A stretch of 64,000 bases of DNA from Gammaproteobacteria bacterium. Lineage in GTDB: Bacteria > Pseudomonadota > Gammaproteobacteria > Steroidobacterales > Foliamicaceae. Under the pieces are notes generated by a model that worked only from the letters and a program-made list of their open reading frames with translations, searched no databases and was not told where the DNA came from. Numbering within the stretch: position 1 is the first letter of the stretch; each line of letters opens with the position of its first letter. Position numbers and translations under genes: made by a program. The stretch is taken from positions 1,807-65,806 of the forward strand of contig OZ243929.1 in the NCBI GenBank assembly GCA_965213995.1. The letters run 5' to 3'. Of this stretch, positions 1 through 64,000 are shown piece by piece.

Positions 1-34
1 TATAAAAAAAAGTAGCCGTTACGCCCATTACGAA

Positions 35-68
35 AAACCCCGCATCCGTTGGCCGGTAAGCGGGGTTT
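35..68 (-). terminator. Intrinsic-terminator-like hairpin followed by a T5 run on the minus strand
   Basis: AAACCCCGC (35-43) pairs with GCGGGGTTT (60-68). The minus strand reads GCGGGGTTTTTCG. It lies about 25 nt downstream of the stop of the 92-202 minus-strand mini-ORF. Confidence 0.45.
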
Positions 69-91
69 CGCAATGAGGCTTTTTGAGTTGC

Positions 92-202
92 TCAGGCCCT
101 ATTCCTTACCCCGCATTCGGGCTTCGCAAGCAGCGCGAGCGCAGCCGCATGCAGCCCTTCGGCTGCGGCGATAAGGCTGAGGATGGACCGGCCCAAGTTC
201 AT
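92..202 (-). other. Candidate leaderless small ORF (36 aa, MNLGRSILSLIAAAEGLHAAALALLAKPECGVRNRA), or the body of a ~170-nt sRNA
   Basis: ATG at 202-200, TGA at 94-92, mostly G/C third codon positions. It sits between a sigma70-like promoter and a terminator hairpin. It is below the 60-aa cutoff of the ORF track. Confidence 0.3.
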
Positions 203-209
203 GCGGGCG

Positions 210-237
210 ATTATGCGTTAAGCAGGCGCAATGTCAA
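210..237 (-). promoter_or_regulatory. Sigma70-like promoter (-35 TTGACA, 16-nt spacer, -10 CATAAT)
   Basis: The reverse complement of 210-237 reads TTGACATTGCGCCTGCTTAACGCATAAT. The ATG at 202 is only 7 nt downstream of the -10 element. Confidence 0.4.
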
Positions 238-454
238 GCTCGCCTGTCCCGCCGGATCTCTCCGGATGCGCCGGCAGGCGGGGCCGGCCGGAGGGCTTCT
301 CCGGTCTATTTTCCAGCCGGCGCAGCGTGATGTCGCTGAAGCACGGCCTTTCTTGAAGCTGTGCTAATATCCGCAGCCTTCTATCAAGCCGGTCTCTTGG
401 AATCCGCTTGATGGCCACAGTCCTGACTTTAAGTAGTAGCAGGGGGAGCATTTG

Positions 455-1219
455 ATGAATCCGATTTTTAGGGGAGCGCTTTGCGCCGGAGGCTTGCTCG
501 CCGCGGCCGCCGTGGCGAGCGCGGCCACGCTGGAGGAGATAGAGGCTGTTCAGGCGGAGCGCGCCCAGGCCGGCCGCCAGTCGCAGAGCCGGATTGACGA
601 GATGGTCAAGGAAACAGACTCGCTGGAATATGAATATAAGCGGGTGCTCAAGGAGCTGGGCGGCCTCAAGGTGTTCAACACTCTCATGGAGAGGCAGATC
701 GACCGGCAGGAGGCTGATATCAACCTTCTGAACGAGGCCATCGATGAAGTGGAGGCGTCGCGCCGCCAGATGATGCCGCTCATGGTGCGCATGATCGAAG
801 CGCTCGACCTGTTCGTGGAGGCGGATGCGCCCTTTCTGCTCGACGAGCGGCGCACCAGGGTGGCTGCGCTCACCGAACTGATGGAGCGGGAAGACGTGAG
901 CGTGGCCGAGAAGTTCCGCAAGGTGCTTGAGGCTTATCAGATTGAGAACGACTACGGCCGCACCATCGAGGCCTATAAGGATTCCGTGGATCACGAGGGC
1001 GCGACCTTGGAGGTTGACGTGCTTCGCGTTGGCCGGGTGGCGCTGGTTTACCAGACCGCCGACCTCAGCGCCACGCGCAAATGGGACCGCGATGCCCGTG
1101 CGTGGATCGATCTGGACGGCGGCTACCGCAACCAAGTGCGCATGGGTTTGCGAGTGGCCAGAAAGCAGGTCGCTCCCGACCTGCTTCTGCTTCCTGTTCC
1201 TGCTCCGGAGGCTGGATAG
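455..1219 (+). CDS. DUF3450-family periplasmic coiled-coil protein (TtpB-like; first gene of a TonB2-type cluster)
   Basis: Signal peptide NPIFRGALCAGGLLAAAAVASA followed by a coiled-coil body. GGGGGAG lies 6 nt before the ATG at 455 (the track starts at TTG 452). The stop abuts the next gene. A paralog lies at 38366-39163. Confidence 0.85.
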   Translation: MNPIFRGALCAGGLLAAAAVASAATLEEIEAVQAERAQAGRQSQSRIDEMVKETDSLEYEYKRVLKELGGLKVFNTLMERQIDRQEADINLLNEAIDEVEASRRQMMPLMVRMIEALDLFVEADAPFLLDERRTRVAALTELMEREDVSVAEKFRKVLEAYQIENDYGRTIEAYKDSVDHEGATLEVDVLRVGRVALVYQTADLSATRKWDRDARAWIDLDGGYRNQVRMGLRVARKQVAPDLLLLPVPAPEAG

Positions 1220-2599
1220 ATGATCGCAATCAGAACCGTTGCCTGCGCCGTGCTTGGCTTGGCGCTCAATGTATCCGCTCAAGCCCAGGAAGCCCTATCG
1301 CTGGATGATCTGCTGGATCTGGTGGAGCAGGGGGCCGTGCGCGACAATGAGGAAATGCGCGCCCGTGAAGCGGCGTTTCGCGAGGCCCGCGGCCAGCAGC
1401 AGCGGCTGCTGGAGCAGGCGAATGCCGAGAAAGCCGCCGAAGAGCGGCGCAGCCAGCGGCTTGAGAACTCCTACGGCGAGAACGAGCGGCGCATCGCGGC
1501 GCTCAAGCAGACCCGCGACGAGCGGCTTGGCGCCCTTAAGGAGCTGTTCGGCGTGACTCAGCAGGTGGCGGGCGATGCCCGGTCGAAGTTCGAGTCCTCG
1601 GTCACCAACGTTCAGTATCCGGACCGCTCGCAGTTCCTCACCGAGCTGGTCGATAAGCTGGGATCCGGCATCGAACTGCCTTCAGTCGAGGAAATGGAGC
1701 GCCTGTGGTGGGAGCTTCAGCGGGAGATGACGGAGTCGTCGAAAGTGGTGAGGTTCAACGCCGATGTGATTTCGCTGGACGGCCAGCGCGAGCCCACGGA
1801 AGTGGTGAGGGTAGGGCTGTTCAATATCGTTTCCGACGGAAAATATCTCACCTACCGCCAGGAAACCGGCAACGTGACCGAACTCGGCCGGCAGCCTGAG
1901 CAGGGCCGTTTTACGAGCAGCACGGCCGATATCGTGGGCGCTGCGCCCGGCGAAGTGGTGCGCTTTGGCCTCGACCCCACTTTAGGCGGCGTGCTCAATT
2001 CGCTGGTGGGGCGGCCCAACCTGGTGGAGCGCATACAGCAGGGCGCGCTGGTGGGCTACCTCATTATCGCGCTGGGCATTATCGGGCTTTTGATCTCGCT
2101 GGAGCGCTTGGTCTCGCTGACGCTCGCCAGCCGCAAGGTCACGGCGCAGCTGAAGAGCGACACCCCCTCGGACGACAACGCGCTGGGCCGCGTGCTCAAG
2201 GTGTATCACGGCAACAAGGGTTTGGACACCGAAACTCTCGAGCTCAAGCTGGGCGAGGCCATCTTCAAGGAAACGCCGAAGCTGAACCGGGCATTGCTGT
2301 TCATCCAGATTATTTCGGTGGTGGCGCCGCTCATGGGGCTGCTGGGCACCGTGACCGGCATGATCAAGACCTTCCAAGCGATCACGCTGTACGGCACCGG
2401 CGATCCCAAGCTGATGGCGGGCGGCATTTCGCAGGCGCTGGTCACCACGGTTCTCGGCCTGAGCGTTGCCATTCCCATGGTGCTGCTGCACACGGTGGTG
2501 AGCGGCCGCAGCCGCAGGATCGTGCAGATTCTGCAGGAGCAGAGCACCGGCATCGTGGCGGAGCACGCCGAGGCGCAGCAAAAGGCGCCGGCCGCCTGA
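1220..2599 (+). CDS. MotA/TolQ/ExbB proton-channel family protein, long form (TtpC-like)
   Basis: 459 aa with an N-terminal signal and coiled coil. The C-terminal channel core reads PLMGLLGTVTGMIKTF...GGISQALVTTVLGL. It is tightly coupled to the upstream gene. Confidence 0.9.
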   Translation: MIAIRTVACAVLGLALNVSAQAQEALSLDDLLDLVEQGAVRDNEEMRAREAAFREARGQQQRLLEQANAEKAAEERRSQRLENSYGENERRIAALKQTRDERLGALKELFGVTQQVAGDARSKFESSVTNVQYPDRSQFLTELVDKLGSGIELPSVEEMERLWWELQREMTESSKVVRFNADVISLDGQREPTEVVRVGLFNIVSDGKYLTYRQETGNVTELGRQPEQGRFTSSTADIVGAAPGEVVRFGLDPTLGGVLNSLVGRPNLVERIQQGALVGYLIIALGIIGLLISLERLVSLTLASRKVTAQLKSDTPSDDNALGRVLKVYHGNKGLDTETLELKLGEAIFKETPKLNRALLFIQIISVVAPLMGLLGTVTGMIKTFQAITLYGTGDPKLMAGGISQALVTTVLGLSVAIPMVLLHTVVSGRSRRIVQILQEQSTGIVAEHAEAQQKAPAA

Positions 2600-2644
2600 G
2601 CCTGCGGGATGCCGGGGGAATGGCCGAAATATCCGCATTGATCC

Positions 2645-3175
2645 ATGTTTAACTGGTTCTTCGATGCCTTCGAGGCCATCCGCGATTTCGTGGAGCTGGG
2701 CGGCGACGTGCTGTTCCTGATTGCTCTCACCATCTTCCTGATGTGGATGCTGGTTTTTGAGCGCCTGGTGTTCTTCCAGGTCGAACTCGGCAAGCGCCGC
2801 GCCGCCATTCAGGATGCTTGGGAGGGGCGGGCCGAGCGGCGGTCCTGGGAAGCGCAGCAGATTCGCGACCGAATGGTTGCCGATTTCGACATGGCCGTTC
2901 GCCGGTCGTTGCCGCTGGTGCAAACCTTGGTGGCGCTTTGTCCGCTGCTGGGCCTTTTGGGCACGGTAACGGGAATGATCGAAGTGTTCGATGTCATGGC
3001 CGTGGAAGGCAGCGGCAATCCGCGTTCGATGGCTTCCGGCGTGTCCAAGGCCACCATCCCCACCATGGCGGGCATGGTGGGCGCGCTGTCGGGCGTGTTC
3101 TGGACCACCTACCTTAACCGCCGTGCGGATCGCCAGATTGAGGACTTGGAGGAACGCCTGGCCATGGATCGCTGA
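2645..3175 (+). CDS. exbB: ExbB/TolQ-type biopolymer transport protein
   Basis: 176 aa, 3 TM segments, motifs LLGLLGTVTGMIEVF and ASGVSKATIPTMAGM. Confidence 0.9.
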   Translation: MFNWFFDAFEAIRDFVELGGDVLFLIALTIFLMWMLVFERLVFFQVELGKRRAAIQDAWEGRAERRSWEAQQIRDRMVADFDMAVRRSLPLVQTLVALCPLLGLLGTVTGMIEVFDVMAVEGSGNPRSMASGVSKATIPTMAGMVGALSGVFWTTYLNRRADRQIEDLEERLAMDR

Positions 3176-3219
3176 CGCCGCCGCAAACGGCCGAAGATTA
3201 CCCGGAGACCAATCCACTT

Positions 3220-3630
3220 ATGCGCAGATCCATTATTCAAGCCGCCGGCGAGGAAGCCAAGGCGGAAATCAATCTAACGCCCATGCTGGACGTGGTGTTC
3301 ATCATGCTGATCTTCTTCATCGTCACCGCGTCGTTCGTCAAGGAGGCGGGGATTGATGTGAACCGGCCCGATGCGCCCACGGCCATCAGGCAGGAGAAGG
3401 CGAACATACTGGTGGCGATCAGCGCCGACAACGAGATCTGGATCGACCGGCGGCGCATTGACCCGCGGGCGGTGCGGGCCAATATCGAGCGCCTGCACGC
3501 CGAGAACCCGGAGGGTTCGGTTATTATTCAGGCCGATAAGCGGGCCTACACGGAAACGCTTGTGAGCGTGATGGATTCGGCCCGTCAGGCCGGCGTGTTC
3601 AACGTGTCGATAGCGGCGAGCGAGGACTGA
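3220..3630 (+). CDS. exbD: ExbD/TolR-type biopolymer transport protein
   Basis: 136 aa with the N-terminal anchor EINLTPMLDVVFIMLIFFIV and a periplasmic domain. Confidence 0.9.
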   Translation: MRRSIIQAAGEEAKAEINLTPMLDVVFIMLIFFIVTASFVKEAGIDVNRPDAPTAIRQEKANILVAISADNEIWIDRRRIDPRAVRANIERLHAENPEGSVIIQADKRAYTETLVSVMDSARQAGVFNVSIAASED

Positions 3631-3725
3631 CCGGCAGATGGCGGCGCAGACGGCCCGGGCCATGGATCCGGATCGCCTTCGGGCGCCGGGGGGCCGCTCG
3701 GCAAGCTGGCGCGGAGTGCGATGAA

Positions 3726-4358
3726 ATGGCGGAACAGGCGACAATCAAACGGCGGATAGGGCGTTATTTCCTAGCGTTCGCGGTAGGAAGCTTCGCCGCC
3801 CTTTCCCTTTTATGGATCATGCAGTTTCTGATCGCCACCGGCAAGGCGGCGATCACCGAATCGGTGGATACGCGCTTCGTTGACTTTGTCCGGGTCAAGC
3901 GCGATGAAACGGTCGAGCGCAAGGAGGAAAAGCCGGAGCGCCCCCCCGAGCCGGACGAGGCGCCGCCGGAGATTCCCCAGCAGGACATGGACTCCTCGGA
4001 CTACGATTCAGTCACGGCCGTGGCGCCGGTAGGCCCCGGCCTTGATGTGGGCATGGACAGCCAACTGGGCGATTTCAGCTTGGCCGAAGGCGATTACCTG
4101 CCGATCGTGAAGGTGGCGCCCATGTACCCGCGGCGGGCGCAGTCGCGCGGGCTTGAGGGTTATTGCGATCTTGAATTCACGGTCACGCCGCTGGGCACGA
4201 CCGCCGATGCGCGGGTGATCTTTTGCAGCAGTTCGCTGTTCGAGCGCGCTTCGGTGCAGGCTTTGCTCAAGTTCAAGTACAAACCCCGCGTGGTGAACGG
4301 CACGCCTATCGCGGTGCCCGGACTGCGCCACCGGATTACCTTCCAGATTGAAGATTGA
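3726..4358 (+). CDS. tonB: TonB-family energy transducer
   Basis: N-terminal TM segment, Pro/Glu-rich spacer EKPERPPEPDEAPPEIP, and a C-terminal TonB domain YPRRAQSRGLEGYCDLEFTV...KPRVVNG. Confidence 0.9.
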   Translation: MAEQATIKRRIGRYFLAFAVGSFAALSLLWIMQFLIATGKAAITESVDTRFVDFVRVKRDETVERKEEKPERPPEPDEAPPEIPQQDMDSSDYDSVTAVAPVGPGLDVGMDSQLGDFSLAEGDYLPIVKVAPMYPRRAQSRGLEGYCDLEFTVTPLGTTADARVIFCSSSLFERASVQALLKFKYKPRVVNGTPIAVPGLRHRITFQIED

Positions 4359-5679
4359 CGTTGTGAGCACCCGGTTCGGCCCCGTTGCCGCAGCGCTGTT
4401 CTGCCTGCTTCTTGTGATGCCGGCGCCATCCGGCTGGGGCCAAGAGGAAGAGCAGGAGGAGCAGCGGACGCGGCGCACGGAGGCGTTGAGCGAGAGGGTT
4501 CACCGCCGTCTTTCAAAGGCCCAGGAGGCGCTGGAGGCCGGCGATCACGCAACGTCTGAATCCCTGCTGCGCGAAATTATCGAGCTGCGCAATCTTTCGC
4601 CCTATGAGCAGGCGCAAACCAATAATTTCTATGGCTATGTCTATATTGACCAAGAAGATTACCAAAGGGCGATCCCGGCCTTTCGGCGGGTGATCGATGC
4701 CGGAGGGCCGGATGTGATAGGCCCCGGTTTATACAACCAGACCATCCGCACGCTGGCGCAGCTCTACGCGCAGGTGGAGAATTTCAGCGAGGCCATTGTC
4801 TATGGCCGCCAGTGGCTGGATTCCCAAACGAATCCGCCGCCCCGCGATTACATGCTGCTGGCCCAAGCCCACTTCCAGCTTGAGCAGTGGCGCGACGCGC
4901 TGGATTACGTGTCGCTGGCGATAGAGGCCGCCCAGGCGGCGGACGTGGAGGTGGATGAGAACTGGTGGCGCTACATGGTGGCCGCGCATTGGGAGCTGGA
5001 AGAGTTCCCCGAGGCTTTGGAAATCACCAAGATCATGGTGAGGGAATGGCCCAAAAAGCAATACTGGTCGCAGCTCCAAGGGCTTTACTCCATCGTTGAG
5101 GACGAGCCTAGGCAATTGGCGGCCTATTGGTGCATGCACGATCAGGAGCTGCTCGACAGCAGCACGGAACTCGTCAACATGGCCAACTTGTTCATGCTGG
5201 CGGAGGTTCCCTACAAGGCCGCCGTGATCCTTCAGGAGGGGCTCGACAGCGGAGAGATTGAAGAGACCACGCAGAACTACCGGATTCTCGCCCAGGCATG
5301 GCAGTTGTCCAGGGAAGACCGCAAGGCCATCGGCCCCATGCGCAAGGCGGCGGAGGGCGAAGAGGACGCTGAGATGAAGGGCGACCTGTATGTTCGGCTG
5401 GCCGAAAGCCATAACGCCCTGAGCGAATACGATGAATGCGCTTCCGCGGCCCGCCAAGCCATTCGCGACGGCAAGCCGAAGAGCGAGGGGAGAACCTACA
5501 TGCTGTTGGGCCAATGCCTTTTCGAGCAGGAGAAGTACGACGAGGCCGGCGATGCGTTTTCCCGCGCGGCCAGAGACAGCGAAACGCGCCAAGCGGCCAC
5601 CCGCTGGCAGAACTATCTTCGCCGGGAGGTGGCGCGGCTTCAGGACCTGGACGCGCGGCTGGCGCGCTTCGGAAGCTAG
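4348..5679 (+). CDS. TPR-repeat protein (TtpD-like last gene of the TonB2-type cluster)
   Basis: 443 aa with a signal-like N-terminus and repeated TPR-like helices. A paralog lies at 42597-43874. The true start may be GTG 4363, just after the tonB stop. Confidence 0.8.
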   Translation: MKIDVVSTRFGPVAAALFCLLLVMPAPSGWGQEEEQEEQRTRRTEALSERVHRRLSKAQEALEAGDHATSESLLREIIELRNLSPYEQAQTNNFYGYVYIDQEDYQRAIPAFRRVIDAGGPDVIGPGLYNQTIRTLAQLYAQVENFSEAIVYGRQWLDSQTNPPPRDYMLLAQAHFQLEQWRDALDYVSLAIEAAQAADVEVDENWWRYMVAAHWELEEFPEALEITKIMVREWPKKQYWSQLQGLYSIVEDEPRQLAAYWCMHDQELLDSSTELVNMANLFMLAEVPYKAAVILQEGLDSGEIEETTQNYRILAQAWQLSREDRKAIGPMRKAAEGEEDAEMKGDLYVRLAESHNALSEYDECASAARQAIRDGKPKSEGRTYMLLGQCLFEQEKYDEAGDAFSRAARDSETRQAATRWQNYLRREVARLQDLDARLARFGS

Positions 5680-5715
5680 ATCCGCCATCCCCGACACACG
5701 CCGAGTAGCTTTATT

Positions 5716-6036
5716 ATGCCCAAAGTTCATTTCGTGGATTGCCGCGGGAATCCCCGCGATCTGGAAGTGCCCGAAGGCTGCACGCTCATGGAGGTTGCGC
5801 TGGAAAACGATGTTGAGGGGATCGTGGCGGAATGCGGCGGTTGTTGCGCCTGCGCCACCTGCCACAGCTATATCGACGAGGAGTGGATGGACCGTCTGCC
5901 GCCTATCGACGATATGGAAGACGCAATGCTGGATTGCGCGCTGGAGCGCAAGCCCAACAGCCGCCTGACCTGCCAGATCCAGATGACGACCGAGCTGGCC
6001 GGCCTTAAGCTGAAAGCCGCCGACAACGAATCCTGA
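5716..6036 (+). CDS. [2Fe-2S] ferredoxin, adrenodoxin/putidaredoxin type
   Basis: 106 aa with the Cys cluster ECGGCCACATCH plus a distal C in RLTCQI. Confidence 0.9.
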   Translation: MPKVHFVDCRGNPRDLEVPEGCTLMEVALENDVEGIVAECGGCCACATCHSYIDEEWMDRLPPIDDMEDAMLDCALERKPNSRLTCQIQMTTELAGLKLKAADNES

Positions 6037-6039
6037 TAC

Positions 6040-6408
6040 CTAGAGTTTGCCTTCCTCGAATTGGCGGTGGATTTCCGCCACCGGGGGCATGGAGGCCATC
6101 GGGGTTTTCTCCTCCTTCTCGTTCTGGATCACGCGCATCACTCTTTCGATGTAGCGCTGGCGCGTGGCTTCCCTCTCGGCTTCCGCCTGCTTGCCGGGCA
6201 GAAAGTTTTCGATATCCTCGCGCGTGAACGGATCTCCCCTCTCAATCAACCGCTCGACGCTGTCGAGGCGGTCGCGCAGAACGGACACCTCCCCGATCAG
6301 GGTCATCAGCATGCCCAAAAGCCGGTCCGTGGCCGGATCGGAAAAGTATCGGGGGCGCTTTCCTCTGGCGGTGCGGCGCAGGCGGGGCGTTTCCTCACCT
6401 GAACTCAT
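6040..6408 (-). CDS. Hypothetical protein (basic N-terminus, predicted helical)
   Basis: 122-aa ORF whose start overlaps the stop of the upstream methyltransferase by 4 nt. No family recognised. Confidence 0.6.
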   Translation of the reverse strand: MSSGEETPRLRRTARGKRPRYFSDPATDRLLGMLMTLIGEVSVLRDRLDSVERLIERGDPFTREDIENFLPGKQAEAEREATRQRYIERVMRVIQNEKEEKTPMASMPPVAEIHRQFEEGKL

Positions 6409-7535
6409 GCGCGGATTCCCGCCAGGGATTTGAAGCTCATTTCGTCTTGCGAGTAGTTGCGCTGCGTGGCGTCGAGATTGGATTTCATTAGTTCCAGGCT
6501 TACTTCCCCAACCGGCCAGCCGCCTTTGACGGCCTCTTCAATCAGATTGAGGTCGGTCATGCAGCGGGCAAAGGATTCGTTATTGTTGTAGCTCTCCCAG
6601 TCGTGCATGAACTGGTCGAAGAGGGTGTCGCCGCGCGGGATGTCGAAGTGCAGCATGCGCCCGCCGCTGCGAAGCAGCCGGCGCGTTTCGGCGAAAATGC
6701 GCGGCAGGGCTTTCTTGGAAGTCTCATGCAGCATGATATGCGAGACCACCAGGTCGAAGCTGCCGTCCTCATAGTCGGTGCATTCGGCGTTCTGCTGGTT
6801 GAAGTGCACCGAAACGCCCAGCGATTCCGCCCGCGTATGCGCGTAGCGAAGCATGGGCGCGCCCACATCGATGGCGTGGATTTCCGCTTCGGGGAAAGCC
6901 CGGGCCCAGGGCAGGGTGCTGTTGCCGGCGCCGCAGCCCATATCGAGGATTTTGCGGGGCTTGAAATCGGGCCATATGCCCCGCATGCCATTGCACAGCA
7001 TATGGCCTAGGAAGTCCGCTTCCGGCCCCCAGGCGCCGGCCATGTACATCTGCAGCCCGGTTTCGTAGAGAGCGCCGGCCGTGATGTCGTCGGGAACTTG
7101 GTCGGTATGGTAGCCGCCCGGCTGTATGTGGATATCGTGCACCGTGTGGTAGCGGGGAATTTCAAGGTCCGGGTTCAGTTTGAGGCTGCCGCCGGCATTC
7201 CCGTTGGTGGCCCGAAAGCGCTTGATCATGTCCGGCAGCTGCCGCTCGACCGTGTCAACCGTCGCGTCCCACATCATTTCCTGGCTGCGGCGGGTCATCG
7301 CGCTCCATAACTGGTAGTACGGCTCCGACATCATCTTCTTTCGGATCTCGTCGCGGTGCTGCGGCGGGCGGCCCGTTTCCTTTTCGATGGCCGGCTTGAT
7401 CTTTTCGTCGTAGAGGGAAAAATTGCCCGGCATGATCGTGCCGGAGAGATGAGCCCGGAAAGCCCGCACGAAATCCATGCGGGAGGCTTCGTCGTGGTTG
7501 GCGTTGGGCGTCAAGGCATGAACGTTACGGAACAT
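6405..7535 (-). CDS. Class I SAM-dependent methyltransferase with a ~190-aa N-terminal extension
   Basis: Motif I ILDMGCGAGNS, followed by FDLVVSHIMLHE and LLRSGGRMLHFD. Confidence 0.85.
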   Translation of the reverse strand: MFRNVHALTPNANHDEASRMDFVRAFRAHLSGTIMPGNFSLYDEKIKPAIEKETGRPPQHRDEIRKKMMSEPYYQLWSAMTRRSQEMMWDATVDTVERQLPDMIKRFRATNGNAGGSLKLNPDLEIPRYHTVHDIHIQPGGYHTDQVPDDITAGALYETGLQMYMAGAWGPEADFLGHMLCNGMRGIWPDFKPRKILDMGCGAGNSTLPWARAFPEAEIHAIDVGAPMLRYAHTRAESLGVSVHFNQQNAECTDYEDGSFDLVVSHIMLHETSKKALPRIFAETRRLLRSGGRMLHFDIPRGDTLFDQFMHDWESYNNNESFARCMTDLNLIEEAVKGGWPVGEVSLELMKSNLDATQRNYSQDEMSFKSLAGIRA

Positions 7536-7632
7536 CGGGCTGGCCTCCTGGGGGGTGGGGGTGGCGGCGCGGATTCAGCCGTTGAGAATAGCACATGCCA
7601 GCCTTATTTCTGATCTTTCTGTGCTTCCTTCG

Positions 7633-7739
7633 CCCGGTTATTGCGCCACTTCTCGCGGGAGACGCATTCGTCATCCATGACGCTTGCCGAGAGGCATCCT
7701 GCCTTCGACACTCCCGCGAGAAGTGGCGCAATAACCGGG
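7633..7739. repeat. Long-stem hairpin A1 (29-bp perfect arms, 49-nt core loop; core in reverse orientation)
   Basis: 7633-7661 CCCGGTTATTGCGCCACTTCTCGCGGGAG is the exact reverse complement of 7711-7739. The loop is homologous to those of A2, B, C and E. Confidence 0.85.
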
Positions 7740-7773
7740 CTTGGCTGGTGCTGGCCGGGCTGGCGGCAAGCAA

Positions 7774-7883
7774 GCCTGATTCGCAGCCCCCCTTCCCGCA
7801 GGGGCGTCTGGGGCAGGGATGCCCCAGCCGAGCGTCAGGATGACTTCATGCGTCCCCTGCGGGAAGGGGGCTGCGAATCAGGC
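7774..7883. repeat. Long-stem hairpin A2 (~30-bp arms with a 1-nt bulge, 49-nt core loop; core in forward orientation)
   Basis: 7774-7804 pairs with 7854-7883. The loop is CGTCTGGGGCAGGGATGCCCCAGCCGAGCGTCAGGATGACTTCATGCGT. Confidence 0.85.
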
Positions 7884-7899
7884 GATTCCGCCCGAAACG

Positions 7900-8760
7900 C
7901 TAAGGCGCGATAAGTTCGACCCACTCGCCCACGGGGCCGCGCCACATGGATGCGGGCCGGCCGTGGTAGGGGGCGCCGGATTGCCCGGTTAGCGTTGGCG
8001 TGCCGGGGTCGTCGCAAGTGAAGCTCACCATGCTGATGGAAGGCGGCAGCCAGCCTTCAGGCTGCGGGCGCGGCGCGGCGGTTTCCGGCATGCTGTCGAG
8101 CTCGATCAGGTTGCTTCCCTCCAAAGGCATCGTGGAAAGCATGAAGCGGTGGTTGGCCGGCAGGCCGTAAGCCTGGCCCATCACCGTGATCTTCACCGGC
8201 CGCGGCTCGCTCGCGGGAATCCCGAAACGCTTCCTCCAGCCTTCGGCGAGCATTTCCACGCTGGGGCCGCCTAGGATCACGATGAACGCGCGGTCCACGA
8301 AATCCACCGCTTCGGGCACGTCGAATCCCGTTTTGCGCTTGAACATGGTGAGGTACAGGAATTCCTTGGCCGGGCCTTGCACCTGCATCGCGCGAATCGC
8401 GTCGCTGATCGACAGGTCGGCGGGCGGCCCTAGGATATGGAAGGGCGTGCCCATCAATTGCTGCTCCAGCGCATCGGTGTCCTGCACCATCAATTCCGCG
8501 GCATTCCAGCCCCAGTGCAGATAGGCTTCGTAACCCGGCGCGGCAGGTTGCTCCACAAACCGGAAGTGGAAGCCCTCGGAGGTTTCCGGCGCCATCAGCA
8601 GGAACTGCGCGCCCTCCACCGCTTCGGCGCCCCAAAACGCCGCCAGTTCGCCTGGAATCCTCCCGCCAGCCGTGGCCTGGTAGCCCAGATGCTTGTAGGC
8701 ATCCTCCATCGCGCCCAGGTCGGGCGCCGCTATGGTGACGCAGGTGATGGGGCCGATCAT
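7900..8760 (-). CDS. Hypothetical protein (possibly a two-domain glyoxalase/VOC-like fold; weak)
   Basis: 286-aa ORF with a 4-nt overlap with the upstream isochorismatase-like gene. The N-terminus ITCVTIAAPDLGAMEDAYKHLGY resembles VOC starts. Confidence 0.6.
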   Translation of the reverse strand: MIGPITCVTIAAPDLGAMEDAYKHLGYQATAGGRIPGELAAFWGAEAVEGAQFLLMAPETSEGFHFRFVEQPAAPGYEAYLHWGWNAAELMVQDTDALEQQLMGTPFHILGPPADLSISDAIRAMQVQGPAKEFLYLTMFKRKTGFDVPEAVDFVDRAFIVILGGPSVEMLAEGWRKRFGIPASEPRPVKITVMGQAYGLPANHRFMLSTMPLEGSNLIELDSMPETAAPRPQPEGWLPPSISMVSFTCDDPGTPTLTGQSGAPYHGRPASMWRGPVGEWVELIAP

Positions 8761-9380
8761 AGGCTCGCCAGGTACGCGCGCGCCTGGCCCATGCTGATCA
8801 CCTCGCCGAATTTCTTGCTGATATCGAAGAGGTTGGCTTCGTGCGGCCCTGGATCGCGGTCGCCGGTGGCCTCCCGCACCACGATCGGAATATAGCCGTG
8901 CTGCATCGCGTCCACCGCCGATGCCCGCACGCAGCCGCTGGTGCTGAGCCCGCAGATCAGCAGCGTGTCCAAGCCCAGCGCCGCCAGCGTGGCGGCCAGA
9001 TGGGTGCCGAAGAAGGCGCTGGGATATTTCTTGCTGATGACCACCTCGCCTGCGGCGGGCTCAAGGCCCTCGCCGAAAGCGCAGTGCTTCGATCCCTTGG
9101 TGAGATTCGCCAGCGCGGGCACCTTGCGGTAGAACACGCCGCCTTCCACCCCTGCGGGATCGAATTCCACGCAAGTATGAAAGATCGGGATGCCGGCCTT
9201 GCGGCACTCCCCCAATAGCTCCACCGCCTGCTCGCGCTCCTTCTCCACGCCCGCGTACAGCGAGCATTCGGGGTCCAGATAGGCGCGCACAAAGTCGATA
9301 ACCAGCAGCGCGGGCCGCGCTCCCGGCTCGATCGAGCCGCCGAACCCCGCCTTGCTGTAGTCCTGGTCCAGTTTCGCCAT
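8757..9380 (-). CDS. Isochorismatase-family cysteine hydrolase (amidase-like)
   Basis: 207 aa. ALLVIDFVRAY carries the catalytic-Asp context, and LICGLSTSGCVRASAVDA carries the nucleophile-Cys context. Confidence 0.88.
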   Translation of the reverse strand: MAKLDQDYSKAGFGGSIEPGARPALLVIDFVRAYLDPECSLYAGVEKEREQAVELLGECRKAGIPIFHTCVEFDPAGVEGGVFYRKVPALANLTKGSKHCAFGEGLEPAAGEVVISKKYPSAFFGTHLAATLAALGLDTLLICGLSTSGCVRASAVDAMQHGYIPIVVREATGDRDPGPHEANLFDISKKFGEVISMGQARAYLASL

Positions 9381-9385
9381 GATCG

Positions 9386-10588
9386 CTAGATAATCCCCCG
9401 ATCCTTCAGTTCCGCAAGCCTTTTGTCGTCGAGATTCAGCAGGCCGCGGTAGATTTCGTCGTTATGCTGTCCCATTTCCGGCCCCGGCGCGCGGACTTTG
9501 CCGGGGGTGAGCGACAGCTTGGGCGCCACGTTCTGCATCTTCAGCTCGCCGAACTTCGGATGCATGACCGACACGATCGCCTCGCGGGCTTTGAAGTGCG
9601 CGTCCTCGAGCATTTCCGGCGCCCGGTAGATCTTGCCCGACGGAACGCCGTTTTTCTCCATCAGCGCCTCCAGTTCCCCGGCGCTCTTGGTCGCGGTCCA
9701 TTCGGCGATCAGCCCGTCGAGCTCCGCTTGCGTTTCGCCGCGCGCGGCGTGGCTGGAGAAGCGGGGATCGTCGGCCAGTTCCGGCCGCCTCATGGCCGCG
9801 CTCAGGCGCCGGAAAACGCTATCCTGGTTGGCCGCGATCAGGATGTAGGTGCCGTCGCGCGTGGGATAGACGTTCGACGGCGCCACCCGCGGCAGGATCG
9901 AGCCGGTGCGTTCGCGCACGTAGCCGGCCTGCTGGTACTCGGTGATGAGCGATTCCATCATGTTGAGCACGGCTTCGTAGATCGCGGAATCCACCACTTG
10001 GCCTTCGCCGGTGCGGTTGCGGTGGTGGAGCGCGGCGAGGCCGCCGATGCAGGCGAAAGTGGCCGCCAGCTGGTCGCCGATGCTGATGCCCACGCGGCTC
10101 GGCGGGGTGGAGGGATCGCCGGCCACGTAGCGCAGCCCGCCCATCGCCTCGCCGATGGAGCCGTAGCCGGCCCGCGAGGCATAGGGGCCGGTTTGGCCGT
10201 AGCCCGAAACGCGGATCAGGATCAGCGCCGGGTTGATATCGTGCAGCTCCTCCCAGGAGAGGTTCCAGCGCTCCAGCGTTCCGGGCCGGAAATTCTCCAG
10301 CAGGATATCGGCCTTGGCGACCAGTTCCTTGAGGATATCCTGGCCTTCCTTTTCCCTCAGATTCAAGGTGATGGCCTTCTTGTTGCGGGCAATGACCGGC
10401 CACCAGAGCGACATGCCGTGGGCCTTTTCCTGCCCCCAGCCCCGCATCGGGTCCGGCCGGTCGGGCGCTTCGACCTTGATGACTTCGGCGCCGAAATCCG
10501 CCATCAGCTGTCCGCAGAACGGCCCCGCCAGAAGGGCGCCGAGTTCAATCAGTCGCAGATCGGCCAGCGGGCCGGTCCTCTCGGTCAT
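9386..10588 (-). CDS. Family III CoA-transferase (CaiB/BaiF type)
   Basis: 400 aa with the N-terminus LADLRLIELGALLAGPFCGQLMADFGAEVIKVE, typical of the family. Confidence 0.9.
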   Translation of the reverse strand: MTERTGPLADLRLIELGALLAGPFCGQLMADFGAEVIKVEAPDRPDPMRGWGQEKAHGMSLWWPVIARNKKAITLNLREKEGQDILKELVAKADILLENFRPGTLERWNLSWEELHDINPALILIRVSGYGQTGPYASRAGYGSIGEAMGGLRYVAGDPSTPPSRVGISIGDQLAATFACIGGLAALHHRNRTGEGQVVDSAIYEAVLNMMESLITEYQQAGYVRERTGSILPRVAPSNVYPTRDGTYILIAANQDSVFRRLSAAMRRPELADDPRFSSHAARGETQAELDGLIAEWTATKSAGELEALMEKNGVPSGKIYRAPEMLEDAHFKAREAIVSVMHPKFGELKMQNVAPKLSLTPGKVRAPGPEMGQHNDEIYRGLLNLDDKRLAELKDRGII

Positions 10589-10711
10589 ATCCTGTCTCTC
10601 CTCAAATTAAGCGGGATGCCCGGTCTTGCTTGCCTCAGGGGCCGGGGCGTTGTGAAGTTGCAGCGCACATTGTATAGAATACGTGGCCACCAAAAGAGGG
10701 AAGGTAGCCTG

Positions 10712-11638
10712 ATGACAACCAGCGCGCGCCGCGTTTCCATTGTGGAAGTGGGTCCACGGGACGGCCTCCAATCCGAGAAGGTGCTTCCCACCGGGGTCAA
10801 GCTGGAATTCATTCGCCGCGCTGTAAAGGCAGGCATCCGCAAGATGGAGGCGGTGAGCTTCGTGCATCCCAAGAGGGTGCCTCAGATGGCCGATGCGGAG
10901 GCCGTGGTTGCCGGCTTGCCCCAGGGGGACGGTCTGATTTTTATCGGGCTGGTCCTCAATCAGCGCGGGTACGAGCGCGCCCGGGATTGCGGCATCGACG
11001 AAGTGGGCATGGTGGTGGTGTCCAGCGACACCTATAACCGGCGCAACCAGGGCGTGTCCAGCCTTGAGTCCATCGAGGCTTGGCTGAAGATCGCAAGGCA
11101 GGCCAAAAAGGACGGCGTTCGTGCCAACTGCATGGTGTCGTCGGCATTCGGCTGCCCCTACGAAGGCGAAGTGCCGCCCGAAAGGGTGGTGGAATACGCC
11201 GAGCGCGTTGCCGAGGGCGATCCGGTGGAGCTGGGGATCGCCGATTCCATCGGCGTTGCGGTGCCCGCACAGATCAGCGACGTGATCGGCCGGATTTCCG
11301 AGCGCCTGCCCGGCCTGCCAATCCGGATCCATCTGCATAACACCCGCAATACCGGGCTGGCCAATGCCCAGGCCGCCGTGGATGCCGGCGTTGCCTCCAT
11401 TGATGCCAGCATTGGCGGCATCGGCGGCTGCCCCTTTGCGCCGCTGGCCGCCGGCAATATCCCCACCGACGACCTGCTCTACCTGCTTTCGCGCTCCGGC
11501 GTGGAAACCGGGGTGTCGTTGAAGAAAGTGATTGAAACCAGTGGCTGGCTGCGCGAGCAGCTTGGCCACGGCGATTTGCCTGCCATGCTGCCGCGCGCGG
11601 GAATATTCCCCGATGTGGCGATGGGCGCGCAGGCCTGA
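10712..11638 (+). CDS. Hydroxymethylglutaryl-CoA lyase-like (HMGL family) enzyme
   Basis: VEVGPRDGLQSE motif and a TIM-barrel aldolase body, ending HLHNTRNTGLANAQAAVDAG. The ATG at 10712 lies inside the long track ORF 9464-11638, whose upstream part is antisense to the CoA-transferase gene. Confidence 0.88.
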   Translation: MTTSARRVSIVEVGPRDGLQSEKVLPTGVKLEFIRRAVKAGIRKMEAVSFVHPKRVPQMADAEAVVAGLPQGDGLIFIGLVLNQRGYERARDCGIDEVGMVVVSSDTYNRRNQGVSSLESIEAWLKIARQAKKDGVRANCMVSSAFGCPYEGEVPPERVVEYAERVAEGDPVELGIADSIGVAVPAQISDVIGRISERLPGLPIRIHLHNTRNTGLANAQAAVDAGVASIDASIGGIGGCPFAPLAAGNIPTDDLLYLLSRSGVETGVSLKKVIETSGWLREQLGHGDLPAMLPRAGIFPDVAMGAQA

Positions 11639-11665
11639 ACTGAAATACTTGACGGGAGAAACAGC

Positions 11666-13723
11666 ATGAGCTTTCGCTTGGGCGTGGATGTGGGCGGCAC
11701 CTTTACCGACCTGCTCCTGGTGAACGAGCAGTCGGGGGAGATGCATACCGCCAAAGTCCCCAGCACGCCGGAGGACTCGTCGATCGGCGTGTCCAACGGC
11801 ATCGACAGGGTGTGCGGCGAGGCGGGCGTGGATCCCGGCGATATCACCCATGTGATGCACGGCACCACGGTGGCCACCAACACCATCCTTACCGGCACCG
11901 GCTCCAAGGTGGGGCTGGTCACCACCAAGGGCTACCGCCAAGTGCTGCAGATTGCCCGCTCCTTCGTGCCGGGCGGCCTGGGCGGCTGGGTGATCTATAA
12001 CAAGAGCCTGCCGCTGGCCCCGCTGGCGCTCACCATAGAGGCGGATGAACGCACCGCGGCGGACGGCTCGCAAGTGCGGGAGCTGAATGTTTCGGCGCTG
12101 GAGGCGGAGCTTCAAAAGCTGGCGGGAAGAGGCGTGGAGGCGCTCACGGTATCGCTGATCAATTCCTTCGCCAACCCGGCGCACGAGCAGCAGGTGCGCG
12201 AGGTGGCCGAGCGCGTGCTTCCCGGCGTTCCGGTTTCGCTTTCCTCGGAAGTGGTGCCGGAGATGCAGGAATACGAGCGCACCATCACCACGGTGGCCAA
12301 TTCCTATGTGCGCCCCAAGGTGGCCACCTACGTCCGCAATCTCGAGAAGCAGCTCAACGACACCATGAGCGGGGTGCAGCTGCATGTGCTTCGCTCCGAC
12401 GGCGGCCTGGCCTCCGCGGACGCAGCCGAGGCCTACCCGGTCAACCTGCTGATGAGCGGTCCCGCAGGCGGCGTGTCCGGCGCCATCTGGATCGCCTCGC
12501 AGGCCGAGCACAATAATCTGCTGACCTTCGACATGGGCGGCACATCGACGGATGTTGCGCTGGTGCAGGACGGCCAGGCGCAGCTGCGGCGCGAGACCAC
12601 CGTGGGCGATGTCACGGTGCGGGCCTCGTCGGTCGATGTGCGCACGGTGGGTGCCGGCGGCGGCTCCATTGCCCATGTGCCGGAGCTGACCGGCGCCTTG
12701 CGCGTGGGTCCGCAAAGCGCCGGCGCCGCTCCCGGTCCGGCGGCCTACGGGAAGGGCGGCGAGGAGCCCACGGTGACGGATGCCAACGTGGTGCTGGGCT
12801 ACCTGCCGGCCGAGGTGCGCTTGGGCGGCGATATGAGGATGGACCGGGCCGCCGCCGAAGCCGCGGTGCAGAAGATCGCCGATGCCTTGGGGCTTTCGCT
12901 GATGGAGGCGGCCTCGGGCATCGTGAGCCTAGTGAACGAGAATATGTACGGCGCGCTGCGCCTGGTATCGGTGGAGCAGGGCCACGATCCTCGCGAGTTC
13001 GCGCTGATCGCCTTCGGCGGCGCCGGCCCGTTGCACGCCAACGCGCTGGGCAAGCTGATGAGTTCCTGGCCAGTCATTATTCCGCCGGGGCCGGGCGTGC
13101 TATGCGCCTACGGCGATGCCACCACGCGCGTTAGGAACGAGGCCTCGCGCACCTTCATCAAGCGCTTCGGCCGCACCCGCGCGGACGAGGCGGCGGGCAT
13201 CTTCACCGATCTGGCGGAGCAGGCCTCGCAAGCGCTGGACCAGGAAGGCATTTCGCGCAGCGACCAGACCCTGAGCTACCAGGCGGATATCCGCTACCAC
13301 GGCCAAGGCTTGCTGCTAACGGTCGATTTTGAGCTTGACGACCTGAAAAAGCAGGGCCTCGATGCCATCGGCGGCAAATTCGACCGGATGCACGAGCAGC
13401 TGTTCACCTTCGCCTTGCCGGAGGACAAGGAGCTCGTGAACCTGCGCGCCGTGGCCGAAGGCAAGCCCACCGTGGTGCGCGCCCTGCGAGCGGAACAGGG
13501 CGATGCCAGCCCCGCGGCCGCGGAAATGCTGTCGCACGAAATCTATGTCGATGGCGGCATGCGAAAAGCCATGCTCTACGACCGCTCCAAACTGAAAGCC
13601 GGCAACGTGATCGCCGGCCCCGCAATCGTTCTGGAGATGGATTCGACCACCTTGGTTCTCCCGGATCACGAGGGGGCGGTGGACGAATACGGCAATATCC
13701 TGATTACGCCATCCAATTCCTAA
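11666..13723 (+). CDS. Hydantoinase/oxoprolinase A-subunit family (HyuA-like, ATP-dependent)
   Basis: 685 aa. The N-terminus FRLGVDVGGTFTDL and an internal FDMGGTSTDV are ASKHA-fold motifs. Confidence 0.9.
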   Translation: MSFRLGVDVGGTFTDLLLVNEQSGEMHTAKVPSTPEDSSIGVSNGIDRVCGEAGVDPGDITHVMHGTTVATNTILTGTGSKVGLVTTKGYRQVLQIARSFVPGGLGGWVIYNKSLPLAPLALTIEADERTAADGSQVRELNVSALEAELQKLAGRGVEALTVSLINSFANPAHEQQVREVAERVLPGVPVSLSSEVVPEMQEYERTITTVANSYVRPKVATYVRNLEKQLNDTMSGVQLHVLRSDGGLASADAAEAYPVNLLMSGPAGGVSGAIWIASQAEHNNLLTFDMGGTSTDVALVQDGQAQLRRETTVGDVTVRASSVDVRTVGAGGGSIAHVPELTGALRVGPQSAGAAPGPAAYGKGGEEPTVTDANVVLGYLPAEVRLGGDMRMDRAAAEAAVQKIADALGLSLMEAASGIVSLVNENMYGALRLVSVEQGHDPREFALIAFGGAGPLHANALGKLMSSWPVIIPPGPGVLCAYGDATTRVRNEASRTFIKRFGRTRADEAAGIFTDLAEQASQALDQEGISRSDQTLSYQADIRYHGQGLLLTVDFELDDLKKQGLDAIGGKFDRMHEQLFTFALPEDKELVNLRAVAEGKPTVVRALRAEQGDASPAAAEMLSHEIYVDGGMRKAMLYDRSKLKAGNVIAGPAIVLEMDSTTLVLPDHEGAVDEYGNILITPSNS

Positions 13724-13737
13724 ACAGGAGTTAAGAA

Positions 13738-15618
13738 ATGCCTGCACAAATTATCGAAACCCGCCCGCGCCCCTTCAATCGCGTGGAGCTGGACCCCATT
13801 ACGCTGGATATCATCGAAAACGCGATGCTCAACGCCCGCTGGGAAATGGACGCGGTGCTGTTCCGCACCGCCATGTCGCCCGGCATCCGCGAGCAGCACG
13901 ACGAGTTTCCCATGATCGCCAACCTCGAAGGCAAGATGGTGGTGGGCCAGTTCGGCAGCTTCATCCACGGCTTCAAGGAGGCCTACGGCGGCACCATCGA
14001 GGAAGGCGACATGTTCCTCACCACCGACCCGTACGCCTGCAACGGGGCGGTGAGCCACGCCAACGACTGGCTGCTGCTGCGGCCGATCTTCAAGGACGGG
14101 CGGCTGATTGCCTACGCCTCGATGTTCGGCCATATGACCGATATTGGCGGCAAGGTGCCGGGCAGCCTGCCCACCGACGCGCGGCAGATCTTCGAGGAGG
14201 GCATCCGCGTGCCGCCCACGAAGATCTACAAGGACGATAAGCTGCAAGAGGATGTGCTGGAATTGATTCTGCATAACTGCCGCTTGCCGCACTGGAACCG
14301 CAGCGACTTCAACGCCATCGTGGCCGCCATCCGCACCGCCGAGAAGCGCGTGGTCGAGATGGCCGAGCGCTTCGGCGACGACGTGTACTACTCCGCGCTG
14401 GAGGAGCTGCTCGACCGCAATAAGCGCGCCATGGGCAAGCTCATCCATATGACCGTGCCGGAAACCAAGCAGTATTTCGAGGATTTCATTTGCGACGACG
14501 GCTTGGGCATGGGGCCGTACAAGATCAAGTGCGCGATGTGGCGCGAAGGCGACACCGTGATTTTCGATTTCGAGGGCACGGACCCGCAGTCCATCGGCTC
14601 GGTGAACTTCTACCTCAACGAGGAGATGTTCAAGATGTTCGCCGGCGTGTACATGATTATGGTGTTCGATCCGCAAATCATGTTCAACGACGGCTTCTAC
14701 GACCTCATGGAGGTTCGCATTCCCGAAGGCACGCTGCTCAAGCCCCGGTTCCCGGCGGCGCTTTCCTGCCGCACCCACGCCTTGGGGCGCATCTTCGATA
14801 TCCTCGGCGGCTTGCTGGGGCAGGGCAACCCGGATTTCCTTTGCGCGGCCGGCTTTTCCGACAGCCCGCACTTCATGTATTCCGGCTACCGGCGCGACGA
14901 CGGCGAGTGGTACCAGCTCTACCAGATCGGCTTCGGCGGCGTTCCCGGCAAGCCCTTCGGCGACGGGCCGGACGGCCATTCGCTGTGGCCGAGCTTCACC
15001 AACGTGCCCAACGAGTTCCTGGAAAGCTACTTCCCGCTGCGGATCGACGTGTACGAAACGCTGGCCGACAGCGGCGGCCCCGGCCTGCACCGCGGCGGCA
15101 ACGCGCTGCGCGTGGGCTACCGCTTTCTGGAGCCGGGCGAAATCTCGATCCACGACGACCGCTGGCTCACCTACCCCTGGGGCGTGAACGGCGGCCTGCC
15201 GGGGCAGCGCAGCCGCAAGATCCTCCACCGCGCCGACGGCACCGAGGAATTGCTGCAATCCAAATGCGACCGCATCAAGGTGGAGCCGGGCGACCTGCTC
15301 TACTTCGATACCTGGGGGGGCGGCGGCTGGGGCGACCCGCTCAAGCGCTCCGCCGAGCAGGTGGGCTTCGACGTGGCCGCCGGCCTGGTTTCAGTCGATG
15401 GCGCTCGCCGCTACGGCGTGGTCTGCAACGAGGACGGCGAAGTCGATGACGCCGCCACCGAGAAGCTGCGGTCCGGCATGGCCGCGGAGCGCGGCGACAC
15501 CAAGCTATTCGATTTCGGCGGCACCCCCGAGGAGCTGAAGGCCCGCTGCGAAGCCGAAACCGGCCTGCCCGCGCCCGCCGCCCCCGAATTCCAAAACTGG
15601 TTCCGCTCCGCCGCTTAG
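13738..15618 (+). CDS. Hydantoinase B/oxoprolinase B-subunit family (HyuB-like)
   Basis: 626 aa starting 14 nt after the A subunit. LDPITLDIIENA is a typical HyuB start. Confidence 0.9.
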   Translation: MPAQIIETRPRPFNRVELDPITLDIIENAMLNARWEMDAVLFRTAMSPGIREQHDEFPMIANLEGKMVVGQFGSFIHGFKEAYGGTIEEGDMFLTTDPYACNGAVSHANDWLLLRPIFKDGRLIAYASMFGHMTDIGGKVPGSLPTDARQIFEEGIRVPPTKIYKDDKLQEDVLELILHNCRLPHWNRSDFNAIVAAIRTAEKRVVEMAERFGDDVYYSALEELLDRNKRAMGKLIHMTVPETKQYFEDFICDDGLGMGPYKIKCAMWREGDTVIFDFEGTDPQSIGSVNFYLNEEMFKMFAGVYMIMVFDPQIMFNDGFYDLMEVRIPEGTLLKPRFPAALSCRTHALGRIFDILGGLLGQGNPDFLCAAGFSDSPHFMYSGYRRDDGEWYQLYQIGFGGVPGKPFGDGPDGHSLWPSFTNVPNEFLESYFPLRIDVYETLADSGGPGLHRGGNALRVGYRFLEPGEISIHDDRWLTYPWGVNGGLPGQRSRKILHRADGTEELLQSKCDRIKVEPGDLLYFDTWGGGGWGDPLKRSAEQVGFDVAAGLVSVDGARRYGVVCNEDGEVDDAATEKLRSGMAAERGDTKLFDFGGTPEELKARCEAETGLPAPAAPEFQNWFRSAA

Positions 15619-15666
15619 CAGGGAGGGCTTCTTGCCCTTCCTTGCGCCATTGATCCGAATGGCACC

Positions 15667-15987
15667 ATGAGCGTCAGAGAAAGGAATTTGTCCCGTATGG
15701 GTCAAGATCTCTTGAGGGAGGCGGTGCTAAGTGTCCTGTTCCGCGCCTACAAAAAGAATGAATCCTTGAAGCCCAAGGAAATCAGCAAGCGAGCCGGGAT
15801 TTATCCGGGCACCATCCATGGAGGCAACCAGAGCCATATCGTAGCTGGGATTCTTGGCATGCTTGAGGAGAAAGGGAAAGTTCGAGCGGTGTATCCAATA
15901 GTGAAAGGATCATTTCCACCTCGCAAAAGCACTGAGCGGGCATGGTCGATCAGCAAGCGCGAATATAAAGCGCGGTCCGCCGATTAG
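15667..15987 (+). CDS. Hypothetical small protein, possibly a winged-helix DNA binder
   Basis: 106-aa ORF in visibly lower-G+C DNA. The segment LKPKEISKRAGIYPGTI...LEEKGKV looks HTH-like. No family recognised. Confidence 0.5.
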   Translation: MSVRERNLSRMGQDLLREAVLSVLFRAYKKNESLKPKEISKRAGIYPGTIHGGNQSHIVAGILGMLEEKGKVRAVYPIVKGSFPPRKSTERAWSISKREYKARSAD

Positions 15988-16020
15988 GGTGTGAATTGCT
16001 CTGTAGCGTATGCTGAAAGA

Positions 16021-16647
16021 TTAGGACACGCGTCTGCCGAGGAGGTCCAGTTTTGCTGCTTCTCGTGCTCGTGCAAGCTCGAAGCCCGGGCGGGATGGAG
16101 TCATAAACGTAATTGCTTTGTAGAAATCGTCGAGCGCGATGAAGATGCCGTGCGCTTCGGCCCAGCGCCGCATCCGCTGGTTGGTGGAATGCGCCCACGA
16201 CAGGATTTCAATTCGCCATCCGCGTTTGTGCATGCGCTCAAGCGTGCTGTGAAATCCGGTGCCTTCCAGGTATCCGGCGCCATCGCCGGTCAGTAGCGCA
16301 ACAATTCCCGGGTCTCCGTTGAAGTCGAGGGCATCCTCCAGCATCCGAAGTTGCAGGAGGCGGTCGGGCATCTCCTGTTCGCCGCGCTCCGCTGCTCCTC
16401 GATCAAAGAGATGCACTTCGATTCCGGCCCCCTCCATGCGATTCCAGAGCTGGCGCATCTCCGGCGGAACCGATCCCACGGCCACCGCTTTTTTCACAGG
16501 GCGGTCGGCATGGGCCAATCGCAGCAGATTTTCAAAATGTATGCGAACGCGATACTTGGCCCCGGGGCCTTCGCTTTGCTCGTCCGCCAAGCGCTGGGCC
16601 TCATGGAAAATATTCGAGTTATCCCAATAGATGAAGACCTGATCCAT
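16021..16647 (-). CDS. NYN-domain (LabA/DUF88-like, PIN-related) predicted RNase
   Basis: 208 aa with the N-terminus VFIYWDNSNIFHEAQ and the acidic motif ALLTGDGAGY, typical of NYN domains. Confidence 0.8.
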   Translation of the reverse strand: MDQVFIYWDNSNIFHEAQRLADEQSEGPGAKYRVRIHFENLLRLAHADRPVKKAVAVGSVPPEMRQLWNRMEGAGIEVHLFDRGAAERGEQEMPDRLLQLRMLEDALDFNGDPGIVALLTGDGAGYLEGTGFHSTLERMHKRGWRIEILSWAHSTNQRMRRWAEAHGIFIALDDFYKAITFMTPSRPGFELARAREAAKLDLLGRRVS

Positions 16648-16724
16648 AGAGCTCTAGCCCGCCTTGGAGAATGGGGGGCATTCTATCGCAGCGCCGCATT
16701 GGAGGCGAACATTCGTTGCTGGCC

Positions 16725-17102
16725 TTAGGGTCGGTAGCGGCGGAGGGAAAGGCCGCGAAGGAAGTCGTAATACCGGGTGTTGGCGGTAATCAGCGTGAGG
16801 CCCAGATCAATCGCGGTGGCTGCAATCAAGGCATCGGCCAGCCGCATTCCGTGAGATAACGCGTAATTCTCGATCAATGCCGTCGCCCGGTAGCTCACGC
16901 TCTCGGTCACAGGGAGGATTCGCCAGCCGTTCGCGCTGATGCTTTGGCGCAAATGCGCGAGTTCGTTCTTGTTGCGGGAGCCTTGGACAAGCTCAATGTA
17001 GGTGACAGCCGATAGCTCAACGGTCTGGCAGTCTTCAAGGGCTTCTCGGGCGGACTGCTTCCCGCGAAATAACCATATCAAGATATCGGTGTCAGCCAAC
17101 AT
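16725..17102 (-). CDS. vapC: PIN-domain toxin VapC
   Basis: MLADTDILIW start (ATG at 17102) and the distal acidic motif RLADALIAATAI. Its start overlaps the antitoxin gene by 11 nt. The longer track ORF (to 17279) is not used. Confidence 0.85.
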   Translation of the reverse strand: MLADTDILIWLFRGKQSAREALEDCQTVELSAVTYIELVQGSRNKNELAHLRQSISANGWRILPVTESVSYRATALIENYALSHGMRLADALIAATAIDLGLTLITANTRYYDFLRGLSLRRYRP

Positions 17103-17340
17103 CCCGGGGTCTGCGCAAATCGCGCACATAGGCATCGACATCCTGCATTTTTTCGTGGTCCTTCCACATGCCGAACCCGGCGGGTTTCTCATTATTATCC
17201 ACGCTTTCAGGATGCCGTCGGATTCCCACAAGGCGGGCTTTGGGCTTGCCGCGATAGGTGATGGTGACCGTATCGCCACGTTCCGCGCAGGCCAGCGCTT
17301 CCCCGATGCGGTTTCTCAAGCTCTTGGCGGTCATTTCCAT
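17092..17340 (-). CDS. vapB: Type II antitoxin, Phd/YefM-like (VapB role)
   Basis: 82 aa. MEMTAKSLRNRIGEALACAERGDTVTITYRGKPKARLV is a typical Phd/YefM N-domain. AAGGA lies upstream. An imperfect palindrome at 17355-17382 sits in the promoter region. Confidence 0.8.
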   Translation of the reverse strand: MEMTAKSLRNRIGEALACAERGDTVTITYRGKPKARLVGIRRHPESVDNNEKPAGFGMWKDHEKMQDVDAYVRDLRRPRDVG

Positions 17341-17697
17341 CGGCGGTATCCTTAGTAGTTGACACTGCTAAGTGTACACTACGAGCGCTGCCTACTGCAT
17401 GCCGGATTAGGGAAAACATCGTAGCACAGTTCCCGTTAATAGCCTTTGATGGATTGCAGCGTGTTTAGTCCCAAATATGGCGAACCCGCACAGGATGAAT
17501 TGCAGAATTCCGTGCATGTCATCATGTGCAACCCGACCCGGGTAGTATCGGTCCGAATCGCGGATGACGGATGGCGACCGATAGCGGATATAACCGGGGC
17601 CGTCCTGAAACCGGAAATCCTGGACGGAAGGCGGCTTTCGGGCCGCCATTTCCCGCGCAAGCCGGGGGAGATGGACCGCATGCTATGATCCCGGCCC

Positions 17698-18669
17698 ATG
17701 AGCGCTGCCACGGAAAGCGCTGCTCGGCCCCCCGGGCGGCTGACCCGCTTGGAGAGTTCGGCGCTCCGGGCGATTCGCGCTGCTGCGCTTTCCAGCCGCC
17801 GTCCGGCCATGCTCTTCTCGGCCGGAAAGGATTCGTGCGCGGTCCTTCACTTGGCGCGCAAGGCTTTTGCGCCGGCGTCGCCTCCGTTCCCGCTGCTGAG
17901 CGTGGACACCACTTGGGATTTTCCTGAAATCCATTCCTTTCGCGACCGGGCCGCTAGAAGCGCGGGAATGGAGCTGATGGTCCAAGTGAATCGCGAGGGA
18001 GCGCGCCGGGGAGTGGGGCCGTTCACGCATGGCGCCGCCGAGCATATCCGGGTTATGAAGAGCGTTGCGCTTGAGCAGGCGCTGGACCAGCATGGTTTTG
18101 ACGCGCTCATTGACGGGGCGCGGGGTGACGAGAGAAGAGTTCGCGAGAGCGTCGGCGTTAATGCGGCCGGCCCGCAGGCTATAGCGGGGGGCGGTCTCGG
18201 CGTGGCCGTCATTGAGGACGCAAGCGCCGCCGGACGGCAGGCTTCGGCGGGGGAGGGCACCCGTCCGGTCGCGATGGGGGATGCAAGCGCGGGCCAAGGA
18301 CTGGCGCGCGTGTTCCCGCTCGCTGGCTGGACGGAGCTGGATGTTTGGCGCTATATCGCGCGGGAGGGCATCGAAGTGGCCTCTCTCTATTTTGCGGCGG
18401 AGCGGCCCGTTGTGTCCCGAAACGGGCTGCTTGTCATGCGCGTTGACGAGCGGATGAAGCTGGCGGATGGCGAGCGGGAGCAAGCGGCCAAAGTGCGCTT
18501 CCGCTCGCTGGGCTGCTGGCCGCTCACCGGGGCGGTGCGCTCCGAAGCGCAGGATGCAGCGGCGGTTTTGCGGGAGCTGGGCCGGGAGCTGGGCTCCGAG
18601 CGCGGCGGTCGCGCCGAAGACCGCGCCGATCAAAAAGGTTCAAACGCCCAAAGCAGCGGCTACTTCTGA
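17698..18669 (+). CDS. cysD: Sulfate adenylyltransferase subunit 2-like (CysD/PAPS-reductase superfamily) with an atypical central segment
   Basis: MLFSAGKDSCAVLHLARKAF, PFPLLSVDTTWDFPE, VFPLAGWTELDVWRYI, RFRSLGCWPLTGAV and the C-terminal SGYF all match CysD. Residues ~147-203 are Ala/Gly-rich and do not match the usual core. Confidence 0.75.
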   Translation: MSAATESAARPPGRLTRLESSALRAIRAAALSSRRPAMLFSAGKDSCAVLHLARKAFAPASPPFPLLSVDTTWDFPEIHSFRDRAARSAGMELMVQVNREGARRGVGPFTHGAAEHIRVMKSVALEQALDQHGFDALIDGARGDERRVRESVGVNAAGPQAIAGGGLGVAVIEDASAAGRQASAGEGTRPVAMGDASAGQGLARVFPLAGWTELDVWRYIAREGIEVASLYFAAERPVVSRNGLLVMRVDERMKLADGEREQAAKVRFRSLGCWPLTGAVRSEAQDAAAVLRELGRELGSERGGRAEDRADQKGSNAQSSGYF

Positions 18670-18671
18670 TA

Positions 18672-19226
18672 ATGCCTCGGTTCGATTCTCCCGTATCGCG
18701 GCGGCCCTTCGCACTGTGGCTGACCGGCCTGCCCGCGGCAGGAAAGAGCACTCTCGCCGAAGGTGTCGCAAGCCTTCTGCGCGATTCCGGCTTGGCCGTG
18801 TGCGTGCTCGACGGCGATGTCATGCGCCGCGGGCTGAATGCCGACCTCGGATTCAGCGAAGCCGGTCGCGACGAGAATGTGCGGCGGGCGGCGGAGGTCG
18901 CCAAGCTGCTTCTCGATTCCGGAATCATCGTGGTCGCGGCGCTGATCTCGCCGTTTCGGGCCGCGCGGGCGCGGGCGCGGGAAATCGCGGGCGCAGGCCG
19001 GTTTATCGAGGTTTTCGTTGACGCGCCGCTGGAGATCTGCCACAAGCGCGATCCCAAAGGGCTGTACGCCAAAGCCCAAGCAGGCGAGATCAGCGCGCTC
19101 ACCGGCATTGATTCGCCCTACGAAACGCCGCTGGATCCGGATTTGCACCTGCGCTCGGGCCGGGAAACACCGCAAGCGCTCGCCAATGAGGTAATGCGCC
19201 ACCTCGGCAAGCAAGGGCGCTTGTAG
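18672..19226 (+). CDS. cysC: Adenylylsulfate (APS) kinase
   Basis: P-loop LTGLPAAGKSTLA, then LDGDVMRRGLNADLGFSEAGRDENVRR and DPKGLYAKA. Confidence 0.9.
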   Translation: MPRFDSPVSRRPFALWLTGLPAAGKSTLAEGVASLLRDSGLAVCVLDGDVMRRGLNADLGFSEAGRDENVRRAAEVAKLLLDSGIIVVAALISPFRAARARAREIAGAGRFIEVFVDAPLEICHKRDPKGLYAKAQAGEISALTGIDSPYETPLDPDLHLRSGRETPQALANEVMRHLGKQGRL

Positions 19227-19273
19227 GCGCCAGCGCCCGGTCCCCGCGCCGCCGCAAGGGTCGCATCCGCAGA

Positions 19274-20968
19274 TTAGAAGAGACCCTCGACTCGTCCGGC
19301 CTGATTGATGCGGATGCTCTCGGCGGCAGGGACCCTGGGCAAACCGGGCATCGTCAGCATGTCGCCGCAGATGGCCACGACAAACTCGGCGCCGCAGGAC
19401 AGGCGAACCTCGCGCACATGGATCGAATGGCCCGAAGGCGCGCCCTTGGCGTTGGGATCGGTCGAGAAGCTGTATTGGGTTTTCGCCATGCAAACCGGGT
19501 AGCGGCCCAAGCCGTCCTCCTCGAACTTGGCGATCTCGGCCAGAACGCCGGGGCCGGCCGATATTTCCGCAGCGCCGTAGATATTCCGGGCCACGGCCTT
19601 GATCTTTTCCCAAAGCCCCATGTCGTCCGGATAGAGGGGCTGGAAGTTGGCGGCGCCGCTATCCGCCGCTTCCGCCACTTTCCGGGCCAGATTCTCGCCG
19701 CCGGCGCCGCCGTTCGCCCAGTGGGTGCATTCGACGGCGGAAGCGCCGCGGCTCTCGCAGTAGTCGCGAACAGCGGCGAATTCGGCATCGGTATCGGCAG
19801 TGAAGCGGTTGACGCCAACCACTGCCGGCACGCCGAAGCGGGCGATATTGTCGAGATGGCGGCCAAGGTTGACGAGGCCCGCGCGGACCGCTTCGACATT
19901 CTCGGCGCCAAGGTCGGCGAGCGCCACGCCGCCGTGCATTTTGAGGGCGCGGATGGTTGCCACCACCACCACCGCGTCTGGCTTCAGACCCGCCTTCCGG
20001 CACTTGATATTGAAGAATTTCTCGGCTCCCAGATCCGCTCCGAACCCGGCTTCGGTGACTGTGTAATCGGCGAGCTTGAGGCCAAGCCGGGTTGCCATGA
20101 CCGAATTGCAGCCGTGCGCGATATTGGCGAAGGGCCCGCCGTGGATCAACGCGGGAGTGCCCTCCAGAGTCTGGACGAGATTCGGCATGAGCGCGTCCTT
20201 CAATAGCACGGTCATGGCGCCGTCCGCTTGAAGATCGCGCGAATAACGGGATTCGCGCGCGCGGGTCTGCCCGATCACAATATTGCCGAGGCGGCGCTCC
20301 AAGTCCGCAAGCCCCTCTGCCAGGCAGAAGATCGCCATGACTTCGGATGCCACCGTAATATCGAAGCCGGACTCTCGCGGGTAGCCGTTCCCGATGCCTC
20401 CGAGCGCGATCGATAGCTTGCGCAGCGCGCGGTCGTTCATGTCCACCACCCGGCCCCAAGCGGCGCGCCGGACATCGATCCCCAGCGCGTTGCCCCAGTG
20501 GATATGGTTATCGACCATCGCCGCAAGCAGATTGTGGGCGGCGCTGATCGCGTGGAAGTCGCCGGTGAAATGCAGGTTGATGCTCTCCATGGGCACGACT
20601 TGGGCGTAGCCGCCTCCCGCCGCGCCGCCCTTCATTCCGAAGCACGGCCCCAGGCTCGGCTCGCGAAGGCAGAGGATGGCTTGTTTGCCGATGCGGCTTA
20701 AGCCGTCTCCAAGCCCCACCGAGGTCGTGGTCTTGCCTTCTCCGGCCGGGGTTGGAGTGATTCCGGTAACCAGAATCAGCTTGCCGTCCGGGCGATCGCC
20801 GAGCGAATTGAAATATTCAAGCCCGATCTTGGCCTTGTCGCGGCCGTAGGGGAACAAGTGTTCGCCGGGGATGCCTGCCTTGTCCCCGATCTCTTCGATG
20901 GGGCGGATCTGCGCCGCGCGCGCGATCTCGATATCGCTGAGTACGGGAACTCCGCTTTTTCCGCTCAT
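19274..20968 (-). CDS. fhs: Formate-tetrahydrofolate ligase
   Basis: 564 aa with [21 protein letters not shown] and the full-length family pattern. Confidence 0.95.
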
Positions 20969-21179
20969 GCTGCCTCCCTCCGGCGCAAGCCGGACATGCT
21001 CGCCAAATGCTGGCTCCCTGCTTTCGATCCGCCCTTCCGCGGCGGAATGTTAGTGGATTGGCCGATGAAGTGGCAAGCCGCGCGCGCCTTGCGCAGCCGC
21101 TTAAGAATGCCCGGCCGATGCCTGTTCATGATCGGCAGCAAGCAGGCTATCAATCGCTTCGGGCCTCGTCTGGCGGGGA

Positions 21180-21329
21180 TCAGTGCCGCCGGCGGGCGAT
21201 ATCGTCCGGCGATACGCTGGCTTCCCGGACGCGCTTTTTCGCCCGCCGGGCGCGCAGCCTCCGAAACAGCACCGCGCCCGCCACCACCGCCACGATCAGC
21301 AGCGCCAAGGCTTCCTGTATGCCAGGCAT
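21180..21329 (-). CDS. Small single-TM protein translationally coupled to feoB (49 aa)
   Basis: Its ATG overlaps the feoB TGA (minus strand reads TGATG at 21331-21327). The sequence is MPGIQEALALLIVAVVAGAVLFRRLRARRAKK... It is an internal start of track ORF 21180-21455. Confidence 0.35.
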   Translation of the reverse strand: MPGIQEALALLIVAVVAGAVLFRRLRARRAKKRVREASVSPDDIARRRH

Positions 21330-23488
21330 CACCGGGCCAGCTGATAGGTGAGCATGCCGGCCAGCCAAGCGAAGCCGGTCATGTAGATCCACGTCCCGGC
21401 GGCCCAGCGCCAGCTGTTGGTTTCGCGCCCGATCACCGCGACGGTGGACACGCATTGCAGGGCGAAGGCGTAGAACGCCAGCAGCCCCAAGGCCATTGCC
21501 AAGGTGAAGACCGGGCGCCCGTCCGGCCAGCGGGATTCCCGCAGGCGGTCGCGCAAACCCGCTTCGTCGCCAGCGTCGGCGCCTAGCGCATAGACGGTGC
21601 CCATCACGCCGATCACCACTTCGCGCGCCGGGAAACCGGCCGCCACCGATGCCGATACCCGCCAGTCCCAGCCCAGCGGCCTGAAGGCCGGTTCAATGAA
21701 TTTCCCGATGCGTCCTAGGAAGCTGTGCTCCAACTGCGCCGCCCGCTCCTGGGCATTGATCCGCTGCAAAGCCAGCTTGGCGCCTTCGGCATCTTCCCGC
21801 TGAACGGCAAGGGCGGCGCGCTGCTCGGCGAATTCCCGCTGTATCGCCTCGGAGCGCGGGAAATAGCCGAGCGCCCAGATCACCAAGCATGCCGCCGCGA
21901 TGACCGTGCCCGCGCGCGCTAGGAACACCTTCGCCCGCCCCAGCAGCTTCAGGCCCAAAACGCGCGGATTGGGCCAGCGGAAGGGCGGCATTTCCATGAG
22001 AAAGGAGTCGCGCCCCCCGCGCAGCGCGGTTCTGCGCGTGAGCACCGCGCTGAGCGCCCCGCCGGCGATGCCGAGAAGATACAGGCCCAGCAGCAGCAGT
22101 CCGTGCAGATTGATCCAGCCGTTCAGATAGTGGGCGGGCGGCACGAAGCCTGAGATCAGCAGGGCGTAAACCGGCAGCCGGGCGGAGCAGGTCATCAGCG
22201 GTATCGCCACGATCGTGGCCAGACGCGGCCGCCGGGCGCCGATCATTCTTGTGGACATGATGGCGGGCACCGCGCAAGCAAAGCCGGACAGCAGGGGGAT
22301 GAAGGATTGCCCCGACATTCCGCAGAGGCGGAGCAGCCGGTCCATTAAAAAGGAAGCCCGCGCCAGGTAGCCGCAATCCTCCAGGAACAGCACCAGCGCG
22401 AAGAGGATCACGATTTGCGGCAGGAACACCATCACCGCGCCCACTCCCGACCAGAGCCCGTCCACCAGAAGGCTGGCCAGAGCGCCTGGCGGCAGGATGC
22501 TCAGGGCGTGGCCGCCGACCGTCTCGAACAGTCCGCTGATGGCCTCCATCAGCGGCGCGCCCCAGGCGAATACAGCCTGGAAAACAGCGCTCATCACGCC
22601 AAGAAACACAACCACGCCCAAAACGGGGTGGTTGACGGCGCGCTCCAGCCAGCTTTCGCGGATGCCGGCCTCGGGCGGCGCGGCAATCAGCGCGTTCTCC
22701 AGCCATTGGTCAACCAGCCGGTACCTGCGTTCCGCCTCGCAGCATTGCAGGCTGGGTCCGCCCGCCGACTTGAGGGCTTGGCCGCGCGCCCGCTCAAGAG
22801 CCCGCTTCGCTTCGGGGCCGCCGATAGCCGCCAGCCGCCGCTCGAATTCGCCATCCTCGTCGATGATGGCCCGCTCCAGCGCCAGCATGGCCATGCCGGG
22901 CGACTCGATCCGGGCAGCGAGCTCAAGCGCGGCCCGGCGCACCTCCGGCATGGCCCGCTCCGGTTCCGGCGGGGCCTGTGATAGCACGCGTTCGAGCATT
23001 CCGCGCAGCTTTTCGATCCCTTTGCCCCGATTTGCCGTCATAGGGACAACCGGCGCGCCGATTTGCGCGGCAAGCCGCGCGGCGTCGATTTCCGTTTTTC
23101 TGCTCCGGGCAATGTCCTGCATATTCAAGGCCACGGCCACGGGAAGCCCCAGTTCGCGGGACTGGGAGAACAGATGCAGGCTGCGCCTCAGGTTGGAAGC
23201 ATCGGCCACCAGCAGCAGCGCGTCGGGCCTGCGCAAACCGGCGGCTGCGCCTAGGATGGCATCCAAGGCGATGCCGGATTCGGGGCTGTCGGCCGCCAAG
23301 GAGTAGGTTCCCGGCAAGTCAACGACATCGATTTCCGCCGATCCGATCCGGGCGCGGCCGGTAATCCGCTCCACCGTCACGCCCGGATAATTGCCGGTCT
23401 TCTGGCGCAGGCCGGTTAAGCGGTTGAATACGGTGCTCTTGCCGGTGTTGGGGGCGCCCAGCACCGCAACCAGGGGACGCTGCGGCAT
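21329..23488 (-). CDS. feoB: Ferrous iron transporter FeoB
   Basis: N-terminal G domain VAVLGAPNTGKSTVFNRLTG...GNYPGVTVE followed by a polytopic membrane domain. Confidence 0.95.
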   Translation of the reverse strand: MPQRPLVAVLGAPNTGKSTVFNRLTGLRQKTGNYPGVTVERITGRARIGSAEIDVVDLPGTYSLAADSPESGIALDAILGAAAGLRRPDALLLVADASNLRRSLHLFSQSRELGLPVAVALNMQDIARSRKTEIDAARLAAQIGAPVVPMTANRGKGIEKLRGMLERVLSQAPPEPERAMPEVRRAALELAARIESPGMAMLALERAIIDEDGEFERRLAAIGGPEAKRALERARGQALKSAGGPSLQCCEAERRYRLVDQWLENALIAAPPEAGIRESWLERAVNHPVLGVVVFLGVMSAVFQAVFAWGAPLMEAISGLFETVGGHALSILPPGALASLLVDGLWSGVGAVMVFLPQIVILFALVLFLEDCGYLARASFLMDRLLRLCGMSGQSFIPLLSGFACAVPAIMSTRMIGARRPRLATIVAIPLMTCSARLPVYALLISGFVPPAHYLNGWINLHGLLLLGLYLLGIAGGALSAVLTRRTALRGGRDSFLMEMPPFRWPNPRVLGLKLLGRAKVFLARAGTVIAAACLVIWALGYFPRSEAIQREFAEQRAALAVQREDAEGAKLALQRINAQERAAQLEHSFLGRIGKFIEPAFRPLGWDWRVSASVAAGFPAREVVIGVMGTVYALGADAGDEAGLRDRLRESRWPDGRPVFTLAMALGLLAFYAFALQCVSTVAVIGRETNSWRWAAGTWIYMTGFAWLAGMLTYQLAR

Positions 23489-23497
23489 TTCCGTTGC

Positions 23498-23746
23498 TCA
23501 GGACGCCGCGGAAACGGCCGCTACGCGCACTCGCCTGGATTGTTCCCGCCGCAGGCAAAGCGGGTGCCCGCCGGCCGATACTTCAAGCGGATCGCCGCCG
23601 AATGCCCGGCGCCGCACCCGCACAGCCACGCCTGGAACGAGTCCAAGCGTGAGCAGTTCCCGCGCTTGGCGTCCTTGCCCCAGGATCGAGCGGATTATGC
23701 TGCTGCTGCCCACGGGCAGTTCATCCAAACCGATTTCCCGCATCAA
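23498..23746 (-). CDS. feoA: FeoA (SH3-like ferrous iron transport protein A)
   Basis: 82 aa with LDELPVGSSSIIRSI...LGLVPGVAVRV, ending 10 nt before feoB. Confidence 0.85.
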   Translation of the reverse strand: MMREIGLDELPVGSSSIIRSILGQGRQARELLTLGLVPGVAVRVRRRAFGGDPLEVSAGGHPLCLRREQSRRVRVAAVSAAS

Positions 23747-23788
23747 TGAGTGCTACCAAGAAATAAACGCGCTTGCGAGTCTAGCATG

Positions 23789-23805
23789 AATGTTAATCAT
23801 TAACA
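23789..23805. promoter_or_regulatory. Fur-box-like perfect palindrome ATGTTAAT-C-ATTAACAT upstream of feoA
   Basis: An 8-1-8 perfect palindrome, AT-rich within GC-rich DNA, about 45 nt upstream of the feoA start. It resembles the Fur consensus GATAATGATAATCATTATC. Confidence 0.6.
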
Positions 23806-23863
23806 TAAAAGAGCCTTGTCCAATGAGGCATGAGCCTGAACGGCGGCGCCGGATCCAACGAGG

Positions 23864-24112
23864 CTAGCCCGCATATTGCGCCAAGCCGCTTGTTGCCTTC
23901 CTTATTTTGCTGATTAGTCAATGGCTTGTGCCCGGAATGTCCGCTTTCCGCCTAATGCGGAACGCGCTGGCCGCGTTCCCGCTGGTCTTTTGCCCGCTTG
24001 CGCGCGCATGCTCGCTGCGCCATAGGCATGGCTATGCCTTCGCTCGCGAGCACGCGCAATCGGGCAAAATCCTGCGCGGCCTCCGCGCCCCTTGGTGCAA
24101 TATCCGGGCTAG
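23864..24112. mobile_element. MITE-like 249-bp element E with 22-bp terminal inverted repeats, containing a family hairpin (23988-24069)
   Basis: The left end CTAGCCCGCATATTGCGCCAAG matches the reverse complement of 24091-24112, CTAGCCCGGATATTGCACCAAG, at 20 of 22 positions. Inner hairpin: arms 23988-24004 and 24053-24069 with a 48-nt loop. No transposase gene is present. Confidence 0.55.
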
Positions 24113-24178
24113 GATCCCGCTCCGTCGGCGGCGCAGCACGCGCCCGGGCAGCGCCATTCGGTATAATTTCGCTTCGTC

Positions 24179-24514
24179 ATGGTGGCCAAGCCCCTCTACC
24201 GGATCAGCTTCCTCAACCAGGGAAAGGTGTATGACATGTATGCCCGCAGCGTATCGCAGGGCGGCATGTTCGGCTTCGTCGAAGTGGAAGGCTTGGAGTT
24301 CGGCAAGCGCACTTCGCTGGTCGTGGATCCCGGCGAAGAGCGCATCAAGAGCGAGTTCTCCGGCGTTCGGCGAACCTATATTCCGCTTCATTGCGTGCTG
24401 CGGATCGATGAAGTCGATAAACGCGGCATCAGCAAGATATCGGCGGTCGAGGAAGGCAACGTGACACCGTTTCCGGCGCCGGTGTATGCGCCCGGAGGCG
24501 CCGGTTCCGATTAG
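24179..24514 (+). CDS. DUF1820-family protein
   Basis: 111 aa with YRISFLNQGKVYDMYARSV. It sits upstream of purL, as is common in Gammaproteobacteria. Confidence 0.8.
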   Translation: MVAKPLYRISFLNQGKVYDMYARSVSQGGMFGFVEVEGLEFGKRTSLVVDPGEERIKSEFSGVRRTYIPLHCVLRIDEVDKRGISKISAVEEGNVTPFPAPVYAPGGAGSD

Positions 24515-24572
24515 GATCTGTTGCCGTAGCGGCTTGATGCGACGCTTGGCTGTTGCTGTAGGCGGCTGAGGG

Positions 24573-27500
24573 ATGCTGGCGCTCTCCGGTTGCGGCGCGC
24601 TCTCCCCGTTTCGACGCAAGCAACTCCTCGGTCGATTGCGGGCCCGGGATCCGAATGTGCGGGAGATAGGGGCCAGCTACCTGCACCTCGTCAGCATGGA
24701 TGCCGGCCTCGGCGAAACGGGCATGGACCGGCTAGCGGCGCTTTTGGACTACGGGCCGGACTGGCCGCAGCCGCGCTGGGACGGGCCGGAACAGGCGCTG
24801 CTGGCGCTGCCAAGGCGCGGCAGCATTTCTCCGTGGTCGAGCAAGGCCACCGAAATTGCCCGGCTTTGCGGCTTCGGGAATGTGCGGCGCATCGAGCGCG
24901 CTATTCGCTATCGGATCGATTCCCCGGCGCCGCTGAGCCGGGCCGCCGGAGGCGAACTATTCGACCGCATGACAGAGGAACTCTTGCCCGAGGAGGCGCT
25001 TTCGGACGAGCTGTTCGCATCCGCAGCAGCGCCTTCCTTGGCCGAAATTCCGCTGCTCGCGCAGGGCAGGGCAGCGCTGGACCGCGCCAACCGTGAAATG
25101 GCGCTGGCCCTGTCGCCCGAGGAAATCAGCTATCTGGCGGACGGCTTCGCGCAACTGGGGCGCAATCCCACGGACGCGGAGCTGATGATGTTCGCGCAGG
25201 TCAATTCCGAGCATTGCCGCCACAAGATTTTCAATGCCGAATGGATCGAGGGCGAAAGCAGGCTCGAGCATTCGCTTTTCGATCTGATCCGCCTCACGTC
25301 CGCCCGCAGCCCCGAAGGGCTGCTCTCGGCTTATTCCGACAATGCGGCCGTGATCGAGGGAGGGAAGGCGCGGCGCCTGTTCGTGCGCGGCGGCGGGCGC
25401 GAGTACGTGTGCGTGAACGAGCCGGCGCATACCTGCATCAAGGTGGAAACGCATAACCACCCCACGGCGATATCGCCTTTCCCGGGGGCCGCCACCGGCG
25501 CGGGCGGTGAAATCCGCGACGGCGCCGCAACGGGCCGGGGGGCGAGGCCCAAGGCGGGCATGACCGGATTCACGGTCTCCGATCTCAGGCTGCCCGGTTT
25601 TCCGCAGCCTTGGGAGAATCAGCTTTCCAGGCCGCAGCGGCTGGCCTCGCCGCTGCGGATCATGGCCGAGGCGCCGATTGGCGCGGCTTCCTTCAACAAC
25701 GAATTCGGGCGGCCGGCGGTGCTGGGCTATTTCCGCAGTTTTGAGCAGGCGGGAGAACATCATTGGGGCTACCACAAGCCGATCATGATTGCCGGCGGGG
25801 TCAGCGCGGTGCGCGGCCCTGATATAAAAAAACTCAAGGCGCCGGCAGGAACGCTGGTGGTGGTGCTTGGCGGCCCGGCCATGCGGATCGGCGTGGGCGG
25901 AGGTTCCGCGTCCTCGCGAGGGAGCGGCGCCGGCCATGAGGAACTGGACTACGCTTCGGTCCAGCGGGGCAACGCCGAGATGCAGCGGCGCGCGCAGGAA
26001 GTGATCGACCGCTGCTGCGAACTGGGCCTTGGGTCTGGCGGCGGCAACCCGCTGTTCGGCATCCATGATGTGGGCGCGGGGGGGCTGGCAAACGCGATTC
26101 CCGAGCTGCTGCGCGACAGCGGCCGGGGCGCCGAGCTGTCTTATGCCGCTATTCCGTCCGCTGATCCCGGCATGTCGCCGCTGGAGACTTGGTGCAACGA
26201 AGCCCAGGAGCGCTACATGCTGGCGGTCGATGTTGGCAGGCTGCGGGAATTCGAAGCCTTGTGCGCGCGCGAGCGCTGCCCTTGGGCGGTTCTGGGGCGG
26301 ATGGACGACGGGGGGCGGATCCGGCTTTCGCGCGATGCGGGGCCGGCGCCTGTCGATATGCCGCTGGCGCTTCTTTTCGGCGGCGCTTCCGGCATGTCGA
26401 TGCGGCTAGAGTCCGCGCCCGCGCGGCCCGAAGCCTTGGATCTTGGCGGCATCGACGCGCATGAGGCGATCAACCGGGTGCTGGCCATGCCGGCCGTGGC
26501 CGACAAGTCCTTCCTTATTCATATCGGCGACCGGACTGTTGGCGGCTTGGTGGCGCGCGACCAGCTTGTGGGGCCTTGGCAGGTGCCGGTGAGCGATGTC
26601 GCGGTAACGGCCCGGGATTATTTCGGCTATTCGGGAGAAGCCATGGCGGTGGGGGAGCGCACGCCGGCGGCGGTGCTGGACGCTGCGGCGGCCAGCCGTC
26701 TTGCCTTGGCCGAAGCGTTGACGAATATGGCTGCGGCGGATATCGCCCGGGCCGGCGATATCCGCATTTCCGCCAACTGGATGGCGGCGCCGTCGCAGCC
26801 GCGGCAGGCAGCTGGGTTGCGCCGGGCCGTTGAAGCGTTGTCGATATGTTGCCGTGAAATCGGCGTGGCCGCTCCCGTAGGCAAGGATTCCCTGTCCATG
26901 CGAACATCCTGGCAGGATGATCAAGGGCGGAAACGCACGGTGACCGCCCCGGTTTCCTTGGTGGTTACCGCCTTTGCGCCCGTTCGCGATATTCGCCGAA
27001 CGCTCACGCCGCAACTGGCGGACCGCCCGGGCACCCGCCTGCTGCTGCTGGATCTTTCGCGTGGACGCGACCGGCTGGGCGGCAGTTGCCTGGCGCAGGC
27101 TTTCGGGCGCAGCGGAGGAGCGCCCGCGGATCTGGAGGATGCGTCGCTGCTCGGGGCCTTGATCGAAACCCTGAGACAGCTGGCCCGCGAGGATGTGGTG
27201 CTGGCCTGGCATGACCGGTCCGACGGCGGCTTGTTTGCGACCTTATGCGAAATGGCCTTCGCGGGCCGGCTGGGAATGAGTATTGATCTGCCGGGCGTGG
27301 GCGGCGGCGCGCTGCTGGCGCGGCTGTTTGCGGAAGAGCCGGGCGGCGTGATGCAGGTGGACGCCGGCCAAGTGGATCGGGTTGCCGCGCTTTGCGTCGA
27401 AAACGGCCTGGCGGATTGCCTTGCCGACTTGGGAGAAGTGCAGGCCAGCGCGGCCGGTTCCGCTAGGCCGCGGCAAGTCCTGATCCGATTCGAGGGCGGC

Positions 27501-28466
27501 GAGCTGGACTTGGATCGCGTGGAGCTGCATCGCCGCTGGTCGGAACTGAGTTACCGCATGCAGGCATTGCGCGATAACCCGGAAACCGCCGAAGAGCAGT
27601 ACCGCGGCCTGCTGGATGAAGCCGACCGGGGGCTTTCCGCCGTGTCCGCAAACGCGCCGAGGGAGGCGCGTCCGGCCTTGGCCTGCGGCGCCAAGCCCCG
27701 CGTGGCGATTCTGCGCGAACAAGGCGTTAACGGCCATGCGGAAATGGCGGCGGCCTTTACCAAGGCCGGGTTCGCGGCCGTGGATGTCCACATGTCGGAT
27801 ATTTTGGGCGGAGAGGAGGATCTGGGCGGATTCCAAGGCTTGGCGGTGTGCGGAGGCTTCTCCTACGGCGATGTGCTTGGCGCCGGCGGCGGCTGGGCCC
27901 GCTCCATTCTTATGAACGGGCGCGCTCGCGAAGCATTCCAACGCTATTTCGAGAAAGCGGATGCCTTTACTTTGGGCGTGTGCAACGGCTGCCAGATGCT
28001 GAGCCTGATTGCCGGCCTGATTCCGGGTTGCGAGCACTGGCCGCGGTTTATCCGCAACCGCTCGGAGCAATTCGAGGCCCGCCTGAGCATCGTCCGCATC
28101 GAATCCAGCCCGTCGCTGCTTCTGAAAGGCATGGAGGGGTTGCGGTTGCTGATCGCCACTTCGCACGGGGAAGGGCGCGCCGAATTCAGTTCCGAGGAGC
28201 AGGGCAGGAAATGCGAGGAGGCCCGCATGCCGGCCTGCCGCTTTGTCGGCAGCGACGGCCGCCCCACCGAGGCCTATCCCTGCAACCCGAATGGCTCCTC
28301 GGGCGGCCTGGCCGGGCTGACCTCGCGCGACGGCCGCGTAACGGCGCTGATGCCGCATCCGGAGCGCCTGTTCCGCACCGTGCAGCATTCCTGGCATCCG
28401 CCCGGCTGGGGCGAGCACGGGCCATGGATGCGCTTGTTCGACAACGCCCGTCTTCTGGCGGGCTGA
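24573..28466 (+). CDS. purL: Phosphoribosylformylglycinamidine synthase, single-chain large form
   Basis: 1297 aa. [33 protein letters not shown] and a C-terminal glutaminase domain with GVCNGCQML. Confidence 0.97.
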
Positions 28467-28607
28467 AACGCAGGACAGGCCAATGGCCGGGGGCGGCGTT
28501 ACGCTGCGGCTGCGAATGCCGGTACACTTGCATGACGGGCGCGCGCGGAACCTGATTTCGAGCCGCCTTCCATCCCATTCCCGAAACCGGTGCCCATTGT
28601 GAATGCC

Positions 28608-29861
28608 ATGACTATCGACCATCCCGAAATCGCGCAATTTGATCCGCAGCTGGCGGCGGCGCTGCAGGCGGAGTTGCGCCGCCAAGAGGATTTCGTTGAG
28701 CTGATCGCCTCGGAGAATTACGCCAGCCGCCGGGTTATGGAGGCCCAAGGGTCTGTTCTCACCAATAAGTACGCCGAGGGTTACCCGGGGCGGCGCTACT
28801 ACGGCGGCTGCGAGCATGTCGATGTGGCCGAATCGCTGGCGATCGAGCGGGCCTCGCGCCTGTTCGGCGCCGACTACGTGAACGTGCAGCCGCATTCCGG
28901 CAGCCAGGCCAACACGGCGGCCTATCTTGCGCTGCTGAAGCCGGGCGACCCGATTCTGGGCATGGACCTGAGCCATGGCGGCCATCTCACGCACGGCTCG
29001 CCTGTCAATATTTCGGGAAAACTGTTCAAGGCTTCAAGCTACGGCCTGGATGCGAAGACCGAGCTGATCGACTACAACCAGCTCCGTGAACAGGCGCTGA
29101 AACATCGTCCGAGAATGATCGTGGGCGGTTTCTCCGCTTATTCGCGGGTCGCCGGCTGGAATGTCTTCAGGGAGGTCGCCGACGAGGTGGGCGCTTGGCT
29201 GATGGTCGATATGGCGCATGTGGCGGGCCTGGTGGCGGCCGGCGAATACCCGAATCCCGTGCCGCTGGCGGATGTGGTGACCACGACTACACATAAAACC
29301 CTGCGGGGGCCGCGCGGCGGTCTGATCCTGGCGCGCGAAAACCCGGAGGTGACCAAACGCCTGCGGTCGCTGGTGTTTCCGGGAACCCAGGGCGGGCCGC
29401 TGATGCACGTGATCGCGGCCAAGGCGGTCGCGCTGGAGGAAGCCCTGCAGCCCGGGTTCCGTGATTATCAGCGGCAGGTGAAGCGCAATGCGGCGGCGCT
29501 TGCCGAAGGCTTGCTGCAAAAGGGCTTGAGGATTGTTTCCGGCAAAACCGAGAACCACCTGTGCCTGGTGGACCTGGGGCAGTCGGGGCCGACCGGCGCG
29601 GAGGCGGAGGCGGCGCTGGACCAGGCCAATATCACCGTCAACAAGAACGCGGTGCCGAACGATCCGCGGCCTCCCATGGTGACCAGCGGCCTTAGGCTGG
29701 GCACTCCTGCCTGCACCACGCGCGGCTTCGGCGAGGAGGAAATGGCGATGCTGGCGGATGCGATCGCCGGCGTGGTCTCCCGTCCCGGCGACCAGGCGCT
29801 GATTTCCCGGGTCCGGGAGCAGGTGCTGGAAACCTGCCGCCGCTTTCCGGTGTACGCCTGA
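28608..29861 (+). CDS. glyA: Serine hydroxymethyltransferase
   Basis: [13 protein letters not shown], the PLP Lys context [17 protein letters not shown] 28608 is preferred over the track's GTG 28590. Confidence 0.95.
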
Positions 29862-29888
29862 CGCATCCGGCCGGCGCGGACTTGAGCG

Positions 29889-31016
29889 GTGTCCGTTCTT
29901 GATGATGCTGATGCGGACCGGCGCTGGATGGAGCAGGCGCTGGAGTTGGCCCGCCGCGGCCTCAACACGACCGACCCCAATCCGCGGGTTGGATGCCTGC
30001 TGGTTAAGGACGGGAAGCGCGTGGGCAGCGGCTGGCACCGCCGCGCGGGCGATCCGCATGCCGAGGCCAATGCATTGCGGGAAGCGGGAGAGCGGGCCCG
30101 CGGCGCCACCTGCTACGTTACGCTGGAGCCATGCTCCCATACCGGGCGCACGGGACCGTGCGCCGATGCCCTGCTGGCCGCGGGCGTGGCCCGGGTCGTG
30201 TGCGCGGCCAAGGATCCGAACCCGCTGGTGGAAGGCGCGGGCGCGCGCCGGCTTGAGGCGGCCGGGGTCGCGGTGCGGAACGGTTTGCTTGAGGCCGAGG
30301 CCAGGGCGCTGAATCCGGGGTATTTTTCCCGCTGCGAGCGGGGCCGGCCGTGGATGCGCGTGAAGCTGGCGGCCAGCTTGGATGGACGCACCGCGCTGGC
30401 CAACGGCGCCAGCCAATGGATCACGTCCCCCCAGGCGCGGCGGGACGGGCATGGCTGGCGGGCCCGATCCTCCGCGATCATGACCGGCATCGGCACATTG
30501 CTGGCCGATGACCCCCGGCTGGACGCGCGCCGCGACGATCTGGGCGATATCGAACCGCCTGCCCGCGTGGTTTTCGATTCCGGCCTGCGAACGCCCGCCC
30601 AGGCGCGCTTGTTCTCGCGGCCAGGCGCTATTTATGTGCTGCACTGCGCCGAAGACGGAAAGCGCAGCCGAGCGCGAATCGACGCGCTCAGCGCGGCGGG
30701 CGCCGAAGTCATCGGGCTTCCCGCGGCTGCCGACGGGCGGATTGCGCTGCCCGCCGCCATGCAGCGGCTGGCGGCGCTCGAATTCAATGAGGTGCAGGTG
30801 GAGGCCGGCGCGGTGCTTTGCGGGGCGCTGCTTCGCGAGGGACTGATCGATGAGGTGGTTCTCTACACCGCGCCGGTGCTGCTGGGGGACGATGCCGCCG
30901 GGCTGTTCAGGCTGGACGCCTTGGAAGACATGGCCGCGCGGCCGGCCTTCCAAGTTCGCGAGGTGGCCAGAAAAGGGCCGGATTTGCGGCTGATCCTGGC
31001 GCCGGATGCCGGCTGA
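29889..31016 (+). CDS. ribD: Bifunctional riboflavin biosynthesis protein RibD (deaminase/reductase)
   Basis: Deaminase zinc motifs HAEANAL and PCSHTGRTGPC, followed by a reductase domain. Confidence 0.95.
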   Translation: MSVLDDADADRRWMEQALELARRGLNTTDPNPRVGCLLVKDGKRVGSGWHRRAGDPHAEANALREAGERARGATCYVTLEPCSHTGRTGPCADALLAAGVARVVCAAKDPNPLVEGAGARRLEAAGVAVRNGLLEAEARALNPGYFSRCERGRPWMRVKLAASLDGRTALANGASQWITSPQARRDGHGWRARSSAIMTGIGTLLADDPRLDARRDDLGDIEPPARVVFDSGLRTPAQARLFSRPGAIYVLHCAEDGKRSRARIDALSAAGAEVIGLPAAADGRIALPAAMQRLAALEFNEVQVEAGAVLCGALLREGLIDEVVLYTAPVLLGDDAAGLFRLDALEDMAARPAFQVREVARKGPDLRLILAPDAG

Positions 31017-31017
31017 G

Positions 31018-31614
31018 ATGTTCACGGGCTTGGTTCGGAGCATAGGCACGGTAAGCCGGGTGGCGGAATCCGATGGAGGCGGCCGTCGCCTGCGCCTTCG
31101 CGCGCCGCGCATGGGCGGAACGCGGCTTGAGATTGGCGCCAGCCTGGCCGTGAGCGGAGTTTGCCTGACCATTATTTCGCAGCATGGCGACGGCAGCGTT
31201 GCTGTGGATGTGTCGGCGCGCACGCTGGCTGACACGGCGCTTGGGGATTGGTCCGCCGGCCGCCGGGTGAACCTGGAGCCGGCGCTGGCCGCAGGCGATG
31301 CGCTGGGCGGGCACTTCGTGACCGGCCATGTGGATGGCGTCGCCGAGGTTGCGCGGCGGCGCGAGCAAGGCCAATCGGTGATCTTGGACTTGGATGCCGC
31401 GCCCGGGCTCATGCGGTTCGTCGCCTCGAAGGGGTCGGTGGCTCTCGACGGCGTGAGCCTCACGGTCAACGATGCCGGCGCGAACGGGTTTTCGGTGAAC
31501 CTGATTCCGCATACGCTCCAGGAAACCACGCTGTCCGACTGCTCGGAGGGAAGCCGGCTAAACCTTGAAGTCGATCTCATTGCCCGCTACGCTGCAAAAT
31601 TGCTTGCGCAATAA
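31018..31614 (+). CDS. ribE: Riboflavin synthase (alpha chain)
   Basis: Canonical MFTGLV start at 31018, just after the ribD stop, and an internal repeat with GHVDG. Confidence 0.9.
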   Translation: MFTGLVRSIGTVSRVAESDGGGRRLRLRAPRMGGTRLEIGASLAVSGVCLTIISQHGDGSVAVDVSARTLADTALGDWSAGRRVNLEPALAAGDALGGHFVTGHVDGVAEVARRREQGQSVILDLDAAPGLMRFVASKGSVALDGVSLTVNDAGANGFSVNLIPHTLQETTLSDCSEGSRLNLEVDLIARYAAKLLAQ

Positions 31615-31621
31615 ATCCAGC

Positions 31622-32719
31622 ATGTTTTCGAGCACTGAGAAGATTATTGAGGATATCGCCGCCGGACGCATGGCGATTATCGTCGATGACGAGCATCGCG
31701 AGAACGAGGGCGACCTGGTCATGGCCGCTTCGCGGGTCACGGCGGAGGACATCAACTACATGGCGCTGCACGGCCGCGGCCTTATCTGCCTCACGCTGAC
31801 CCCCGAGCACTGCCGCCAGCTTCGCCTTCCCCTCATGGTGGCCGATACCAACGTGCAGCGCAACACCAACTTCACGCTCTCCATCGAGGCGGCGCAGGGC
31901 GTGACCACAGGGATTTCCGCGCACGACCGCGCCCATACCATCAGAGTGGCTGCCGCGCCCGGCGCCCGGCCGGAGGATCTGCGCCAGCCTGGACACGTGT
32001 TCCCGGTGATGGCGCAGCCCGGCGGGGTTCTGAGCCGCGCCGGCCACACGGAAGCCGGTTGCGATCTCTCCCGCTTGGCGGGATTGCCGCCTTCGGCGGC
32101 CATCGTGGAGATCCTCAATGAGGACGGCAGCATGGCGAGGCGCCCGCAACTGGAGAAGTTCGCCGCCGAAAGGGGGTTGAAGATCGGCAGCATCGCCGAT
32201 TTGATCCGCTACCGGCTGGCCAAGGACAAATTCGTGGAGCGCCTTAAGGAACGCAAGGCGCGCACCCGGTTCGGGCCTTGCCGGCTGGTCGCCTATGAGG
32301 ATCAGGTGTCCCGCTGCGTTCACTTGGCGTTTGTGCATGGCAAGCTTGGCAAGGCGGACGCGCCGCTGGTCCGGGTGCATGTTCAGAACACGCTGAGGGA
32401 CTCCGCGGGAATCGAGGCCGACCTGGGCTGGCCCTTCGATGCGGCGCTGGGCGAGGTCTTCGCCGCCGAGGCGGGGGTGGCGGTGCTGCTGTGCTACGGG
32501 GAATCGCCGCGCGCGGTGATGGCTGCGGTTGACTCCCTCAACGGCCCGCCCGCCAGCGCCGAGGAGAGCGTCACGGACTTGCGCACCATTGGGGTGGGGG
32601 CGCAGATTCTGCGCGACCTTGGGGTTACGCGGATGCGCGTTCTCGGGGCCCGCCGCAATATCCATGCGCTGTCGGGCTTCGGCCTGGAAGTGCTGGAATT
32701 TGTGGGGCGCGGGGACTAG
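31622..32719 (+). CDS. ribBA: Bifunctional 3,4-dihydroxy-2-butanone-4-phosphate synthase / GTP cyclohydrolase II-like
   Basis: MAIIVDDEHRENEGDLVMAA and HTEAGCDLSRLAG. ATG 31622 follows the ribE stop. Confidence 0.9.
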   Translation: MFSSTEKIIEDIAAGRMAIIVDDEHRENEGDLVMAASRVTAEDINYMALHGRGLICLTLTPEHCRQLRLPLMVADTNVQRNTNFTLSIEAAQGVTTGISAHDRAHTIRVAAAPGARPEDLRQPGHVFPVMAQPGGVLSRAGHTEAGCDLSRLAGLPPSAAIVEILNEDGSMARRPQLEKFAAERGLKIGSIADLIRYRLAKDKFVERLKERKARTRFGPCRLVAYEDQVSRCVHLAFVHGKLGKADAPLVRVHVQNTLRDSAGIEADLGWPFDAALGEVFAAEAGVAVLLCYGESPRAVMAAVDSLNGPPASAEESVTDLRTIGVGAQILRDLGVTRMRVLGARRNIHALSGFGLEVLEFVGRGD

Positions 32720-32728
32720 CCCGGATCC

Positions 32729-33175
32729 ATGGCTGCGGACGCGCCCGACCACAAGATACTGCTGCTCGCAGCGGACTATTACGAGGACTTGGCAGCGCAG
32801 CTGGAGCAGGGCGCCCGCGAAGCCCTTCTGGCCGGCGGAATATGCGAAGAGCGTATCGTGATGCGGCGCGTGCCCGGCTGCTGGGAACTGCCGCTCGCCG
32901 CTCAGCGGCTCATTCGCCGCCATTCGCCGGACGCTGTCGTCGCTTTGGGCGTGGTGATCCGCGGAGAGACGGACCACTATGAGCATATCGCCCGCGAGGC
33001 CTGCGCTGGCCTGATGCGGGTGGCGCTTGAGGAAGGCACGGCGGTTGGCTTGGGTGTGCTCACTTGCGATAACTTCGAGCAGGCCGCGGAACGCTGCGGC
33101 GCCTCTCCGGGAGAGAACAACAAGGGCAGGGAGGCGGCCCAGGCGGTCTTGCGCATGCTTTCAGCCGATTCCTGA
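32729..33175 (+). CDS. ribH: 6,7-dimethyl-8-ribityllumazine synthase
   Basis: 148 aa with VPGCWELP and VIRGETDHYEHI. Confidence 0.9.
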   Translation: MAADAPDHKILLLAADYYEDLAAQLEQGAREALLAGGICEERIVMRRVPGCWELPLAAQRLIRRHSPDAVVALGVVIRGETDHYEHIAREACAGLMRVALEEGTAVGLGVLTCDNFEQAAERCGASPGENNKGREAAQAVLRMLSADS

Positions 33176-33588
33176 TGCGCCGGGCAGGCCGACGCCGGGC
33201 CCGCCGCCTGCTGGTTCAGGCTTTATACCAGTATCAAATGACCGGGCACAGCGCGGATGAGATACAGGAACAGTTTTCCGGACGCCGGAACTATGCGCGG
33301 GCCGACGTGGAATTTTTCGGTCGGATGCTGCATGATGTTTGCCGCCGAACCGAGGAGCTGGACCAGGATATCGCGCTGGGCAGCGATATTCCGCCGGAGC
33401 GAATCGATCCCGTGGAGCGGGCGATTCTATGGAGCGCGCTGGCGGAGCTGCAAGCGGGAGATACCAAGGAGGCGATAACGATCAACGAAGGAATCGAGTT
33501 GGCCCACGAGTTCGGGGCTGAGCACAGTTATCGGTTCATCAATGCGGTTCTGGACCGCTGGGTGAGGTCCCAGCCTGCTTCCGGCTAG
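33175..33588 (+). CDS. nusB: Transcription antitermination factor NusB
   Basis: 137 aa with RRLLVQALYQYQMTG and AVLDRW. The start overlaps the ribH stop (TGATG). Confidence 0.9.
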   Translation: MRRAGRRRARRLLVQALYQYQMTGHSADEIQEQFSGRRNYARADVEFFGRMLHDVCRRTEELDQDIALGSDIPPERIDPVERAILWSALAELQAGDTKEAITINEGIELAHEFGAEHSYRFINAVLDRWVRSQPASG

Positions 33589-33603
33589 CCGCCGCCCCCG
33601 ATC

Positions 33604-34602
33604 ATGCGGGACAGACAACCACTGGAGGACCGGCTGATCGCTTCGCTGTTCGCGCGCCATGGCGCTGATGGCGAGAGCGTGCTGGCCGGGCCCGGCGACG
33701 ACGCGGCGGTGGTGCGTTGTCCGTCTGGCGAGGATCTATCCATTACCACCGACACTCTCAACGAGGGCGTGCATTTTCCGGCCCGCGCTCCGGCCCGTTC
33801 CATCGGTCACCGGGTGCTGGCCGTGAGCCTCAGCGATTTGGCCTCAATGGGCGCCCGCCCGTTATGGGCAGTGGTGGCGCTGTCGTCGCCGAAGGCCGAG
33901 GAGAACTGGCTCAGGGATTTCGCCGACGGCCTCTTTGCGCTGGCGGACGGCTGCAGCCTGCGAATTGTGGGCGGTGACTTTGTGCAAGGGCCGCTCAGCG
34001 TTACGGCCACCTTGCATGGTTCGGCGCAGTCTGGCGCTGCATTGCGCCGCGTCGGCGCCGCCGCCGGCGACGGCATCTGGGTGTCCGGCTTTCTTGGGGA
34101 TGCGGCCGCCGGGCTCGGAGTGCTGAAGCAACGCTTGGCAAGCGAGGCCTCCAACCCTCTTCGGCACCAGCGCGCGGAGCGCGACGCAGCCAATCATCTG
34201 GTTGAGCGGTTCTGTTATCCGCAGCCCCGCATCGCTCTGGGTCGGCAACTGGCGGGTTTGGCAAGTGCCTGCATGGATCTGTCCGACGGGCTATCCGAAG
34301 ATCTGCCCCGCTTGCTTCGCAGCAGCGGCTTAGGCGCGCGGATCGAGCTGGAGCGATTGCCTCTATCCCCTGAATTGCTTGCCTATGCAGGCCGGCAGCA
34401 GGCGCGGCAACTGGCGTGGAATGGCGGTGACGATTATGAGCTCTGCTTTACGGTTCCTCCTGAAAACGAGGCGCGCATCGCGTCGATGGCGGCCTCCGCG
34501 CCGCTTGCGCGCATCGGCGAGCTGCATCGCGGCGCGGGCCTGGAAGTCACGCTCGACGGGGATTTCTGGCAGCCCGCGAATGCGGGCTTCAGGCACTTCT
34601 GA
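33604..34602 (+). CDS. thiL: Thiamine-monophosphate kinase
   Basis: 332 aa with GDDAAV, TTDTLNEGVHF and SLSDLASMGA. Confidence 0.9.
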   Translation: MRDRQPLEDRLIASLFARHGADGESVLAGPGDDAAVVRCPSGEDLSITTDTLNEGVHFPARAPARSIGHRVLAVSLSDLASMGARPLWAVVALSSPKAEENWLRDFADGLFALADGCSLRIVGGDFVQGPLSVTATLHGSAQSGAALRRVGAAAGDGIWVSGFLGDAAAGLGVLKQRLASEASNPLRHQRAERDAANHLVERFCYPQPRIALGRQLAGLASACMDLSDGLSEDLPRLLRSSGLGARIELERLPLSPELLAYAGRQQARQLAWNGGDDYELCFTVPPENEARIASMAASAPLARIGELHRGAGLEVTLDGDFWQPANAGFRHF

Positions 34603-35063
34603 TGCGCGGGCGGCTCCTTCGCTGGGCGGGGTCCGGCCTGGGATTGGGCTTTCTGCCCGCCGCGCCGGGCACTTGGGGCAGCCTTGGGGGCGTCGCGGTG
34701 TGGTGGCTTGCGCTTCCGCTGGGCTTGGCCGCGCAAGCCTTTCTGCTGATCGTTGCCGCTGTCCTCGCAGCGCCGATCTGCGGCGCTTGCGCCCGCGCGG
34801 CGGGCGAGAGCGACCCTTCCTTCGTTGTCCTTGATGAAATGCTGGGCATGTGGCTGGCGCTGTTGCTGGTCGAGCCTTCATGGCTCTGGGCGGCGGCGGC
34901 CTTTGCGCTTTTCCGGCTTCTCGATATCGCCAAGCCTTGGCCTGTCAGTTTCATGGAGAGGCGCTTCTCCGGCGGTCTTGGAATTTTGCTTGATGACTTG
35001 GTTTCAGGGCTAATAGCGGGAATAATAGTTATTATTATTCAATATATTGTTAATATAATCTAA
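34602..35063 (+). CDS. pgpA: Phosphatidylglycerophosphatase A
   Basis: GLGFLPAAPGTWGSL and LDEMLGMW. The last ~13 codons (IIVIIIQYIVNII) lie in an extreme AT-rich tract. Confidence 0.85.
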   Translation: MRGRLLRWAGSGLGLGFLPAAPGTWGSLGGVAVWWLALPLGLAAQAFLLIVAAVLAAPICGACARAAGESDPSFVVLDEMLGMWLALLLVEPSWLWAAAAFALFRLLDIAKPWPVSFMERRFSGGLGILLDDLVSGLIAGIIVIIIQYIVNII

Positions 35064-35086
35064 ATTATATTTTAGATTATAATTTA
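35021..35086. repeat. Extreme AT-rich tract with an 11-bp perfect palindrome (35054-35081) spanning the pgpA stop codon
   Basis: TATAATCTAAA-TTATAT-TTTAGATTATA. The surrounding DNA is GC-rich. Confidence 0.7.
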
Positions 35087-35167
35087 GGCCCATCGTCGCC
35101 ATTGCCACCGCCATCCATGTCTTGGGTCTGCTGCCATGCAGATATTCGTGCCGAGACTGCCGATCAT

Positions 35168-35296
35168 TCATGCCTGCTTCTTCACCGGCCAGCGATGCAA
35201 TTCGGCATAGTCCGAATGTCCCGCCTCCCGCATGAACCGGGCCATGGCGCTGGCGTGCGCCTTCTCGGGCTGCGGAGTCCAAAGGCAAGCGCCCAT
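35168..35296 (-). pseudogene. Probable N-terminal fragment (~42 codons) of an acetoacetyl-CoA synthetase-type gene
   Basis: MGACLWTPQPEKAHASAMARFMREAGHSDYAELHRWPVKKQA*. This matches the recalled family N-terminus pattern (LWxPxxE...F...DYxxLHxWSV) and then stops abruptly near the AT-rich tract. Confidence 0.45.
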
Positions 35297-35412
35297 CCCG
35301 CCATTATCACCGCATTGATGTTCCCGCCGCTTTGCCCGCAGCGACTTGGAGCGACGTTTCGGCATGTCGTCGAGCGTGGTATCGGGAATATTTCGAGGCG
35401 CGGCGAATCAGC

Positions 35413-37089
35413 ATGCTGCCCGTGTACACTGCCCACGCGATGAGCGGCCGCGAGACGATGGAGTTCGACGTGATTGTGGTGGGCGGCGGCCCCTGCGGTC
35501 TTGCCGCCGCTATTCGCCTGGCCCAGCTTGCGCGCTCGGGCGGGCGCGAACTGAACGTTTGCCTTCTGGAGAAGGGCGCGGAAATCGGGGCGCATATCGT
35601 TTCCGGCGCGGTGCTCGAATCGCGGGCCTTGGACGAGTTGCTGCCCGGCTGGCGGGAGCAGGGGGCGCCGCCGGCCACGCCGGTCCGCAGCGACGATTTC
35701 CATTTTCTGCTTTCGCCGCGGCGCGCGCTGAAGCTGCCGGGTTTGTTCATTCCGCATCCGATGCGTAACCACGGCAACTTCATTGCGAGCTTAGGCGCGC
35801 TGTGCCGGTGGTTGGGGGAGCGCGCCGAAACGCTGGGCGTGAATGTGTTTCCGGGCTACCCGGCCTCGGAAGTGCTGTATGAGAACGGGCGCGTGGCGGG
35901 CGTGGCCACCGGGGAGATGGGCCGGGCGCGCGATGGCTCTGAAAAAGCGGGTTTCGAGGCGGGCATCGAACTGCGCGCGCCCTACACCATATTCGCCGAA
36001 GGCTGCCGCGGCAGCCTGGGCAAGGCGCTGATGGCGCGGTTCGGGCTGCGCAAGAACTGCGATCCGCAGCATTACGGCATCGGCATCAAGGAAATCTGGC
36101 GGGCGCCCGATAAGCGTCATAGGCCGGGGGCGGTGGTGCATACGCTGGGCTGGCCGCTGGCGCGGGACACGGAAGGCGGCGGATTCCTTTACCATGCGCA
36201 CGACGGGCTTGTCTATCTCGGCTTTATCGTGGCGCTCAACTACCGCAATCCGCATTTGGATCCTTTCGCGGAGTTCCAGCGCTGGAAGCATCACCCCCGC
36301 ATTCGCGAGGCAATTGAGGGGGGAGAACGCATTTCCTGGGGCGCGCGGGCGGTTAATAAAGGCGGCCTGCAATCGCTTCCGAAGATCGCCTTTCCGGGCG
36401 GTATGCTTGCGGGCTGCGAGGCCGGCTTTCTCAACGGCGCCAAGATCAAGGGCAGCCACACTGCCATGAAGACCGGCATGCTGGCGGCGGAAACGGTTTT
36501 CGAGGCGCTGTCCGGGGGGGACGGGCCGCCTGCGATCCTAGCGGGTTACGAGGACGCAGTGCGTGATTCCTGGGTGCATGAGGAATTATGGCGGGCGCGC
36601 AATTTCGGTCCGGCGCAGCATCATTTCGGCCTGCTGGGCGGCTCGGCCTTCACTTGGCTCGATCAGAACGTGTTTCGCGGGCGGCTGCCTTTCACGCTGC
36701 ATAACCGCGAGCCGGACCACGCGGCCTTGCGCCCTGCGGCGGAATCATCCGGGATCAACTATCCGAAGCCGGACGGCAAGCTGAGTTTCGACAAGCTCTC
36801 CTCGGTTTATCTTTCGGCCGCCAACCATGAGGAAGACCAGCCCTGCCATTTGAGGCTCGCGGATGCGGACACGCCGATTCGCGAAAATCTGCCCCGGTTC
36901 GACGAGCCGGCGCAGCGTTACTGTCCGGCCGCTGTTTACGAAGTGGCCTGGGAAGGGAAGGCGCCGCGCTTCGTCATCAACGCGCCTAACTGCATTCACT
37001 GCAAGACCTGCGATATCAAGGATCCGGCGCAGAACATCAACTGGGTGACTCCGGAGGGCGGCGGCGGCCCCAATTACGCCGGCATGTAG
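35413..37089 (+). CDS. Electron-transfer flavoprotein:ubiquinone oxidoreductase
   Basis: FDVIVVGGGPCGLAAA FAD motif and the C-terminal 4Fe-4S motif CIHCKTCDIKDP. The start is uncertain (ATG 35413 chosen; the track begins at 35332). Confidence 0.9.
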   Translation: MLPVYTAHAMSGRETMEFDVIVVGGGPCGLAAAIRLAQLARSGGRELNVCLLEKGAEIGAHIVSGAVLESRALDELLPGWREQGAPPATPVRSDDFHFLLSPRRALKLPGLFIPHPMRNHGNFIASLGALCRWLGERAETLGVNVFPGYPASEVLYENGRVAGVATGEMGRARDGSEKAGFEAGIELRAPYTIFAEGCRGSLGKALMARFGLRKNCDPQHYGIGIKEIWRAPDKRHRPGAVVHTLGWPLARDTEGGGFLYHAHDGLVYLGFIVALNYRNPHLDPFAEFQRWKHHPRIREAIEGGERISWGARAVNKGGLQSLPKIAFPGGMLAGCEAGFLNGAKIKGSHTAMKTGMLAAETVFEALSGGDGPPAILAGYEDAVRDSWVHEELWRARNFGPAQHHFGLLGGSAFTWLDQNVFRGRLPFTLHNREPDHAALRPAAESSGINYPKPDGKLSFDKLSSVYLSAANHEEDQPCHLRLADADTPIRENLPRFDEPAQRYCPAAVYEVAWEGKAPRFVINAPNCIHCKTCDIKDPAQNINWVTPEGGGGPNYAGM

Positions 37090-37104
37090 CGCGCGCCCGC
37101 AATA

Positions 37105-38280
37105 TCACGGGGTTTCCACCGCGACCGCCACGGCTTCGCCGCCGCCGATGCAAAGCGCCGCCACTCCGCGGCCGCCGCCGCGGTCCCGCAGGGCATGAAT
37201 CAGCGTAACGAGGAGGCGCGCGCCGCTGGCCCCGATGGGATGGCCGAGGGCGCAAGCGCCGCCGCGAGCGTTGACTTTCTTGTGCGGCAAATCAAGATCG
37301 CGCATGGCCGCCATGGCGACGCAGGCGAAAGCTTCGTTGATCTCGAATAGATCGACATCGCTGGCCTTCCAGCCGGCCTTGTCCAGGCACTTCGCAATGG
37401 CGGGTCCCGGTGCCGTCGTGAACCATTCCGGCGCCTGGGCGTGGGTGGCATGGGCAACGATGCGCGCCATCGCCTGCATGCCGAGCTCTTGCGCCCGCTC
37501 CGCGCTCAGAAGAAGCAGGGCGGCCGCGCCGTCGGAAATCGAGGAGCTGGAGGCGGCGGTGACCGTGCCGTTGCTTGCAAAAGCCGGACGCATAAACGGA
37601 ATGCGGCTCAAATCGCAGCGCCCTGGCTCCTCATCCTCTCGCACTTCGGCCGTGCCGCCGCGGCGCTGGTGCCGCACAGGCGTGATCTCCTTGGCGAACG
37701 CCGCCGCCGATTCGAGCGCGCGCTCCACCGAAGCGATTGCGAAATCGTCCTGCTCCTGGCGCGTGAACCCGTAGCGCCGCGCTGTCCGCTCGGCGAAATG
37801 GCCCATGAGCTCGCCGTCGTACGGATTTTGCAGGCCGTCCAGAAACATGTGGTCGCGCAGTTCCTTATGGCCCATGCGCAGGCCGCCGCGGGCCTTCTCG
37901 ACCAGATACGGCGCGTTGGACATCGACTCCATTCCGCCGGCTACGATCATCCTGCCGGGTTCCGCGAGAATCCGGTCGTGCGCCAGCATGACGGACAGCA
38001 GTCCCGATCCGCATACCTTGCTGACCGTGGCGCAAGGCGCGCCGATATTGATCCCGGCGGCCAGCGCCGCTTGGCGGGCCGGCGCCTGCCCCAGGCCCGC
38101 CGGCAGGACGCAGCCCATCAGCACCTCGCCGACATGCTCGGCCTGGCGGCCGGCATCGTCGAGGCAGGCGCGAATGGCGCAAGCGCCCAGTTCAGTGGCC
38201 TGTGCCGCGCTCAAAGCGCCCAGCATGGAGCCGATGGGCGTGCGGCGTGCGGCGGCGGCGATGATTTGCGTATTATTCAT
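37105..38280 (-). CDS. Acetyl-CoA C-acetyltransferase (thiolase II)
   Basis: The active-site Cys context VSKVCGSGL, the C-terminal NARGGACALGHPIGASGAR and GVAALCIGGGEAVA. ATG at 38280. Confidence 0.92.
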   Translation of the reverse strand: MNNTQIIAAAARRTPIGSMLGALSAAQATELGACAIRACLDDAGRQAEHVGEVLMGCVLPAGLGQAPARQAALAAGINIGAPCATVSKVCGSGLLSVMLAHDRILAEPGRMIVAGGMESMSNAPYLVEKARGGLRMGHKELRDHMFLDGLQNPYDGELMGHFAERTARRYGFTRQEQDDFAIASVERALESAAAFAKEITPVRHQRRGGTAEVREDEEPGRCDLSRIPFMRPAFASNGTVTAASSSSISDGAAALLLLSAERAQELGMQAMARIVAHATHAQAPEWFTTAPGPAIAKCLDKAGWKASDVDLFEINEAFACVAMAAMRDLDLPHKKVNARGGACALGHPIGASGARLLVTLIHALRDRGGGRGVAALCIGGGEAVAVAVETP

Positions 38281-38365
38281 TAGGGCGCGCGTGGATAAAT
38301 GCTGCGCAAAGTAGTATTTCAATTATGTTATTTTGACATTAACCAAAAGGGTAGGTGTTGGCACC

Positions 38366-39163
38366 ATGAATCGAATCGGATGGAGGAAGATCGCAGCATC
38401 TTCAATCGCGCCGCTGGCAACGGCTTTTCTGCTGGGCGCGGGCGCCGCCTTGGCGGCGGATCAGCGCGTCAACGAGATGTTGGCGTTGCAGCAGTCCGCG
38501 GCTGGCGACGACCGGCAGGCGCAAGCCGAGATCGATATTCTGGCCGATGAAACGCAGGAGGCTGTGGGCGAATACCGCGTTCGCCTTCAGGCGCTTGATC
38601 GGATCCGGCGCTATAACGACAACCTCCAGCGCACCATCGACGACCAGGAGCGCGAGAAGGCGTCGCTCACCCGCCAGATCGACGAGTTCGGCAGCTTGGA
38701 GCAGGGGATTGTGCCTTTGCTGATGGATATGACCAACGATCTTGAGCGGTTCATCGAGCTGGATGTTCCTTTCCGGATCGAACAGCGCCGCGGGCATATC
38801 ACCCGATTGCGCGACCTTATGGACCGGGCCGATATCAGCATCGCGGAGAAATACCGCAACGTGATGGGCGCTTACCAGGACGAAGCCTCCGTCGGCCGCA
38901 ATATGGAAGCCTACACGGGCGAACTGGAAATCGGCGGCGTTGCCCGGCAGGTCGATTTTCTGCGCGTGGGGCGCTTGCTGCTGGCCTATCAGACGCCGGA
39001 TAGGGAGAAGATGGGCTATTGGGATACGCGCGCAGGCGAGTGGCGCGAACTGGACAGCAGCTACCGCGGCCCGCTAACCATCGGGTTGCGGATGGCGCGC
39101 CGATTGGTGCCGCCCGATATTCTGACCCTGCCGGTGGCGGCCCCGGAAGGAGGCCGGACATGA
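38366..39163 (+). CDS. DUF3450-family periplasmic coiled-coil protein (second TonB2-type cluster)
   Basis: Paralog of 455-1219 with the same C-terminal pattern ...LPVAAPEG. The ATGA overlap joins it to the next gene. Confidence 0.85.
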   Translation: MNRIGWRKIAASSIAPLATAFLLGAGAALAADQRVNEMLALQQSAAGDDRQAQAEIDILADETQEAVGEYRVRLQALDRIRRYNDNLQRTIDDQEREKASLTRQIDEFGSLEQGIVPLLMDMTNDLERFIELDVPFRIEQRRGHITRLRDLMDRADISIAEKYRNVMGAYQDEASVGRNMEAYTGELEIGGVARQVDFLRVGRLLLAYQTPDREKMGYWDTRAGEWRELDSSYRGPLTIGLRMARRLVPPDILTLPVAAPEGGRT

Positions 39164-40554
39164 ACCGGGCGCTGGCCGTGGCGGCGGCCGCCGCCCTTCT
39201 GGCCGGTCCCGGCGGAGGGCTTGCCCAGGAGGACATGCAGGCGGCGGCTTCCGCGGAGCAGGCCGACACGGTTCTTGATCTGCTGGAACTGGTGCGAACC
39301 GAGGCGCGCGAAGGTTCCCGCATGAACCGGGAGCGGGTCGAGCGGTTCCGCCGCGCGCGCGACGAGCGGCAGCGCATGCTGGAAGAGGTCTCGCGCGAGC
39401 TGGCGGCGGAAAATCGCCGCAGCGACACTCTGAACCGGCGTTATGAGCAGAACGAATCAGGCTTGGCCGAGCTGGAGGAGCGGCTGCGGATCCGCATTGG
39501 CAATTTCGGCGAACTGTTCGGCGTGGTGCGCGATGTGGCCGGGGACACGGCGGGCGAGGTGCTCAGTTCCCTAGCTTCCGCCCAGTATCCGGGCCGCGCC
39601 GGGGCGGTTCGCGCCATGGCCCAGGCCGATGAGCTGCCCAGCCTCGAGGATTTGCGCGGCCTGCAGCTGATGCTGCTCGAGGAGATGGCGCAGTCCGGGC
39701 AGGTGGCGCGCTTTGAGGCGGAAATCACCGATCCTTCCGGGCAGACCATGGTGGGAGAGGTGATCCGGGTAGGGGCTTTCAACCTCGTCCACGACGGCAA
39801 GTTCCTTAATCGCGATGCGTCCACCGGAGCCCTTAAGATCCTTCCCCGCCAGCCGGCAGGCCGCTATCTGAGAATGGCGGAAGACCTTGGCGAGGCCAGC
39901 TCGGGCGTTGTGGACATGGCCGTCGATCCTTCGCGCGGGCAACTGCTTGGATTGCTGATCCAGGCGCCGGGAATCGGCGAGCGCATCCAGCAGGGAGGCT
40001 ACGTGGGCTACACCATCATAGGCATGGGCCTGATCGGATTGCTGATCGCCTTGTGGCGGCTGGCGGTGCTGCAGGGCGCGGGAACGCGGATCCGGGCGCA
40101 ACTGAAAACCTCGCAAGCCAGCGAGGACAACGCGCTGGGGCGCATCCTCTCGGTTTACGAACGGCATCGGTCCGGCAACCTCGAGGCGCTGGCTCTCAAG
40201 CTTGATGAGGCGATCATGCGCGAAGCGCCGATGCTGGAGCGCCACCAAGGCATACTGAAGGTGTTTGCCGCCGTGGCGCCGCTGCTGGGGCTGCTCGGCA
40301 CGGTGGTGGGCATGATCATCACCTTTCAGCAGCTGACCCTGTTTGGCACCGGCGATCCCAAGCTCATGGCCGGCGGCATTTCGCAGGCTCTGATCACCAC
40401 GGTGCTGGGCCTGATCGTGGCTATTCCCCTGGTGTTGCTGCACAGCGTGGTGTCCAGCGCCAGCCAAGGGCTGGTGGAGATTCTGGAGGAGCAGAGCGCC
40501 GGTTTGATCGCCCGCAAGGCCGAACGGGAGGCGGAGGCCGCCGCAAGCGAGTAG
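39160..40554 (+). CDS. MotA/TolQ/ExbB proton-channel family protein, long form (TtpC-like, second copy)
   Basis: ATG 39160 overlaps the upstream stop. The C-terminal core reads PLLGLLGTVVGMIITF...GGISQALITTVLGL. Confidence 0.9.
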   Translation: MNRALAVAAAAALLAGPGGGLAQEDMQAAASAEQADTVLDLLELVRTEAREGSRMNRERVERFRRARDERQRMLEEVSRELAAENRRSDTLNRRYEQNESGLAELEERLRIRIGNFGELFGVVRDVAGDTAGEVLSSLASAQYPGRAGAVRAMAQADELPSLEDLRGLQLMLLEEMAQSGQVARFEAEITDPSGQTMVGEVIRVGAFNLVHDGKFLNRDASTGALKILPRQPAGRYLRMAEDLGEASSGVVDMAVDPSRGQLLGLLIQAPGIGERIQQGGYVGYTIIGMGLIGLLIALWRLAVLQGAGTRIRAQLKTSQASEDNALGRILSVYERHRSGNLEALALKLDEAIMREAPMLERHQGILKVFAAVAPLLGLLGTVVGMIITFQQLTLFGTGDPKLMAGGISQALITTVLGLIVAIPLVLLHSVVSSASQGLVEILEEQSAGLIARKAEREAEAAASE

Positions 40555-40577
40555 CGGCGGCCCGGGTCCAAAGCGCC

Positions 40578-41126
40578 ATGTTCCTGTCGGAAGCCTGGGT
40601 TTCAATCCGCAGCTTCTTCGAGCTGGGCGGCCCCGTGCTTTACGGCATCCTCGCCGTCACCATGCTCATGTGGACGCTTATCGTGGAACGGCTTTGGTAT
40701 TTCTTCGGGGTGCTGCCCGGAGAGATGCGAAAGGCGCGCGGGCTTTGGGAAAGCGGCCGCCGTGATGGCTCGTGGTTCGCAACCAATCTTCGCCGCCTTA
40801 TTCTGTCGGAAGTGGGATTAGGCGCGCGCCGCAATCTGGGCCTGATACAAACGCTCATGCAGGTTCTGCCCCTTTTAGGCCTGCTTGGGACGGTTTGGGG
40901 CATGGTGCAGGTGTTCGAGATCATGACGGTGTTCGGCACCGGCAACGCCCGCTTGATGGCCGGCGGCGTTTCGCAGGCGACGATCCCCACGATGTCCGGG
41001 CTGGTGGCGGCGCTTTCGGGCCTGTACCTGTCGGCCTGGCTGAAGCAGCGGGCCAAGATCAAGATGGACGAGCTGGAGGACGCGCTGGAAATGCGTTTCG
41101 GCGAGGAGGCATCGGCCGCCGAATGA
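40578..41126 (+). CDS. exbB: ExbB/TolQ-type protein (second cluster)
   Basis: 182 aa with LLGLLGTVWGMVQVF and AGGVSQATIPTMSGL. Confidence 0.9.
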   Translation: MFLSEAWVSIRSFFELGGPVLYGILAVTMLMWTLIVERLWYFFGVLPGEMRKARGLWESGRRDGSWFATNLRRLILSEVGLGARRNLGLIQTLMQVLPLLGLLGTVWGMVQVFEIMTVFGTGNARLMAGGVSQATIPTMSGLVAALSGLYLSAWLKQRAKIKMDELEDALEMRFGEEASAAE

Positions 41127-41533
41127 TTGAGCGCAGGCAACGCAAGCGGGCGGCCGAAGAGGCCGAAATCAATATCACGCCGATGCTCGATATCGTGTTC
41201 ATCATGCTGATCTTCTTCATCGTGACCACGTCGTTCACGAAGGAACTGGGCGTGGCCCTCGACCGGCCTTCCAACGCGCCGGTCAAGGAGCGGAAGCGCT
41301 CCGAGGTGATCCCGGCGCGGATCGATGCCAACGGGCAGGTATTCATTGAAGGCCGGCTGGTGAACGTTGGCGCTATCCGGGCCAACATCGTGTCCGCCTT
41401 GGCTAGGAAGCCGGATGCCACGGTTGTGGTGATCGCCGACCGCAATGCGGATTCCGGATACATCGTGACGGTGGTTGACCAGGCGAGAGTGGCGGGCGCC
41501 GCGAAGGTGTCGCTTGCCGCCGCGGCGCGCTAG
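41123..41533 (+). CDS. exbD: ExbD/TolR-type protein (second cluster, copy a)
   Basis: ATG 41123 overlaps the exbB stop. Anchor EINITPMLDIVFIMLIFFIVTT. It lies inside the longer track ORF 40772-41533. Confidence 0.88.
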   Translation: MIERRQRKRAAEEAEINITPMLDIVFIMLIFFIVTTSFTKELGVALDRPSNAPVKERKRSEVIPARIDANGQVFIEGRLVNVGAIRANIVSALARKPDATVVVIADRNADSGYIVTVVDQARVAGAAKVSLAAAAR

Positions 41534-41544
41534 AGGCCTAAGGG

Positions 41545-41958
41545 ATGCCGCAAATCCGCAGGCGCAAGCAGGAGGAAGAGGGCGAGATCAATATCACGCC
41601 GATGCTCGATATCGTGTTCATCATGCTGATCTTCTTCATCGTGACCACATCGTTCGTGAAGGAGCCCGGAATCGACCCGTCGCGGCCGTTTGCCCAGACG
41701 GCGGCGACCAAGGAGCGGGGCAATATCATGATCGCGGTATCGAACGGCGACCAGATATGGATGAATAAGAATCGCGTGGAGTTGCACGGCATTCGCCCTC
41801 TGGTGGAGGCGGCGCGCGCGGAGAATCCAGGAAGCAGCGTGATTATCGTGGCCGATCAGGCGGCATCCACCGGCATGGTCATTGACCTGATGGACCAGGT
41901 AAGAGCCGCGGGCATCACCAGCATTGCGCTGGCGGCGGAAGGGGAAGACCGGTTATGA
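41545..41958 (+). CDS. exbD: ExbD/TolR-type protein (second cluster, copy b)
   Basis: 137 aa with the same EINITPMLDIVFIMLIFFIVTT anchor and a divergent periplasmic domain. Confidence 0.88.
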   Translation: MPQIRRRKQEEEGEINITPMLDIVFIMLIFFIVTTSFVKEPGIDPSRPFAQTAATKERGNIMIAVSNGDQIWMNKNRVELHGIRPLVEAARAENPGSSVIIVADQAASTGMVIDLMDQVRAAGITSIALAAEGEDRL

Positions 41959-42596
41959 GCCGGACGGGATGGCGCGCGGCGGGTTCGATAGCCGGCGGAG
42001 CGTTTGTGGCGCTGGCGCTGTTCCTGTTCATGAATACGCTGGTCAGCGGCGGGCGGGGCCAGCAGGCGACCGCTCCCGCCGGGCAGATTGTGGATTTGAT
42101 CCGCATTCAGGAAGACGAAGTGGTGCAGACCAAGCGGCGCATCCGGCCTAGGAAGCCGCCGCCGCCCAAGGATCCTCCGCCGCCGCCCAAACTGCGCGTT
42201 TCCAGCGAAGCCAAGCCGCAGCGGAATCCGATGCGGATTGATCTGCCGCGAATCGACGTGTCCGGCGCCGCGGGCGGCGGCCCCTTCATCGGAAAGTGGG
42301 AGCCGGGCGATCCCGCGGCGGAGGGCGATGCGATCCCCATCGCGCGCATTGATCCGCAATGGCCTCGCGAGGCGCTGATGGACGGCACCGAGGGCTACGT
42401 GCGGTTCCGGATTCTGATCGGCGCCGACGGCAGCGTGAAAGACACGGAAGTCGTCGAGGCCGCGCCCGGCCGCCTTTTTGTTCGCAATGCCACGCGCGCG
42501 GTGCGGCGCTGGAAGTTCAAGCCCCGGGTGGTGGACGGCACGCCGGTGGAGCGCTGGGCCACCACCACGCTGGTGTTCCAGCTGGGCGACGGCTGA
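41955..42596 (+). CDS. tonB: TonB-family energy transducer (second cluster)
   Basis: N-terminal TM segment, Pro-rich RKPPPPKDPPPPPK, and a C-terminal TonB domain QWPREALMDGTEGYVRFRILI...KPRVVDG. Confidence 0.9.
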   Translation: MSRTGWRAAGSIAGGAFVALALFLFMNTLVSGGRGQQATAPAGQIVDLIRIQEDEVVQTKRRIRPRKPPPPKDPPPPPKLRVSSEAKPQRNPMRIDLPRIDVSGAAGGGPFIGKWEPGDPAAEGDAIPIARIDPQWPREALMDGTEGYVRFRILIGADGSVKDTEVVEAAPGRLFVRNATRAVRRWKFKPRVVDGTPVERWATTTLVFQLGDG

Positions 42597-43874
42597 ATGG
42601 CTGCGCGCCTGATTGCTCTGCTCGCCGCGGCGCTGCTCGCGCCGCCGGCCGCCGCGCAGGAAAACAGCGGCGATTTGCCGCCTTGGCATCCGCTGCGGCC
42701 GGACCGCGTGGCGGAGGAGCGCGAAGAGCCGTCGGCATCCATGAGCGAGAGCTTCTACCGGCGGTTGTCGCGCGCCCATGAATTGCTGGAGGAGGACAAT
42801 CTTGCCGAAGCGCTGGAGCTGATGGACCGGATTCGCACCGACCGCCTGAGCGATTACGAGGGCGCCCAGCTCTACCAGACCTACGGCTTCGTCTATTCGC
42901 AGCTCGACCGCGAGGACGAAGCCTTCGAGGCGTTCGGCAAATGCTTGGAGCTGGACGCGCTCCCCACAGCCGTGCAGCAGGGCATCGTGTATTCCGTGGC
43001 CGGCTACTACGCGGGCCAGGAGCGCTTTGAGGAATCCAACCAAACTTTGCTGCGCTGGTTCCGCTATCAGGCGGATCCGGTCGCCGACGCCTACATCCTG
43101 ATGGGTGCCAATTTCGCTCAGCGCGAGAGGATGCGCGAGGCGCTGCCGTATGTGGCGCGGGCCAACCAGCTTGCGGAAGCGCCCAACGAGAGCTGGCGCA
43201 ATCTTCAGCTCGCAATCCATGTGGAATTGGGGCAGCTTGCGGAAGCGATCGATCTGCTCAAGGAGAATATCGGGATATGGCCCGATAATCTCCGCTACTA
43301 CGTTGTGCTGTCCAGCCTCTATATGCAAACCGAAAACGACGAGGGCGCGCTGGCGGCGCTTACTATTCCCTGGTTTCGCGGAATGCTGGCGGAGGAATCC
43401 GATATTCTCAATCTGGCGCGCCTGAACCTGTTTCTTGAGAATCCGGCCCGGGCAGGCATGGTTCTGGAGGAAGCGATGAAGCGCGGCGATGTGCAGGAGA
43501 ATGCCGACAATCTCGGTGTGCTGCTGAATGCTTGGACCATGGCCCGGGAACTGGACCGCGCGGTCGATGCCATCGACAAGCTGGCGCAGCTTTCCGGGGA
43601 TGGCGAGTACTACCACCGCAAGGCGATGCTGCTTAACGAGAGCGGCGACTGGGAGGGGGTGGTGGACTCCTGCCGCTTGGCGATCGAAAAAGGCGGCTTG
43701 GAGCGCCCCGGCGATGTATGGGTGCTAAAGGGCGTGGCGCTGGCCGAATTGCGCCGTTTCGACGATGCCTTGGCAGCGTTCGAGAGCGCCAAGCGCAATG
43801 GCAATGAAAATATCCGCCGCAATGCCAATGCCTGGATCGGTTACGTTAGGGACCGCGTCGGCGATGCTTCCTGA
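42597..43874 (+). CDS. TPR-repeat protein (second cluster)
   Basis: 425 aa with a signal-like N-terminus. Paralog of 4348-5679. Confidence 0.8.
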   Translation: MAARLIALLAAALLAPPAAAQENSGDLPPWHPLRPDRVAEEREEPSASMSESFYRRLSRAHELLEEDNLAEALELMDRIRTDRLSDYEGAQLYQTYGFVYSQLDREDEAFEAFGKCLELDALPTAVQQGIVYSVAGYYAGQERFEESNQTLLRWFRYQADPVADAYILMGANFAQRERMREALPYVARANQLAEAPNESWRNLQLAIHVELGQLAEAIDLLKENIGIWPDNLRYYVVLSSLYMQTENDEGALAALTIPWFRGMLAEESDILNLARLNLFLENPARAGMVLEEAMKRGDVQENADNLGVLLNAWTMARELDRAVDAIDKLAQLSGDGEYYHRKAMLLNESGDWEGVVDSCRLAIEKGGLERPGDVWVLKGVALAELRRFDDALAAFESAKRNGNENIRRNANAWIGYVRDRVGDAS

Positions 43875-43909
43875 GTGAAGCGCGCTTGTCCGGCGGCCTT
43901 GCCTTCCTG

Positions 43910-44620
43910 CTATTCCCCCAGCGCTTCGGCCAGCGCCGACCGGCACGCTTGCGAAAGACTTTCCGCCTGCCTTGAGTGGCGTTCCCGGCCATCGGGATGA
44001 AGCGGGTCCAGGAAATGCACTTTTATGCGCGAGGGGGTGAACAGCCAAGAGCCGGAAGGCAGCAGGCGTCGGCAGCCGCTGATCGCCATGGGAACAACCG
44101 GCAGCCCCCCGGCAGCCGCTGCCGCAAAGGCGCCGGAGCGAAACGGAAGCAGACCGGGTTGCGGGCGAAACGTTCCTTCCGGGAAGATGGCCAGGGACTG
44201 TCCGGCGCGGGCGGCCTTGAGCAGAGTCCGTATGCCGGCAATCCGTCCGGCGCCTTGTTCGCGCTCCACGAAGACGGTCCCGATGCGGCTCAGCATCCGG
44301 CCCGCCAGCGGAACCTGCCGCATCTCGCGCTTGATGACTAGGCGGAAGCGCACGGGAAGCACGGCGCAAAGCAGAATGCCGTCGGCGAAACTTGCATGAT
44401 TAGCCGCAATCACGCAGGGCCCGGACGGCAGGTTTTCCGTGCCGCTCACCACTGGCTGCGCTCCGCCAAGCCGGAGGATAAGCCGCGACGCGGCCCGCGC
44501 CAAACGCCTGCGGCGGGTCTCGCCGGGAATGATGAGTATCGCCAGCGACGCGAGCAGCGCAATGGAGCAGAACACCGTCCAGCCCCAGAACGTATAGATC
44601 AATACCTGCAAACGGGCCAT
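43910..44620 (-). CDS. 1-acyl-sn-glycerol-3-phosphate acyltransferase family protein
   Basis: HX4D motif in VIAANHASFADGILL, and FPEGTF. The start is uncertain (ATG 44620 chosen; the track extends to 44704). Confidence 0.8.
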   Translation of the reverse strand: MARLQVLIYTFWGWTVFCSIALLASLAILIIPGETRRRRLARAASRLILRLGGAQPVVSGTENLPSGPCVIAANHASFADGILLCAVLPVRFRLVIKREMRQVPLAGRMLSRIGTVFVEREQGAGRIAGIRTLLKAARAGQSLAIFPEGTFRPQPGLLPFRSGAFAAAAAGGLPVVPMAISGCRRLLPSGSWLFTPSRIKVHFLDPLHPDGRERHSRQAESLSQACRSALAEALGE

Positions 44621-44633
44621 GCGCGCAAATTTT

Positions 44634-45524
44634 ATGGCTAAGCCGGAACTGGTCGAGCGGTTTCTGGATGCCATGTGGATGGAGCAGGGCCTTTCCCGGA
44701 ACACGCTAGCCGCTTACGCAACCGATCTTGGAGTATTCAGGCGCTGGCTTCGGAAGCGGAGCAGGTCGCTGGAGCAAGCCAGCAAGGCGGATTTGCTCGA
44801 CTTTATAAGCGAACGCGCTGCCGACGGCATTCAGGTCCGCACGCTTTCCCGGTTCGTGTCCACCGCGCGGCGGTTTTACGGCTATCTCGTGCGCGAGGGG
44901 GTGATGCGCCAGGATCCATCGGCGCAGCTTTCGAGCCCGCGGCTAGGCCGACCGCTGCCTCATAGCCTGTCGGAGCAAGAGGTGGAAAAGCTTCTTGCCG
45001 CGCCCGTGCTTTCGGATCCGCTCGGCGTGCGCGACCGCTGCATGCTGGAAGTGCTTTACGCCACTGGCCTGCGGGTCAGCGAGCTAGTCAACCTTAGCTT
45101 CAATCAGATCAATCTTGCGGGCGGCGTGCTGCGGGTGCGCGGCAAGGGTTCGAAGGAGCGCCTCGTGCCGTTGGGCGAGGAGGCGGCGGAGTGGATACGG
45201 GAGTTTATTGGCGGCGCAAGGGCGGAGATTCTGGGAGAGCGCAACAGCGAAGCGCTGTTCCCGACCCGGCGGGGCAAGCGCATGACCCGGCAGGGTTTCT
45301 GGCAACGGCTGCGCAAGCATGGCGCGGCCGCGGGCATGACGGAGCATCTCTCGCCGCATAGCCTGCGGCATGCCTTCGCCACCCACCTGCTCGACCATGG
45401 CGCCGACCTGCGCGCCGTGCAGATGCTCTTAGGCCACAGCAGCCTTTCCACCACGCAGATTTACACCCAAGTGGCACGCAAGCGCTTGCGCGATTTGCAT
45501 CGCAAGCATCACCCCCGCGCCTGA
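44634..45524 (+). CDS. xerD: Site-specific tyrosine recombinase XerD
   Basis: Near-collinear with the remembered E. coli XerD sequence: MLEVLYATGLRVSELV, KGSKERLVPLGEEA, LRHAFATHLL, GHSSLSTTQIYTQV and the C-terminal HHPRA. Confidence 0.93.
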   Translation: MAKPELVERFLDAMWMEQGLSRNTLAAYATDLGVFRRWLRKRSRSLEQASKADLLDFISERAADGIQVRTLSRFVSTARRFYGYLVREGVMRQDPSAQLSSPRLGRPLPHSLSEQEVEKLLAAPVLSDPLGVRDRCMLEVLYATGLRVSELVNLSFNQINLAGGVLRVRGKGSKERLVPLGEEAAEWIREFIGGARAEILGERNSEALFPTRRGKRMTRQGFWQRLRKHGAAAGMTEHLSPHSLRHAFATHLLDHGADLRAVQMLLGHSSLSTTQIYTQVARKRLRDLHRKHHPRA

Positions 45525-46501
45525 GCCGTGGTGAGCACCAGTTTTCCCTGGGTGAGGTTGGCTTCCATCATCTCGTGCGCTTCGGCGGCGTTTTCCAGCG
45601 GGAAGCAGCGCTGCACCACCGGGCGCAGCTTTCCTGCGGCCAGCAGCGGCCATAAATGCCTTCGCACCGCCTCTGCGATGGCGGCTTTTTCTTCGATATT
45701 TCGCGGGCGAAGTGTCGAGCCGGTAATCCACAGCTGCGATATCAGGATGCGGCGCACGTCCAGCTCGGCCTTGGGGCCGCCGAGCGCCGCGATCAGGACC
45801 AGTTTGCCGCCAGCCTTGAGGCAGCGGAGATTATCGCGCAGATAGGGAGCGCCCACCATGCAAAGGATCACGTCCGCGCCGCTCCCTCCGGTCGCGCGCA
45901 TAAGTGCCTCCGGCCAGTTCTCCGATCGATAGCAAGCGCCGGCCCAGGCTCCCAATTCGCGGCAAAAGCGCACCTTTTCCGTAGAGCCGGCCGTTACGAA
46001 AACGCGCGCGCCGAGGATGCTGCCGATCTGTATGGCTGCTGTTCCGATGCCGCTGGCGCCGCCGTGAACAACGAGCGTATCGCCTGCGGACAGGCCGCCC
46101 GAATCCACTAGGTTGGTCCATACGGTGAACCATGTTTCCGGAATCGCAGCAGCTTCAGCCAGCGTGACGCCCTCAGGCACCGGCAGGCAGTGGCAGGCGG
46201 GCGCAATGCAATACTCGGCGTAGCCCCCGCCCGCCACCAGTGCGCACACCCGCTCTCCAATACGAGGACTGGCCACATCCGGCCCCACCGACTCGACCTG
46301 GCCCGCCACCTCCAGCCCGGGCCAGTCAGGCGCGCCTTTTGGAGGCGGATAAAGCCCCTGCCGCTGCATGCAATCGGGACGGTTGACGCCGGCGGCCGCC
46401 ACCCGTATGAGCACCTCGCCTCTGGCAGGCGCCGGCCTCGGCCGCCGCTTGATGCTCAGCACTTCCGGGCCGCCTGGCTGGGAAATCGCTACCACGCGCA
46501 T
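45509..46501 (-). CDS. NAD(P)H:quinone oxidoreductase (zinc-independent MDR, PIG3/Qor type)
   Basis: GEVLIRVAAAGVNRPD and the Rossmann motif HGGASGIGTAAIQ. It converges on xerD with a 16-nt overlap. Confidence 0.85.
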   Translation of the reverse strand: MRVVAISQPGGPEVLSIKRRPRPAPARGEVLIRVAAAGVNRPDCMQRQGLYPPPKGAPDWPGLEVAGQVESVGPDVASPRIGERVCALVAGGGYAEYCIAPACHCLPVPEGVTLAEAAAIPETWFTVWTNLVDSGGLSAGDTLVVHGGASGIGTAAIQIGSILGARVFVTAGSTEKVRFCRELGAWAGACYRSENWPEALMRATGGSGADVILCMVGAPYLRDNLRCLKAGGKLVLIAALGGPKAELDVRRILISQLWITGSTLRPRNIEEKAAIAEAVRRHLWPLLAAGKLRPVVQRCFPLENAAEAHEMMEANLTQGKLVLTTAQARG

Positions 46502-46615
46502 GGGATCGAAGTATTGCGGGAAACGGTCGCGGGAAGGAGGGATCTGGCGTTATGGCGCTCGCGTGGGCAGTATAGTCCGCTTGCCCGCCGGGCGCGAATT
46601 GCTCAAGATACGGCC

Positions 46616-47677
46616 ATGTACGATTCACCCGATCCCAAGGGAAGCCTTGCTGCGCTGCCGGACGGCCTGCGGGATGTTTTCGGGCGCCCGTTGCGCGATC
46701 TTCGCATTTCCGTGATGGACCGATGCAACTTTCGCTGTCCGTATTGCATGCCGGAGGATATTTACGATCGAAAGTTCCGGTTTCTTTCCAGCAAGCAGCG
46801 CCTGTCATTTTCGGAAATACTCAGGCTGGCGCGCCTGCTTGCCGGGCTGGGCGCGAGCAAGCTGCGCATCACCGGGGGCGAGCCGCTGCTGCGCGCCGGC
46901 CTGGCCGACCTGGTGGGCGATCTTTCCCGGCTGGACGGCGTTGAGGATATCGCCCTGACCACCAACGGAGTGCTGCTGGCGCAGCAGGCAGCGGCGCTGG
47001 CCGCCGCCGGTCTGGATCGCGTGACCGTTAGCCTTGATGCCGTGGATGAAGAATTATTTCAACGCATGAGCGGCGGTCGCGGCCGTTTGCAGTCCGTTCT
47101 GGACGGCATGGCCGAGGCGCGCTCCGCCGGCCTTGATCCAATCAAGATCAACGCGGTTGTGCAGCGCGGCGTCAACGACAAGCACGCGCTGGAGCTGGTG
47201 GAGCGCTTTCGCGGCAGCGGAATGATTCTGCGCCTGATCGAGTACATGGACGTGGGGACCATAAATAACTGGAACGTCTCGCAGACTGTGCCCGCCGAGG
47301 AACTGGTGGAGCGGATTCACCGCGTCTGGCCCTTGCGCGCGCTAGGCGCCAACTATGCCGGGGAAGTGGCCCGGCGCTACGCTTTCGTTGACGGGCAGGG
47401 CGAGCTGGGCTTTATCACCTCGGTCACCCAGCCGTTCTGCGGGGCCTGCAACCGGGCCCGCTTGTCATCCGACGGTCGCTTGTTCACCTGCCTCTTTGCA
47501 GCGCAAGGGCTCGATTTGCGCGGGCCGATGCGGGCCGGCGCCAGCGATGGCGAACTGCTGGAATTGATGCGTGCCTGTTGGAAGGAGCGTAAGGACCGCT
47601 ATAGCGAATTGCGGGCCACTAAAGGGAAAATGGAAAGCGCTATTCCGAAAGTTGAGATGTATTACATTGGAGGCTGA
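46616..47677 (+). CDS. moaA: GTP 3',8-cyclase MoaA (radical SAM)
   Basis: LRISVMDRCNFRCPYCMP radical-SAM cluster and the C-terminal CGACNRARLSSDG cluster. The ATG at 46616 lies within the long track ORF. Confidence 0.92.
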   Translation: MYDSPDPKGSLAALPDGLRDVFGRPLRDLRISVMDRCNFRCPYCMPEDIYDRKFRFLSSKQRLSFSEILRLARLLAGLGASKLRITGGEPLLRAGLADLVGDLSRLDGVEDIALTTNGVLLAQQAAALAAAGLDRVTVSLDAVDEELFQRMSGGRGRLQSVLDGMAEARSAGLDPIKINAVVQRGVNDKHALELVERFRGSGMILRLIEYMDVGTINNWNVSQTVPAEELVERIHRVWPLRALGANYAGEVARRYAFVDGQGELGFITSVTQPFCGACNRARLSSDGRLFTCLFAAQGLDLRGPMRAGASDGELLELMRACWKERKDRYSELRATKGKMESAIPKVEMYYIGG

Positions 47678-47788
47678 TCGATATCTATTTTCTCCCAAAG
47701 ATGCGAAAAACGGAATGCTTGCGCCGTGACTTGATACCCCGGTTGGCTTATGATCCACCATCCGTTGCTGAATGAAGGCACAAAACGA

Positions 47789-48493
47789 ATGCATGCATTA
47801 TCAAGGTCCTTGGTTTTGGCTTGCGCCAGCGCGCTTTTCAGCTTTTCGCTGCCGGTCGCCAGTCAGGAAGACTCTGGTTTTAGCGGTAATCTGGCGTTGA
47901 CCACCGACTACGTGTTTCGGGGATACACTCAAACTTCGGAGAAGCTCGCCGTGCAGGGCGGCTTGGATTGGGAGAGCGCCGACGGCTGGCATCTGGGCGT
48001 GTGGGGTTCCCGCCTTGATTTCGGCGTGGGCGACGATGCCTTCGTGGAGGTGGACCTTTACGGCGGTTACTCTTGGCAGATCAACGATGTGGGTTACGAC
48101 TTGGGATTGATCTACTACGCGTATCCAGGGGCCGACAGCGGCTCGGGTTATGACTTCGTGGAGGTCTATGCGGGGCTGGGGTACGATTTCGATGCCCTTT
48201 CGATGTCCGCCGCCGTGCATTTCACGCCGGACAATTTCGGCGAAACAGGCGAGGGCTGGTACCTTGCCGGCGGCTTGGGCGCGCCACTTTCGGATGCGCT
48301 GAGTGTGGATGCGAATATCGGTTTTTCTCAGGTCACGCCGGATTTCGGGGAGGACTACCTCGACTGGAATGCGGGATTGAGCTATTCGCTCTCTCGGTTT
48401 GCGCTGGACTTTCGCTATTACGAAACCGACGCGCCGGACTGCGCAGGCTCCTGCGATTCCCGCATCGTTTTTAGCCTCTCAACGGCATTTTAG
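47789..48493 (+). CDS. Putative outer-membrane beta-barrel protein (family often found next to amtB)
   Basis: Signal peptide, LTTDYVFRGYTQTSEKLAVQGGLDW, alternating beta-strand pattern and a terminal F. Confidence 0.75.
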   Translation: MHALSRSLVLACASALFSFSLPVASQEDSGFSGNLALTTDYVFRGYTQTSEKLAVQGGLDWESADGWHLGVWGSRLDFGVGDDAFVEVDLYGGYSWQINDVGYDLGLIYYAYPGADSGSGYDFVEVYAGLGYDFDALSMSAAVHFTPDNFGETGEGWYLAGGLGAPLSDALSVDANIGFSQVTPDFGEDYLDWNAGLSYSLSRFALDFRYYETDAPDCAGSCDSRIVFSLSTAF

Positions 48494-48519
48494 ATTCCGA
48501 GCATTCGGAGGTGGTTTTG

Positions 48520-49908
48520 ATGAGCATACGCAAAAGCGCATGGCGCAAAGGTTGGATCTGGACCGGCGCCGCCGGGCTTGCGGCAATGGCGTTTGTTGCC
48601 CCAATTGCCAAAGCCGATCCGGCGCCCCAGCTGGATTTTGTTCTGAATACTTTCGCCTTCCTGGTTTGGGGGGCTCTGATCATGTGGATGTGCGCCGGCT
48701 TTACGATGCTCGAGTCGGGATCGGTGCGAACCAAGAACGCATCCGTGATTTGCCTGAAGAATATCGGCCTTTACGCCATTGCGGGGATCACCTTCTATCT
48801 GGTGGGCTACAACCTGATGTACGTGGATGTGGGCGATATTATCGGCACGCTTCGCTTCGGCTACGGCCCGTCGGCGGCTGAAATCGCCTTGCTGGAGGCT
48901 GTTGGCTCGGAAGCGGGGGATGCTGCGGTCGCCGCCGCCGCCAACGCCGTCGCGGAGAATGGCTACTCGGTCATGTCCGACTGGTTCTTCCAAATGGTAT
49001 TCGTGGCCACCACGGCCTCTATCGTGTCCGGCGCATTGGCGGAAAGAGTCAGGCTGTGGTCCTTTTTTCTGTTTACCGCGATCCTGACTGCGGTTATTTA
49101 CCCGATCGTGGGCGCTTGGACTTGGGGCGGCGGCTGGCTGAGCCAGATGGGCTTCAGCGATTTTGCCGGATCCACCATCGTTCACTCCACCGGCGGCTGG
49201 GCGGCGCTGGCCGGCGCTTTGGTCGTGGGGCCGCGCCTCGGCAAGTTCCGCCCGGATGGCAGCATCAAGATCACGCCGCCATCCAATGTTCCCGCCGTCG
49301 CGCTCGGCGTGTTCATTCTTTGGCTGGGCTGGTTCGGATTCAACGGCGGATCGCAGCTTGCCTTGGGAGGCGTCGAAAACGCGGTGGGCATGAGCATTGT
49401 GCTCGTCAACACCAACCTGGCTGCGGGCGCTGGCGTTGTGGCGGCGCTGATCCTGTCGCGGCCGCTGCTCGGGCGCGTTGATCTTTTGGCGGTGCTCAAC
49501 GGCGCCATTGCCGGCTTGGTGTCGATTACCGCCGGCCCCGACGTTTTGCCTCATTCCTTGGCTTTACTGATCGGCGCCGTGGGCGGCGGCATCTGCGTCG
49601 TCGGCATCAAGCTTCTGGAGATCCTCCGCATCGACGATGTGGTGGGAGCGGTTCCCGCCCATTTGCTGGCAGGGATATGGGGCACGCTGGCGGTCTGCAT
49701 CGCCGGCGGCTATAGCTTCGGAGTGCAGCTCCTCGGCGTTGCCGTTATTGGAGCATTCGTGTTCGGCGCTTCATGGCTGGTATGGACTCTGATCGAGAAA
49801 ACCGTCGGCGCCCGGGTATCGAAGACAGTGGAGGAGATGGGGCAGGATACGGCCGAACTCGGCATCGAGGCTTATCCTGAATTTGTCCTGATGCCGCCTC
49901 GGGATTGA
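48520..49908 (+). CDS. amtB: Ammonium transporter
   Basis: MWMCAGFTMLESGSVRTKN, GSTIVHSTGGWAALAGALVVGPR, LGWFGFNGGS and AHLLAGIWGTL. Confidence 0.93.
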   Translation: MSIRKSAWRKGWIWTGAAGLAAMAFVAPIAKADPAPQLDFVLNTFAFLVWGALIMWMCAGFTMLESGSVRTKNASVICLKNIGLYAIAGITFYLVGYNLMYVDVGDIIGTLRFGYGPSAAEIALLEAVGSEAGDAAVAAAANAVAENGYSVMSDWFFQMVFVATTASIVSGALAERVRLWSFFLFTAILTAVIYPIVGAWTWGGGWLSQMGFSDFAGSTIVHSTGGWAALAGALVVGPRLGKFRPDGSIKITPPSNVPAVALGVFILWLGWFGFNGGSQLALGGVENAVGMSIVLVNTNLAAGAGVVAALILSRPLLGRVDLLAVLNGAIAGLVSITAGPDVLPHSLALLIGAVGGGICVVGIKLLEILRIDDVVGAVPAHLLAGIWGTLAVCIAGGYSFGVQLLGVAVIGAFVFGASWLVWTLIEKTVGARVSKTVEEMGQDTAELGIEAYPEFVLMPPRD

Positions 49909-49977
49909 TGATGCGACCGCAAACTAGTATAGAATACACTCGCTTATGGCGAGCATGTCAAAATTTTTGGAGCCAAA

Positions 49978-50316
49978 ATGGATATTCCGATTGAGCGCAA
50001 AGACGGCACCTTGGTTGCTGTTCCTGCCGGTCGCATTGATGGATTCAACGCCCAGGATTTCCACCAGGCGCTGACCGGCGCAATTAGCGGCGATGATACC
50101 GCCGTGCTAGTGGATATGGGCGGCCTGAATTACATCAGCAGCGCGGGCTTGCGCTCCATTCTCATGATCGCCAAGGCGCTCTGGCAGCGCAAGGCCAAGT
50201 TCATGCTGTGCTCATTGTCCGGTTCCATCGCCGAAGTGTTCAAGATGAGTGGATTCGACAAGATCATTGAGATCCACGATAGCAAGGAGGAGGCGCTGGC
50301 CAAGCTGGGCGGCTAG
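49978..50316 (+). CDS. STAS-domain anti-sigma-factor antagonist-like protein
   Basis: 112 aa with the phosphorylatable Ser context LNYISSAGLRSIL. Confidence 0.85.
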   Translation: MDIPIERKDGTLVAVPAGRIDGFNAQDFHQALTGAISGDDTAVLVDMGGLNYISSAGLRSILMIAKALWQRKAKFMLCSLSGSIAEVFKMSGFDKIIEIHDSKEEALAKLGG

Positions 50317-50348
50317 CCAGTCCGGTCGAGCCGCGCCTCTCCAGCTCG

Positions 50349-52535
50349 CTAGTCTTGGCTTTCCGTTTCCAGCGATAGCGGAAGGCGCACGGTCATTTCA
50401 GTCGATTCGCCGGGGTCCGTCTCCACGGCGATCTCGCCGCCGTGCTGGCGCACGATATCGTTGGATATCGATAACCCCAAGCCGGTTCCTTGGTCGGTCG
50501 GCTTGGTGGTGAAGAACGGATTGAAAATTTTGCTTAGGATATCGTCAGGAATGCCGCCGCCGTTATCCCGTATCGAGACTTCCACGTCTTTGGCGGTGCG
50601 GCGCGTCCTCAGGCGAAGCTGCGGCTCGTAGCCGGATTCGTTCCCATCCGCATTCTCGCGCGCTTTGCGTTCGTGGGTCGCGTGGCAGGCATTGGTCACG
50701 ATATTAAGAAAAACACGGCCTAGATCTTGCGAAACCACGTTCATCGACTTCACTTCGTCGCTCAAATCCTCTTCAATGCTTAGATTGAACTCCTGATTGG
50801 AGGCGCGGGCGCTGTGATAAGCCAGCCGGGCATGTTCTTCCAGCAGCGCATTGATGTTGGTGGGCTGCGATTCCCCGGCGTCCCTGCCGATTTTGAGCAT
50901 GTCGCGCACAATGCGGTTGGCGCGCTGCCCGTGGTGGCGGATTCGTTCCAGGTTGGAGCTGATATCGCCGCATATCTCGTCGATCAGCCCCGGGTCGCCT
51001 TCGCCTTCCTGGCTTTTTTCCTCCTTTAGAACCTCCTTGAGCTCGTCCACTAATTCCACCGAGACTTCCGAGAAATTCTTGACGAAATTGAGAGGATTCT
51101 GTATTTCGTGCGCCACGCCTGCGGTGAGCTCTCCCAGCTCCGCGAGTTTTTCCCGCATGACGATCTGGTCCTGGGCGCGCTTGAGGTCTTCTAGCACCTG
51201 TTCCAGTTCGCTGTTCTTGTCGCGCAGCTCCTGCGCCATGCGTTCCACCAGATCCAGCCGCTGCGCCTTAAGCGACGCTTCCCTGAACACTTCGAGCGCC
51301 GCCGCCATGTCGGCCACTTCATCCCGGCCGCTCACATCGACTTTGGTCTTGAGGTCGCCTGCGGCCATTCGGCGCATGCGCCTTGAGAGGCCCTCCAAGC
51401 GCCTCAGCAGGCGGCCCACGAACAGCGAGCCCATGAGCAGGGCCGCCACGATTGCGATTCCGGTAACGCTGGCAAGCAGCGTCCGCCCGGTATTAATGGC
51501 TTCGTTGGCGATGCCGGTCGATGCCTGCGCGCTGTCGCGGGCGCCGCCCACCATGCTTTGGGCCGCTTCGCCCAGCTCGATTTCCAAGCTGCGGTTATCC
51601 GCCAGCAGATGCCTTTCCTCCGCCGCCAAGTACAGTTCCTGCCGCCGCAGCGCAAAGCCCGCGTCCTCGCCGCTTCCCAAAAAAAGCAAGCGCTCGGCAG
51701 CCGCCTTCAATGCCGTTTCCTCCGGCGGGTTGCGGAGCGCCGCGAGGTTGCGGGAAATAGCCTCGGATGCGGATTCAAAGCTCTCCAGCAGCGGTTCGAG
51801 CAGTTGCGGGTCGGTCACGCTGAAAGCCCGGTCCAGCAATTGCACCGCGTTATCGATATTCGCATTGAGATCCGCCAGCCGCCGATAGCGCGTCATTTCC
51901 GTTTCGGAAATATGTTGCTCGCGGGGGGCGGATTGCGAATTCAGATCCGTGTAGCCGGTAATGACGAAGAAGTACTGGTCGTCGATCGCCGGATTCAGTA
52001 TGCGCTGCAGCTGCTCATGCACCAACGGGACTTCCTGCTGCAGTTCCCGGGTCCGATTGGCGATCAGGAATCTCTCTTCCACCGACCGGTCAAGCTTTTC
52101 GATATTGGCGAGCAGCGCCGCGGCCCGGGCGCGCATCTGCTCAACGCCGGCATCGTCGATGGCCTGGGCGTCCAGCTCGTTGATCCTTGACTCGAAGACG
52201 CGCCGGTCGGCGGCCACCGATACCCGAACTTCGTCGAGTTCCTCAAGCGTGCCAGCCGATGCCAGCCTTGGCCCTGCCGCCACCAGCGTGCCGCTTTGCT
52301 CGGCCACCGCGAAGGCCCCTGTGATCTGGGGCAGGCTGCGGTCCACGACCAAGCGCTGGGTATCGGCCACCGTATTGAACGCAAACCAGCTATTGACGCT
52401 GGCCACCACGAATAGCAGCAGCCCGGCGCTGATGCCCAAATACATGCGCACCGAGATCTTGTGGCGCATCTCAGCGGCTCTGGCAAGGCGCGCCTTGATC
52501 CCGCCGCCGGTTGCTTGGCTTTGATTGGCGCTCAT
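50349..52535 (-). CDS. Sensor histidine kinase (2 TM, ~330-aa extracytoplasmic domain, HAMP, HisKA, HATPase)
   Basis: HAMP segment RRMAAGDLKTKVDVSGRDEVADMA, H-box LTAGVAHEIQNPLNF, and ATPase motifs DNGGGIP and GTGLGLSIS. Confidence 0.9.
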   Translation of the reverse strand: MSANQSQATGGGIKARLARAAEMRHKISVRMYLGISAGLLLFVVASVNSWFAFNTVADTQRLVVDRSLPQITGAFAVAEQSGTLVAAGPRLASAGTLEELDEVRVSVAADRRVFESRINELDAQAIDDAGVEQMRARAAALLANIEKLDRSVEERFLIANRTRELQQEVPLVHEQLQRILNPAIDDQYFFVITGYTDLNSQSAPREQHISETEMTRYRRLADLNANIDNAVQLLDRAFSVTDPQLLEPLLESFESASEAISRNLAALRNPPEETALKAAAERLLFLGSGEDAGFALRRQELYLAAEERHLLADNRSLEIELGEAAQSMVGGARDSAQASTGIANEAINTGRTLLASVTGIAIVAALLMGSLFVGRLLRRLEGLSRRMRRMAAGDLKTKVDVSGRDEVADMAAALEVFREASLKAQRLDLVERMAQELRDKNSELEQVLEDLKRAQDQIVMREKLAELGELTAGVAHEIQNPLNFVKNFSEVSVELVDELKEVLKEEKSQEGEGDPGLIDEICGDISSNLERIRHHGQRANRIVRDMLKIGRDAGESQPTNINALLEEHARLAYHSARASNQEFNLSIEEDLSDEVKSMNVVSQDLGRVFLNIVTNACHATHERKARENADGNESGYEPQLRLRTRRTAKDVEVSIRDNGGGIPDDILSKIFNPFFTTKPTDQGTGLGLSISNDIVRQHGGEIAVETDPGESTEMTVRLPLSLETESQD

Positions 52536-53773
52536 GGCCGCGTTTCGGTGAGCGGAACCGGAAGATACTCGCCTCCGGGATTGACCGCTGTGAGATAGAT
52601 TGCGTCCGAGCCTTGGTAATCCTCCGCCCCGAATTCCAGCGAGAAGCCTCCCAAGTCGATTCTGCCCGCGTCGCGCAGCATGGGCAGCAATTGGTCCCGG
52701 CGGGGGTCTTGCCCGGATTGCTCCATGGCCACGATCACCATGCGTCCGGCCAAATAGCCTTCCAGCGAAACGAAACCGGGCTCTTCATCCGGGGCGGTTT
52801 GCCGGAGCGCCTCGCGGTACTGCGCCACTATCGGCAGCGCGTTGCCCAGCAGCGGCGGCACCACCTGCGTCATCAGCAGGCCCGCCTCATTCAGGCTTTG
52901 CTCGCTTAGGTTGCGGATCAACGCATTGCCGCCGGCAAATGACGTGGTCATTTGCACCAGGGCCAGCCCCAGCTTGCTGGTCCAGTTCACGAAGGCCGCG
53001 ACCGGCGCGGGCGCGCCCACTATGATGACCGCTTGGGGGCTGCCTTCCATCACGTCCAGCAAGGTGGTTTTCACTGCGGTCGTGTTTCTGGGGTAAACCG
53101 CTGTGGCGACGGGGCTCAAGCCCCTTCTTTCCAGCGCCAGCTGGGCCCCCCGGAAACCGGCCCGCCCAAAGGAATCGTCCTGGTAAGCCACGGCAACCCG
53201 GCTGAGGCCTTGGCCGGAAAGGAAGGCGATCATCGCCTCGGTTTCCTGGTAGTAGGAGGCCCGCAGGTTGACCACGTTCCGCCATTGCCCGTCCCTCAGA
53301 AAGGGCGCGCCGGTGAAGGGCGCGATATACGGCACGCCGGCGGCGGACGCCACCGGCACCGACGAGCGCGCCGTGGGCGTGCCGACCGAGCCGATCAGCG
53401 CAAAGACTTGGTGCTCATTGATCAGCGCGCGAACGTTTTGGATCGCGGCTTCCGGCTCATAGCCGTCGTCCAAGGACAGCAACTCCAGCCGCCGCCCATG
53501 CACGCCGCCGTTGCGGTTGGCTTCGGCGAATGCCGCCTCGATGCCGGAGCGCATGGCCGTGCCCAAAGCCATGGCCGGCCCGCTGAGCGCCGCCGACTGG
53601 CCGAAAAGCACCCGGTCCGGCTCCACTTCCGGGCGCTCCTCGTCCGCATCGAAAACAGTGAAAACAGTGGGCTGCGCCGCGGCTGCGGCGGAAACAGCCA
53701 AGCCTAGGAAAATGGCCGGGAGGGCACGCCGTCGGCGCGTTGCGGGCAGCGGATCGCGAAGGCAGGAGGTCAC
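52532..53773 (-). CDS. Periplasmic type-1 substrate-binding protein (Leu/Ile/Val-binding-like) co-encoded with the kinase
   Basis: 413 aa with a signal peptide and an LIVBP-like pattern (FGQSAALSGPAMALG, LIGSVGTPT). It has 4-nt overlaps with both neighbouring genes. Confidence 0.85.
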   Translation of the reverse strand: MTSCLRDPLPATRRRRALPAIFLGLAVSAAAAAQPTVFTVFDADEERPEVEPDRVLFGQSAALSGPAMALGTAMRSGIEAAFAEANRNGGVHGRRLELLSLDDGYEPEAAIQNVRALINEHQVFALIGSVGTPTARSSVPVASAAGVPYIAPFTGAPFLRDGQWRNVVNLRASYYQETEAMIAFLSGQGLSRVAVAYQDDSFGRAGFRGAQLALERRGLSPVATAVYPRNTTAVKTTLLDVMEGSPQAVIIVGAPAPVAAFVNWTSKLGLALVQMTTSFAGGNALIRNLSEQSLNEAGLLMTQVVPPLLGNALPIVAQYREALRQTAPDEEPGFVSLEGYLAGRMVIVAMEQSGQDPRRDQLLPMLRDAGRIDLGGFSLEFGAEDYQGSDAIYLTAVNPGGEYLPVPLTETRP

Positions 53774-54192
53774 GATGCAAGCCGCGCTTTCAAAGTGAGG
53801 CGGTTGCGGTTCCCTTCCCGGGCGTAGCGGGCCTCGTCCATCATCTCCTTGACGAGATGCAGGCCCAGCCCGCCCACCGGTCGTTCCTCAAGTCCGGCCG
53901 AGGTGTCGGGCCAGGCTGGTTCCGTTAGAGGGTCGAAGGCTTTTGCCTCGTCGATAAAGTCGATCGTCAAGACATCTTCCCCGCAGTGGAGCCGGATTTC
54001 GATTTCCTTGGAATCATCGCGCTCGTAGCCGTAATCAATAATGTTGAGACCGACTTCCTCGATGACCAGCTTGACCTTGAACAGCAGCTCCTCGGGCCAA
54101 CGCTGGCGCTCGGCCAGCGCGTTGATCTCCCGCTCAGTCAGCTGCAGTTGCTCATGGCTGGCGGCGAAGCGAAGCACAAGCGTGTTTGCCAT
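53770..54192 (-). CDS. Anti-sigma-factor-type Ser/Thr kinase (RsbW/SpoIIAB-like HATPase)
   Basis: 140 aa with EEVGLNIIDYG and PVGGLGLHLVKEMMDE. Confidence 0.8.
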   Translation of the reverse strand: MANTLVLRFAASHEQLQLTEREINALAERQRWPEELLFKVKLVIEEVGLNIIDYGYERDDSKEIEIRLHCGEDVLTIDFIDEAKAFDPLTEPAWPDTSAGLEERPVGGLGLHLVKEMMDEARYAREGNRNRLTLKARLAS

Positions 54193-54194
54193 GG

Positions 54195-55355
54195 TCAGGA
54201 TCCCGTTCGCCGCACCACGAGGCAGGTGATGTCATCGGATTGCGAACGCTCCCCTGCAAACTCGCTAACGGCAGCGAATATCGCGTCGTTGGTGGCGCGC
54301 GCGCTCGCCGGCGGCGAACCGGCAAACACCGCCTTGAAGCGCTCCATGCCGAATTCCTCGTTATCGAGATTTTCCGCCTCCGATACGCCGTCCGTGTAGA
54401 GGACCAGCGCCTCGCCCGGTTGCAGCGCCGCCTCGTCAGTCTCGAATTCGAGGTCCGGCATCACGCCCAGCGCCACGCCGCCGGTGAGCGGCAGCGTGGT
54501 GGAGCTGCCATCCCGATGCACGATCAACGGCGGATTGTGGCCGCCGTTGGCGTAGCGCACAACTCCTGTCGCAGGATCGTAAACAGCGTAAAACAGCGTC
54601 ACGAACATTTGCGCTTCGTTGCCGTCTTGCAGCTGCTCGTTGGCCATCGTCACCACCTTGCCGGGATCTTCGTAGCTCAACGCCGAGCCTTTCAGCACCG
54701 TGCGGCTGGACATCATGAAAAGCGCGGCGGGAATGCCCTTGTCCGAAACGTCCGCAATGGCAATGCCTATCTTTCCATGCTCCAGCCGAATCAAATCGAA
54801 GAAGTCGCCTCCCACGTTGCGCGCCGGGATCATGCTGCCGTAAATCTCGTACTGGTCCGTTTGCGGAAAAATTTTCGGCAGAATGGATTGCTGCATCCTG
54901 TTGGCAACATCCAGCTCGCTTTGCAGGGCTTGCAGCTGGTCGCGCGCCACCGTCGCCTCGCGCCACATCTCCAGTTGCCGCAAACCGCGTTCGACCGTCG
55001 TCCTCAGATCGTCGAAGTCGATCGGCTTGGTGACGAAATCGAAGGCACCGCGGTTCATGGCCGCGCGGATGTTCTTTATGTCGCCGTAGGCCGAGATGAC
55101 CACGGAGCGAAGATCGGTGTCCACGTCGGGGAGCTTCTCAAGCAGAGTCAGCCCGTCCATGCGCGGCATGTTGATATCGGACAGCACCAGATCAATGTCG
55201 TTTTGCTGCCCCAGAACCTCAAGCGCGTCCAAGCCGTCGTGGGCAAAAACAAAAGCGTACTTGCCCGAGCGGATTTCGCGGCGCATCCGCTGCCGGACCA
55301 GCTGCTCCAAGTCCGTCTCGTCGTCCACCATCAGGATCTTGTATTGCGCTTGCAT
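54195..55355 (-). CDS. Response regulator with a PP2C (SpoIIE/RsbU-type) phosphatase output
   Basis: REC domain ILMVDDE...DLVLSDINMPRMDG, then a PP2C domain GGDFFD...DVSDKG...LYTDGVSEA. Confidence 0.9.
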   Translation of the reverse strand: MQAQYKILMVDDETDLEQLVRQRMRREIRSGKYAFVFAHDGLDALEVLGQQNDIDLVLSDINMPRMDGLTLLEKLPDVDTDLRSVVISAYGDIKNIRAAMNRGAFDFVTKPIDFDDLRTTVERGLRQLEMWREATVARDQLQALQSELDVANRMQQSILPKIFPQTDQYEIYGSMIPARNVGGDFFDLIRLEHGKIGIAIADVSDKGIPAALFMMSSRTVLKGSALSYEDPGKVVTMANEQLQDGNEAQMFVTLFYAVYDPATGVVRYANGGHNPPLIVHRDGSSTTLPLTGGVALGVMPDLEFETDEAALQPGEALVLYTDGVSEAENLDNEEFGMERFKAVFAGSPPASARATNDAIFAAVSEFAGERSQSDDITCLVVRRTGS

Positions 55356-55409
55356 TCAGTGTTCGCCCATGACGTTGAATCAATGCGCCATTGTATATGT
55401 TCGGGCCGC

Positions 55410-56417
55410 TCAGATTTGCAGCATCCTTGCCACCGCGAGGCGCGCCCGCTCGGCGGTGGCCGCGGGCACGCGCACCTCGGGCTGAAGGCTTTCCAGCGCG
55501 GCCAGGATCTTAGGCAGGGTAATGCGCTTCATGTGCGGGCAAAGGTTGCAGGGGCGCACGAAATCCACATCGGGATGCTCCACCGCCACGTTGTCGCTCA
55601 TCGAGCACTCCGTGACCATGACCACGCGGCGGGGTTTGCGTTCGCCCACGTAGCGGATCATTGCCGAAGTCGAGCCAACAAAGTCGGCTTCCGCCAGCAC
55701 ATCGGGCGGGCACTCCGGATGGGCGATCACTTGGATTCCCCGGTGCGAATTCCGATAGCTCCTTATTTCGCCGGCCGTGAAGCGCTCGTGCACTTCGCAA
55801 CTGCCCTCCCAGAGAATCATCTCGACATCGGTCTTGCTGGCAACGTAGCGGCCGAGATAGCCATCAGGAAGAAAGATCACGCGGTCCGCGCCAAGCGATT
55901 CGACAATCCGCACGGCGTTCGCCGAGGTGCAGCAAATATCGGACTCGGCCTTGACCTCGGCGGAGGTGTTGACATAAGTCACGACCGGCACGCCCGGATA
56001 TTTCTGCTTGAGCAAGCGCACATCCTCGCCGGTGATGGCGGCCGCAAGCGAACAGCCGGCATCAAGATCGGGGATCAGAACCGTTTTTTCCGGCGCTAGG
56101 ATCTTGGCTGTTTCAGCCATGAAATGCACGCCGCACATGAGAATCACCCCGGCCTCGGCCTCGGCGCCCAGTCGGGCCAGCTCCAGTGAATCCCCGGAAT
56201 GGTCGGCAACTCCGTGGAATATCTCCGGGGTCTGGTAGTTATGCACCAGAATCACAGCGTCGCGCTCGCGCTTGAGCTTGTTGATGCGGGCGATGTACGG
56301 AGCGTGCAGAGGCCATTCCACCTCGGGGATGACATCCGACAGCCGCGCCCATACAGGCGCGGTGGCGCGCCGGACATCGGCGTTGAAATCAAGATGGCTG
56401 CTGGGCTGCATCTGCAT
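55410..56417 (-). CDS. nadA: Quinolinate synthase
   Basis: 335 aa with ILVHNYQ, CGVHFMAETAKIL and the family-wide Cys pattern. Confidence 0.93.
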   Translation of the reverse strand: MQMQPSSHLDFNADVRRATAPVWARLSDVIPEVEWPLHAPYIARINKLKRERDAVILVHNYQTPEIFHGVADHSGDSLELARLGAEAEAGVILMCGVHFMAETAKILAPEKTVLIPDLDAGCSLAAAITGEDVRLLKQKYPGVPVVTYVNTSAEVKAESDICCTSANAVRIVESLGADRVIFLPDGYLGRYVASKTDVEMILWEGSCEVHERFTAGEIRSYRNSHRGIQVIAHPECPPDVLAEADFVGSTSAMIRYVGERKPRRVVMVTECSMSDNVAVEHPDVDFVRPCNLCPHMKRITLPKILAALESLQPEVRVPAATAERARLAVARMLQI

Positions 56418-56479
56418 TGGAATCCTCTGTTTGCCGGACTGTAATGCTACAAATGAGCATAAGGCTTGTCAAACACCCT

Positions 56480-56712
56480 CCGCCCTCCCGCCAATTCCTC
56501 TGCCGGGATTGTCTGGGCGCTTCGATCCCGCCTTTCTTGGCCTCATCCTCTTCCGTGAGACGCATGAACCCATCCATGGGGCTTGGCGGCGACTCCTGTC
56601 GCCGGCACTCCCGGAAGAGGATGAGGCCAAGAAAGGCTATAGCCGCTCATTTGCTTATTCGGATAGAGGCACCGAAGGATTAGGCTGGGTAGAGGAATTG
56701 GCGGGAGGGCGG
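56480..56712. repeat. Nested hairpins: outer C' (22-bp arms 56480-56501 and 56691-56712) enclosing inner C (29-bp arms 56531-56559 and 56608-56636, 48-nt core loop)
   Basis: CCGCCCTCCCGCCAATTCCTCT pairs with AGAGGAATTGGCGGGAGGGCGG. CCTTTCTTGGCCTCATCCTCTTCCG pairs with CGGAAGAGGATGAGGCCAAGAAAGG. The inner loop begins ACGCATGAACCCATCCATGG, the family core in reverse orientation. Confidence 0.85.
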
Positions 56713-56735
56713 GATAGGCGGGCTAGAATGGCAGG

Positions 56736-57650
56736 GTGGCCGAAACGATCAGCGTGGAGCTCAGCGCGGTTGTATTGACCGTGGCTGACAACGAACCCAT
56801 GGTTCTGGCGCTCAGGGACGAAGGCAAGGCCAGATTGCCCGGTGACCGCCTGCGGATCACGCGCGATCAAACGCTGGAGTTCGGCACCCGGCGGCTGCTG
56901 CGGCGCCAAGTGGGCTTGGAGCCCGCATGGCTGGAGCAGCTCTATACTTTCGGCGACCGGCGCCGCAATTTCTGGCCGCGCATTCCCGACCGAACCATCA
57001 CCGTAGCGTATCTTGCGCTGGTGCGGCATGACCTGTGCTCAGCCAGCGCGGAATGGCGGCGCTGTTACGAATTCTTTCCTTGGGAAGACCAGCGCATGGA
57101 GCAAGGGCAGCGCGATCCAATCCGGCAGTCCCTTGGAGCCTGGAAGGGCAGGGCGCGCGCCGATGCCACTCGCGCGGCGCGCGCCGTCCGGATCGACCGC
57201 TGCCTAGGCTTGGGCAAGGCCGGCTGGAATCCCGATCTTGTTCTTGAGCGCTACGAATTGCTTTATGAAGCGGCGCTGGTGAGCGAAGCCTGGCACGACC
57301 GGGGCGCCCCGGCGCCGGCCTCGCGCATCCTGAGCGGCTCGGGCATGGCGCTGGATCACCGGCGCATACTCGCCACCGCTCTTGGGCGGATGCGGGGGAA
57401 GCTGCGCTACAGGCCGGTGGTGTTTGAGCTGATGCCGGCGGAGTTCACGCTGTTTGAACTGCAGCGGGTGATTGAATCCATCATAGGCCGCAGCCTGCAC
57501 AAACAGAATTTCCGGCGCCTCGTAGCAAACCAGCGGCTGGTCGAGGACACCGGAGTGCGCAGGGCGGGCACCGGCGGGCGGCCCGCGCGGATGTACCGTT
57601 TTCGCAGCGATGTGCTTGACGAGCGGCGCGCCGCCGGCGTGCTCTCCTGA
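56736..57650 (+). CDS. NrtR-like Nudix-related transcriptional regulator
   Basis: Nudix-like N-domain followed by a C-terminal wHTH segment FTLFELQRVIESIIGRSLHKQNFRRL...RPARMYRF, typical of NrtR. It is divergent from nadA. GTG start as in the track. Confidence 0.7.
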   Translation: MAETISVELSAVVLTVADNEPMVLALRDEGKARLPGDRLRITRDQTLEFGTRRLLRRQVGLEPAWLEQLYTFGDRRRNFWPRIPDRTITVAYLALVRHDLCSASAEWRRCYEFFPWEDQRMEQGQRDPIRQSLGAWKGRARADATRAARAVRIDRCLGLGKAGWNPDLVLERYELLYEAALVSEAWHDRGAPAPASRILSGSGMALDHRRILATALGRMRGKLRYRPVVFELMPAEFTLFELQRVIESIIGRSLHKQNFRRLVANQRLVEDTGVRRAGTGGRPARMYRFRSDVLDERRAAGVLS

Positions 57651-57718
57651 TGCGGCCGGCTTGGCGCAAACGGCTCGGGCGCGTGCCGCTTCGTGTATAT
57701 TCACGCTATAACCGAAGC

Positions 57719-57794
57719 AGGCGCGTAGCTCAGGGGTTAGAGCACTTGCTTGACATGCAAGGGGTCGGTGGTTCAATTCCACTCGCGCCTACCA
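57719..57794 (+). tRNA. tRNA-Val (anticodon GAC)
   Basis: The cloverleaf was folded by hand. Acceptor AGGCGCG/CGCGCCT, D arm GCTC/GAGC, anticodon stem CTTGC/GCAAG with loop TTGACAT, T arm GGTGG-TTCAATT-CCACT, encoded CCA. Confidence 0.95.
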
Positions 57795-57900
57795 TATTTT
57801 CTGCGTCCGAGTGTCCCACGCCGCCCCACGACACCGACTTTGCAGGCTGGCGCGATGCGCCGCCTAGCCCGCATATTGCACCAATCTGCGCCAGCTAAAG

Positions 57901-58128
57901 CCCTTTTCCTGCCCCTGCCTCGCGGGAGCGTCTGGGGCAGGGCGAGCATCGGTCGCTGCGCGCAGCGCAGCGAGGCAAAGCATGCCTTTGCCAGATGCGA
58001 GCGGGACGGCAGGAGGCCGGCCCCGGGCGTGATTCCGGCACTGCCGCGCGGCAGGGATGCCAACAGCAACTTGGGGAAGCATGAGGATGGGTTCATGCGT
58101 CTCCCGCGAGGCAGAGGCAGGAAAAGGG
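57901..58128. repeat. Long-stem hairpin B (28-bp arms with 1 mismatch; 172-nt loop = family core interrupted by a 114-nt insertion)
   Basis: 57901-57928 CCCTTTTCCTGCCCCTGCCTCGCGGGAG pairs with 58101-58128. The loop starts CGTCTGGGGCAGGG and ends GAGGATGGGTTCATGCGT. GGCAGGG is duplicated at 57936-57942 and 58050-58056. Confidence 0.85.
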
Positions 58129-58177
58129 CGAGGGCGAGCGAAGGCGAAGGCATAGCCGCGCCTATGGCGCCGCGGCC

Positions 58178-61100
58178 ATGACCGGCTTTCATCCCGCGGT
58201 TGCCGGTTGGTTCCGGTCGTCGTTCAAGCAACCCACTGCGGTGCAGGCCGGGGCCTGGCCCGCCATCGCCGCAGGCGGACACGCGCTGTTGGCTGCGCCG
58301 ACCGGCTCGGGCAAAACCCTAGCGGGTTTCCTTGCCGTGATCGACGATCTTCTTCAGCGTTCGCGGCAGGATGGCCTTCCAGAGCGTACGCAGGTGGTGT
58401 ACGTATCGCCGCTGCGGGCCCTTTCCACCGACGTTCGCCGCAACCTTCAGGCGCCGCTGGCCGGAATCGACCTCGCGCTTGAGGAGGCCGGCCAGGCGGT
58501 TTCGGGGATCACGGCAGGGCTGAGAACCGGCGACAGCTCCCCGGCCGAGCGGCGCAAATTGCTGAGGAATCCGCCGCATATCCTAGTGACCACGCCCGAG
58601 TCGCTCTACCTGCTGCTGACCTCTGAAGGCGGCCGGCGAATGCTTGGCGACGTTCGCACAGTCATACTCGATGAGCTTCACGCCTTGGCTGGAGGCAAGC
58701 GCGGGGCGCACCTGGCCCTAACGCTTGAGCGGCTGCAAATGCTTACGGGCAAGCCGCTGCGGCGCATCGGCATGTCCGCCACGCAGCGGCCGCTCAAGCG
58801 GATGGCGCGTTTTCTGCTAGGCAATCGCAATGAGGACTGCGAGATTGTGGATGCCGGCGCCGGCCGGACGCGGGATCTTGCGCTGGAGCTTCCCGGATCG
58901 CCGCTGCAAGCCGTCATGCCGCTGGAGGCATGGGGGGAAATCTACGACCGCGTCGCGGATATGGCACGGCGGCACGATTCCACTTTGGTATTCGTCAACA
59001 CCCGCCGCCTTTGCGAGCGCGCCGCCCGGCAATTGAGCGAGCGCCTAGGCGAGGAAGCAGTGGCTTCCCACCACGGCAGCATGTCGAAGGCGCATCGGCG
59101 CGCCGCCGAGCAGCGGCTCAAGAGCGGACGCTTGAAGGTTCTGATCGCCACCGCCTCGCTGGAACTGGGCATTGATATCGGCGCCGTGGACCTTGTTTGC
59201 CAGCTGGGCTCGCCGCGAGGGGTTTCAGTCTTCCTGCAGCGGGTGGGACGTTCCGGACATGCCGTGGGCCGCACGCCCAAGGGTCGGCTGTTCCCGCTGA
59301 CCCGCGCGGAGCTGGTGGAGAGCCTGGCGCTGCTCAAGGCCGCCTCGCGCAACGCGCTCGAGGAAATTCACATTCCTCCCGGCGCCGCCGACGTGCTGGC
59401 GCAGCAGATCGTTGCCGAATGCGCCTGCGGCGAGCGGGGCGCGGCCGAGCTGCATGAAGCGCTCGCCCGCGCATGGCCGTACCGCGATCTTGGGCGGAAA
59501 CAGTTTCTCCGGCTGGCGCGGATGCTCGCTGAAGGTTATTCGACGCGCCGCGGCCGCTCCGGGGCCTACCTGCATTACGACAGCGTCAAAGAAAAATTGC
59601 GCCCGCGCAGAGCGGCGCGCCTGACAGCGCTGACGAATGGCGGCACGATTCCCGACCAGTTCGACTACGATGTGCTGCTGGCTCCCTCCGAGACGCGCAT
59701 CGGCACGCTGAGCGAGGATTTCGCCTTTGAAAGCCTGCCCGGCGATATTTTCCAGCTGGGAAACGTTTCCTACCGCGTGTTGCGCGTGGCTTCGGGGAAG
59801 GTTTACGCGGAGGATGCGCAAGGCGCTCCGCCCACCATTCCGTTCTGGTTCGGCGAGGCTCCCGGCAGAAGCCGTGAACTATCGCAGAGTGTGGCGGAGT
59901 TGCTCGACGGCGTGGATGCCAGGCTCGCCGCCGGCGAGGATACTGCGGCTTGGCTTGGGGCGATTCCCGGCGCCACGGCGGCAGCGGCGCGCCAAGCGGC
60001 GGAATACCTGGCGGCGGGCCGCGCCGCGCTCGGCGCTCTGCCGGGCACGGGGCGATTCGTGGTGGAGCGTTTTCTCGATGAGCTGGGCGACATGCATGTG
60101 GTGATCCATTCGCCGCTGGGGTCGCGCCTGAACCGCGCTTGGGGGTTGGCGCTGCGAAAGCGCATCTGCCGCAAGTTCAATATCGAGCCCCAGGCAGCGG
60201 CGCTGGACGACAGCATCGTGATTTCGCTGGGTCCCGGCCACAGCTTTCCGCTTCCGGACCTTGCCGGCTGGCTCAAGTCGTCGTCATCGCGCGGCGTGCT
60301 CATCCAGGCTGTCCTGGATTCTCCGATGTTTCCGGCCCGGTGGCGTTGGGCGGCCACGACGGCGCTGGCGGTGGCCCGCAACCGCAACGGCGAGCGCCGT
60401 CCGGCGCAATTCCAGCGCAGCGATGCCGAGGATCTGATGGTTGCGTTATTTCCCGATGTCGTGGCTTGCGCGGAGAACCTCGCAGGCGAACGCGCCATTC
60501 CCGATCATCCGCTGGTTAAGCAGACGCTTGACGACTGCCTGCACGAGCTGATGGATGCCGAGGGGCTGCAGTTGTTGCTGGAAAAGCTTGAGGCAGGCAA
60601 GGCCTCCGTAGTATTTGCCGAACCTGCTTCTCCTTCGGTGCTGGCGCAGGAGGTGATCGTGGCAAAGCCCTATGCCTTCCTCGACGATGCGCCTGCCGAG
60701 GAGCGGCGAACGCAAGCGATCCGCGCCCGGCACCTGATGGATGCAGAAGAAGCGGCCATGCTCGCGCGGCCCGATCCGCAAGCGATCGCCGAGGTATGCG
60801 CGCAAGCCTGGCCGCGGCCGCGCGATGCCGATGAGCTGCACGACGCGCTCAACGTGGCCGGTTTCATGACCGAGGCGGAACTGAGCGAGCATGCCGGAAT
60901 CCTGGCCGAGCTGGCCGGTCAGGGCAGGGCGCTTGAGATCGCTGCGCCGGACGGGCGGGCTTGCTGGGCCTGCATTGAGCGCGGCGCCGAGTTGCGCGCG
61001 GCCTGCGGTCCGCGCTCGGCCGCCCGGACCGCGGCGATTCGCGAATTGCTGCGCAGCCGGCTGGAAGTGCTTGGCCCGGTTACCGCGGCGGAGCTGGCTT

Positions 61101-62341
61101 TGCCGCTGGCGCTGCTCCCGGCCGAGGTGGCGGAGGCGCTGGGCGCTCTGGAGAGCGAAGGATTCGTGGTGAGGGGAAAATTCCGTTCCGCCGAGGCGCA
61201 ATCCGGCGGTGGCCAGGAGGAGTGGTGCGAGCGCGGCCTGCTGGCCCGTATCCACCGGCGAACGCTCAAGTCGCTGCGCCAGCAGGTTCGGCCGGTAAGC
61301 CCGGCGGAATTCACTGCGTTCCTTTTTTATTGGCAGGGACTTGCCGGCGAAACCCGGCGCGGGCCTGAGTCGCTGCGGCTGGCGCTGGAGCGGCTGGAGG
61401 GCAGCGCCGCTCCGGCGGCGGCTTGGGAAAGCAGCGTGCTGCCAGCGCGGGTTGAGGATTTCTCACCGCCAATGCTGGATCAGGTTCTGGCATCCGGGGA
61501 ATGGCTGTGGAAGCGTGCTGAGCCTGCGGTCGGCGGCGCCCGGAGGCGTATGGCGGCGAATACCCCTGTCTGTCTGCTGCGGCGGGAATTCCTCGAATTA
61601 TGGCCGGTATCTCCGGCGCGGCTGGAAGATCTTTCCTTCGGAGCGCGGGCCGTGTTCGAGAACCTGCGCGCGCGCGGCGCCGATTTCTTCCTCGGCGTGG
61701 CGCGCGGCACCGGCATGCTGCGCAGCCAGGTGGAGATGGCCCTCAGCGAACTGGCGGCATCGGGGCTGGTGACCTCGGACAGCTTTACCGGTTTGCGGGC
61801 ATTGATTACGCATGCCGGCAAACGGCCGCGCTTCGGCGGATTGCGGGCCCGGCTCAGCGGTGTTCAAGCGGGCGGGCGCTGGTCGGCTCTTTGCGAACCG
61901 CCGGCCGGGGAGATCGACGAGGAGGAACGTGCCCGGTATCTGGCCGAATCCATGATTCGCCGCTACGGCGTGGTTTTCAGAGCGCTGCTGCTGCGCGAAA
62001 AGAGCCTGCCTCCGTGGCGGATATGGCTGAGGACGTACCGGCGCATGGAAGCGCGCGGCGAGCTGCGGGGCGGGCGTTTTGTCAGCGGTTTCAGCGGCGA
62101 GCAGTTCGCTTCGCCCGAAGCGGTGGAAATGATCCGTGCGCTTCGGCGCGGGAAGCGGCTGAGCTTGAGCCTGGATATCGCAAGCGCCGACCCCATGAAT
62201 CTTACCGGCGTGCTTTCGCCGCAGCGCATTCCGGCCCATCCGCCATGCCGCATCCGCTACGAGAACGGCATCCCTCTCGCCCGGGTCGCAGAACGCCGCT
62301 TGGCTGCGGACGGGCGGCGGGTTTTCGGCGCGGGCTGCTAG
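58178..62341 (+). CDS. lhr: Lhr-like large ATP-dependent DEAD/DEAH-box helicase
   Basis: 1387 aa with Walker A APTGSGKTLAG, DELH, helicase C motifs and the long Lhr-type C-terminal extension. Confidence 0.9.
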   Translation: MTGFHPAVAGWFRSSFKQPTAVQAGAWPAIAAGGHALLAAPTGSGKTLAGFLAVIDDLLQRSRQDGLPERTQVVYVSPLRALSTDVRRNLQAPLAGIDLALEEAGQAVSGITAGLRTGDSSPAERRKLLRNPPHILVTTPESLYLLLTSEGGRRMLGDVRTVILDELHALAGGKRGAHLALTLERLQMLTGKPLRRIGMSATQRPLKRMARFLLGNRNEDCEIVDAGAGRTRDLALELPGSPLQAVMPLEAWGEIYDRVADMARRHDSTLVFVNTRRLCERAARQLSERLGEEAVASHHGSMSKAHRRAAEQRLKSGRLKVLIATASLELGIDIGAVDLVCQLGSPRGVSVFLQRVGRSGHAVGRTPKGRLFPLTRAELVESLALLKAASRNALEEIHIPPGAADVLAQQIVAECACGERGAAELHEALARAWPYRDLGRKQFLRLARMLAEGYSTRRGRSGAYLHYDSVKEKLRPRRAARLTALTNGGTIPDQFDYDVLLAPSETRIGTLSEDFAFESLPGDIFQLGNVSYRVLRVASGKVYAEDAQGAPPTIPFWFGEAPGRSRELSQSVAELLDGVDARLAAGEDTAAWLGAIPGATAAAARQAAEYLAAGRAALGALPGTGRFVVERFLDELGDMHVVIHSPLGSRLNRAWGLALRKRICRKFNIEPQAAALDDSIVISLGPGHSFPLPDLAGWLKSSSSRGVLIQAVLDSPMFPARWRWAATTALAVARNRNGERRPAQFQRSDAEDLMVALFPDVVACAENLAGERAIPDHPLVKQTLDDCLHELMDAEGLQLLLEKLEAGKASVVFAEPASPSVLAQEVIVAKPYAFLDDAPAEERRTQAIRARHLMDAEEAAMLARPDPQAIAEVCAQAWPRPRDADELHDALNVAGFMTEAELSEHAGILAELAGQGRALEIAAPDGRACWACIERGAELRAACGPRSAARTAAIRELLRSRLEVLGPVTAAELALPLALLPAEVAEALGALESEGFVVRGKFRSAEAQSGGGQEEWCERGLLARIHRRTLKSLRQQVRPVSPAEFTAFLFYWQGLAGETRRGPESLRLALERLEGSAAPAAAWESSVLPARVEDFSPPMLDQVLASGEWLWKRAEPAVGGARRRMAANTPVCLLRREFLELWPVSPARLEDLSFGARAVFENLRARGADFFLGVARGTGMLRSQVEMALSELAASGLVTSDSFTGLRALITHAGKRPRFGGLRARLSGVQAGGRWSALCEPPAGEIDEEERARYLAESMIRRYGVVFRALLLREKSLPPWRIWLRTYRRMEARGELRGGRFVSGFSGEQFASPEAVEMIRALRRGKRLSLSLDIASADPMNLTGVLSPQRIPAHPPCRIRYENGIPLARVAERRLAADGRRVFGAGC

Positions 62342-62368
62342 AATCGGCGCGGCAAAGCGGAGGGAAGC

Positions 62369-63940
62369 ATGAGCCAGAAGATTCTTCAGGAGCTGTCCGT
62401 CCTTTTAGGCGGCGAGCATGTGGTGACGGACGATGCCGAGCGCCGCTACTTCGCCATGGACGTTTACAACGCGCGCGAAGTGCCGCTGGCGGTTATCCGC
62501 CCCGGCACGGTGGAGGAATTGCAGCAAGCGGCCCGCATCGCTTTGCGCGGCGGCTTGGCTCTGGTGCCCCGCGGCGGCGGCGCGTCCTACACCGACGGCT
62601 ATCTGCCGGCCACGGCGCATTCGCTGCTGGTTGATACCTCGCGGCTGAACCGCATTATCGAAATCAATGCCACCGACATGTACGTGACCGTGGAGCCGGC
62701 GGTCACTTGGGAGCGCCTCAACGCGGCCTTGGCCAAGCAGAAGCTGCGCACTCCGTTCTGGGGGCCTTTTTCAGGGTTGAAGGCCACGGTGGGCGGATCC
62801 ACCTCGCAGAACTCGGCGAGCCTGGGCACCGGCAACCACGGCCTTTCCGCGGAATCGGTGCTGTCGTTCGATGTGGTTTTGGGTAACGGCGAGCTGCTGC
62901 GCACAGGATCCGCATCGATCAGCACGTCCACGCCGTTTTTCCGCTGGTACGGCCCCGATCTGACCGGCCTGTTTACAGGAGACACGGGCGCTATGGGGAT
63001 CAAGGCCCGCATCACGCTGCGCTTGATCCGGCGGCCGCCCAAAACCGGCACGGCTTCGTTCGGCTTCGATTCATTCGGCGGCATGGCCGCCGGGATGTCG
63101 GCAGTGGCGCGCCTGGGCGTGGTGGCGGACAACTACGGACTCGATCCCAAGCTGCAGCAGGGGCAGCTCACTAAAACCAATACTTCCGATGCCGCGCGGG
63201 CGGTATGGAACGTGGCCCGCGATTCCTCCAATCCGCTGGAGGTGGCCAGCCGGTTGGCCCGCATGGCGCTGGCCGGAAAGCGTTTCTTCGGCGGTTTCAG
63301 CCACTCCGTGCATTATGTGGTGGAAGGGCACAGCGCCGCGGAAGTGAAAACCAAGCTCAAGCTCGTTCGCGAAACCATGCGCCCGCACGGAACGGAAATA
63401 GCCAATACCGTGCCCACGGTGCTGCGGTCCATGCCCTTTATCCCCATGTACTCCGTTTTGGGCGTGAAGGGCGAGCGCTGGGTGCCGATGCACGGGATCA
63501 TGCCGTTTTCCCGGGTGGCTGAATTCCGCCGCCGGCTCGTGGACCTGTACGAAGAAAACGCAAGCCGCATGAAGGAACTGCGCGTCGATAAGGGCGCGAT
63601 GTTCATGACCGTCAGCTCCAATGCGTTCCTGTACGAACCGGTGTTCTACTGGGAGGACAGCCAGACGGCGTTCCACAAGCGCTTCATGCCGCAGGACTAC
63701 CTCAAGACGCTGCCCGAGCACGACGAGAACCCCGAGGGCCGGGCGCTGGTGGCGGAATTGCGCCGGAAGATTCTGGATATTTTCTGGGAGGTGGGCGCGA
63801 TCCATCTGCAAGTGGGCAAGACCTATCCGTATTTGCGCGGCAGGCAGCCGGAAGCAGAAAGGCTGCTGCGGGCATTCAAGGACGGCGTGGACCCCAATAA
63901 CCTGATGAATCCCGGCGCCTTGGGCCTGGGCTTTCCTTGA
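62369..63940 (+). CDS. FAD-binding oxidoreductase (FAD_binding_4 / GlcD-like)
   Basis: 523 aa with the N-terminal FAD-binding pattern VIRPGTVEELQQAARIALRGGLALVPRGGGASYTDG and the C-terminal DPNNLMNPG. Confidence 0.85.
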   Translation: MSQKILQELSVLLGGEHVVTDDAERRYFAMDVYNAREVPLAVIRPGTVEELQQAARIALRGGLALVPRGGGASYTDGYLPATAHSLLVDTSRLNRIIEINATDMYVTVEPAVTWERLNAALAKQKLRTPFWGPFSGLKATVGGSTSQNSASLGTGNHGLSAESVLSFDVVLGNGELLRTGSASISTSTPFFRWYGPDLTGLFTGDTGAMGIKARITLRLIRRPPKTGTASFGFDSFGGMAAGMSAVARLGVVADNYGLDPKLQQGQLTKTNTSDAARAVWNVARDSSNPLEVASRLARMALAGKRFFGGFSHSVHYVVEGHSAAEVKTKLKLVRETMRPHGTEIANTVPTVLRSMPFIPMYSVLGVKGERWVPMHGIMPFSRVAEFRRRLVDLYEENASRMKELRVDKGAMFMTVSSNAFLYEPVFYWEDSQTAFHKRFMPQDYLKTLPEHDENPEGRALVAELRRKILDIFWEVGAIHLQVGKTYPYLRGRQPEAERLLRAFKDGVDPNNLMNPGALGLGFP

Positions 63941-64000
63941 GTTTGCGCGCGGTCCGCCTTCATGGCGAATGGCGGCGTCAAAATTTTTGCGGCGCTTGTC

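Follow-up and report, generated by a model that had tools for sequence, protein, structure and literature searches.

The 64,000-nt window analyzed here, the whole stretch of contig OZ243929.1 under study, belongs to a gammaproteobacterium of the sponge-symbiont type; among named relatives, the MAG OZ220729.1 is the nearest. The window contains four copies of a palindromic unit, namely, the neighboring hairpins A1 and A2 and the copies C and D (Table 1), all of which are intergenic, as the initial annotation had stated. That annotation had described A1 and A2 as tandem long-stem hairpins whose homologous 49-nt loops face opposite ways, and this description was confirmed by the arms and by the covariance model scores. 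The perfect complementarity reported for the A1 stem also held, but its length of 29 bp did not: the stem has one pair more. By chance, a 64-kb sequence would be expected to contain approximately 1.6e-10 perfectly paired 30-bp inverted repeats whose loop does not exceed 300 nt. Across the window, inverted repeats of at least 29 nt with at least 97% complementarity were found only at A1, C, and D, and A2 was listed as two shorter segments because of its one-base bulge. The predicted fold energies were −76 to −90 kcal/mol (z = −10 to −14.6), whichever strand was folded. Among the three further sites that had been proposed as related cores, 56560–56607 and 57929–58100 proved to be members (C and D, respectively), whereas 24005–24052 ("E") is a different hairpin that scored 11 bits (E = 2.5).

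Table 1 Coordinates of the repeat copies and their parts in the window. Bit scores are those of the covariance model.
Feature	Position	Strand	Description
A1 P1 arm	7632–7661	−	3′ arm in the core-forward reading (− strand for A1); 30 nt, 100% complementary to 7711–7740
A1 core	7662–7710	−	49 nt; reads TGTCGAAGGCAGGATGCCTCTCGGCAAGCGTCATGGATGACGAATGCGT on the − strand; 70.4 bits
A1 core P2		−	AGGC/GCCT, loop AGGAT; three-way junction, predicted fold
A1 core P3		−	GTCA/TGAC, loop TGGA; three-way junction, predicted fold
A1 core joining strand	within 7662–7710	−	GAATGCGT, slightly degenerate
A1 second P1 arm	7711–7740	−	30 nt, complementary to 7632–7661
A1–A2 linker	7741–7773	.	33 nt, in head-to-head (−,+) doublet; 82% identical in orthologous locus L053
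A2 P1 5′ arm	7774–7804	+	31 nt, one bulged C; pairs with 7854–7883
A2 core	7805–7853	+	49 nt; 88.2 bits; pair counts from 72 copies; 98% identical to orthologue in L053
A2 J1/2	7805–7807	+	CGT
A2 P2	7808–7814 with 7821–7827	+	loop AGGGAT, 7815–7820
A2 J2/3	7828–7833	+	CCGAGC
A2 P3	7834–7837 with 7841–7844	+	loop GGA, 7838–7840
A2 J3/1	7845–7853	+	TTCATGCGT
A2 P1 3′ arm	7854–7883	+	end lies 17 nt short of the stop codon of gene 7900–8760 (−)
Copy C	56530–56637	−	arms 56530–56559 and 56608–56637, 30 nt, 97% complementary; 48-nt core 56560–56607, forward on the − strand; 84.4 bits
Outer inverted repeats around C	56480–56504 and 56688–56712 (whole 56480–56712)	.	25 bp each
Copy D	57900–58129	+	arms 57900–57928 and 58101–58129, 29 nt, 97% complementary; 24.7 bits (3′ part)

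Copy C sits between the divergent genes nadA and nrtR. The 183-bp segment between its outer repeats is inverted in a close relative (L113), where 169 of the 183 positions are identical to the reverse complement and 107 to the direct sequence. Copy D, with tRNA-Val on one side and lhr on the other, has a core of 172 nt that is partly decayed, with approximately 120 nt inserted in P2 and with P3 broken.

The unit consists of a stem, P1, with a length peak of 28 to 33 bp, which closes a three-way junction with two short hairpins, P2 and P3; the loops of these hairpins read A(N)GGAU, and the junction also contains the conserved strand UUCAUGCGU. Core length peaks at 47 to 50 nt, and approximately 17 junction nucleotides are conserved. 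GGA was present in P3 of all 72 copies and in nearly all P2 loops, and GGA loops are the feature common to all core subtypes, including subtypes without the UUCAUGCGU strand and 70-nt cores in which another hairpin replaces the P2 loop. The motif GGATG(N2–3)TTCATGCGT had been regarded as unpaired, but it is partly paired: GGA forms the loop of the 4-bp hairpin P3, and the N2–3 bases are the 3′ strand of P3 and covary with two bases upstream. The centre of the unit, comprising the core and the inner 10 bp of the stem (CTCGCGGGAG/CTCCCGCGAG), is invariant among copies, whereas the outer arms are 44% identical. The outer stems keep no common sequence, but their composition is kept, with the 3′ arm being approximately 81% purine. 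At unrelated loci, members of a subfamily share the sequences that immediately border the stems (..CTAAA-GCC, ..CGTA-GCC, GGC-GAGGGA, and GGC-GGAATCGAAGCGC, with the hyphen at the stem border), which places the stems within the repeat itself. The 3′ flank reads GAGGGA or GGAATCG; its counterpart on the reverse strand reads TTTAG or TACGG. The 5′ foot is ..CGTA-GCC, which reads GTAGCC, in about 8 of 62 copies and CTAAA-GCC, GCAA-GCC, or GGA-GCC in others; A-GCC alone is general. Tandem arrays and partial copies also exist, and another strain carries a 137-nt duplication. A candidate mini-ORF on the reverse strand (GGGAG-N4-AUG) was rejected because 1-nt indels in P3 break its frame.

A scan of public genomes and the covariance model yielded more than 120 copies in approximately 110 loci, with only two model matches inside called genes. 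The carriers are mainly MAGs of sponge-associated Gammaproteobacteria, with a few in Desulfuromonadales. The initial annotation had not recognized the family, and no match was found in Rfam 15 at the gathering threshold, which only tRNA-Val passed in the window. A permissive Rfam scan of positions 7560 to 7960 gave only sub-threshold generic hairpins (mraW, two miRNA precursors, and a CRISPR repeat), and the Rfam Csr/Rsm families did not match the repeat even at E values up to 10. The best Rfam score on the element, 30.8 bits against a gathering score of 50, belonged to the mraW motif (RF01746), which is likewise a long GC-rich hairpin, but the generic stem alone aligned and the 49-nt core was skipped. 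The motif sequence occurred in none of the papers in the literature search, which returned nothing relevant on repeats of sponge symbionts. The plasmid sequences searched gave no match, and 11 matches in viral contigs were all due to chance, lying inside coding sequence without the hairpin. The analysis thus adds, from several sponge-associated bacterial MAGs, a well-defined family of approximately 110-bp palindromic intergenic repeats that is apparently not described in the sources searched.

The initial annotation had proposed that the outer and inner helices change in a compensatory manner, and all three helices indeed covary: 93% of cells were paired, compared with 72% after shuffling. None of 500 shuffles reached the observed pairing, and slid controls were also far below it. 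For P2 and P3, the counts among 72 copies were as follows: pair 23:32 was GC in 44, CG in 14, and AU in 13; pair 46:57 was CG in 39, UA in 27, and GC in 5; and pair 47:56 was CG in 51, AU in 11, and UA in 7. The covariation was of the Watson–Crick type only, with G·U accounting for approximately 1.4% of cells, no more than other mismatches. Four orthologous pairs displayed 24 stem differences, 20 on both arms and 4 on a single arm, and 13 of the 20 were transversions. The orthologous cores were 92 to 100% identical (49/50, 50/50, 45/49, and 48/49) or else had switched subtype (49 versus 40 nt), as at two sites with conserved stems (A1 versus L053 and L101 versus L107). The stems remained paired around the decayed core of D and around swapped cores (A1 versus L053). 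Arm identity between the window and L053 was 80 to 90%, similar to the 77 to 82% of adjacent non-coding DNA. Across genomes, cores that were 100% identical occurred on unrelated stems, and core and stem identity were uncorrelated (r = −0.004). Within one genome, no two copies shared a stem (maximum outer-stem identity, 0.91; mean, 0.63, compared with 0.62 between genomes). This gives no indication of recent copy-and-paste, in contrast to REPIN/MITE populations, which have master sequences. The rarity of G·U, the transversions, and the pairing of stems around decayed or swapped cores point to DNA-level copying between arms. Homogenization of arms and inversion of spacers by template switching between inverted repeats are documented (PMC7202029 and PMC8604942). 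The compensatory changes had been read as the signature of a selected RNA or ssDNA structure. For the long stem, a reading as a signature of RNA selection is not supported; the arguments left for a selected single-stranded fold, of RNA or ssDNA, are the covariation in the short helices P2 and P3 and the extremely high conservation of the core.

Identical cores on unrelated stems and subtype switches at conserved-stem sites might also be explained if the 40- to 50-nt core, with its conserved inverted ends of approximately 10 bp, were itself a mobile or convertible cassette and the outer stems were resident or arose on site, for instance as fold-back copies of the flank. An extra copy in L113 (hereafter X) fits this idea in that the unoccupied window site already has the left half of its outermost stem block (GGTGCC/GGCACC). 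However, the flank could have supplied only 4 to 6 bp of X, and the same data are explained by a deletion between CCT repeats. In addition, the subfamily-conserved flanks place the stems inside the repeat, and the stem length is tight (28–33 bp). "Empty" P1-type hairpins with short loops were not found in approximately 0.9 Mb. We consider a cassette limited to the core improbable. Two origins of the stems were rejected on the same evidence: copying from the target site as a general rule, because of the conserved outer flanks and the fixed stem length, and insertion into pre-existing palindromes, because of the lack of empty hairpins in the 0.9 Mb.

The initial annotation had proposed a comparison of strains for presence or absence and for inversion of the core; both presence and orientation vary among relatives, as seen from empty orthologous sites in L115 to L117 and L107, the extra copy X, and the inverted 183-bp segment. 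The comparison of X with the empty window site, the single clean filled/empty pair, leaves a 2- to 3-nt CC(T) ambiguity that fits a tiny duplication or a slippage deletion. No recurrent transposase (RAYT, IS200-type, or other) was found near copies in approximately 1 Mb of sampled loci, and the loci, plasmids, and viral contigs searched contained no IS with the ends of the repeat. The recurrent neighbors, TonB-dependent receptors, ABC ATPases, and short-chain dehydrogenases, all belong to large paralogous families. An ORF between two copies in L101 probably encodes ApaH, judging from its sequence, and does not resemble a transposase.

The repeats occupied 23 of 65 convergent intergenic regions; occupancy was 8 of 59 for divergent regions (p = 0.007 against convergent) and 34 of 231 for co-directional ones. 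Gene 3′ ends are thus the preferred location of the copies. Adjacent units were arranged as (−,+) in 11 of 13 hairpin-based pairs (p = 1e-5) and 15 of 27 model-based pairs, and (+,−) was never observed. The GGA strand was antisense to the flanking genes in a ratio of 39:23 when all copies were counted. Among solo copies with co-directional neighbors, the ratio was 26:10 (p = 0.011), which hints at a strand-specific role. Orientation relative to GC skew (26:16) was not significant. Antisense-oriented solo copies adjoin the upstream stop codon (median, 17–23 nt), and cores in this orientation are better conserved (median, 82 versus 62 bits; p = 0.057).

The convergent-gene enrichment, the proximity to stop codons, and the solo orientation with its better cores would all suit an RNA element of gene 3′ ends, in which the post-stop hairpin serves as a terminator, a pause site, or a barrier to 3′-exonucleases; REPs are known 3′ stabilizers of mRNA. 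A (−,+) doublet keeps its order on reverse complementation, and transcription from either side therefore encounters the units in the same arrangement; the doublet would be the direction-independent version of such an element. The first-transcribed arm is always C/U-rich, and a factor would recognize the mRNA-sense core (5′-ACGCAUGAA..., loops AUCC(N)U) by binding to it. However, no T-run follows either arm, and a terminator scan called no intrinsic terminator at A1 or A2. Copies between convergent genes show no orientation bias (12:11), C is flanked by divergent genes, and start codons lie downstream of both D and A1. Furthermore, a plain hairpin function requires no invariant 49-nt core, and covariation restricted to Watson–Crick pairs also disagrees with it. 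A 3′-end role is in our opinion unlikely.

The loops of the forward strand suggest a different RNA role, namely, a CsrA/Rsm-binding module in which P1 clamps two canonical CsrA sites approximately 24 nt apart; the unit would then act as a decoy or place neighboring genes under Csr control, perhaps after trimming of the stem by RNase III. P3 reads NNCA(N)GGAUGNN, for example, UACAGGGAUGUA, and the P2 loops read CAGG(G)AUG or CAGGACAG. These sequences equal the CsrB repeat CAGGA(U/A/C)G, the SELEX consensus RUACARGGAUGU, and the ANGGAN hexaloop, and CsrA dimers bridge sites 10 to 63 nt apart (PMC7652899). The constancy of GGA in P3, in nearly all P2 loops, and in every core subtype agrees with this role. 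CsrA is generally present in Gammaproteobacteria and Desulfuromonadales. A tblastn search with three CsrA/RsmE proteins gave no match in approximately 1 Mb of sampled loci, a sample that is uninformative for a single-copy gene. By contrast, the GGA strand is mostly antisense to the flanking genes, no promoter-like sequence or terminator was seen flanking the units, the invariant UUCAUGCGU is left unexplained, the 70-nt cores exchange the P2 loop for another hairpin, and the Rfam Csr/Rsm families do not match. The predicted loops thus point to CsrA binding, whereas the orientation speaks against it, and we disfavor this role as rather unlikely. It is very improbable that the unit is a structured RNA gene of a new kind or a self-cleaving ribozyme based on the three-way junction with its conserved joining strands. 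The junction, its approximately 17 conserved nucleotides, the covarying helices, and their retention across two phyla would be expected of such an RNA, but the units occur in both orientations relative to genes, without promoter or terminator, in arrays and doublets, and at an estimated hundreds of copies per genome. The Watson–Crick-only covariation, the lack of likeness to any Rfam ribozyme, and the subtypes without the UUCAUGCGU strand also oppose it.

The reading that we favor, with a probability of about one half, is that A1–A2 is a head-to-head doublet of REP/BIME/REPIN-like palindromic repeats that fold as DNA, with arms homogenized by template switching and a core kept for a factor. 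The initial annotation had set the hairpins apart from REP/MITE families, but multiple extragenic copies, enrichment between convergent genes, doublets and arrays of fixed orientation, and polymorphism are the behavior of REP/BIME/REPIN repeats, and compensatory changes have also been reported for REPIN hairpins (PMC3116915). The unit would behave as DNA that folds while single-stranded. Intramolecular template switching of the kind seen in quasipalindrome correction would either erase a mutation in one arm or copy it to the opposite arm, and each copy would therefore drift to its own stem at approximately the local non-coding rate while staying perfectly paired. The same template switching, or recombination between inverted repeats, could invert the spacer. 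The core would be held without drift by selection and/or gene conversion among copies, being kept constant because a putative trans-acting factor recognizes it; the best analogy for this factor may be a RAYT/IS200-type HUH enzyme acting on ssDNA hairpins. Transcribed units would form long hairpins just past stop codons, as REPs do. Several observations run against the favored reading, among them the lack of a recurrent transposase near copies in the sampled loci, the finding that no stem is shared within a genome, and the orientation bias of solo copies between co-directional genes. The most conserved part is the centre and not the ends, the reverse of REP, REPIN, and MITE. Core conservation in old orthologous copies is not explicable by selection for mobility, which suggests a host-level function or continuing gene conversion. 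In addition, the 3′ arm keeps its purine bias despite scrambled positions, and neutral arm copying does not account for this.

A wider reading, which is speculative and on balance doubtful, is that the invariant junction is a nucleic-acid ligand with a dedicated role, maintained by the host at the ends of hundreds of genes, that is, a new genome-wide cis-regulatory system rather than a set of selfish repeats. If so, a specific protein would bind the junction (a regulator of the CsrA family if the ligand is RNA, a domesticated HUH nuclease if it is ssDNA), and the long self-templating stem would be a mere sequence-free clamp or processing signal. The (−,+) doublet would free the device from the direction of transcription, and the junction would be conserved between Gammaproteobacteria and Desulfuromonadales. 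If the core is a protein-binding platform, of CsrA type or other, hundreds of symbiont gene ends would be tied to one regulator. The family inverts the usual REP/MITE logic in that the centre is conserved and the arms are free. It provides a natural data set of inverted-repeat arms that co-evolve in lock-step, transversions included, which is direct comparative evidence of arm-to-arm copying in bacterial chromosomes and a caution that "compensatory change" in long hairpins is by itself no proof of selection on RNA structure. The repeats are also likely break points and sources of mis-assembly in MAGs, as well as useful strain markers.

Compared with known systems, the repeat resembles RNAs of the CsrB/RsmY/RsmZ type in its hairpins of up to 7 bp with an A(N)GGA(U) loop and C-G closure and in having two sites at bridging distance. 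It differs in being no sRNA gene, since it lacks a promoter and terminator, and in having two sites per unit, both orientations, and a 30-bp stem. With quasipalindrome template switching (PMC7202029 and PMC8604942), the repeat shares paired arm changes including transversions, perfect stems whatever the state of the core, and spacer inversion; that, however, is a mutational process and not an element family, and it leaves the core conservation and the purine/pyrimidine asymmetry of the arms unexplained. MITEs such as Correia/NEMIS, ERIC, and Nezha are likewise small non-coding intergenic palindromes that form long hairpins once transcribed and vary in presence, but they have conserved terminal inverted repeats, target-site duplications, and related IS, whereas the outer arms of the repeat are unique, with no clear duplication seen and no parent IS found in the sampled loci. 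BIMEs, mosaics of REPs that alternate in orientation and have set linkers, share the fixed relative orientation, short linkers, arrays, and location at gene 3′ ends, but each unit of the repeat is itself a 110-nt hairpin, and the linkers are not strongly conserved. RAYT-mobilized REPINs and REPs are also high-copy extragenic hairpin units of approximately 100 nt that form inverted doublets and ordered clusters, with compensatory hairpin changes (PMC3116915), long-term vertical persistence, and proposed folding as ssDNA. Their GTAG at the 5′ foot is found in only a minority of the repeat copies, and no cognate RAYT lay near copies in the approximately 1 Mb sampled. Every stem of the repeat is unique, without a master sequence, and its core is a three-way junction shared across phyla. 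We read the repeats as a variant form of the REP/REPIN type and not as an RNA gene of a new kind; REPINs have conserved ends (REP plus a 16-mer) and a variable spacer, whereas the repeat of these sponge bacteria has an invariant centre and variable arms.

A re-reading confirmed the tandem long-stem hairpins with 49-nt cores that had been described for A1 and A2, two of the window's four copies of a palindromic intergenic repeat family. In a scan of the whole window, no inverted repeats other than A1, C, and D reached both 29 nt and 97% complementarity; owing to its bulge, A2 was reported as two shorter segments. The chance expectation of A1-type inverted repeats was approximately 1.6e-10 per 64 kb. 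Either strand was predicted to fold into a three-way junction closed by the long stem (-76 to -90 kcal/mol, z = -10 to -14.6). All four copies lie between genes, as the initial annotation had stated. The core of D is disrupted, but its 29-bp stem is retained. The fifth related core proposed near 24000, "E", proved to be a different hairpin, to which the family model gives 11 bits (E = 2.5).

Copies of the repeat family in the window (arm positions, core length, and strand carrying the GGA loops)
Copy	Left arm	Right arm	Core	Core-forward strand	Remarks
A1	7632-7661	7711-7740	49 nt	-	Arms 30 nt, 100% complementary
A2	7774-7804	7854-7883	49 nt	+	One bulged base in stem
C	56530-56559	56608-56637		-	Core opposite in direction to A2 and D; inverted-repeat scan
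D	57900-57928	58101-58129		+	Core in same direction as A2; inverted-repeat scan

Two other features were met in the window. The "E" hairpin (23987-24068) has a 17-bp stem and a 48-nt loop, and its inner 25-mer, GCGCCATAGGCATGGCTATGCCTTC, recurs inverted at 58141-58166 adjoining copy D; together, these look like a second small repeat family. An AT-rich near-palindrome of 16+16 nt (35051-35082; AATATAATCTAAATTA / TATTTTAGATTATAAT), found by a scan allowing one mismatch in this 64% GC genome, has the gene at 34602-35063 on one side and that at 35332-37089 on the other.

A search with the exact pattern GGATGNNTTCATGCGTCYC, using one genome per species, matched at least 110 stretches. Among the matches listed, approximately 82 of 120 show the family architecture, intact-core copies being over-represented because loci were picked via the core motif, and the remainder are chance hits in coding DNA. 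True copies are numerous per genome in sponge-associated gammaproteobacterial MAGs (VYBN01, JAPYNE01, RKRP01, JAPOTY01, CBDATM01, OY762933, OZ220729, and Ca. Foliamicus), and Desulfuromonadales/Geopsychrobacteraceae MAGs contribute a few; the core is conserved across phyla. Extrapolation from four copies in 64 kb would give approximately 200 per genome. A metagenome scan yielded approximately 22 further copies, mostly on LXNI/LXNJ/MKWU contigs, and none was found in plasmid and viral-contig collections. No Rfam 15 family matched the repeat, and a literature search found no description of it. MAG VYBN01 also carries an unrelated, ordinary MITE-like element of approximately 270 nt with conserved terminal inverted repeats of 33-39 bp (L040 3784-4060 and L085 75-340).

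The long stem, P1, peaks at 31 bp (mostly 28-33 bp), and the core that it encloses is 47-50 nt in 69 of the 82 copies among the matches listed. The inner 10 bp of P1 are conserved (CTCCCGSRAG). The outer 20 bp, previously called unrelated, are indeed 44% identical pairwise; they keep their composition (3' arm ~81% purine) but not their sequence, with an identity in the purine/pyrimidine alphabet of 0.72 versus 0.69 predicted from composition alone. The core runs from J1/2 (YGUY) through the short hairpin P2 (3-7 bp; loop AGG(G)AU or AGGACA), RAGC, and the short hairpin P3 (NNCA / UGNN; loop (N)GGA) to UUCAUGCGU. Subtypes include a 40-nt core with the 3' end GAGCCAGGATGGCGY, one carrying CACAGGGATGTG-CTCGYTGCGT, and one of 64-72 nt with an additional hairpin within P2; all of them share the inner stem and a pair of A(N)GGAU loops. 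The immediate outer flanks are conserved by subfamily (..CTAAA|GCC and ..CGTA|GCC; GGC|GAGGGA and GGC|GGAATCGAAGCGC); therefore, the variable stems are internal to the repeat, and their derivation from the target site is rejected as a general rule. A small palindrome, GCGCCAAT(A/C)GCTTGGCGC (L113 2129-2250, L094 3256-3400, L116 ~3470-3490), occurs alone, in P2 of long 70-nt cores (e.g., L009 and L097), and, in "type II" cores without TTCATGCGT, where P3 would otherwise stand.

The initial annotation had interpreted compensatory changes in both outer and inner helices as a selected structure. For the inner helices, this interpretation stood: across 72 distinct copies and all three helices, 93% of cells were paired versus 72% in shuffles (0/500 as high), and sliding the partners out of register lowered pairing to 35-50%. 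Variation was evident at P3 pairs 46:57 (CG 39, UA 27, GC 5) and 47:56 (CG 51, AU 11, UA 7) and at P2 pair 23:32 (GC 44, CG 14, AU 13). The inner helices are therefore really under selection. G.U made up approximately 1.4% of cells, no commoner than other mismatches, an unusual pattern if the helices had been selected at the RNA level.

For the outer helix, the patterns among orthologues, together with the retained stem of D, fit arm-to-arm copying better than RNA-type compensatory evolution. In four orthologous pairs of equal stem length, drawn from several orthologous loci, 95 stem positions were unchanged, 20 had changed on both arms with pairing intact, and four on a single arm; 13 of the 20 double changes were transversions, without a wobble intermediate. 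Orthologous cores were 49/50, 50/50, and 45/49 identical in flanking DNA of 73-89% identity. At L053 (OZ220729.1), the orthologue of the A1-A2 locus (flanking methyltransferase 92% identical at the protein level), the arms were 80-90%, nearby noncoding DNA 77-82%, and the A2 core 98% identical to the window, which is contig_1 of ENA ERZ25070841. Stems therefore evolve in lock-step at about the local noncoding rate, and cores barely change. Quasipalindrome template switching homogenizes arms and inverts spacers, according to PMC7202029 and PMC8604942. Judging from this pattern, the individually perfect, unrelated stems most likely arise by DNA-level arm homogenization. The core must be preserved for a putative trans-acting factor, whether through selection, gene conversion, or both. 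At two orthologous sites (window A1/L053 and L101/L107), the core subtype differs (49 versus 40 nt) on conserved stems; cores are therefore replaceable, presumably by gene conversion through the shared inner stem.

Whole units also turn over between relatives. One copy in L101 is missing from L107 (89-94% identical), and in the nadA-nrtR-tRNA-Val-lhr region of L115-L117 (NrtR 79-86% identical) the C and D sites are both empty. In L116, short tandem repeats of ~17-nt units (TGCTGTTCCGCTCACAT, plus GATTCGTAGCGCCGGGTT; 3650-3860, downstream of tRNA-Val) fill the spacer that D occupies in the window. In L113, a 95% relative, C is present along with an extra copy, X, and the D site is occupied by a different copy of opposite orientation. 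Inverted repeats of 25 bp (56480-56504 / 56688-56712) enclose a 183-bp segment around C, between the divergent nadA and nrtR, that is inverted in L113/L114 (169/183 identical as reverse complement versus 107/183 direct); this may reflect either an invertible segment in the promoter region or just an inversion that has become fixed. In L001 (strain ERZ25072442; ~2650-2790, orthologous to window 7660-7800), a 137-nt tandem duplication has produced a chimeric unit, A2 left arm with A1 core and right arm, whose junction falls in the conserved inner-stem sequence. Within a genome, every copy has its own stem (maximum identity 0.91; within-genome mean equal to the between-genome mean), master copies are absent, and stem comparisons revealed no sign that whole units had recently spread by copy-and-paste. 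No transposase recurred among the genes around sampled copies.

With gene calls from a simple self-trained ORF scorer, copies occupied 23/65 convergent versus 8/59 divergent intergenic regions (p = 0.007) and 34/231 co-directional ones. The 104 clusters comprised 83 solo copies, 17 doublets, and four arrays. By hairpin calls, 11 of 13 doublets had the core orientations (-,+) (p = 1e-5), as does A1-A2, and none was (+,-); by model hits, neighboring units were (-,+) in 15 cases, tandem in 12, and (+,-) in none. Same-orientation tandem arrays of four to five whole or partial units were seen at L033 1446-1803 and L049 1485-1951, with the L033 cores progressively more decayed from unit to unit (92, 66, 62, and 56 bits). 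Solo copies between co-directional genes adjoin the stop codon of the gene upstream (median 17 nt), and their GGA strand is predominantly antisense to these genes (26:10, p = 0.011); copies between convergent genes showed no bias (12:11), and orientation relative to local GC skew was not significant (26:16). A strand-specific function at gene 3' ends is conceivable but unlikely. Binding of CsrA by the two core loops, both of which match its consensus strikingly well (PMC7652899), would be a quite improbable role and is kept only as a rival: the strand with the GGA loops is in most cases not that of the mRNA, and the units lack a promoter or terminator.

The family behaves like a variant of the REP/BIME/REPIN kind of repeat. 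It had initially been set apart from REP and MITE families; that separation did not extend to its behavior, which is REP/BIME/REPIN-like, but it was apt for the ends, whose conservation defines REPINs and MITEs, whereas the family described here is built without conserved ends.

Follow-up and report, generated by a model that had tools for sequence, protein, structure and literature searches.

The DNA analysed here, a stretch of 64 kb referred to as the window, contains nadA on its minus strand and, in divergent orientation, an NrtR-like open reading frame that begins at a GTG codon. Their start sites lie at 56417 and 56736, leaving a spacer of 318 bp, as given in an earlier note on this DNA. 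On the nadA side, the spacer contains a predicted sigma-70 promoter read from the minus strand, with a −35 box TTGACA (56472–56467), 17 intervening nucleotides and a −10 box TAGCAT (56449–56444); it matches 10 of the 12 consensus positions, where 0.1 was expected from shuffles. This promoter is overlapped by a 21-bp imperfect palindrome, TAATGCT-N7-AGCATAA (56442–56462). The promoter/palindrome block is invariant across seven lineages, and the landmark TAATGCTAYAARTGAGCATAA-N4-GTCAA is common to all lineages compared. On the opposite side, a −10-like hexamer precedes the nrtR-like GTG by 6 nt, and all relatives carry TAGAAT, TACAAT or TAAAAT at this fixed distance. NrtR operators have been described as 21-bp palindromes that overlap promoters and usually have a GT-N7-AC core (PMC2330246). 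The core of the palindrome at this locus is CT-N7-AG instead of the usual one, and the palindrome is a plausible candidate for the NrtR operator.

The rest of the spacer is occupied by a nest of two hairpins (Table 1), which starts 1 bp upstream of the nadA −35 box, at 56473, and ends 6 nt before the −10 of the nrtR-like gene. The earlier note had expected the promoters and an operator to lie under the hairpins. The predicted nadA promoter and the palindrome are, instead, found beside the nest, and the one promoter part that now falls in the outer right arm is the −35/upstream DNA of the nrtR-like gene. Judging from these predictions, the nest lies outside both transcripts and outside the nadA core promoter, and the putative NAD-responsive control region is here reassigned to the 31-bp conserved block adjacent to the hairpins.

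Table 1. Features of the nadA–nrtR spacer and further family members in the window (HP, the hairpin family described in the text; 98% relatives, lineages whose NadA is 98% identical to that of the window).
Feature	Position	Strand	Basis or remark
nadA	55410–56417	−	PF02445
Predicted nadA promoter and 21-bp palindrome, outside the nest	56442–56472	−	promoter prediction; invariant in seven lineages
Whole inserted block, 245 bp	56473–56717	.	comparison with empty-site relatives L128, L129, L133 and L134
Outer hairpin, left arm	56480–56504	+	repeat finder; identical in the 98% relatives; unique to the locus in ~0.75 Mb of related DNA
Outer loop, left remnant (GGGATTGTCTGG)	56505–56516	+	likeness to the start of a reverse-oriented core at chance level
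Inner element, 5′ extension (GCGCTTCGATCCC, class F flank)	56517–56529	+	motif directly upstream of 13 family copies
Inner HP, left arm, pyrimidine-rich	56530–56559	+	repeat finder, covariance model
Inner HP, core	56560–56607	+	covariance-model alignment; both mini-hairpins covary
Inner core, junction ACGCATGAA	56560–56568	+	
Inner core, mini-hairpin 1, CCCA-TCCA-TGGG	56569–56580	+	
Inner core, mini-hairpin 2	56584–56607	+	
Inner HP, right arm, purine-rich	56608–56637	+	repeat finder, covariance model
Outer loop, right part	56638–56687	+	contains, at 56671/56672 (GATAGAGG / CACCGAAGG), the insertion point of the third HP seen in the 98% relatives
Outer hairpin, right arm	56688–56712	+	repeat finder; perfect complement only in the window lineage
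TAGAAT, −10-like, nrtR-like gene	56724–56729	+	6 nt before GTG; conserved in relatives
NrtR-like open reading frame	from GTG 56736	+	PF21906 WHD_NrtR
Family member A	7632–7740	+	91.5 bits
Family member A2	7774–7883	−	106 bits; orthologues in L063 and L054
Family member B	57900–58129	−	108-nt insert (57943–58050) in the loop of mini-hairpin 2

The hairpin-within-hairpin first noticed in the sequence is real. The repeat finder defined outer arms of 25 nt that are 96% complementary, within which lie the 22-bp perfect arms originally reported (56480–56501 and 56691–56712, with 189 nt between them), and inner arms of 30 nt with a single mismatch, separated by a 48-nt core at exactly the expected position. 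Of inverted repeats measuring 18 nt or longer within 400 nt, the 64-kb window has only nine, five of which are these hairpin elements. RNA folding of the block yielded −161 kcal/mol (z = −11.7; −11.7 and −10.7 for the two strands) and DNA folding −89.6 kcal/mol (z = −13.75, with none of 200 shuffles as stable), so that both the scarcity of such repeats and the folding scores place the nest far beyond chance.

The inner hairpin belongs to a family of repeats, termed HP, for which a covariance model (R1) was built from an alignment of 62 copies (A1). Between 56532 and 56635 it aligns over the full model with 104.4 bits (E = 9e-24), and it has the long arms, the ACGCATGAA junction, the two mini-hairpins and also the class F 5′ extension of the family, in agreement with its earlier description as a complete member. 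It is one of three intact members in the window, A, A2 and the inner hairpin itself; a fourth, B, is interrupted. The consensus consists of GCC, about 20 variable pyrimidine-rich bases, CGCGGGAG, the core and the complementary arm. The arms, of 28–33 bp, differ between copies and are ~98% Watson–Crick paired within each copy. The core, of 47–50 nt, opens with ACGCATGAA and continues with a pair of mini-hairpins whose loops read CATCC: the first has a 4-bp stem, NNCA-TCC(N)-TGNN, and is followed by GCT, and the second has a stem of 9–10 bp with a conserved G–A mismatch and a loop of the ATCC/CTCC type. The pattern of conservation in the family is unusual, with a conserved centre and, in each copy, arms of its own that pair perfectly. 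Several other identities of the element were considered and rejected. A small open reading frame in the inner copy (GGGAG-N4-ATG, encoding a basic peptide) is incompatible with core lengths that vary from 47 to 50 nt and with copy A, which lacks the ATG; the junctions misfit hammerhead, twister and other ribozyme cores, and Rfam gave no such match; and a T-arm-like reading of GGCGCTTCGATCCCGCC would require a C–C pair to close the loop.

A 19-nt core pattern was found at more than 110 places in species-representative genomes, and ~77 further copies with flanking arms were recognized among these matches. Nearly all copies are in a handful of assemblies named “MAG: Gammaproteobacteria bacterium” and in a Candidatus Foliamicus MAG. 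The NadA encoded by the MAG CAR4_bin_12 (GCA_026708965.1) is 98% identical to that of the window, which places the window in the HP-bearing group, a lineage that is presumably sponge-associated, to judge from the sample codes. With nhmmer, 130 core matches were obtained in 0.75 Mb of related DNA, a sample biased towards copies that match one pattern. A short-stemmed version with the same core and stems of 13–15 bp is present in several Desulfuromonadales MAGs, so that one core spans two distant bacterial groups. At gathering scores, the only Rfam match in the whole window is a tRNA; in a search of 56400–56760 at E ≤ 10, only microRNA-type matches of 24.9 and 20.1 bits appeared (gathering scores 90 and 70), which align just the generic long stem. 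Plasmid and phage collections contained no HP match, the 11 core-pattern matches in viral contigs were all due to chance or located in coding sequence, and a literature search with the ACGCATGAA junction sequence returned primers and similar matches only. The family is apparently undescribed.

The history of the spacer was followed in relatives, whose nadA–nrtR spacers were fetched via NadA homologues and measured between ...TGTCAA and TAnAAT. In the window this distance is 245 nt and corresponds to the nest. Four lineages have an empty site, with 6 nt in L128 (NadA 91% identical to that of the window), 29 nt in L129 (90%), 34 nt in L133 (87%) and 64 nt in L134 (87%), and in L132 (92%) the spacer is filled by ~390 nt of unrelated sequence. 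Six lineages with a 98% identical NadA (L123, L125, L126, L127, L131 and L135; the 98% relatives) have 353 nt, comprising the same outer left arm and inner hairpin (119 bits) and a third HP element absent from the window (57 bits in L123 and 51 bits in L127), which has a variant first core half and is inserted between GATAGAGG and CACCGAAGG. A different HP copy of 69 bits, inversely oriented and distinct in its arms and core subtype, is present in the spacer of L137 (NadA 90%). The four empty sites indicate that the block 56473–56717 is an insertion into a hypervariable spacer, and the range of alleles points to independent colonisation of the site on more than one occasion and to gain or loss of family hairpins inside the outer loop. 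The junctions of the outer block, TCAA/ACACC...GATAG/GCGG, show no duplication when filled and empty sites are compared, and those of the third element, GAGG/TGCC...GAAGG/CACC, only an ambiguity of 2–3 nt; no clear target-site duplication was found in the filled/empty comparisons of the nadA spacer and of hairpin B.

These alleles also bear on a regulatory role. Element-free relatives exist, in line with the nested-insertion proposal of the earlier note, and the absence of the hairpins from L128, L129, L133 and L134 argues against their being an NrtR operator or a conserved leader; the feature that fits a conserved, promoter-overlapping 21-bp palindrome is the adjacent one at 56442–56462. The hairpins at this locus are dispensable, lineage-specific DNA, and the nest would act neither as leader nor as operator. 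Its only plausible effects are that it moved the nrtR-like −10 some 245 bp from the shared operator, supplied new −35/upstream DNA to the nrtR-like gene and brought a sequence prone to form a cruciform up to the nadA −35 box. Co-option of the nest as regulatory DNA for nadA and nrtR, whether it forms a cruciform or an insulator separating the divergent promoters or provides the nrtR-like gene with a new upstream/−35 region, would be in keeping with its position 1 bp from the nadA −35 box and with the 245 bp that now separate the nrtR-like −10 from the palindrome, compared to 6–64 bp in empty alleles. Divergent transcription, moreover, generates negative supercoiling, which favours cruciform extrusion. 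Even so, we regard co-option as very improbable, given that the hypervariable spacer (6, 29, 34, 64, ~390, 245 and 353 nt across lineages) argues for tolerance and not for function, that no part of the hairpins is conserved beyond the window lineage, and that the family is depleted in divergent spacers (8/65, against a background of 105/543).

The two layers of the nest differ in how well they can be traced. The proposal that one family element inserted into the loop of another holds in substance for the inner layer; it is unproven for the outer layer, whose loop contains no recognisable family core. The likeness of the outer loop to the core that had been pointed out scores 19 by local alignment, compared to 18.1 ± 3.0 for shuffles, so membership of the outer hairpin in the family is unproven. 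After removal of the inner copy, none of 35 excision variants of the outer loop gave an nhmmer match, and the covariance model reported none. The sequence TTCGATCCC in front of the inner arm, previously assigned to the outer loop, is the conserved 5′ extension of the inner element, in that GCGCTTCGATYCC precedes 13 HP copies in otherwise unrelated contexts. Although suggestive, the resemblance of CCTCTGCCGGGAT-TGTCTGG to CCTCGCGGGAG-TGTCGG does not reach significance. The 98% relatives share the left arm of the window unchanged but have the degenerate ACTGGGGAATGGAGG as right arm, so that there is no outer hairpin there. Among the relatives, an allele carrying just the outer hairpin was not encountered, and the order of insertion is therefore an inference. 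The outer palindrome may be an older, decayed element or a locally built palindrome in whose loop the inner copy landed; a decayed older copy is the most economical reading, because disrupted family copies frequently contain or adjoin other copies.

A purely local origin, by which an inverted duplication or template switching copied the left sequence to the right and the only true insertions are the inner hairpin and the third hairpin of the relatives, is a live but less likely alternative, and several observations agree with it. The outer arms and loop are unique to the locus, the similarity of the loop to the core is not significant, the 98% relatives have the same left side and a quasi-complementary right side that differs in one compact block, and GGCGGGATA/GGCGGGCTA forms a local tandem duplication at the right edge. 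The whole 245-nt block, outer arms included, is nevertheless missing from the empty-site relatives, which indicates that the left “arm” is inserted DNA as well, and this arm ends in ...CCTCTGCCGGGAT, resembling the end of the family inner arm, CCTCGCGGGAG. The complementarity that remains in the 98% relatives (GGGGAAT-GG and GAGGAATTGG) implies that an ancestral palindrome already existed. A decayed element remains our preferred interpretation of the outer hairpin.

The comparison with the 98% relatives reveals how the arms evolve. The spacer around the inner hairpin is almost identical, and the middle of the inner arm reads GCCTCATCC in the window and TCATCCTCC in the relatives, with the opposite arm changed to match. 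On the outer right side, the two lineages differ by a single compact multi-base block, GTAGAGGAATTGGCGGGAGGGCGG in the window and ACTGGGGAATGGAGG in the relatives, and the window version is the perfect complement of the unchanged left arm. The same behaviour is seen elsewhere: at orthologous loci of different MAGs the arms are 82% identical (247/302) and each copy stays complementary, as also in the orthologues of A2 in L063 and L054, whose arms differ and still pair. Paralogous copies within one MAG have long arms that are ~90% identical, which indicates that the arms belong to a heritable unit. A guide-like function of the arms was considered and rejected, as 68 of 91 match only their own partner and the others have counterparts in orthologous copies or recent paralogues. 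The compact block in the outer right arm bears the classic mark of quasipalindrome template switching, a process that acts between inverted-repeat arms and is known to make them uniform (PMC7202029, PMC8604942). The simultaneous changes that raise or preserve complementarity suggest that such homogenisation, with one arm copied from the other during replication, keeps the HP arms complementary while they drift, and selection for hairpin formation possibly helps to keep them paired. The family provides natural examples of arms that changed in concert between 98%-related strains, and is a convenient system for the study of palindrome homogenisation by template switching.

The core behaves differently from the arms. 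At orthologous loci, cores are 97% identical (227/235) and flanks ~75%, a contrast that rests on five hand-picked pairs, since only one pair passed the automatic orthologue search. Core subtypes are stable at orthologous loci, which makes gene conversion between copies an unlikely cause, and together with the core/flank contrast points to a constraint acting on every copy. Such a constraint is not predicted for a purely selfish element. It leaves some room, in what we take to be a minority reading, for the core being a selectively maintained folded module common to sponge-associated Gammaproteobacteria and Desulfuromonadales. The module would be a three-way junction presenting CATCC loops on one strand and GGATG loops on the other, recognised either as the target of a hairpin-specific single-strand DNA recombinase or as RNA with two sites for a CsrA-type protein, and the two 30-bp arms would keep serving as templates for one another, giving each copy a private, perfectly paired stem.

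Whether complementarity is maintained in DNA or in RNA can be judged from the pairing. In the 62-copy alignment, 95.4% of the cells are paired, and the covariation score is 0.763, compared to 0.200 in shuffles (0/500 as high) and 0.13–0.16 with slid partners. The basal pair of mini-hairpin 2 alternates between U–A (36 copies) and C–G (26 copies). The long stem is 98% Watson–Crick, with eight wobble pairs among ~1,736 cells, and the mismatches in the arms (CA 15, CT 12, TC 7, CC 5, TG 4, GT 3) are not enriched in wobbles on either strand. In tandem spacers, 19 elements have the orientation of the genes and 13 the opposite one, without bias. The Watson–Crick stems, the mismatches without wobble bias and the unbiased orientation all indicate complementarity at the DNA level. 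On the strand opposite ACGCATGAA, both loops read CA(N)GGAUG, giving two sites ~22 nt apart; this motif matches the CsrA/RsmE binding consensus, and the spacing would suit one dimer. HP elements could accordingly be imagined as functional structured RNAs, three-way junctions with two hairpin loops serving as CsrA/RsmE-type sites, of which the nest would hold two or three. The loops are a lead in that direction, as are the strong covariation of both mini-hairpins and of the basal pair, the conservation of the core relative to its flanks and its presence in the second, phylum-level group. We nonetheless hold RNA modules to be improbable: the stems contain almost no G–U pairs, mismatches are not biased towards wobbles and orientation is unbiased, Rfam contains no match, and the nest lies upstream of both predicted promoters and is thus probably untranscribed. 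Moreover, a perfect RNA duplex of 30 bp would be a substrate of RNase III.

The distribution of the copies is consistent with mobility at the DNA level. The window has hairpin B and its flanks, both of which the 98% relatives lack. Another core lies within 300 nt of 46 of the 130 core matches, and copies inside disrupted copies were found in L026, L050, L101 and L044. A search with exact 10-mers detected no outer inverted repeats within 200 nt of other HP copies. Most copies are intergenic (75/94) and, besides being scarce in divergent spacers, they are over-represented in convergent ones (25/65, with a background of 96/543); this placement is typical of selfish repeats that are tolerated. The search for a transposase or another dedicated gene was negative, and the gene families that recur next to them are ordinary, such as TonB receptors and ABC transporters. 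A tblastn search of ~0.75 Mb for RAYT/IS200 proteins, using YafM and IS608 TnpA queries, gave no match below E = 0.1. The elements would spread as DNA, probably through hairpin intermediates of single-stranded DNA on which a trans-acting enzyme works. Taken together, the nest probably represents small, non-coding, palindromic repeats that are selfish at the DNA level and have become stacked beside the nadA promoter, in a hypervariable spacer that tolerates them, that is, an ordinary kind of structure built from an apparently undescribed family.

HP elements behave like repeats of the REP/REPIN and MITE types and fail the defining features tested for each named family. Like HP, REPINs, which are doublets of inverted REP units mobilised by RAYT transposases, are high-copy, extragenic units of ~100 bp forming one long hairpin, with frequent compensatory changes across it (PMC3116915), and they persist at orthologous sites, occur in clusters and lie preferentially away from promoters. 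The two ends of a REPIN are invariant 16-mers and its middle is less conserved (PMC3116915), whereas HP elements show the reverse pattern, with arm columns of ~40–60% identity and an invariant centre in alignment A1; the HP arms are not REP palindromes, lack the GTAG tag, begin with GCC and end with GGC. CGTC-tagged REPs, a superfamily without a known transposase, form larger hairpins, as HP does (Di Nocera et al. 2013, PMC3733652), and likewise favour convergent and unidirectional spacers (PMC3733652); they also form dimers in head-to-head arrangement, with a structured spacer between the units (Di Nocera et al. 2013, PMC3733652). On the reverse strand of HP, CGTC or TGTC precedes mini-hairpin 2, with its stem of 7–10 bp and loop of 3–6 nt. 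The CGTC REP, however, consists of an unpaired CGTC/TGTC tag, an 8–9-bp stem that starts with A/T, a 4–5-nt loop and a CCA tail (PMC3733652). In HP the stems begin with G/C and the CCA tail is missing, the end base of the “tag” takes part in a covarying pair (columns 53 and 78; UA 36 / CG 26), and HP has in addition a second hairpin and 30-bp outer arms.

MITEs (Correia/NEMIS, RPE) and BIMEs are, like HP, small non-autonomous inverted-repeat elements with nested or mosaic arrangements and presence/absence polymorphism between strains. MITEs have terminal inverted repeats conserved across the family and target-site duplications; HP arms, by contrast, vary from copy to copy, and no target-site duplication is apparent. 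The attC sites of integrons offer no more than an analogy, as recombination substrates that act as a folded single strand and whose arms vary while staying complementary. They differ in the conserved R/L boxes at their ends and in their extrahelical bases, neither of which was seen in HP, and in their location in cassette arrays beside an integrase, none of which was seen here. In annotation, the hundreds of HP hairpins in these presumed symbiont genomes might pass for regulatory RNAs, terminators or CRISPR-like repeats, and the family should be useful for hunting the enzyme that moves palindromic repeats devoid of a transposase.

The window also contains a classical MITE-like element at 23864–24112, which has 22-bp terminal repeats and is unlike the HP elements. 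Pieces of this element flank hairpin B, and together with the HP copies they indicate that the intergenic regions are mosaics of at least two repeat families.

The spacer between nadA and the divergent nrtR-like gene, which in the window carries an outer hairpin (56480-56712) with an HP element, a member of the palindromic repeat family, nested inside it (the inner hairpin, 56530-56637), is an insertion hotspot. Two relatives carry other sequences in this spacer, one of them an HP copy acquired independently and the other an insert of unrelated sequence (see table). At about 2270-2445 of L124 (ERZ23500506 scaffold_428), from a further genome, the half of the inner hairpin that faces nadA is fused, within the core, to the arm of another copy and to an unrelated neighbouring gene. 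Either copies have recombined with one another here, or the repeat has led to a chimeric assembly.

Features of the window and of loci from other genomes (window positions unless a locus is given)
Feature	Position	Size	Details
MITE-like element	23864-24112	249 bp	22-bp terminal inverted repeats CTAGCCCGCATATTGCGCCAAG / CTTGGTGCAATATCCGGGCTAG
One terminal repeat of the MITE-like element (23.9 kb)	57865-57884		in hairpin B flank
Insert in hairpin B	57943-58050	108 nt	within mini-hairpin 2 loop; GCAGGG direct repeat at both sides
Internal piece of the MITE-like element (23.9 kb)	58144-58170		in hairpin B flank
Independent HP copy, nadA-nrtR spacer	L137 964-1059		90% relative
Unrelated insert, nadA-nrtR spacer	L132 about 1790-2180	~390 nt	92% relative; called 72-aa ORF
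Tandem HP array	L043 1459-1840		five copies, period about 95 nt
Tandem HP array	L059 1518-1790		three copies, 96-nt period

Within the outer loop, GCTCATTTG (56646-56654) is an inverted repeat of nine bases in the conserved operator-like palindrome of nadA (56451-56459), a match that could be due to chance (expectation roughly 5%) or be the vestige of a local inverted duplication. At the other end of the spacer (56724-56738), a TAGAAT motif lies exactly 6 nt upstream of the nrtR-like GTG, and this spacing is kept in all the relatives examined. Because of this short, conserved distance, the nrtR-like mRNA looks leaderless. Some gene callers place the start at ATG 56799 instead (283 aa).

Hairpin B, another HP copy, is contained in an insertion of ~310 nt (57865-58177), lacking in the lineages with 98% NadA identity, within a spacer bounded by a tRNA gene and an Lhr-type helicase gene. 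Its flanks bear pieces of the MITE-like element and, therefore, this spacer is a mosaic of two repeat families. The terminal 20-mer of the MITE-like element is also found at three sampled loci (L104, L118, L107). The insert interrupting hairpin B had no other match in the sampled DNA.

HP copies also occur in multiples. In both tandem arrays, pairing is confined to the outermost arms. Two other MAGs (L063, OZ220729.1; L054, VYBN01) have retained both of the adjacent hairpins A and A2 (7632-7883) together at the orthologous locus, where the arms have diverged, yet each copy is still self-complementary. The HP core is present in Desulfuromonadales MAGs (L013, L014, L020, L023, L028, L041, L064, L085, L102), with inner stems of just 13-15 bp, and three of these copies lie 75-95 nt 5' of start codons, in the orientation ACGCATGAA. 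On the reverse strand of the inner hairpin core (56560-56607), and of all cores of the family, the loops of the two mini-hairpins each have the sequence CA(N)GGAUG, about 22 nt apart, a pattern that resembles the CsrA/RsmE binding consensus.
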